DNA of 61,431 nt, the filler included, from Diploschistes diacapsis (taxonomy: Eukaryota), in NCBI GenBank assembly GCA_023645945.1. It is 5 parts of 5 records of this genome, joined end to end, with 100 filler letters (N's around TTAATTAATTAA, not from the genome) between each part and the next. Parts side by side here need not be neighbours in the genome. Positions count along the whole stretch, not along the records: positions 1 to 30,525 come from JALAIB010000126.1; 4 more parts are not named here. One strand, given 5' to 3'. The notes below the pieces were generated by a model. The model did not search any database, was not told the origin of the DNA, and worked only from the letters and a program-made list of their open reading frames with translations. The position numbers were made by a program, and so were the translations under genes. Positions 1 to 61,431 of this stretch are shown here, one piece after another. The number at the start of each line of letters is the position of its first letter. The first letter of the stretch is position 1.

Positions 1-1209
1 CACCCACCCCACCCACCTTTGCCATCAGAGCTCCGCTACTCACTCACCGCAACAGTGCCGGCAAGGAAAGCGCTTGGATGGCATCAGACCGCATCGCATA
101 GTGAAGTAGGTACCAGTGAAGTAGGTACCAGGCAGCTCCGCCACTTGTAGAGCAGTACCGTGTTTCCTCAGGCCTTATCTGGTCGAGGATCTGCGGGGCA
201 GCCTGACCTGTTGCGCAGAACTTGCAGTGATCGCTATACAGGCCCGAATAGAGAATGGCCATCTCCTCCTGCTGCATGGGCTCAATGGACCTGACAGCTC
301 AGAGTCTCGAAACAGGCGCAAAGCAGGCGCTACCGTCAATCGGAAGATCTCGAATCGGTGCCGCTGGAGGCAGATGCGGTGCCGCTACTTGCCCACAGAT
401 GCACATATGGGGGGGATTTTTCATGACCCATTCCCGTTGAGTATTCAAAGTATCTTCCCATATCACGGATGGCGTAAAATGTACCACCTGCATGTAGATA
501 TAGAAATTGACGGGACTGGATAAAGTAGGTAGGCCGTTGAACCGGTAGGAAACAGTTAGGAACGGGCCCCAAGGTGTGGAAGTTGGTTGTTGCATGGCTG
601 TTGCTAGCGGGCGTTCCACCCCCGGTTTTATGTACTATGTCGGTACTAGAGTTTTGTAGCTTCAACAACTGCACCGCAACTGCACCGGCACCCCGGGCCT
701 CCCAGTGGAATTATCATCCCACACATCGCCTACTGCTCCTTCTCCTCTCCTCGCTTCCTCTCTTCCTCTCTTCCTCTCCTCATAACAACAGCCTGCCTCC
801 CCTCTCACCCTCTTCTCCCTCCTCCTCAACCTCGCCCCTCTCCTTGAGTGATCTGTATTATGATTTAGCGCAGAGTGAGAGTTGTATTTGTACGATCGTT
901 TCATTCTGTTAGGTGTACCTTATTGCCGATTGATTGCTGTACGTTCCCGAGTCGGCGTGCGTGCGTTCGCAGGGCGAACCACTTGTCTAGTACGGATCAG
1001 TGTAAGAAACCACAGCACAGAGTGAGAAACCCCGGGGGCTGCGTTCAACAGTTGAATCTACCCAATTCAGTTGCTGTAAGTGATCGTTCCCAAACGACCG
1101 TTTACTATCCTCAATTCCGCCAATCACATGCCTTCAAATGATGAATTCGTCCTGGCGACTACTCCTTGCTTCGCTCATTTCAAACTGACTCGCTATGTCC
1201 TAGGGGAAC

Positions 1210-4200
1210 ATGGCCTCGACCAATTCACTCAGCAGCCGCCTCGAGGAGCTGCGATCCCGAAATCCTCAGTCTCCGCCAGGCGAGAGCATATACTCTGGCT
1301 ACTCTACACCAAACCGCTTTAGCGGCAGCTTCATACATTCGCATTCGCAATCCCTTGCTGCGGCTTCGAATGAGAACAGGGCTGGTCTGCAGCGTCGGTT
1401 TACTGCAGACTCAAACAACTTCCCTCCTCCCTTGTCTTCAACAGCCAACCCGCAAATGGCCAGTATGGAGGCCGTTGACATGACCGCTACTGTGAGTATC
1501 CTGCGCGCCATCTTCATAGACTTGGGAATGCTAATTTCTGTTCGCTCCATAGACGATGCATAAAGCTAGTGCCGTAAGCTTTACCCCCCAATTTTTGTAC
1601 ATCCCTTCGTCGATATCCTCTGACCCTTCCACAGCTAGATAAGAAGCGTGTGGAGCTTGAAAAATACCGTGAGCAGAAGAAGCGCATGGAGGAAGAACTC
1701 AAAAGGTTCAATGATATCCACGAATCACAAGAGGTGGAATATGCGCGCATGACAACCGATTTCCAGGGAATGAACTTCTCACCAGGCTACCAGAGCGAGC
1801 CAGCAACCCCACCAGAATACCGCGATCCAGGATCCTCCTCGATCTATGCGAACCGGAATCGATTCTCTTCTGCGAGCCTCACCTCACCTCCCGGCCTCAG
1901 TCAACATTTGAGTCGCTCTGGGTCACAGGTCACCTCACCACCAACCGAATCTTCCCACTCTCGCGAGTACGTGAACGGGGCAGACAAGCTTCCATCCAAG
2001 TCAGTTCCGGCCTCCCGACGTGGTTCTAGCGACAGATACTCCCAATACCTGCCAGATAGCGGTAACCTTGGTCAACGCGCAGTTACCAAGTACGTATGCT
2101 ATTTCATTTTGATGCTATGCAGCTCTGCCTGGTTTGGGCCTTCATGTTTTTCTCATTCCTATTCCTCACCTTTTATGAGAGTCGTGCTCGGAGAATAGGC
2201 TCACTTAGGTTTTTGATCGGCGTAACAGCCATAAAAATTTCTTCCGCCATACTAATCAAGTTTTTTTTCCCCCTATAGCAACCGTTACTCCATGCCTGTC
2301 TCGCTCTCTATGAGGCAGAAGCGCGAGTCTGCCCCAGACTTTGCCTCCTCAGTTGGTTTGAGCCACATCGATACTACAAGCATCCTTTTTGGCGACGACG
2401 ACGAAGGTCACAAAGACGCAACTACCTCACCTGATGTCAAGAGCTATCTTCAGGCGAATACGACGGAGGACAAGTTCCCAATCCTAGTCCGGAGCAACCA
2501 CAAGCCGGGAACGGTGAGTAGTGCTTCCCATGTAGCAAATCTGAATGCTAACGAACAGATGCAGCTTTCAGCTTCTTCTGCAGCTCTGGATCTGGCCAGT
2601 CTACAGTCGCCTGGCTCAGAAGGCAATGCGGAACCCAGGACTAATGGCTGGCCTGCGTTTTCTCGTCACCGCCATTCACAGCACAGTATGCCGCAGAACA
2701 ATCTGGAGGCTCAAAAGCTTGCGGATGGCCCTCTAGTCTCCCCGAGCGCATCTTCGCAAATATCGGTGGATACCGTCGTCGATTCGCCTAGCGCGGCCCG
2801 TCAAGTCAACCGTCATTCAATGGAGTCAACTTTGGCAAGCCTCGCCCAGAAGGGCGCCTTCGGGCATGTCTATGCTAACGGATCATCTTCGCGACCGAAT
2901 CTTGCGAGTCTTCAGTCGTCATATTCCACCAACGACATTCCAACCTTGAAAGGTTCGAATGGGAGCACAGGTGCCGGAGTTGTGTCTCCTACGGCGAACA
3001 ATCAGTCGTCATTCCACAAACACCAGGCGAGCATGGGTCGTGTCCCGGCTGCTGCAATGAACAAACGCCTGAGCCGCGACGCTACAAGCGCAGAAGGCCG
3101 CCAGGAGGATACACCTAATGGCGTCAAACAGTATCAGTCGGACCTTCAACCGAATGCTATCCCGTTCGGACCTGCAAGCACTGCGATATCCCCAATCGAT
3201 CAAAGCGTCCTACTTACTTCGCCAGGCCTTCAGCAATTCAACAGCCCCGCATTCTACGCTGGATACGGCATGTCAATGCTGAACATGGGCATAAATCCAA
3301 TGCAAATAGGGACTGTCTCCCCCTACAGCAACGCAATGCACTACTACCAAGCTCAGAATCCCTACGGGTCCTTTGCAACCTACAATGGTGCCGGGCGCGG
3401 TCAAGACAGTCAAACCAGAGTTGTTCAGCAGAGGCGTATACAGAATGCTGAAGGTAAGTTTCGAGAATTCCTTATGCAGCTTGTGCTTACCCATATGCAG
3501 ATGTCGATCGCTTCTCAAATGCGAAGATTGACCAGTACAAGGGGGAGATCCACTCGCTCTGCAAGGATCAGCATGGATGTCGCTACCTACAAAAGCAACT
3601 CGAGACGCGCAATCCAGAGACCGTGCAGCTCATCTTCTTTGAAACCTCGCCATATGTCGTGGAGTTGATGACTGATCCGTTTGGCAACTATCTCTGCCAG
3701 AAGCTTTTGGAACATTCAAACGATGCTCAGCGCACCGTTCTCGTCAACAACGCGGCACCCTCGATGGTTCAAATAGCTCTCAACCAACACGGTACCAGAG
3801 CCTTGCAAAAGATGATCGAGTTCCTCTCAACTTCGGAGCAGATCCACACAGTCATTCACGCCTTGAAAGACAAGGTTGTGGAGCTTATCCAGGACTTGAA
3901 CGGGAACCACGTTATCCAGAAGTGCCTCAATCGTCTAATCCCCGAAGATGCCCAATTCATCTTCAACGCTGTTGGGAAGAATTGCGTCGTGGTGGGCACC
4001 CACCGACATGGATGCTGCGTCCTCCAGCGTTGTATTGATCATGCATCTGGCCAACAGAAGGCCGATCTTATTTCACAAATCACGGAGAACGCCTATCAGC
4101 TCGTGCAGGACCCTTTTGGCAACTACGTTCTGCAGTACATAGTGGATCTTAACGAACTTATGTTTACCAACCCTCTTTGCTATCAATTCCAGACCCGCGT

Positions 4201-4813
4201 CGTGGAGTTGTCCAAGCACAAGTTCAGCTCCAACGTCATTGAGAAATGCATTCGCCATGCTGAGCCATCCATCAGTACAATGATGGTCGACGAAATGCTT
4301 CGCGCGAACGAGCTCGAGAAGATGCTTCGCGATTCTTACGCCAACTATGTCGTTCAGACTGCATTGGACCATGCTGAGATGGACACTCGGACCCGCCTTA
4401 TCAATGCTATTCGTCCCATCATGCCTTCAATTCGTCACACCCCTCATGGTCGTCGCATTCAGTCAAAAATCATGGCATCTGAGGGCTCCAGTCTCGTGGG
4501 ATCCCCCGTCGAGTCGCCTATGCCGCAGCACGCCTCGACGGTACATGGAATGAATGGGGCTCATGGTCATTTTAGTGGAGCCAACCGCCCTAACGGTTTC
4601 TATGGCCCCCATAACCAAAATTCTTATCCCACAAACGTGATGTCTACCCAGCAAGGCTTCCCGCAAGGGCCTTACCCCAGCATATACAATGCACGGCGTC
4701 AAAGCAACGGCATGGGCGGACATCCTTTCAGCCCGGTCAACGGTCAGAACATTACTCAACCGGCGTTACCATACAACCGAGCTCCACAGGCGACGGGTTA
4801 CAACTTCTTCTAA
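1210..4813 (+). CDS. Pumilio/PUF RNA-binding protein, Puf4/Mpt5 type (multi-exon)
   Basis: C-terminal PUF repeats: CKDQHGCRYLQK, DPFGNYLCQK, NQHGTRALQK, DLNGNHVIQK, HRHGCCVLQR, DPFGNYVLQY, HKFSSNVIEK, DSYANYVVQT. Long low-complexity N-terminus. GT-AG introns at about 1492-1552, 1574-1634, 2090-2278, 2514-2564 and 3453-3500, with a 21-nt micro-exon at 1553-1573. Confidence 0.93.
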
Positions 4814-6256
4814 AGCCTGCAGTAAGATCGTTACTCTTCACGCATACCCATGACCACGCCCTTGACGAACCCTTGTTATATGATCCCTTTACCACACTGG
4901 GCTCGCTTTCACATGTTGGGCATCACGAATTCACGACTGTTACAGGTACCACTGGATCTCATCACTATGAACATATACCGTTACATATAATTGCTTCTGA
5001 CCTGGTGTCATCCGGTCTGATATTCGGGCATCCTGATGGAGACCCTGTACGGCGGCAGCATATGGCGTTGGATATGTCTTGTCTGTTTCTGGATTGACAT
5101 GAACAGCATCATAGCTCGCCGCTATTTCAACCTGAATCTCTTGTATAAGAGGCTAGCCTTGACGTTCGCTTATAACACCTCGTCGCGTTGATTTCCTCGT
5201 TCGCTATACCTTACCATGACTCCCGTCTCGGATCCTCGGGACAAGCCTACTTCGAAGGAGATGCGCACGAAGTCGTGTACTCCATTCTCAGCCATGAAGA
5301 CAGCAAAAGATATAGTACAGAGAGGAAACCTTCTCCCCGCTTCCATTCGAGCAAGACAGGTCAGAAGTCTAAAGTGAACGCACTATATCGGGACTCTTGA
5401 AACGAATGAAATCCCACTACGGCCAAAAACTCCTCCATCATCTCAATCGATTTCTTGACATGCATGTTAGCCCATCGCATACATCATCATTTTCACATTC
5501 TAAACCCACCCAGCATTTGAAGCACCCAACGAGAGCATTGGGATCAGAAGCGGCTGCATTAGCAGCAATCGAGGCTCCAGCATTGGCTGGCAGGCAATGC
5601 AGGCCGGAAGGGTAGACGAGATTCTCGGTTTCAGGTAGTCCTCTCTACCTGTAGGTAGACAACAAGTAGGCATCGAGGCCAGCTCGATGGGTTCTGAGCT
5701 TCTTCTGCGCAGAACCCTTGCCGTCAAAAACCACAAGAATCAAGCCATCAACTACTGAAAGCTAAATGATGATGATGATGATGATGATTCTTTAATGCGC
5801 GTGCTCTGCTGAAATATGTCAATCTTTTCATTTTCTACCTGCATACTGTCTTTGCTACCCGTTAGCCCAAGTAAGCCCTATCTGGCCATGGCTTGAAAAA
5901 ATGCCTGCATGCTTCAACTGTCCGCTCTCTCTCTCTCTGTCTCTCCCTCTCTCGCTCTTCAGCTCATTTTGTGCAACCTAGATCCTTCGCCATATGCATG
6001 TCCGTAAACAGACCTCGCAAGGCGTGCATCGACTATCCATCCGATATCGACAATGTCTCCCAGATGTGGTTCCGTTCGTAGAAGGTAGTATAGTATGCTC
6101 CTAGGCAGAGAGTATCAATACTATGGCGCCTTTGAATCCGAGGAGGAATCGAGAGTCAAAAGTAGTTCACTATGGAAACCACTATCCCATTCCCCCCTCT
6201 CATCCGCACTGCTCAAACCAAAGTACTACCATCCTCCCAAACAGACATAACTGACA

Positions 6257-8021
6257 TCAATAGCCTCCTCCCCCACCACCACCAACCTCGCCGCTCAACC
6301 TCTCCAGATGGCCCTCGGCCAGCTCGCTCCTCAACGCATCCCTCTTGCTCTCCCTCTCCAGCCTCTCCCACTCCCTCAACCCGGCCCGCTTTGCCCGCTG
6401 CTTCTCCTCGATCATGCCCTCCAATCTCCTCTTCTCGTCCTCGATCTGCGCTAGCTTCCGCTCGTGCTCTGAGTCCATCAGACTTGGCAGCTTCTTCCCA
6501 CCCTCAATGATGGGCGGAATGCTCGAGAGATGCGAAGCGGGACCGGTGTTGAAGCGTTGCGTGCGCGGGTAGGTGGTGGACGTGCTGTTGTTGCTACCTC
6601 TGAACGGGGGAGGAGGGCCGGAGCTAGGTGGGCCGGCAGGGGAGCGGTCGGACCAACGAGGGACAGAAGGCGTGGACCAGCGGGGTTGCGAGGGGGTCGA
6701 AGCTTCATATGAAATGCCGGTGCTGCTGCCGCGTGGACCGGTTGGAACGGAAGGTGGGGAACGTCTAGTGGCTTGACCTGGGGGACGGCCGCCACGGGAG
6801 GACGGAAATTCGCGGTAAGTGTCGCGGTAGGGTGCCGGATTGCCATTGCGGGGGCGAGATGGTGGCATTGAGGACGGGCCGCTTGGTGAGGGGCGCGAAT
6901 AGTTGGGGACTGGCTCACCTCGATAGGATGGACCGGTAGGAGGGCCATCACGGATTTGATTGTCATAGCGGGAAGAACTTGGGCCGGTCGGAGGGGCGCG
7001 GAGTTCGGCATCATAAGCTGGACCGACGGATCGCGAATAGAAGGTGGAAGATTGAGGTTCTCTTGGTGGTGACCTGTCCCGGTGGATTGATTCTTTCATA
7101 GGTGGTGCGTAGTCGCGAGGTGGTGGAGTTCTGTCACGGTATGATAGAGCCTCACGCTCTGGTTCTGGTGATTGTGGTGGAGGCGATCTTGCTCTACGAG
7201 GAGGTGGCGAAGGGTCGCGTGGGTAGTACTGAGGTGGTGGTGACCTTCGGTCTGAGTATGGCTCAGGTGACCTCTGCCTTAATCGATCCGGGTGAACTGG
7301 TGGCGACGCACGCCGCGAAAGAGGCCTAGACGAAGGACTGGCATTACCAGAAGTATGAGTGGATCGACGTGGTGGGCTTCTAACCCTCTCCCCTGGCCTG
7401 TAATTGTTCTCGCGAGGAAACCTTCTGGGTTCCTCCCTTGGGAGATAATCACGCCGATCGAACCCGTCTCTATCGTCAGCGTATCTGCTGGACTTTGGAG
7501 GTGGTGAACGAGCCCTATAAGTTGATTGTAGCGAAGGCTCCCTTCTTCTTGGGCGAAGTGGAGATCTATCACGCTCAAAGGGTGACCTTGAGCGCCGACG
7601 TGGAGGGGATCTTGGACGTTCGTAGTGTTCCCTTGTGGGTGATCTTAGTCTTGGTCGGTAGGTGTCATCTTCCCGAGCTCTTGTCACCGGACTACGAGAG
7701 CGACGCCGGGGTGAGCGGCTTCGCACACGATCGTCAGCTCTTCCTCTAATAGCATACCCTCCGTCATAGGGAGGGGTGCGGCCTCTGCGAGCAGGCAGGG
7801 GAGAACGTGGAAGGTTGCGAAAATTTGAAGAACGTGGAGGCGGCGAGCGCGCTGATCTCTCAGATGGCCGATACGCTTCAGCTCCATAAGAACGACCGCG
7901 ATCCTCAAACCTGGAATGGTTGCAGTTAGCAAACCTACTTTGTTGCAGTGAAGCCAAAACACAGAGCAAAAGCTTTTAAAATGGTTGAATACACAAACCT
8001 TCTACCACGGTCTCTATCCAT
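6257..8021 (-). CDS. Arg/Ser/Pro-rich disordered protein with C-terminal coiled coil (possibly Lge1-like)
   Basis: ATG at 8021 (MDRDRGRR), then an intron at about 7909-7998, then a long ORF rich in RSRSP/RSPP repeats. Ends in a heptad-like helix KLAQIEDEKRRLEGMIEEKQRAKRAGLREWERLERESKRDALRSELAEGHLERL. Confidence 0.75.
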
Positions 8022-8427
8022 GCCTACTGATTAGTCCGTGAAATAAATTGGTGTTTGAGTAAGTAGCATCGATCATGCTGGTGGATGTTTCAGTGTCGGT
8101 GCAAAGGAAATTCAAATTATAAGCAAAACGTTCATCCAAAATGTGAAGCTTTAAATTCAAGATGCACTAACCGCATTTGGACAGCTGTGGGAAAATGGCC
8201 CAGCCTTGCCGTTTGAAGGTTATCATGATAGATGCGCGGGCGCAAATTGTAGGCAAAAGACAGACGGTCGGGCTTAGAAAGCTGATAACACCGACGATCC
8301 GATTCTTCGAGGCTAGGATATGACCAAGTCTTTCATAGAGTCCATGTAGTACGCGATCAGGTTCATGCAGAGCTTCGCTGGGGTATCTTTGGGTCTTTAA
8401 TCTATCTTGTCAACGATGACCGTCTTC

Positions 8428-10198
8428 TCATCCTCGTCGCGTCCTTCTTTCTTCGTCCCTCTTCTGCCTCTTACGAGACTCCTCGGCTATCATGTCGCTT
8501 AGATCCTCTTGAAAGCCCCATTGACCCTGCTCCTGCTGTCTCTGAGCTTCGTACAGCCTTTTTACGTCGTCTCTATTCATGCCATCGTTGGCTTGTAAAG
8601 CATCTGGGTCCATAGCTACGTCAACATCTCCAGGTTTCTTACGTTTCCTTCCCTGTTCCTCTTGCCCTAGTACTGGTAGATTGGGTGTCTGCTGGGTTGC
8701 TTTCAAGTCATAGGCCTTATCACCACCAAAGAAACCTTGTGACCTAATCTGCTGCTCCGGCAGTACTTGGTAGGCAGACCTTGGGTGTGGACTCTCTTCT
8801 GTGTCCGTGCCTCTTCTCTGCTTTCGCAAGTCAAATTCTCCCGCCATGCTCTCAGCTCCACCGAATTCAGATGGAACTGCAGATGCCATTCCACTGGGAG
8901 TTTCTAGTCCACTTGGTGTCTGAAGTCCCGCGCCTACATCCTCCTGATCTTCATCCTCCTCGTCCTCTTCTTCCTCTGATTCTTCCTCAGGCTCTTGTAG
9001 CTCCCCCCACAGAGTCTTCTCAACAGGCTCGCCCAATTGCTGGTTCTGTTGTGTCTGTAAAACTCCAAAGACATCGCCACCGTACAGAGGACGATTATAC
9101 TCGTCTAGTGGGGGCTTGCCGTAACCGCCTGGATGAAAGCCCCACGAGGCGCCCGGTGGGGGGGGCGCGTTCAGACCTGGAATCTTCAGAGCAGGGTACG
9201 ATGGAGGGGGGCCGAAGCGTTGCTGATTGATTAGCCACGGCGGCGGGGCGCCTGGCGGTATGCTCAGAGCATCTTTTAATTCCTCGCTTAGCTCACCAGG
9301 CCGCAGATGCTTCAGGTTAGTTTCATACTCTTTGCCCTCGTAGTAAACCTCGCCATAACGTGTCAGCTCCGGTTTGGTCTGGAACCTGAAAAAAGCTTCG
9401 TATAGTTTCTGATAGTCAATGTCAAGCTTTCCCATCTTCGGCTGTACCCTTTCTCTTTGTTTCTGCTTCAAAGTGGCGTTTTCTTGCTTCTCGAGAACAG
9501 CGTCACGCATTTCCGCGATGCCCGTGTCCTGGATAAATTTTGGTAGTGCAAAGGCAGCTTTCTCGATACCCCGCTTGGAGGAAAGATACTCACGCTTCAG
9601 AGACCAATGCATTGGCACTGGAACTACATTTCTGTAGGCTTTGATGTGGACAAGTAACCGAGGATCTGAAGCTGATGTGTCTGTCCAATCCACTGTCTCG
9701 GGCTTCTTTACTAGGGATTTCAACTCTGCAATGGAAAGCTTGTTCAGCTCTTTCCGCTTTTTCTTTGACAGCTTTGGCTCGCCTTGTTCTTCGACCTCTT
9801 CATCTGGAATATCCGCATCTTCGTCGTAATAGACCTCCGGTTTCTCTGCTTCTTTAATCGATGGGTCTTCCTTATCCGCTTGCTCGAACTTTTCCATGAT
9901 GCCCTTGTACATTTCATACAGGGGATCATCCTCGGTCATATTATCGAAGTCGATCTCCCCATCCAAGACAATAGGCGCTGTTGTATCGTCATTTTTTGGT
10001 TGGCGCTCGGGCTCCGGCCTGATCTCTACCTGCGGCTGTTCTTCCTCAGATTCATGTGGCACTGGAGTTTCAGAAGCCTACATAAATGAGTGACCGAGCG
10101 AATCTTTACATCAACGCAGAGTGACTTACTCGAGCTTTTTCCGCCTTCTTCTTGGCTCTTCGAAGCTGATTTTTAGTAGGCCTAACTGCTGACGCCAT
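8428..10198 (-). CDS. CUS1: Splicing factor 3B subunit 2 (SF3B2/SAP145/Cus1)
   Basis: Motifs NVVPVPMHWSLKREYLSSKRGIEK, QRERVQPKMGKLDIDYQKLYEAFFRFQTKP and the PSP region PPPWLINQQRFGPPPSYPALKIPGLNAP. Exon 1 encodes MASAVRPTKNQLRRAKKK; intron 10078-10129. Confidence 0.95.
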
Positions 10199-10909
10199 CT
10201 TTGATGAACACGACCTATGGAAGAGAAAAGGGTGCGAAAGACACAGCCCGAAGTTGATTATGGTAGTCAACTGCACAAGGATAAAGTTTCGAGGTGGTGT
10301 AGCTGCTCGATTTTCTGGCCTTCACGCTAGTCTCGAAAGCGTTAGCACAAGAACTTCCTACGACGTACTAGTGAAGCCTCTATACTGCTTCTTGAACGAC
10401 TCTTTGGTTCTCTTCAGGCCCGTGATTCTAATCGAAGCAGCTTTAAAGGCTTGAGTGAGATATCCAAATTCTCAGCTTGCTGGTCGTGTCTTGTTACCTA
10501 CACCTTGCTTGCTTATCGTCCTATTTGATTAACGTGTGATATAAAGCGCCAGTTCAGTACCGCGAAGCCACATAGCCAAGAGACCAATAATACTGCATTG
10601 TGCCAGTATTGAACTAAACTGGATGTATATAAGTGAGACCACAAACAGATCAGGATACCTCAGGGGCATTACCCCTTTGCCGCTGGTCATGCAAGAGACA
10701 TGCACAAGTCAACAGGCTTTACTCGGGCAGACACGACTGGTACATAGAGGTCTATAGATATGGGCACATAGATGTGTAAAGGGATCATGTGGTCGCCTGA
10801 TATAGCCCTATTAAAGAGTTCGACCTATTCACTAGAGCATAGCTCTGGTTAATTACCTGGACGCCGGCGCTATGCTGGGAATCAAAATGCTAAAGGCACA
10901 AAGTAAGGT

Positions 10910-11404
10910 CTAAGCACCAGCCACTGCAGGCGCTTTCTTCTTCTTGTTGAATTTCTTTGATTCTGTCCATGCTGTCAGACAATAGCGAAATCTCTGGTTG
11001 CATATGACATACCCGCTGCGCTTGACTTCTTCTTCGGGGCACCTTTTCCCCTTCGTTTTATGCTGCGATTGGTGAGAACAGCCCCAACATCAAAAATAGA
11101 AGGGCCATTAACTCACGCTGCGAGTTTTTCGAAACGCTCCATCTCATCTTCATCCAAGACAGTACATTCTGGAAATGCTCTCTGAACATCCTTAATATTA
11201 ACAACCTTTCGAGGGTAGTAGGCAGCGAGCGTTGGTCCCTTCAATCTCTGTCGTAAAATCTTATTGCCTAGACGTAGCCGTTCCGGGTTGTAGGTTGTCG
11301 AAAAGATACGACACTGTGTCTGCAAAAGTCAGTCTAGTAGACGATAGCAAAGAAATTGTGCGCACCTTGATGAGATCCAATATCCTCGAGCGTGGAACAG
11401 ACAT
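10910..11404 (-). CDS. RSM27: Mitochondrial small-subunit ribosomal protein mS33 (Rsm27)
   Basis: Four exons splice to MSVPRSRILDLIK-TQCRIFSTTYNPERLRLGNKILRQRLKGPTLAAYYP...KRRGKGAPKKK-ESKKFNKKKKAPAVAGA*. The IF...NP...R.G.KILRQRLKGP and RGKGAPKK motifs are typical of the family. Confidence 0.9.
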
Positions 11405-11994
11405 TGTGGTGAAATGAGGAGCGCAGGATATCGCAGTTTAGTATTAGGAATTTACCAACATGATGGGGCACAACGCGGTAAAGGTACTCTATCACTTATT
11501 GGGTATAGCGCGCGGGTCACATATAATCCGGCACTCTACAATGCCAGATCTCCAACATTTGATCAAACCAACCCAGAGTTAAGCGCAACTCCGAAATCAT
11601 GATCAGATGCCATGGTATAACCATTCGCACTATGAACAGTAATACCTGATCTAGATGAGGGCCCCAGGATACTGAAGTTTGGTTAGTGACTTTATGAGTA
11701 GCCTGTGGTCATGAGAGAAAGGAAGATAGATTGGACGGATGAGCTACGCAAAGCTCGGAGGATGTCCTGGATGTATATACACAGCTGCGTCCTGTTCATA
11801 GTATGAGATCTTTATGATGGTCTGTTGCTATCGGCTGCCTAGTTTGGCGTATCCCCCAGTGTGGCACTGATGTCCCAATATGCGTGCTCATGACAGCGTG
11901 GCACAGTCAGTTGGCTCGTAGATTTTCTTTATCTTGTTCCGGTTGTTACCTCTCCACCTTTTGTTCTCTTCTCTTATCCCTACAGTGAGAAACC

Positions 11995-13803
11995 ATGTAT
12001 AACCTTACCATTGAACCATCTCAAGCTTTGCAGCGGCAGTTCCCAATTTCTTCATTAACTACATCTAACAAGACGTTTGAGTACGGGCATCTGGAGTTTA
12101 GAAGAGAAGAATACGAGCAAGCCTGCGTTTATTATAGCATTATTCATGTCTTGAAATACTTCCCGATAGCATTCTTGATATACCTTATAGGCCTATGTTC
12201 TTACAGACTCTTTATTTCTCCCCTTCGGACCATTCCCGGTCCAGTCTTTGCTCGGCTCTCGATCGTTTGGCAGCTATGGCATGAAATGGGCAACAAGTAC
12301 GGGTTGAGTATATCGGAAACCCACAAGAAATACGGTACGAGTCCTCATAGATTGTCATAACAGAAAGCATTGACGCTGACATCGATAGGGCCATTCGTCC
12401 GAATCAGCCATGAAGAAGTCTCTGTTTGCCATCCTGAGGCAATCTCAAATATATTGCTCAAGCCACTCGACAAGCACAACTGGTATAAGATCTTCGCCAT
12501 GCCAGATAGCTCTTGGCCTAATCAAATGAATCAAACGAGTGCTAAGAAGTTTGCCATTACGCAAAAAAAGATTGCCAAAGGATATATGTTATCCAACGTG
12601 CTCAAGGCGGAAGCCGATTTTGACGAGACTATCCGCCGCTTCGAAAACTGTATTGATAGCTTGGCTGAGGCTGGCGAACCTATACAGCTTGATGCGTGGT
12701 TTACTTACTTCGCGTTTGACCTGGTGGGCCAAGCCACCTTCTCAAAGCCTTTCGGATTTCTTGAGCAGGGGCAAGACGTTAAAAATTGTATTGCCACTTC
12801 ACATGCGCTCATACCATATCTCACGGTGATGGCGCATTTCCCTCAATATCATGACTTTCTGATGCTGAACCCGTTGACCAAGTGGCTTAACTTTCAGCCG
12901 ATGAAGCATGTTATGGACACAACGACCCGGGCAGTGATAGAACGCGAGCAGTCATTGGTGTCCGGGAGCGATATGATGGAACACTGGAAGTCCCAGAAAG
13001 CTGGAGACCCTTTAACGCGGAGAGAGCTGTTGGCTACTGCTAACGCTAATGTTGCAGCTGGTGCGGACACAGTCGGAACTCAGATGCAGTCTTTCGTTTA
13101 TCTGATGCTACGACATCCAGAATGTTTACGAAGACTTCGGACGGAGCTCGACGAGGCTTTGCTCAAAAACAAGATATCGTCTCCAGTATCATATAATGCG
13201 TCCCAAGGTCTACAGTATTTTCAAGCTTGTGTAAGTGGGCCACCTCCTTCGTAATAGTTCACAGTACTAACAGTATGTTTAGCTCAAAGAAGTATATCGC
13301 CTGCATCCCACTTCTTTCAGTTCCATACCCCGAGTCGCTCCTAAAGAAGGTGTTAGGATAGGTGATCATATTTTCCCATATGGTGTAATGCATCCCGCTC
13401 TTTCTTTGTTTAGGCTGACATTTCGCATAGACTGTTGTCAGTGTGAATCCCTGGGCGATTCATAGAGATCCTTTAATTTGGGGGAAAGACGCCTCAATTT
13501 TTAAGCCAGATCGCTGGCTAGAGAACGATGGCAGAGCGCGGGAGCGAAACCTAATAAGCGTAAGGATAAGTCGCATCTCAGATTTATAATACTAAGGATT
13601 GCCATCAACAGTTTGGTGCTGGCTATATGCAATGCCCGGGCAAGCAGCTCGCACATGTGCAGCTATCAAAACTGCTCTCGACCTTGGTTCTGGACTACCA
13701 TTTAGAACTGGCAGACGCAAATAAAGAATGGCGCATTGCGAAGGCCTCATTTGTTGCAAGACCCTACGGTTGGGCTGTTAAGGCTAAGCGACGCAATACT
13801 TAG
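11995..13803 (+). CDS. Cytochrome P450 monooxygenase (5 exons)
   Basis: N-terminal TM helix and PLRTIPGP, I-helix AAGADT, ExxR (KEVYR), FKPDRW, heme motif FGAGYMQCPGKQLA. Introns at about 12335-12388, 13231-13281, 13384-13430 and 13560-13611; TAG at 13801-13803. Confidence 0.93.
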
Positions 13804-13892
13804 CTAATAGACTGTGTTGCGGCTAGATTTGAAGCAACCTGGTCTCAAGGCGCTTCATGCAAAAATGTTTTATAGAAGTAAGCCCTGGTGCT

Positions 13893-14916
13893 TTATTTGC
13901 CAGGTACTCTGCCAACAACGACGCGAATGACATGGGAAACATACGAGCCCAGCTGGATCTCTGCATGAGCGCCAATCGCGAGCTGCTTCACCTGGTTCGC
14001 CCTCTCAGGAGGCCCGTACTGCTCCAACATCGTTGCATGCTCGTCCGCTATCAGACACCAGAGGTCCGTGATCATATGTCTTTGATGCTGATGTTCAGAG
14101 TATGTCTCATCTGTAACGATATTGAAACCGTTTCGACTGAAACTCTCTGGGAGCTTGGCTATCCACCTATGGTCCATCAGTGTTATCATCATTGTAAATC
14201 TAGGAGCTAGGAGCCAGGAACTGTCGCAAGCCTACTGTGTCTGCTTTGTGTGTGCCCAGATATCCCTCAAAGCCTGCAAGCATGGAATTGGCGCTGAACC
14301 CAGATATGGCCGAAGACGAAATGCCAATGGATCCATCTCATCCCACTGTAGAAATCCACCGGGCTCTAGTAAAGCCTCACGTTAGAGAAGCATGGGCCAC
14401 AGGAGTTGTTTGGACACATACTTAGAAGCTTGGTGCAATGATCCAGCCAGGGCATAGGGTCATTGTTTTCCACCACGGCCATCAACAGTCGGATGTGGAC
14501 TACATCGTATTTCCCATACAAAGATTCGGGAGGGTCTAGTGTGGCGTCAAGTTTGCTTAACGTGACGTTCTTGGGCAGAAATGTAGGATGAGGGAATTGA
14601 GCATCGGATATGTCGAAGCCATCGAATTGAACAGATGATGGCGCTTGCCGAGCTACTTCACAAGGCCAGATCCCAGTACCGGTAGCAATATCGGCAACCT
14701 TGTTTCCTTCTTTCAACTGGATCTGAGGGTGCATATTAAAGCCAATGGCTTCTCTCCAGAGGTGGAACTGGAAGTTCAGTCTGATTGTTAATTACAATGG
14801 GGCTTCACACTGGGAAGGATGGCGCATTACCTCACCGAAGCCAAATAGCCTCTAGCAAGAACATATTCGTTCTTTTGCGGCATAGGGCTTTGTGTCCGTC
14901 TCGGCTGAACGCTCAT
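13893..14916 (-). CDS. Class I SAM-dependent methyltransferase (fungal secondary-metabolism type)
   Basis: Spliced product contains YVLARGY..RLNFQFHLW, motif I VADIATGTGIW, GFDISDAQFP, YDVVHIRLL and LLKPGGFLQWDE; three GT-AG introns. Confidence 0.88.
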
Positions 14917-15854
14917 TTTCTGGGTTACCACTGCTCAGCCTGGTTTGAAAGAAGCTGATCGCAGTACAAAGGATCAGGGCGGCCGACGAGAATGCAATCT
15001 ATTCAGAGATTGATAATCGAATTTGGGGTCTATCGCAGCCTTGGACAAGAGGTCAGCGAGAGTGGTACCAGGCGTGCAGCGACTTACCCACCAATCGGCC
15101 TCGATCACCGCCACTTAATTGCTTGGTGGTGCAACGCGGCTTGTTGTCCGATTCGATTCAGCTAGCCCAGGGGCCATATTGGTAAAAATACTCCTTTGTT
15201 CTGTTAATCCCCGCTAATGTCTTGATTAAGTTAGGTGTTGCCTCTGCTCGCCAGTATCAGTATCAGCACTACTAACTTGATACGGTTTGAAAATCCTGAC
15301 ACCTTACCTTGCAGAGTGCTTCCTTTTGCTATCTCGTTGTCTTCTGCTGGTCCATGAGCGCTGATCCTATTCCAACAGTCAACGGCTCAGAAGGATCCTG
15401 GTATAGCGTGCTTAGAAGGGGAGACATAGACGGGCGTAACAAACGTAAGTTTCAGACCTAAGGATTTCTTAACGTCTTCTTCTTTGAGGTGCAGTAGTGC
15501 TAGCACTGATTTTGCCCCTGAGTGTTTTGGACTCAAACATTTCACGGTAACATTGGACATCGATGCTGTTGTGTTTTGCCATAGCCATGACTTCGACCTA
15601 GTGATACATAGAGGTCTGGCAAATGGGTCACAATCTGTCAGCATGCTGTTGGAGAATCGTCCGGAAGAGTGCTATACATCCTTTAACGCTGACAATGTCA
15701 TGAACCGAACGACTCAATCAGAAGGTGCCCTTGGATAAAGAATGCTCTCGGGTGGAACGTGCCGTGCTTTTCTAGTGTTCTTTATTTCTATATCATCCGT
15801 CTAATAGAATATATTTCTGGCTCTCTGAATACACCTCTACTGTTTTTCTACAGT

Positions 15855-17114
15855 ATGACCTCGCTCCCTAGACTGGCTGGTACAAAGCCTGTGCAGCCTC
15901 TCGTGCTGCTCTATCCGGCCAAACTCTGGTTTGGAAGCCAAAGGCGTACCTTTACCAGGTTAACCGCGCTACACTTACATTCTCGCTCACCCCTGATACA
16001 TTCCTCGACTCGCCGTCTAGCAACTACGTTAAAATCGATCTCGGCCCCTCTTATTGATCCCCAGTCTCGCCAGATTTCTAAGCCCAGCACCGAGGTCCCC
16101 AGTGTTGAGCCAGCTGCATCCAACTCTCAGCGGGGTGTTCTTTCAATTCTACCGCGATCATGGGTACCCTATGCTGAACTCATGCGAATTGAAAAGCCAG
16201 GTGGACTCTGGGGCTTCTATTTTCCATATCTTATTGGATTAGGATATGCAGCCTGCATCCATCCCGCCTTAGAGCCAACAACCATTCTCACCACTGGTGG
16301 CTTATTATTGGCTTGGAATGTTATCCTCCGGGGAGCTGCTTGTACTATCAATGACAATTTCGACCGCGACTATGACCGGCAAGTCGCACGGTGCCGCAAT
16401 CGGCCAATCGCTCGAGGCGCAGTGAAGCCTCTACAGGGCCATGTGTTTTACGCAGGTCAGACGATGATCGCGGCCGGTACTGTTGCTTTATTACCGCATG
16501 CGGCTGACTGCTTCCACCATGCACCCGCAATTCTGTTTCTGCTGAGCATTTACCCGCTGGCGAAGCGTGTTACGGATTTCCCACAGCTTGTCCTCTGTAT
16601 CCCGTTGGCATGGGGCATCCTCATGTCCTGCTCAGCGCTGGGAGTGGATCCATTCACTGTTCAGCAGGGAACAATGGCCGCGGCAACTTGGTCACTTGTG
16701 GCATCAAATGCGCTTTGGTTAATGATGCTTGACTATGTCAATGCATGTCAGGACACGATCGATGACCTCAAGGCAGGTGTCCGGTCGATGGCTGTACGCT
16801 ATCAAAATACAGCAAAGTTCATCACGGTACTTGGCATCGCTCAGACCTCACTCATGCTTACTGCTGGTTATCTGGCTGGACTGGGACCAATCTATTTTAT
16901 TATTTCTTGTGGAGGCAATGCTTCTTTCATAGCTTGGATGGCGCAGACCGTGGATCGGACCCGACCGGAGACATGCGCCTGGTGGTTCAAGAATGGCAGC
17001 CTTATCGTCGGTGGTGTTAGTGTGGCAGGACTGTTCGGTGAATATACTTGGAATCGCTTTGAGGAATCGAGCCTAGCCCGCAAGGAAGACCACTTGGCAG
17101 ACGTTACAATTTAG
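15855..17114 (+). CDS. UbiA-family aromatic prenyltransferase (COQ2-like, secondary-metabolite type)
   Basis: Intronless 419-aa ORF from ATG 15855. Contains PYAELMRIEKP, Asp-rich motif NDNFDRDYDRQVARCRNRPIARG, YPLAKRVTDFPQ, second motif DYVNACQDTIDDLKAGVRS and many TM helices. The N-terminus is basic and Ser/Thr-rich, like a presequence. Confidence 0.92.
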   Translation: MTSLPRLAGTKPVQPLVLLYPAKLWFGSQRRTFTRLTALHLHSRSPLIHSSTRRLATTLKSISAPLIDPQSRQISKPSTEVPSVEPAASNSQRGVLSILPRSWVPYAELMRIEKPGGLWGFYFPYLIGLGYAACIHPALEPTTILTTGGLLLAWNVILRGAACTINDNFDRDYDRQVARCRNRPIARGAVKPLQGHVFYAGQTMIAAGTVALLPHAADCFHHAPAILFLLSIYPLAKRVTDFPQLVLCIPLAWGILMSCSALGVDPFTVQQGTMAAATWSLVASNALWLMMLDYVNACQDTIDDLKAGVRSMAVRYQNTAKFITVLGIAQTSLMLTAGYLAGLGPIYFIISCGGNASFIAWMAQTVDRTRPETCAWWFKNGSLIVGGVSVAGLFGEYTWNRFEESSLARKEDHLADVTI

Positions 17115-17520
17115 GGAAGGCGTAGGATCGGAGACGCCCCAAACACACTAGAAAAGCAAAAGAAGCAAGGAGATAGCGCCATCATAGTGCGTTTTTTATA
17201 AAGTTGAATATGCATTTTGTCCCCCAAGTTGTAGGCTAATTCTTGCAAAACATCCAGCTCCAACATCGGAGTAAGCAACCACATGATTTCAAGGATATTC
17301 GGTAAATGATCAGAAATAGATAGATGCAATGCAACGATGATAGTTGCATTTCGAACTCATTAGAGTAGCAACAAGGGTGAGGCTTTTCACAGCGCTAGGA
17401 ATAATCCCTGCGATTGGTCCAAACTTCACAATGTCACGTTGGCTGCATCTACATTGCCATATGTATTTTTAATGCAACCATGTCTCTGTACGACAAGGCC
17501 TCAGCTACCTGCAGTGCTAC

Positions 17521-17931
17521 TGTGGTTTCGCTATATATATCAGTTTAGTTCAATACTGGCAGAATCCAGTATTGTTGGCCTTCTGGCTATGTGGCCTAGC
17601 GGTACTAAACTGGCGCTTTGTAATATCACATTATACTGGATTCTAATTGGGAATAGGCAGAGGTCTGGTTCGATGCTCGGTAAGCCCTTACACCCATCAA
17701 GGTATACTATTAGTGTAGTCCTCGTTGGACCTAATAGGGTAACCCTTGGGATCTATATATATAGTTCATCTTGCCTGCCAGCTGTAAATGTTTCGGGACG
17801 AAACGTTTAAGTGGGGGAGGATGTGGTTTCGCTATATATATCAGTTTAGTTCAACACTGGCAGAATCCAGTATTGTTGGTCTTTTGGTTATGTGGCCTAG
17901 CGGTACTAAACTGGCGCTTTGTAATATCACA
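17521..17931 (+). mobile_element. Miniature non-autonomous LTR retroelement (TRIM-like), 411 bp
   Basis: 110-bp direct repeats at 17521-17630 and 17822-17931, each TGTG...CACA, 106/110 identical. 4-bp flanking duplication CTAC (17517-17520 and 17932-17935). Polypurine tract AAGTGGGGGAGGA directly before the 3' LTR. No RT or integrase coding capacity in the 191-bp interior. Confidence 0.88.
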
Positions 17932-18319
17932 CTACTGCCAGTTAAGCTGACCTCCGTGCCATGTTGTGTTGGTATTTTTCTATGTGGAACAACCGATTTC
18001 GTCTGGTAACAGCACGTCTAAGTTGCGACTCGGTGTCTCATCCAGAGGCTTTAGCGTCAACTAACTGGTCTGCATACAAGTTTATTATTTATTTTCTTTT
18101 TTAGTGGCTGTGTTGTAGGCGCCATGCCAGCTGTCGAACAAAGTTTGGGTATCAAAAGGACGGTAGACCCGTTTTAGAAGACGACTTCGAATTATGCATT
18201 GAAATTGGCTATACCTAGTACCTCTCGGAATTTCATCCTCAAATATCTATTCTGCTCATCATTCTTTTGCAAAGCCCTATTTCTAGTGCAAATTCGGCTG
18301 CATTTCAGCGTTTGTAGAT

Positions 18320-19507
18320 ATGAGCTCGATACCTAACGAGCGCGGCTGGCAAGAAATTAGGGTCGATATTGCCCTGACTTGTCTTGCTGTACTTGCGGTG
18401 GCATTGCGGTTCTTCACCAGACTCAAGAAAGGAACGAAGATCGGGACAGACGACTGGCTTGCGCTGAGTGGATTGGTGTTTCTTTTGGCATTGTTTATAG
18501 AGCTTCTGTTGTGTGAGTAACCTCCTTTGGAGTACTCAGGAGTTTCTGTGATTAATGGTAATTGCAGGGCCCACTATTGCAGGCCAGGGAAAGCATTTTG
18601 AAGAACTTAGCCCTCCGCAAATTGAAGCCTTCTTTAAAGTAAGAAAGCCGAATAGCTTCGGAGGCCTTATGGCTGAGATTTGCAGATCTTTCTCGCGAAC
18701 GAATTAACCTACTCAATTACCAGTCCGCTGATCAAGATCTCCATTATTACATTATATAGTCGCATTTTTACGACACCGCAATTTGTGTTTGTGGCCAAAG
18801 CTCTTATAGCTCTTGTTATAGCCTGGGGAGCTGCCACTTTTCTAGCAGCGGCTCTCCAGTGCCGACCTCTCGCTGCAGTATGGGATCCCACAATCCACGG
18901 GGAGTGCTTCAATACAGAGCAGTACATCCTAGGGATCCAAGGAGTCAACATTGCTCTTGATTTTGCCATCCTGTTGCTGCCGATTCGTCCAGTATGGGGT
19001 CTTCACCGGCCATGGCAGGACAAGATGGCCCTTTCCGCAGTATTTCTTGTTGGAACTTTGTTAGTGGTCTCATGACACCTTTCCGTTAATCGCTAATTTT
19101 AAGCAGCGTTTGTTGTGCTAGCATTTATCGCCTCGTGACTCTGTTAAAGATTAGTCCGCTCGATGTGTCCTGTAAGTGACCGTTACCGGATAATATAGAT
19201 ACTCAAAAGGCAGATGGCACTGATTGCGCATGCAGACACTACCTATGAAGGAGCGATCTGGACGTATGTCGAGCCATGTATAGGACTCGTTTGCGCCTGC
19301 CTCCCGATAATTCGGGGCCTCTTTCCCGTGTACAGTGTCAAGAAGCGCAGCACTTATGGTAAAAGGTGTCAATCCCCAGCCGTGATATTTCGCAACCCTA
19401 ATGGGAGTATGGGACACAGTACCGAGGTCAATGCACCCTACTTTGCGATGGAGAGCTCAAGAAATCGTTCGCTACTGGCAGAAGAAGAACGCAAGAACAA
19501 GAGCTAG
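18320..19507 (+). CDS. PTH11-like (fungal rhodopsin-domain) multi-pass membrane protein without CFEM
   Basis: Motifs LAVALRFFTR...GTDDWL, IKISIITLYSRIF, QCRPLAAVWD...GEC, NIALDFAILLLP, CASIYRL and WTYVEPCIGLVCACLP; four GT-AG introns. Confidence 0.85.
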
Positions 19508-19850
19508 AGTTCGGTAGAGACTACGAAAGCCTCGAAGAAGATTTCAAGTTCAGAATTCACCATGATTGGCTTGCATAGCGTGTTCAAATTATGTAGATAG
19601 CTAAAGATTTGTACAAAAATATATCTACTGCCAAGCCTTCGGGCTTTTTGGGTTATCTCCGTAGCGCAGCCGCAATCGAGCAAGTACAGTCACGTGCCTA
19701 CAGGTAAATTAAATCACTACTAACCCAATCTTGAAACAGGTTTCTTTCTACGCAAGTGCACAGATATCAAGAAGCAGTCTCGCAAGTTTTGTAATGATGG
19801 TGGCTATAGAATACAATATCTGGCATTCTCAAGTTTATCTCTTATAAGGA

Positions 19851-20658
19851 TCACTGCACTGCGATGTTTTGCACAATTTTCAGTACCGTCTCAGGCTGGC
19901 TGAGGAACGGTGAATGGCCGGAAGAACAAATCTCCGTTCGAAAACCATTCCCAAATGTCTCAACCATCATCTTCTGGGCTTGATAGGGCAACGCTTGATC
20001 GTTCTCGCAGTATAAATAGGTCGCAGGACAGTGCTGATAAGCTGCATTGGTGATTGGAGTCAATTGAGCCTTTGCGAGCTGTGGTTGAAGTATCTCGATC
20101 CACTGTTCCTTCTCAGTATCGGGAATATCGTTGTAGAAACGAGTCTCCGGGTTATCCATCAAACAGGAACCATCCGCCTAATAATTGTCAGCACTCATAG
20201 CTTTCCGAAACTTATGCACGTCTGGGACTCAGGGTATGCACTTGAACTGAAATATAGGGCGGAAGCTGCCCTCCGAGCGCACTACCCAAGGAAGCGCCCA
20301 CCGGAACGATAAAAGCAGCGAGGTAGACTAGGTGGATAACGCCGCCCGAGAGCCCCTTGGACTGGCGGGCTTGCTTAGTGATGTCCTTCGTGATGGCTTG
20401 GGTTCCGACAATTCCTCCGTAGGAATGCATGACGACTATCACGTCTCGAGCTTTCTCCACTAACGCTGCGGTGGCATCGTAAATGGTTTTAACATCGTCA
20501 GCAAGAGGGTCCGTCAGAGTCAGATTCCCAGTAGACGGCTGCGCAGGGCATTCGGTCTCATAGCCAGCGGCTTGAAACACCTTAATGACAGGGCCGAAAT
20601 GCTTTGGACTATGCCAAGAGCCATGAACGAAGAGAACTGTGGGCTTAGGAGCAGACAT
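19851..20658 (-). CDS. Alpha/beta hydrolase (Abhydrolase_6/methylesterase-like)
   Basis: VLFVHGSWH oxyanion motif, nucleophile elbow MHSYGG, YLAAF, acid in YCENDQALP and catalytic His in SGHSPFLS; one intron at about 20178-20240. Confidence 0.9.
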
Positions 20659-21387
20659 GGCGAAAATGAAGAATCGTTCGAGTTTGCTTGTGGGTGTGCC
20701 TCTCAAACAATGGATCCGAAGGAGCCTTAAGTAAAGCTAATGAGCTATTTCTGATTTAACAGCAGGCCAAACTTATGCAAAAACACTCAACGCGGTCTGA
20801 CTATTAGCGCCCCTTATCATCGTCTCAGGAGCCAGGTAAACAGACAAGCATGCGCTAACAGCAAGGCTGCGCTAGGGAGATCATGGGTGTAGAGCTGAAA
20901 GCTCGGCCTTTCGAGCCAGCGTCGATTCATGCAAGGCAACAACAATGCCTGCTCCATTCCGACGTGGCTCTGAACCCAGTTGCTGCAGCAGTGCGTTGCA
21001 ATCAATAAATCACGGCACGGATTCGCTGCATCGCTGACCCCCGATCATACCTAGTAACCGTATGCAGCACCAAGCACCAGCGAGAAGACGCCTTTCACGA
21101 ACTTCGGATAAAATCATATGACATGGCGCTTCGCAATCGCCCCCTGTATTTTATTTATGTTGATGTGGTAGGACAAAGCTCACTCACTGGCACGTTACTT
21201 GCAATTTGGAAATGTCACTTAGTTGCTATCGTCATGGTGTGTTCCCCCTTTCATTTCAGTCAAGCGAATGAATAAGTTGAATATATTGCTTGACACAAAC
21301 TTCCTTCTTCATGCCACAAGGCCAACGCTGAAGTCCTCGACATTCGTCACTTATTCAACTCTCAATTTCAAAGGTTTCTGAAAGACG

Positions 21388-23151
21388 ATGGGGAAGAAGG
21401 GGCTACCCACGACTATCCAGGAGTGGAATGATAGTACCACATGCCCGGAACGCGAAGAGTTGACTCAATCTATGGCCGCCAATGTTCCTAGTCATGGCTA
21501 CCCCAATGGCTTTAAACTGGCTATTATTGTCGTGGGCCTTTGCCTCTCTGTATTCTGTATGGCGCTTGATAACACCATTATCGCCACAGCTATCCCTCGC
21601 ATCACCGACGAGTTCAATTCACTTCAGGATATCGGTTGGTATGGGTCTGCATACCTCTTAACAACATGCGCCTTCCAGCTGTTTTACGGAAAGCTCTATT
21701 CTCTATTCAATATCAAGATCGTCTATCTTGCGGCTCTTTTCTTCTTCGAAGCAGGTTCTTTAATATGCGCCCTAGCACCAAATTCAACCGCCCTCATAGT
21801 CGGCAGAGCCATCGCTGGCTTTGGCGCGGCTGGTGTGTTTACAGGTGTGCTGCTCATCATCGCGCATATCTGTCCGGTTCATAAGCGACCAGTATACACG
21901 GGTATAGCTGGAGCTATGTACGGTCCTGCTTCGGTCGTTGGACCTTTGATTGGGGGTGCTTTTACGGACAATGTTACCTGGAGATGGTGAGCAACCCGCA
22001 TAATAGCCAAGTGAATATGTTTATCTAACTTGGCAAGGTGTTTCTATATAAACCTACCGCTTGGTGCTGTCACTGCGCTTGTTATCTTGATCTTTCTGAG
22101 ATTACAATCCAATAGTCAGCAGGAAAGAAGCTCGAGTTTATTTCAAACAATCTGGCAACTGGATCCATTAGGTACTTTCACGTTTGTTCCTGGCATCATC
22201 TGTCTTTTGATGGCATTACAATGGGGAGGTACCACATACGCCTGGAACGATGGCAGAGTAGTTGCCCTTTTGACGGTTTTTGCCCTTCTTCTTAGCGGCT
22301 TCATTACCAGCCAGTACTGGCTGGGGGATATAGCAACCGTTCCTCCAAGGATAGTATCACAGAGAACGATTGCATTTAGCTCTCTCTTCGGCATTCTACT
22401 CGGGGCAGCCTTCTTCTTGCTTACATATTTCTTGCCGGTGTGGTTCCAGGCAATCAAGGGAACCGACGCGTTACATTCTGGTATAGATAGTATTCCTTTG
22501 ATCCTTACTATGACGATCGGAGTCATTCTCTCCGGAGGACTAACGACAAAGTTTGGGTATTATATGCCTTTCGTGCTAGCGAGTCCAGTCTTGACCTCGA
22601 TCGGAACCGGACTCATTACCACCTTTGTATCAGATACTGCTACGGGTAACTGGATCGGATACCAGATCCTATTCGGCCTTGGCTGTGGTCTTGCTTTTCA
22701 AGTACCACAGATCGCAGCACAGACCGTGCTGCCCTTGCAAGACGTTGCACAGGGTGTTTCGATTACATTCTTTGCCGAGACACTTGGTGGAGCTCTTTCT
22801 GTGAGCATAGGCAATAACGTTCTTAACAATAAGCTTGTTCAATACATCGGAGCTCTGAACATCCCGAATATCGACCCACAAGTGATCGTACGACTTGGGG
22901 CTACGGAGCTCCGAAACTATGTTCCGTCACAGTATGTGGCCCAAACGATTATCGCATATAACGAAGCCCTGGTTAACACATTCCGCATTGCCCTCGTTGT
23001 GGCATGCCTTAGCGCTTTGGGCGCGGTCGGGATGGAATGGAAATCTGTACATAACCCAGTGGAGAAGCTGGCAGATTCCGAAGTTGCTTCAAAGGACGAG
23101 GTGGGAAACCAAGATCGAGAAGCCCCTGCATCTCATGCTATGTTAGGTTAG
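21388..23151 (+). CDS. MFS drug/toxin:H+ antiporter, 14-TM (DHA2) type
   Basis: Motifs [65 protein letters not shown] and PVWFQAIKG; one intron at about 21987-22038. Confidence 0.95.
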
Positions 23152-24135
23152 AGCTGTGGGAGCATTGGGACTTTTTTTTTGTTTGTCCAGGATTGTGTGC
23201 CGCTTTAGGTAGTATTTGCTTGCATCTACTTTCGGCTAATCACAGCTTTTCTGCTTCGGAGTTAGAGATGCAGACCAAAGCTGCCGGCTCTGGCTTCTAT
23301 CCAGAACCTCGTAGTTCTCATCGTTGTGCCGGTTCGCAACACCCTACCGGACATAAATCTGTCTATCTCGAATGCCCGTGTCTGGTATTCTCATGTACCA
23401 TTCGGGAGGATCCGTCGCATTCCGATACGCTATGTCTGGTAGCTCAGTAGTCGTTGCTACCCCTTGTGAGGGTGTCAGTCGCCCCCCCACGTTTTCCCTA
23501 TGCGTAGTGGTTACTTCAACCAACGCAAAACTCATCGAGTGATAAAAACCTAACAGGATCGATGCCTCTTATGTGCATGAAAGGGGGCTCCCACCTTCGA
23601 GTCCGCCAATCCCGTAAGTACCTAAGTAACGTGCCCAACCGACTATAGTGGCATAGTCTAAACGCCTCGTTTCCTGGAGTTGCGGCGCCCCTATCTCTCT
23701 TACGCAGAGCTCTTTCCAGCTCGGGCCACCCATCCATAGCAGAAGCTTGGTGCACCTTAGGAACATGGGGATCTGTTAGCTGAACCGCCCAGGGTGACCT
23801 CGAATCATGCATGCATGCATTGATCCTGGCATAGATTGAATAGCCCGCTCATGACAGCCCAGGAAGAAGGGGCTTACAGGGGAATGGCGAAGGAGGTTAC
23901 CCCCCTCTTATATGATTGCGCTGATCAAGCCGTTGACTATTGATAACAAAATCAACACTACATAATTTCATAGTAGCTTTCACGACTTTTTGAGGATCTC
24001 AATCATCACGATAACTACTCAAAAGCAGAGGCATATATAACTATCCCTTTCAAACAGTATGCGTCTTGTCTATGTAGTGCATAGAGGCCAATCATTCGGG
24101 ACCGGCCAACTTCTATACCGTGACAGAATGATCGC

Positions 24136-24513
24136 CTAATTTGCCACATCCTTCGCAGACCAGCTATTACGGATCACCTCATCTGCGTCGGCACCACGGT
24201 TCGCAATATCCTTAGCTGACCAGCTATTGCGGATAACTTCGTCTGCATCTGCGTCTGCGTCTGCGTCTCGGTTCGCAATGTCCTTTGCCGACCAGCTATT
24301 GCGGATGAACTCATCGGCGCCATTCTCGCGATTGACAATGTCCTTGGCAGACCAACTATTTCGGATAACTTCGTCGGCATCAGCATTGCCTTTATCTTAT
24401 CAGTTTGACAATCGTATATTATGCTTTCGTATCTACTTACTATTAGGGGTGGGCAAAGCCCAAGCAACCCCAGTGAACAGCAACAAAGAGGGGAACCAGG
24501 TATTGTATCTCAT
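24136..24513 (-). CDS. Secreted repeat-peptide precursor (candidate fungal RiPP/dikaritin-like precursor), 108-110 aa
   Basis: Exon 1 (24441-24513) encodes a signal peptide MRYNTWFPSLLLFTGVAWA-LPTPN. The intron has donor GTAAGT at 24440 and an acceptor at 24396 or 24390, both in frame. Exon 2 encodes NADADEVIRNSWSAKDIVNRENGADEFIRNSWSAKDIANRDADADADADEVIRNSWSAKDIANRGADADEVIRNSWSAKDVAN*. Adjacent to two DUF3328 genes. Confidence 0.9.
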
Positions 24514-24565
24514 ATTGGCAACAACTCGCAGTATAGGGTAAAAGGAATAGAGATACGAACAGAAA

Positions 24566-24600
24566 GAAAAGAAAAGAAAAGAAAAGAAAAGAAAAGAAAA
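24566..24600. repeat. (GAAAA)7 pentanucleotide microsatellite just upstream of the precursor ATG
   Basis: Seven perfect GAAAA units, read directly. Confidence 0.9.
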
Positions 24601-37100: not shown

Positions 37101-37935
37101 ATGTTTATCTGAAGATCCCAGGTTGCGGTATAAGAGTTGCTGCGTACTAGACTCCTTTTACGATGCAATAAGTGCAGGAGACCTCATGCCCGGCTCTAAA
37201 CTCTTCAGCGCCACAGCGCTAGACCCTTTACAGGATGCGATGACCGAGGCAGCAAGGCTCAGCTATACCACCGGCTATCCTCTTCTCCAAACGGACCACG
37301 TACAGGACGCGACAGGTATGAGTGGAGACATCGTGCTCGCACTAAAGCTCTGCTCCCGAAGCCTCGCTCTAGGCTCGAATCAGCCCCTGGACCGAAGCCA
37401 GCTCTGCGAGCTCATCGTCTCACGGAAGCCGACCCTAGACGCTCTCGTCTCCTGCAGCCGCGACGCCCTAACCACCGCCCTCGAACCCCTCGCCCTCTTC
37501 CAGAACGAATCTGTTGACGGTAAAGCCAACTCCATCCTCGGCTCCGAAAACCGCCTCTCTAACATCGCAGCCGACATCTGCCCCTTTGTCCGCGGCATCG
37601 TGTCGTACGACCTACAGCTCGAACAGGAGCGCCTCCGCCTCAGCAATCTCGTCTCTGAAGGCGGCAGAGCGGGGAAGAAGCAGCGCAAGACGCGAGCGAG
37701 CAGAGCAGCGTTGGAGGGAGGGAGCAAGGCGAATACCAGACGAGAAAGGTGGTTTACTACCGAGCTAAATTTTCCTCTAGTATTGGAGACTGCTGGGACG
37801 GGATGGCAGGAGGCTCTACGGCGATGGGAAAAGGCGGAGAAGAAGGAGGAGAACGTAGAAGGACTTGGAGAGAGGGAGGGAGTCGAACAGCACATTCAAG
37901 CCAGTAGCTCGGACGTGGACATGCTGGAGGGGTGA
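34152..37935 (+). CDS. ELG1: Elg1/ATAD5 RFC-like PCNA unloader large subunit
   Basis: WKTKYAPK box, Walker A [26 protein letters not shown], Walker B LILLEEVDVLFEEDKNFW, SRRPIVMTC and DLRSSIQQLQFW. Probable exon 1 from ATG 34152 (ending IHPFFRL), with an intron at about 34225-34282. Confidence 0.88.
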
Positions 37936-38262
37936 TGGGGGGATTGACGGGGAGGGAGTCCACGAAAGAGGATCATTTGAGATGGCCATTATTTTCGGCT
38001 TAGCATGCATGGTCCTGGTGTTACGGATTCAGTTCACCGACGGTAGAGCGGATCAAAGGCGCTATAGGTACATGAGAGCAGCAGTGAAATTTGGGACTGT
38101 AAGCATGCCATATCAGCCATTTCAGCCCGTAGATTACTTGAGTTATCGGGCTACAGCCCTAAGTTTGTTTCCGCTAGACCCAAAGACGTTAGCTCGACTT
38201 CCGGTTTCAAGGCCTCGGCTTATCGAGAACGGAAGCGGAAAAGTAGGAGAAGCTTATAACGG

Positions 38263-38362
38263 NNNNNNNNNNNNNNNNNNNNNNNNNNNNNNNNNNNNNN
38301 NNNNNNTTAATTAATTAANNNNNNNNNNNNNNNNNNNNNNNNNNNNNNNNNNNNNNNNNNNN
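38263..38362. other. Artificial contig linker
   Basis: N44-TTAATTAATTAA-N44. Confidence 0.98.
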
Positions 38363-39548
38363 GGAGTAAGGGGAAGGATGAGGATGCGAGGGGGGAGCAC
38401 CCGGTTTGGGTGAGGGAGTTGATGGTAGAGCAGGGTGTGAAGGCGCTGCCGCGGAGTATGGAGGTGCTTGGGAGATGCTATGACTCGAGAGAGTTTTGGG
38501 ACAAATTTGGACTTGCGCCCGTAAGAGCTCGCATATGAAAATTGAAAGGGTTTCACTTGGCTCAAAACAAGGTATGGACTTACGAGTGATCATTCTCGTT
38601 ATGAACAAGAGACAGGCGCCCAACCTCTCTGGGGCAGAATTACTTCCGGTCGAGCCAAAAGAGGACAGCGCGTAGCTGAGACAAAGTCTGGAGAATATAC
38701 CTCGCTATTTAGTTCGCATTACCACACCGTGATCTGTCTAACGGCACTACTGATAGCGCGTGGCACGAAGTCTAAAGACGCCAGACATAACCTACCACAT
38801 ATTGCGGCTGACGTCCCTGCTAGACAATATAAAATCTCGAGTCGCGAGAATGCTTTATGAGCATCTCTCTAGTTGTGGTAGGGAACTCCTTCAGACTCGA
38901 AACATCTGGTTTCATGAACCAGTCATTTGATATTTTGCACTGCAATACATGTTTTACCGACACTGCAATTCGAAAGATGGATCAAGTATGGCCACCATTT
39001 ATCTTTGTATAAGAAGTCGAACACAGCTGCTTTTCCTAAGAATGTGTTGCTTCAAGTTACGGGTCTCATTCGCACGTTCCCGCTTATTAGACTATGGTCT
39101 TCGAAACTTTAAATGTCTTCGGACGAAGAGACACAGAAAATTCATAGGATCACCGTACTTTGGAAGTATCTCTGACATATAGCTAACAAACGTTACCTAT
39201 TGATCAAAAAACACAGCTGAATTATAAACGCACTGTCTGCAGATGATTTTGCTGAAAGCTGAATTGATGCATTCACGGACATTTCTGATATGCTGAGTTT
39301 AAATGCGGAATCTTTCGGCAGCAAGAACCAGTCTCGGCCATAGTTATTGTACTGTCATATTCATATACACACTTGTCTTCTGTGACGAATTGGAACCTAT
39401 ATCTCAACAATAAGAAGACTCTTTAACAAGACTCACCCGGTACATGTGCCTCTGTCCTTCAAACTTGTTACCGTGTGTTCAAGGCTCTTCCACTGTTCTT
39501 CCGACCCCTTCATCTTATCTATTGCCCGAATATCTTTCTTCCAATCAT

Positions 39549-40762
39549 CATGACGACGCATTGAATTTGTGCACCGCTTGCAACAAAGCCAAAGGTCATC
39601 TCTGCGTTCGATGTAAAAGTGCCGGTATTGTTTGACGGCATAACAAAAGGCCGATGGCCTATCCATAGCTACCATGTGCAACTTCTCCGACTTCAATGCT
39701 GCAAAGCGAGCAACTGACGAGCATTTCCAAGCGATTCTCTTCCTAGTCCATGAGGAGAGGCCCAAAACCAATGCAAATGGCACAATGACGAAGACAGCCG
39801 CTATCAGCATCCTGAGGCCAAACCATTTCTAGGTTCTAATGCTTTTTCCATGGGATGCGCCACTTCAGTACTATCCTTTGTTGAGAAGAACACGGTCAGA
39901 CACAGTATACGTCTGTTATTGTGACGCCTTTCTCAATGATGGATCAGCCCGAAACAAGAGCACCGCAGCCATCACTACACCAAACCCAGACATTTTCACG
40001 ACTGGAGAGCTCCGATCATTGTCTATAGTAAGGTGGGACCAGGCATCAATCATATCTCTTATAAGGAGCTTGACATGAACGACTTCCGATACGTTGCCGA
40101 CTGCTTTCTCTCGTACCATTATGAATCAGCGCCAGATAATCAGCAGTCCATCAGCATTAAGGTCAAGGGTGTCAGGATCAATTGCATGGGCGATCAGGTG
40201 ATGTACAACAAACAGCTCTTGGAGGGAGTTGTGATTCCCTCATCAGATCCGATCTTCTCTAAACACGAGACTCGGAGATTGCGAAGCGCATCGAATTTGT
40301 ATTCTCACACGAAGTCATCCTCCAAACCCAAAGGGAGTGAACGACCAGGATAACGAGATCTTTAAAACCAATGCCCTTTACCAATCAGGATTTTACATTC
40401 CTGCATCTGTGCTGCGATCTGAAAGCCGGCTTCGACCTTTGCACAGGAGCAATGGGTTGGGATGGACTTCCAGATAGTGGCAGAGCGGTGTGCGAAGTAT
40501 CATAGTTGTGCGTCAAGACAAAAAGCCACTGTTTCCACTGCATGTGGAGGCACTGTGCGGGTACTGTCGCGACGAGATACCTCCGCTTCTAGCTCACTCT
40601 AACGGAAAGTATGCACCAGAAAATCCAATGGAAAAGGATGCTGTTCTGGCTATGACCTACCGACCTACCTTTGTCATCTGCTGGTATAAACTGGTGGAGG
40701 AGAAGCGTAACAGAAACGGGGATGCGAGCGCCCCTGGTCCATACGACGAATGGTGCTGCTAA
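39549..40762 (+). pseudogene. Degenerate MYND-type zinc-finger protein gene
   Basis: Fragments across frames: CTACNKAKGHLCVRCKSA / RYCLTA*QKAD / WPIH / SDFNAAKRATDEHFQAILF, then DAFLNDGSARNKS, DMNDFRYVAD, KVKGVRINCMGD and SIIVVRQDKKPLFPLHVEALCGYC. Several frameshifts and a stop fall inside the MYND motif. Confidence 0.7.
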
Positions 40763-41586
40763 AGCCTGGGACGTGATCAGGGTAAGTAGATAGATGCTGA
40801 GTTAAGGTGTTTCACTTTATGGTCTGTTTGACAGTTAGGTGTTGGCTGTCAAGCACTGGTGATATGTTCATCAGTGTTAGAGCTCATGTGCTGATATAGG
40901 TGAGTTACAGTCCCTGTCCTTCTTCAATAGTCGTAATTATTATTGTAATAACTTTATAAAAAGGTGTTATGTTAATCGATTTTCAATCCTATGTAAGTGT
41001 AATAGCTGATCTGGCGGTAGATGTTGGAACCCACACACAAGCTAGAATGCTGTAGAGGGCCAATAGATCTTGTAATGATGGCAAAGCCTGCTTACTACTT
41101 TACTCTATTAGACAAATCCTAACTCTTAGCTCGGCCGAAACATGGTTATCTCACAGTCGACATCAGAATCGGGAAGGGGGCTGTTTAACATATATAGTCT
41201 ACAGGACAAGTGCTAAGAGCTCTAATATTCCGACTCAATCAGGCCTTCCATATTAGGGAATTGTACCTGCTGCTGAAACCATCTCCTGGGAAGCCGGATA
41301 TATATATGAGGTTAAGGCAGGTCACCTCTCACACACTGCACTCCACATTAAAGGTCCAGTTTCTAACGTCAGCAGGCAACCTTATGCACTACAATGCACC
41401 ACAAAGACCAGACCACCAGTGCTAGAAGGCAATAAAAAGTGATATCTATCACGCCATACAATCTGTGAGGTATTGCTTAAACATCTCACGTCTTGGGCAT
41501 CATAATCATGCCCTCTTCCATTATTCTCGCGACGACTCTCTCTTTTGATATGGAATTATCAGCCCTCCACTAAGAACTGTTCTGTT

Positions 41587-42801
41587 ATGGCGTTGCTCAA
41601 AGACCTGCCTCTGGAGATTCGGCAAGAAATTTATCCATACTTACTCGTCATGGAAAAGGTCGCTTATGAAGAAGCATCTACTTCCGAATGGAGAGCCGCA
41701 TTCTGCACTTCCCTGTTCCTGGTCGACAAGCAAATTTCTAGAGAGAGCCTGAACTTTTTCTATGTGTGGAATGCCTTCAGCATAGTAAGGGTTCACTGCC
41801 TTAGTGACCCAATGATCCACGAGCTTCATCGGGCGATGCTTGTGAAAGTGGTCCCTGATGAATCCATACCGCGCAATCATTCAAACTTTCCGGTTGATGC
41901 CTGTTTGATCTATACTGCAAAGGGTCGATGCAGTAAGGGAACAACGCTAGTGGTCCCTGCAAAGGAGATGAACTTCTTTGTACGGCTTCTCAGCCAGCGG
42001 CATGCAGTAAGATGGGCGGGACAGGACTTGGCTGTTGAAGCTTCCCTAACACTTAATCTGCAGGGACCGCTTTTCGGCAACAGACCCATAATTCAAGACA
42101 ACGTTAAGCTACCGTGGAACCATCTCTCGACACCGAATGACCGTTTGGCTGTCAATGTTTATAATGTCAGGACTGATGGGAGCCTGCACATCATCGGGCA
42201 AATGAAAACTCGACCATACTCCGGTAGAGATACCATCGTTTTCTGTTATCAGTACCTACAACTCATTAAGTCACTGATTGATCGAGGTTATTACAAAGAC
42301 GCGCTTAGGAAGGTCAAGGGCTTGGAGGTCTTATTGAGATGCAAAGACAGTGGAGCCGTGGCAAACGATCCTGTTCTTCCATATTTTTTGGTCATTCTTG
42401 AGATGCACATGGATCTTACAAAGTCTATTTGCTGCGCTCGACTCAAATTGCTCAGGTTTGCCGTGTACGCCATCTGGATTGCTGAGGAGAAGTCTAAAAC
42501 TGCCGCGGCGTCTCTGCATGCACAATCTGTCCACGGTCAAGCTCCTTCATATTGGGATTTCTGTAATGGCTGCGAGCTTTTCCCAGTCGATCCCTTCGAG
42601 TTGCCAATCAAGCTAATCACAGAGTTGCTGCACAAGAAGGAATCAGCAGAACCCTCTCGATTTTTTTCTACATCGGCAATGTTGTATGCTGTTAGACACG
42701 TGAGCGCAACGATCAAGGAACTGAAAAAGGATTTCCAGCGATCCTATCCTGACCTTGTCTCTGATCCGCACAAGTTTTTGAACAACCGATACAGACTTTG
42801 A
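41587..42801 (+). CDS. Hypothetical protein with N-terminal F-box-like motif
   Basis: Intact ~404-aa ORF starting MALLKDLPLEIRQEIYPYLL and containing FCTSLFLVDKQISRESLNFFY. Confidence 0.65.
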   Translation: MALLKDLPLEIRQEIYPYLLVMEKVAYEEASTSEWRAAFCTSLFLVDKQISRESLNFFYVWNAFSIVRVHCLSDPMIHELHRAMLVKVVPDESIPRNHSNFPVDACLIYTAKGRCSKGTTLVVPAKEMNFFVRLLSQRHAVRWAGQDLAVEASLTLNLQGPLFGNRPIIQDNVKLPWNHLSTPNDRLAVNVYNVRTDGSLHIIGQMKTRPYSGRDTIVFCYQYLQLIKSLIDRGYYKDALRKVKGLEVLLRCKDSGAVANDPVLPYFLVILEMHMDLTKSICCARLKLLRFAVYAIWIAEEKSKTAAASLHAQSVHGQAPSYWDFCNGCELFPVDPFELPIKLITELLHKKESAEPSRFFSTSAMLYAVRHVSATIKELKKDFQRSYPDLVSDPHKFLNNRYRL

Positions 42802-43489
42802 TTCGAGTAAATCGAGATGAGAATGAGAGGTCATTTAAGGCTAGTAACTCATGGGCAGGTTTATGTCGGCACTGAGACCATCGAGGCGATCACGGACAAG
42901 CAAGACCCCATCTTTATTATAATTTAGACATGGCGTTGAACTAGCTTTTGGCTCCAAATCTTAGTTAGCAACTTACAGCCTTGACAGGACCACACCCAAT
43001 AGGGCCGTGTACTAGGGGACTCGTTTAAACCCCGGATTTTTTTCCAGGATGGAATATAATATTTCGGTCGAGCATGTCAAAGTTACAAGATGCATTCGAA
43101 AAGTGGCCAATGACTCGTGGTTCTAGACTCCGAGAGTATGCAACGTAGAAAACTTGGATCTATCTTCTTTTCCATCCTAATAATCTACATGTCCACCAAG
43201 CGCCTCAAAGGTCCGTCAAACCTAGTATAGATTTGATTGCTTTGAGCTTATAGTCCTGCACTCACGAAGACAACATAGATGACTCATGCCTCAGCGACTA
43301 TAAAGTCTTCAACGTGGTGGTTTTCGAGACTGTACCATTTCCTCTTCATCAGGACATCCTTATGCCATTCATCTACGACCTGTTCATCGAATCATCTTTG
43401 CCCTTCTTTGACACTTTGGCTCTATTGCCGCATCCCCCATCGACCAGAACTAAGCTGCAAGACTGCACACCAACTAAGAGATACCAGGG

Positions 43490-44700
43490 TAATCATCACG
43501 TCCTTGAAAGCTTTGCCGCTCGAGATCAGAGAGGAGATCTACTCTTCCCTTCTCATTGATCACAATTTGTACCAAGGGGACGGCTACAAAATGAAATTCT
43601 GTACGGCTGTATTCTTGGTCAATAGAAGAATCTCGCTGGAGACAACATGGTATTTTTACACGCAGAATGCGTTTTGTCGAAGCACTGGTCTGGAGACTTT
43701 GCTGGCATCATTAGCCACCCGGCGGGATCCTATATAGTGGCCAGCTACAATATAGAAAAGTCAGAGACTCTTCCTACTCAGCAAGCGAACAATCTCTCCT
43801 CCACACACATTTCAAAGAGGGCAGGGAAGATGACTCCAAAAGGGATCTCAACTGCGACGGCCAGCACATCTTGTCTTGAAAGTAACTTCGTACCTTTTTG
43901 AAGCTTCTGAACGGATTTCAATAGTGCTGTGCGAAAGGACGGGTCGAAGTCTTGGTCGGAGGTTGAAAGATCACCGTTGACCTTGACACGGAGTGCAAAT
44001 ATTTCGTGAAACAGTGAACTCATTCAGCAGCGAGGTAGAGATGTCGTGGGAACTTAAGGGTCCAAGATAGCACGCCAGGCTTCCAATTCTTTTCTCGTCA
44101 CTTTACTCACGAGAATTCGAGCCAGTACAGCACTGTTTCCTGCTTTTCCCTCGACGGCATTGGTAACATCTTCCCGGAGCAATTCGCTTCCCTTGAACGT
44201 CAAATCCATCAGCCAATCACTCCCGGACAAGTCTCCAGGATTGTAAAGAGGCCTTTGACATGGGTCAAGCACTTTACCAGAGAGGAGGCTTCACAAAAGA
44301 TGCGTTTATTTACTTCGACTATGTCAAAATGCAAAACAACTGACATTTGGTCTTGGTATTTCAACTGTCAAGATGCCGAGGAGTGTGGCGCAATGACTAT
44401 CGAAGTACATGTCAAGATGTGTCACGAATATGCGACAAGGCCTGTAACAAAGCGATACGGATCTTGCATAGATGATGCTTACGAGATCGGTAATTATATA
44501 CTGATGCCTTCCTTACCGACGGTTCTCATCCCAGACTTGTCACTGACTTGCCAAATTTGGAAAGACTGATCCAAAGACTCTTGAGCGCGCTGAGTGATAG
44601 AGGACGCCTGGAACCAATAGAACAGGGTGGGCGAAGACTGGCAGCTTCTCTTGCGCAAGGGAAGGTATAGTACAAAAGGTTGCGCCGCTTCTTCAACTTA
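43490..44700 (+). pseudogene. Degenerate paralog of the 41587-42801 F-box-like gene
   Basis: SLKALPLEIREEIYSSLLI...FCTAVFLVNRRISLETTWYFYTQNAF aligns by eye with the upstream gene; the frame then breaks repeatedly. The 3' limit is approximate. Confidence 0.55.
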
Positions 44701-45681
44701 TAGAAAGACTCAGGAATATACCGAAGGACTGGATATTTGATAGTACTGGATTCATTTCGAAGAGTTGGGTCCATGGTTTAGCTTAGCAGTATATCAGCTT
44801 TGACCCGCTGCGAGTGTCCTGGGTACTCGAATCGAAGTTGCATGAAGGTGAAAACTTTGTCTGCGCAGGGATTCCATATTTATTAGAGGTTCAGTTTCGG
44901 GCTATCAAGACAACTGGCATGCTGCGAAACGGCTACAGAGCCCTCGTGAACATTTTTTTCCATGGAGGACGTAACGTACGAAACTCGGGGGGAATCGCAA
45001 CGATCCAGATACATAGAGGGTCACCTAATGAAAACGACAGCTCATCCATTGGGTTCACTCCAGAGCAGTTGCTCTTTCGCGCATTTTACTACATTGTGGC
45101 CAGCAAGAACGTCCTACTATTATTGATATGGGTCTGCCTGGGAGTTGTTTATCCCCAATGCCAGCTACTTCAAGTGTCAAAAGTCAGAGTGGACATCTTT
45201 TGCATTTGCCCTCCAAGCCGTCTATGAGCGTCAAAGAATTACTCGGACAATTCGCCTATGGGAGAGAACTGCTGGGTTGGTACCGGGCTTCCAGAACGCT
45301 CTGTATAGCTTAATGTGCCTTCATGATACAACGGGGAGTCTCGCAACGGATGGCATATCAGTAAAGTTTGTTTCAGAGTAGTACAACATGCGTGCCATGG
45401 CAATTTACTGAAGTTGATTTTGTGATGCTTGTTATTGCCGCTCATCACTTGATGTTCTTGAGCCTCTGCGGTGGATTGCAGCAATGTGCAACCATAGAAC
45501 CACTAGATTACCCCGAAGGCTACAAGAAAATGGTGTACGGGTGTGCCATATTGTGGCTCAATGTTTCCAGCAAAGATGGTGTGTTTCATAGCAAACTCAC
45601 GAATCCAGGTCATAGTTGTAGATTCTTATAATTCTTTCTTAATGCACCAACCAATGCTGTGAATTTCCATTTCTATTTAGG

Positions 45682-45997
45682 TGTTAAGGAACAGGGCGAT
45701 TCGGGAGTATCACCTGTTCCCTATCCCGTCCATATAAACCTTATAGGGCTAACAATTAATCTATATATACGTTAAGTTAGGTCCCATATAAATTTATATG
45801 TATATTTTTTTAAGTCATTTAGTATTTATATCACGTGATAACAATTTTTATTATTAAAACTTCTTTTTTTTTATATATTTTAGAACTCTTTTTTAAAGCT
45901 TAATATATCGTTTATTAAATTATTTAGATAATTAATATTTAGATAGCTTTTTTGCGACATTATTAGTTATTAATTAGCCCTACGCGTCTTATATTTT
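45682..45997. mobile_element. AT-rich, RIP-like repeat relic at contig end (possible LTR starting TGTTA)
   Basis: Abrupt switch to very AT-rich, TpA-rich sequence. A TG...CA bracket at 45682-45959 is possible but weak. Confidence 0.45.
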
Positions 45998-46097
45998 NNN
46001 NNNNNNNNNNNNNNNNNNNNNNNNNNNNNNNNNNNNNNNNNTTAATTAATTAANNNNNNNNNNNNNNNNNNNNNNNNNNNNNNNNNNNNNNNNNNNN
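45998..46097. other. Artificial contig linker
   Basis: N44-TTAATTAATTAA-N44. Confidence 0.98.
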
Positions 46098-47003
46098 ATA
46101 TTTACCAGCGTATACCTCTTACGTCCTTTAATTTCTAAATATTAATCTATTTGACCTATTTATGTATATCTATAAAGAACGAATCGGAACGCTATTATAA
46201 TATAACGTTATTTATATTAATAAATATTTTTTTTTAAAATTCTTATTAACGCTCGAATAAATGTTTACATTATTAAAAACGCTCGCGCCGCGTAAAAAAG
46301 TATCGGTATCGAGTTCTTCGACTCTTTTAGATCGATTTCTAAAATTCTCGACGCCGTCGACGATTTTTTTAACGTCTCTAAAGTTCGCTATATTTTATTT
46401 ACGACGTCTCGAACTTTCCGAGAGGTAAATCTTTTAAAAAACTCGATTTTAGATTTTCGATAGGAGCTTAAAATGCCCCGAAATTTCCCTAAAATAACTA
46501 AAACGATTAAAAAAATTCTTACGGAAGTTACGCTTCTAGCGATAAAAAATAAGAGATTTAAAAAAATCTCGACATATCGTTAGAAACATAAACGCATTAT
46601 CGTGATTATAAGAGATAAATTTTTAATTTTTATAAAAACTACTGACGCGCGTTAAACGAAAGAATAAGTATTTTACGAGATTAATAGGCAGGAGAGGCAG
46701 AAGCAGGCCAGAAAAAAGAAACTGGCAGTGCTTCAGGCTACTGAAATATACAAGAATAAAAAGATAATCCCGAAAGGAAGACTGGTTATCTTAAAAAGAC
46801 TTTCTGTCGCCAGCGTCGTCGACGCTGGCGATCAGACATAATAAGATAAATTTATAGAATTAGCTATAACTACTATTCGATTTACAGGGCTTCAAATTAA
46901 TTATTTTAAAAGATATTTCATTTTAAATATTTATTATTGTAGTTTTGTTATTGTATCACGTGCTCGGTAACTAGGGTCTGCTCGGGTACTAGGGTCACGA
47001 CTC
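46098..47003. mobile_element. RIP-like degenerate DNA transposon end (Tc1/mariner-pogo type suspected)
   Basis: AT-rich body with CpG retained and CpA/TpG scarce. It ends in two 18-bp tandem subrepeats, TGCTCGGTAACTAGGGTC and TGCTCGGGTACTAGGGTC (46961-46996), then ACGACTC and a TA dinucleotide, where normal composition resumes. Confidence 0.6.
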
Positions 47004-47301
47004 TACCAACCTATCAATTCATCTTCTCCTGACCTGCTCCTCTTTATTGCTTTTAAGCCCAACAAGGCCTCGCACCATCCAACGTCTAAGAAGGTTGTTT
47101 GTCTTATAACGAGTTTAACTGCGACCGACACAATACCCGACATTTCTCGCTAAGCGCTGTGCCCTCGCCGTTCTCCATGCTGAACGGCACGCTGAGTGCT
47201 CTGGGAGCGTAAAATCCCCAGATAATCTGTGCAGGGTGGAACAGATCCTCTTTTTCTGCATGCTTGACTGTGCGCCGCAGGGCACTGTTGGTTAATTCGA
47301 C

Positions 47302-50300
47302 ATGACCTTTCCCGGGCCTGTTTCCACATCATCCGCCCAGGAATCCCTGCGAATACACACCTACAGCCCACAGAGCTATGCCGCCATGCGATCTGCGCAA
47401 AACGCCTCGACGCCGTCACCGAAAACAAGTACAGGTGTTCCCAATGACACCTCGAAATGGGGTGGCAGATACAATCCAGGCCACATCAAGGATCGGGAGC
47501 GAAAGCCCTCACTTCCGGTACCGTTCATTACCCCTTCCTGGCATCCCGTTTCACACTCTGATGCGGCGATCCCGAGACACTGACCCTATGTGCAGGCGAA
47601 ATTGTCGAGTGGCCCGCAAGAAAGACCAGATCGCTCGACAACGGCCAATAGCCCAACGCCGCCGGGCCTAGGCCGCAAGGTATCTGACGGAGGTTACAAG
47701 TTGCAGCCCATAGCATACTCGCCAAACTTGCAGCAGCAGCACGATGATCGGCAGTCTTGGGGGAAAGGCGACGACGAAGAATTGATAAATGTCGCTCCGC
47801 TCGCGAAGCCGGAGGCCAAGTCCTCAATGCAGCTGCCACCAAAACTTCCTCCTTTATACTTCGAGCAGAACAGTATCGACAAGCTGGACTTTGCATATCA
47901 ACACCTCCGTTCTCCTTCAAAGACACAACCTCAATCCGCTGTGAACGGCACGCATGATAGAGTATTGGGTGCGTCACCGAACGGCCCTGCCGAATCGCGA
48001 GCACCTCCCAGGCCATCACCGTCACCAATCAACACCGACATACCGAATAATCAAAGCAGTCGGCATGGACGCGATGCGATGAAGAAAGCGGATCGAATTG
48101 GCGAGAATGACGGCGAAGAAGAAGACCACGACGATGACGACGAAGAAGAAGAAGAAGGTATTGGAGCAAGAGGCGGATCTTTCTACTGGCAGCAGTCTCC
48201 TCACTCCACAGAAAGTGGCGACGAGAGTTCGTTCGATAAGGAAGACGAGGCGGATAAGAAATCCAAAGACGACGGGGGGGAAGACGAGGAGGAGACCGAG
48301 GGCGCCAACAAGCTTCAGCTCGGGCTTGGCATCAAGCCTGTCGTCTCGAGTGCGTCCGAAAACGGATTAACGAGTGCCTCAGCGTTCGGTCCCGGTGGGC
48401 CCTCGGACTGGATGCATTTCAATGACTACGATGCAACAGAGGAAGTCGATGACCTTGCTCTTTATACTTCAAATAAACCGAAGACGGCCGAACTGCCTGC
48501 CGGCCAAGTTCCGAACGAGGAGGAGGCGAACAAGCTTGAGGAATCTTTCTCACCCAGGCGGCTTATGGCTGGCGATCGCGAGGTGCTACCAACGATCCAA
48601 GAGAGGGCTTCAGAGAATCTGGAAGATATAACCAAAAGTTCAGCATACGAACAGCCTCCACAGTCAGACGCCTCATCAGCAAAAGACTCTCTTTCTTCGG
48701 CGAAAGGCTCTGTTGTACTCACAGAGAGCCCGTCAACATCGTCTCAGGAAGCCATTGCCGCGGAACCAACTGTCGCACAGGCGCAAGAGTCACGACGAGC
48801 TTCCAGCGAAGCGAACGTTTTCGTGCAGGAAGAGACACAGAGGCACTCCTCGGCGAGCCAGGTTGCAGCTCAACAAGAAGATGTGCGGGCACCCGAGGCC
48901 AAGGAGCCGCCGAGTCCGGATCCGAAAGCAAGGGATGAGACGCCGCAAGAGCAGGATAATGTAATACAACGCGCTTCCGTGCCAAATAGCACCCATACAA
49001 GAGTGCTCAGCAATCAATCCAGCCAGCTCAACAGTCCTATCGACGACGACGATGGAAAGGAGCAAATCATTATATCGCTCCAAGTCCCAGATGGTCCTGC
49101 ACCGGATAAAGCGGAGCATGCTAAATCAGTGGAGGAGAAACCCCGCGAGAGACAGCTTAGTGTCGTCACCAATGTAGAACCCAAGAGCCTGGACTCTCCA
49201 GACTTACTGAAGTCGGGCAGGAAGAGCATGACCGTCTTTCCGCAGTCCGCCGAGATGGACAATCCTTACGCGGGCCTCGACCCCTGGGCAAAAGCTTCTC
49301 TAAATCGATACGTTAAGATGTTGAAAGAAGAGGCTACGGCAGAGACGGACGAGGAGAGGTTCACAATATTCCTCAACTTTACGCACAAGGAGACTAGGAA
49401 CCGGACGGTTCTGTACAACATGGAGGACGAGTCCGATATGTCGGAACACCCCAACAAGGTTGAGACTATTCAAGATAAAGATGGTAACCTTCGACCGAAG
49501 ACGAGCATTCGGTCCAAGATTTTACCGTCCTTGCCACCGCCAAACGAACCTATTCCACCCATACCGCCGCAAATGCAGTCCGCGCGAGCAGAGACGACAC
49601 CCGCTCAGGATGAGAGTCCTCCTGTACCCAAAAACGTCCTTGGGCAAGCCGTGCGAGCGGAGACCATGCCAATTCAACGCATTGGAATTCAGAAGGAGAA
49701 GGCCAACGTACCGAGGGAAGCTGGGAGCAACGAGTCGCAGAAAGAACCAAAAATAGCGGCGGAGCAGCCTCCCGCTACGGCTCCGCCACAGCAGACAAAC
49801 TTCGCCACCCAAGGCACGTCGGACGACTCGTTTGTGATGGTCGATTCTCCAGCGGCCGAAGAAAAGCCTCAACCGCAAGGGAAACACAGGCAACTCAAGG
49901 ATAAGCATTCGAAAGAGTTAAGAGAGAAGGGCTCCGGCCACCTAAAGGAAAGGCTATCCAAGGAGTCAAAAGAGAAGCAGCCGAGCGGGAAAGCCGGAAC
50001 GTCGCTATCTTCCCTCAAGAAAGCTTTGGACCTTGTTGCAAGAAGCGCAGGATCCAAAGACAAAGCTACTCAACCCTCAAACCTCCAGACCTTACTCTCT
50101 AAGGCTGGTGAAGATGGTAAGAAGCCTGCATCGCCTGTTACGGCAGGTAAGACCGGTGCACCTGAGGCAGAGACGCCATCCGCAACTGGTTCCGAGAAGC
50201 AAGGCGACAAGCCGTCTTCCAGAGCCAGCGAAGGAGAAGGACGTGCGTACGAGGGCGACAAAGCTGCTAATCGGCAAACCATCTATAGGCCCTTCTCCGG

Positions 50301-61431: not shown

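Follow-up and report, generated by a model that had tools for sequence, protein, structure and literature searches.

Dikaritins and other ust-RiPS (ustiloxin from UstA, phomopsin from PhomA, asperipin-2a from AprA, epichloecyclin from GigA, and victorin) derive from precursors that combine a signal peptide with tandem core repeats, carry acidic residues before the core, and are encoded beside DUF3328 genes with two HxxHC motifs, as a pair in the case of ustiloxin. In the available part of PMC12435403 these motifs are described as a copper site. Alpha-factor-type precursors and Ste13-signature KEPs, as presented in the accessible text of PMC6339444 and PMC9769878, consist of a basic site, XA/XP dipeptides and a repeated peptide, and some basidiomycete examples have a Trp near the C-terminus. 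When repeat proteins were expressed in Pichia, cuts fell after single Arg residues and XA/XP dipeptides were removed in the manner of Ste13 (PMC9769878, same portion), whereas the accessible text of PMC6339444 gives the Ste13 signature as absent from the ustiloxin, phomopsin and epichloecyclin precursors. A tie of dikaritin to pheromone precursors, or a pheromone origin, has been raised in PMC9233826 and PMC7329392, and because DUF3328 neighbours were found for 17 of 76 KEPs homologous to Ste13-signature proteins in the available text of the latter, the combination of Ste13 signature and DUF3328 had already been hinted at.

The window analysed here is a 61,431-nucleotide stretch of Diploschistes diacapsis DNA (GCA_023645945.1), along which all coordinates given without a locus name are counted. 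Only positions 1-30525 of it map to contig C291 of the genome, and the remainder falls outside that contig. The window contains a precursor gene that resembles those of dikaritins in its predicted signal peptide, tandem cores, acidic residues before the core and adjacent DUF3328 pair, and differs from them in its lack of a dibasic site, its Ste13-type spacers and its Tyr-free Trp core. Having neither the dibasic site nor the Tyr, it is, judged by its sequence, a variant of dikaritin precursors outside the described types. Victorin is a Tyr-free precedent. Our main reading, to which we give a probability of about 0.58, is that this would be the dikaritin-like precursor of a three-gene RiPP unit, matured by monobasic Kex2 cleavage, Kex1 and dipeptidyl trimming, with a Trp core oxidised by DUF3328 proteins. 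Taken singly, the proposal that the precursor yields a DUF3328-modified RiPP is highly probable.

The precursor gene occupies positions 24136-24513 on the minus strand, in two exons, and encodes a predicted secreted product of 108 amino acids with four near-identical cores. Exon 1 (24441-24513, minus strand, as are all features of this gene) runs from the ATG at 24513 through a predicted signal peptide of 19 residues (24457-24513) to the first residues of the N-terminal spacer. The signal peptide was called by a simple small-residue/xP rule only, from a hydrophobic stretch followed by a predicted cleavage site between A-W-A and L-P, and the homologues are alike in this respect. A phase-1 intron (24390-24440, GTAAGT...AAG, donor GTAAGT at 24440) follows, for which two in-frame AAG acceptors are available: that at 24390 gives a 51-nt intron and 108 amino acids, that at 24396 a 45-nt intron and 110 amino acids. 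The acceptor at 24390 was preferred because it lies 10 nt from the branch A, as against only 4 nt for 24396, which would be the less likely alternative. Left unspliced, the frame reaches a stop after 24 codons, and a phase-1 intron was modelled at the equivalent place in three homologous loci (L002, L003 and L005). A perfect (AAAGA)7.6 microsatellite lies at 24563-24600, 50 nt upstream of the precursor start codon, in the divergent intergenic region.

Frame translation of exon 2 (24136-24389) gave four repeats of the form DE(V/F)IRNSWSA-KD(I/V)(V/A)N, followed by the stop codon (24136-24138); three of the repeats continue into an Arg and a spacer and the last ends as Asn-stop. The cores are the 10-mer DEVIRNSWSA (core 1, 24346-24375), a version with Phe at position 3 (core 2, 24286-24315), core 3 (24214-24243) and core 4 (24154-24183), after which come a follower of five residues, the last of them Asn, and the stop. 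The follower K-D-I-V-N with its Arg makes the first of three IxNR monobasic sites (24328-24345, NR at 24328-24333); the second and third lie at 24268-24285 (NR at 24268-24273) and 24196-24213 (NR at 24196-24201). Between these sites and the cores stand the spacers EN-GA (24316-24327), four DA units forming a 6-nt microsatellite (24244-24267), and GA-DA (24184-24195), and the N-terminal spacer reads LP-TP-NS-NA-DA with the acceptor at 24390 or LP-TP-NN-KG-NA-DA with that at 24396. Across 90 pairwise codon comparisons the repeats differed by 39 synonymous and 9 non-synonymous changes, and this preponderance of silent differences argues that the frame is real coding sequence under constraint.

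The NR sites and spacers are thus as the original prediction described them, and its statement that KR, RR and KK are lacking was confirmed for both splice forms, from which RK is absent as well. It did not mention the Lys right after each core (AK-D) or the Arg within the core (IR). The mature part of the precursor contains neither Tyr nor Cys. Within this single gene the missing dibasic pair is by itself not significant, since such a pair was also missing from 19-25% of the sequences when the mature part was shuffled 20,000 times (p about 0.2); four even spacers in one precursor (1/16) are likewise weak evidence, and the spacer register reaches significance only across homologues.

A first search for such homologues returned 2, a profile 27 hits and a wider profile 24, and cluster look-ups added further members; P0026, P0028 and P0047, which do not have the family layout, were dropped before all counts. 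Besides the window protein the family comprises 43 proteins and one locus frame (L005), 44 in all, several of which are nearly identical to one another or incomplete as gene calls. The genera named are Stictis, Icmadophila, Squamulea, Bimuria, Massariosphaeria, Mytilinidion, Xylaria, Nemania, Hypoxylon, Truncatella, Penicillium and Aspergillus, which we take to represent four classes of Pezizomycotina, and a DNA pattern scan yielded six metagenome loci with precursor homologues. The family core is D-[DE]-x-[VI]-[RKH]-N-S-W-S-A, with no Tyr in its profile. D1 and W8 were invariant in 57 ten-residue cores, position 2 was D or E in 55, position 4 V or I in 56, N6 and S7 were each kept in 54 and S9 in 55, and position 10 was A or E. 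Position 5 was R, K, H or G, with Arg or Lys in 42 cores and His or Gly in 15. The core-internal Arg (IR|N) was rejected as a cut site on the grounds of these 15/57 His/Gly cores and of an acidic P4. Two divergent subfamilies keep the spacer register: P0029, P0041 and P0043 have cores ending N(T/S)WD before RR or KR, and in P0015 the cores end in NSW(H/Q)E and carry Gly at position 5. In L003 (6078-6519) the first intron of the homologous precursor is probably of GC-AG type, and a second one interrupts a core.

We then considered where the conserved unit ends and where the chain would be cut. An R or K directly follows the core in 60 of 63 distinct linkers, and by eye 15 of 45 entries end directly after the last core, with 11 more ending two residues on (R/K plus one); the conserved unit therefore stops at SA. 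Most members also have a second basic site, most often 6 residues past the core (25/46). In the window gene K-D, which suits Kex2 poorly, stands directly after the core, and IxNR is the second site. In P0009, in P0018 and in some linkers of P0004/P0005 the second site provides the sole basic residue from one core to the next. These sole-basic linkers (P0004/P0005 and P0009), an aliphatic P4 and a last repeat that ends at N all support NR as a cut site, and we consider cleavage of the precursor after NR very likely; the claim needs amending in that NR would be one of two processing sites, the unit ending at SA and R or KR standing there in most homologues. Lack of dibasic sites likewise held for the window gene and, in at least one linker, for most members (30 of the 42 linker-bearing proteins, counting that of the window), but it is not family-wide, as the other 12 have KR or RR in every linker.

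The identity of the protease was judged from the residues around these sites. Kex2 takes Arg almost exclusively at P1, a P2 that varies (Lys best, followed by Arg, Thr, Pro, Glu, Ile) and an aliphatic P4, and Asn is not among the top-ranked P2 residues in the available text of PMC8528282; an acidic P1'/P2' is favoured according to the accessible part of PMC2515848. An acidic residue follows the Arg in R-DA and R-EN, and IxNR fits the LxxR Kex2 motif in the available text of PMC8528282. The K2PP effectors treated there are alike in their monobasic Arg with aliphatic P4, and differ in that a single pro-domain cut is made in a folded effector, as opposed to the repeated release of short peptides proposed here. 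Among 31 downstream monobasic Arg sites in the family, the window's 3 included, P4 was I, V, L or F in 22 and P2 was Pro in 10 and Asn in 8, with Pro, Thr or Ile at P2 in 16. Kex2 is on these features the probable NR cutter. Counting against the Kex2 model, in view of its P1 preference, the last-basic site is a single Lys (PK, AK, VK or TK) in 13 of 63 linkers; these sites, together with the non-canonical spacer dipeptides described below, hint that different enzymes, or ones of wider specificity, may be at work. Elsewhere the genome encodes a Kex2 orthologue, a type II membrane DPP IV and a second full-length S9 peptidase, the last of which we take to resemble secreted DPP V.

Spacer parity was scored as the distance from the last K or R to D1 in 60 distinct homologue linkers. 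It was even in 50 of them, or in 46 when only the last Arg was used, and 20 of 25 similarity groups were majority-even under either rule (p=0.002, optimistic, as are all p-values for parity and register, given groups that are hand-made and related). Three of the ten odd spacers have lost the Arg (PG, PQ, SH) and five become even if counted, post hoc, from an Arg further upstream; the two that are odd from canonical sites are KR-A-DA in P0021 (Penicillium chermesinum) and one P0007 linker, RR-A-EA-EA. The parity check on homologues proposed in the original prediction has now been run and came out largely in its favour, with Ala or Pro kept second and P0021 as a clear exception of odd length. 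When each group was represented by a single spacer and the DA units were taken out, 24 dipeptides had Ala or Pro only in second position and 1 only in first. The second residue was Ala or Pro in 140 of 168 homologue spacer dipeptides and neither in 28 (about 17%), which end in Thr, Val, Glu and others and include EE, SE and one DD; EN and NS in the window gene also end in neither. N-terminal spacers without K or R were even in 4/4 homologues and in the window gene, and nearest-acceptor splice models gave even lengths of 14 in L002, 12 in L003 and 14 in L005. N-terminal spacers that were odd from the signal cut were mostly even from an internal K or R, the exceptions being P0018 and P0041, and the gene calls behind them may read through introns. 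The simplest reading of these data is selection for a two-residue register with Ala or Pro second, and it is likely that the spacers are trimmed dipeptide by dipeptide. The trimming enzyme named in the original prediction is a separate matter: the register is kept, but the dipeptides without Ala or Pro second mean that it need not be Ste13, and a Ste13/DPP IV orthologue is only slightly favoured as the trimmer.

A maturation route can be proposed from these features. Signal peptidase would cut before Leu-Pro, after which the DUF3328 pair, as copper oxidases, would oxidise or cross-link the core; because the core has no Tyr, the likely partner would be the invariant Trp8, probably joined with Val/Ile4 or Asn6/Ser7. 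Kex2 in the Golgi would then cut after IxNR, the aliphatic P4 compensating for a non-basic P2, and Kex1 would take off the Arg, leaving inner repeats with an Asn end exactly as in the last repeat. Finally, a dipeptidyl aminopeptidase of Ste13/DPP IV type or broader would strip the spacer two residues at a time and halt at the acidic D-E or, one dipeptide later, at the cross-link. An acidic dipeptide as the stop signal is weakened by EE, SE and DD inside spacers, and the stop at DE may instead be set by the DUF3328 modification. In most homologues the other basic site, right after SA, would allow the follower to be removed; in the window gene this site is K-D, and the five-residue tail may be either kept, giving a 15-mer, or lost by carboxy-terminal trimming. 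According to the available text of PMC10540207, follower removal is unresolved even for epichloecyclins. The combination of monobasic cleavage with pheromone-like trimming put forward in the original prediction is thus largely supported by the comparative evidence, although monobasic cleavage by Kex2 was already known.

The two neighbouring UstYa/DUF3328 genes lie to the right of the precursor. Gene 1 (25304-26277, plus strand, divergent from the precursor) was modelled with 5 exons and 247 amino acids, and gene 2 (26336-27279, minus strand, convergent with gene 1) with 4 exons and about 230-253 amino acids. Both exceed the PF11807 cut-off, their exon models are open, and each has two HxxHC motifs; a sequence search of the PDB with one UstYa exon gave no match. 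Adjacency to the precursor means little by itself because the genome has 46 UstYa exon matches. In the two distinct homologous loci with enough flank (L002 and L003), however, the precursor is accompanied by orthologues of both UstYa genes (29-93% identity per exon to the window genes), and in gene model P0007 a UstYa fragment is fused to the precursor, so that the conserved unit comprises three genes. UstYa 2 or a fragment of it is present in L004, a near copy of L003, and in L005; L006 and L007 have no UstYa gene within the available DNA of each locus. The gene order is UstYa1-UstYa2-precursor in L002 and L003, as against precursor-UstYa1-UstYa2 in the window.

To the left of the precursor (11989-23151) are P450, methyltransferase, UbiA prenyltransferase, rhodopsin-domain, alpha/beta-hydrolase and MFS genes. 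The P450, methyltransferase, UbiA, hydrolase and MFS genes were set aside as cluster members after tblastn matched none of them in 20 kb of L002 or 8 kb of L003, loci which hold other methyltransferases that do not match the window's; of the remaining window genes, none recurs at homologous loci but for a weak rhodopsin-domain match (30%). Scanning of ORFs found no peptidase, tyrosinase or other tailoring gene common to the window, L002 and L003, a further difference from dikaritin clusters. The genes on the left possibly form a separate cluster or a lineage-specific set of tailoring genes.

Repeat ORFs with ordinary KR or RR sites occur in 4 of 20 other UstYa regions fetched from the same genome. 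An unusual Kex2 specificity of the organism is therefore unlikely, and the monobasic sites belong to the precursor family. Three repeat ORFs beside UstYa genes have KR/RR sites: L012 (1594-1830, cores with Tyr and Trp), L015 (4708-5253, Cys in the cores) and L017 (2673-2957, cores with His-rich stretches). A RiPP-like cluster of the same genome, L010 (524-6379, G000:C3821), encodes a precursor whose Phe/Tyr-rich core is preceded by KR-AP-KE-D spacers, adjoined by two UstYa genes and an S9 peptidase gene, possibly a cluster-encoded dipeptidyl peptidase. In L023 (1991-2620, G000:C4240; frame and strand putative) a long array near UstYa genes consists of five-residue units D-(V/M/L)-A-(A/S)-R, where Arg occurs only singly.

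Three other readings of this evidence were weighed against the main one. The same RiPP and the same dipeptide trimming could be served by other enzymes, a yapsin-type aspartic or trypsin-like protease accepting Lys or Arg, possibly opening the AK-D bond behind the core as well, and a dipeptidyl peptidase that is secreted or less specific. This reading, which we consider unlikely, would account for the single Lys at 13/63 last-basic sites, the K or R directly after 60/63 cores and the non-canonical dipeptides (xT 10, xV 5 and xE 3 among 92 dipeptide types counted per group), and the second full-length S9 peptidase would be a candidate trimmer; yet the aliphatic P4 (22/31) and the Pro, Thr or Ile at P2 (16/31) of the monobasic Arg sites fit Kex2, KR or RR stands in every linker of 12/42 members, and the Arg or Lys inside 42/57 cores would be open to a non-selective protease. 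The even spacers might also have arisen incidentally from 6-nt slippage in (GAC GCN)n, the acidic DA-D[DE] acting as a recognition leader for DUF3328 that an endopeptidase or single-residue aminopeptidases remove, with a final product shorter than the 10-mer. The DA tract of the window gene is indeed a hexamer repeat, DA accounts for 74 of the dipeptides in even spacers, the most frequent of the rest (GA, EA, VA, AA and NA) are one base change from DA, and, next to NSW, conservation is highest in the DA-D[DE]-x-[VI] stretch; ustiloxin-type repeats have a comparable acidic ED before the core in EDYXI (PMC6339444, accessible text). Slippage and neutral drift predict, however, a ratio of XA to DX near 8:6, and with types counted once per group 30:7 was observed (p=0.002, again optimistic), Pro was enriched among non-Ala second residues (13/40, p=0.01 against 1/6), and mostly non-DA spacers and N-terminal spacers across an intron stay even too, leaving slippage improbable as the explanation.

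Least probable of the readings, and by our estimate very unlikely, is a repeat precursor of pheromone or hormone type that releases linear peptides, its DUF3328 neighbours acting elsewhere or adding a small oxidation. Members such as P0010 (KR-DA-EA-DA-core) do have a textbook alpha-factor layout, the core has neither Tyr nor Cys, and DUF3328 proteins also work in non-RiPP pathways; the accessible text of PMC6339444 has the Ste13 signature generally dedicated to alpha pheromones, although the family core is unlike the Cys-bearing alpha-pheromone peptides given there. What speaks against linear pheromones is that the same two UstYa orthologues stand beside the precursor in L002 and L003 when all other neighbours differ, and that the core is nearly invariant over four classes. 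Pheromones diverge by lineage. The XA/XP dipeptides between cleavage site and peptide that mark alpha-pheromone precursors are present, whereas a Cys pair or a PYGxPxG core without DUF3328 linkage is not; this family differs further from alpha-factor-type precursors in being mostly monobasic and in having a follower between core and site, two linked DUF3328 genes and a core kept from class to class. The DUF3328-modified, dipeptide-trimmed repeat precursor continues to be our preferred reading. For the Trp chemistry predicted under it there is an analogy in plant burpitides (moroidin, lyciumin), whose Trp cross-links are made by BURP-domain enzymes, and in asperigimycins, whose cores also contain Tyr: copper-dependent cross-linking of the Trp side chain in repeat precursors would be the chemistry in common.

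Precursors of this kind would be passed over by current screens, as the original prediction anticipated. KEPs are defined in two published screens by at least three repeats split by KR, RR or KK (or also RK), which leaves the window gene outside the definition: the available text of PMC6339444 describes in silico cuts only at KR, RR and KK, and that of PMC7329392 a pipeline that requires KR, KK, RK or RR. The latter surveyed fungal sp. No.14919 and lists 9 KEPs for it, and its KEP table, in the available text, does not include GAW16192, a three-core homologue from that fungus; the omission is as predicted from the missing dibasic sites, and other filters could also explain it. In the same portion 34% of DUF3328-linked KEP repeats are without Tyr and one abundant DUF3328-linked type has Trp. 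The family core is not among the motifs named in the accessible text of PMC6339444, and the lichen survey in PMC12048977, in its available part, gives no precursor in its two conserved DUF3328 clans; PMC10840396, as far as its accessible text goes, proved unrelated. A literature search, with most subscription papers outside its scope, returned no account of the core, nor of dikaritin maturation that depends on Ste13. Members with KR sites may already have appeared in print, and the precursor family as a whole is widespread and seemingly undescribed. With dibasic sites missing from at least one linker in 30 of 42 members and GAW16192 omitted, screens for LxxR or xPR sites combined with an XA/XP register should recover more.

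Such a family makes two things testable with a cassette of three genes: the processing tie between dikaritin and pheromone precursors, and the action of DUF3328 enzymes on a Trp core without Tyr. A bolder form of the proposal, which we hold as tentative and rather doubtful, is a Pezizomycotina-wide RiPP family consisting only of the precursor and the DUF3328 pair, using the whole alpha-factor route, from monobasic Kex2 cuts through Kex1 to dipeptidyl trimming, and bearing a Trp-to-aliphatic cross-link on a Tyr-free core that hardly varies. If true, such a family would be directly intermediate between dikaritins and pheromone precursors, and its product might be a cyclised signal common to several classes. 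It would also be the first instance from a wider group of monobasic precursors that dibasic screens miss, a group that could explain many of the orphan DUF3328 clusters of lichen fungi.
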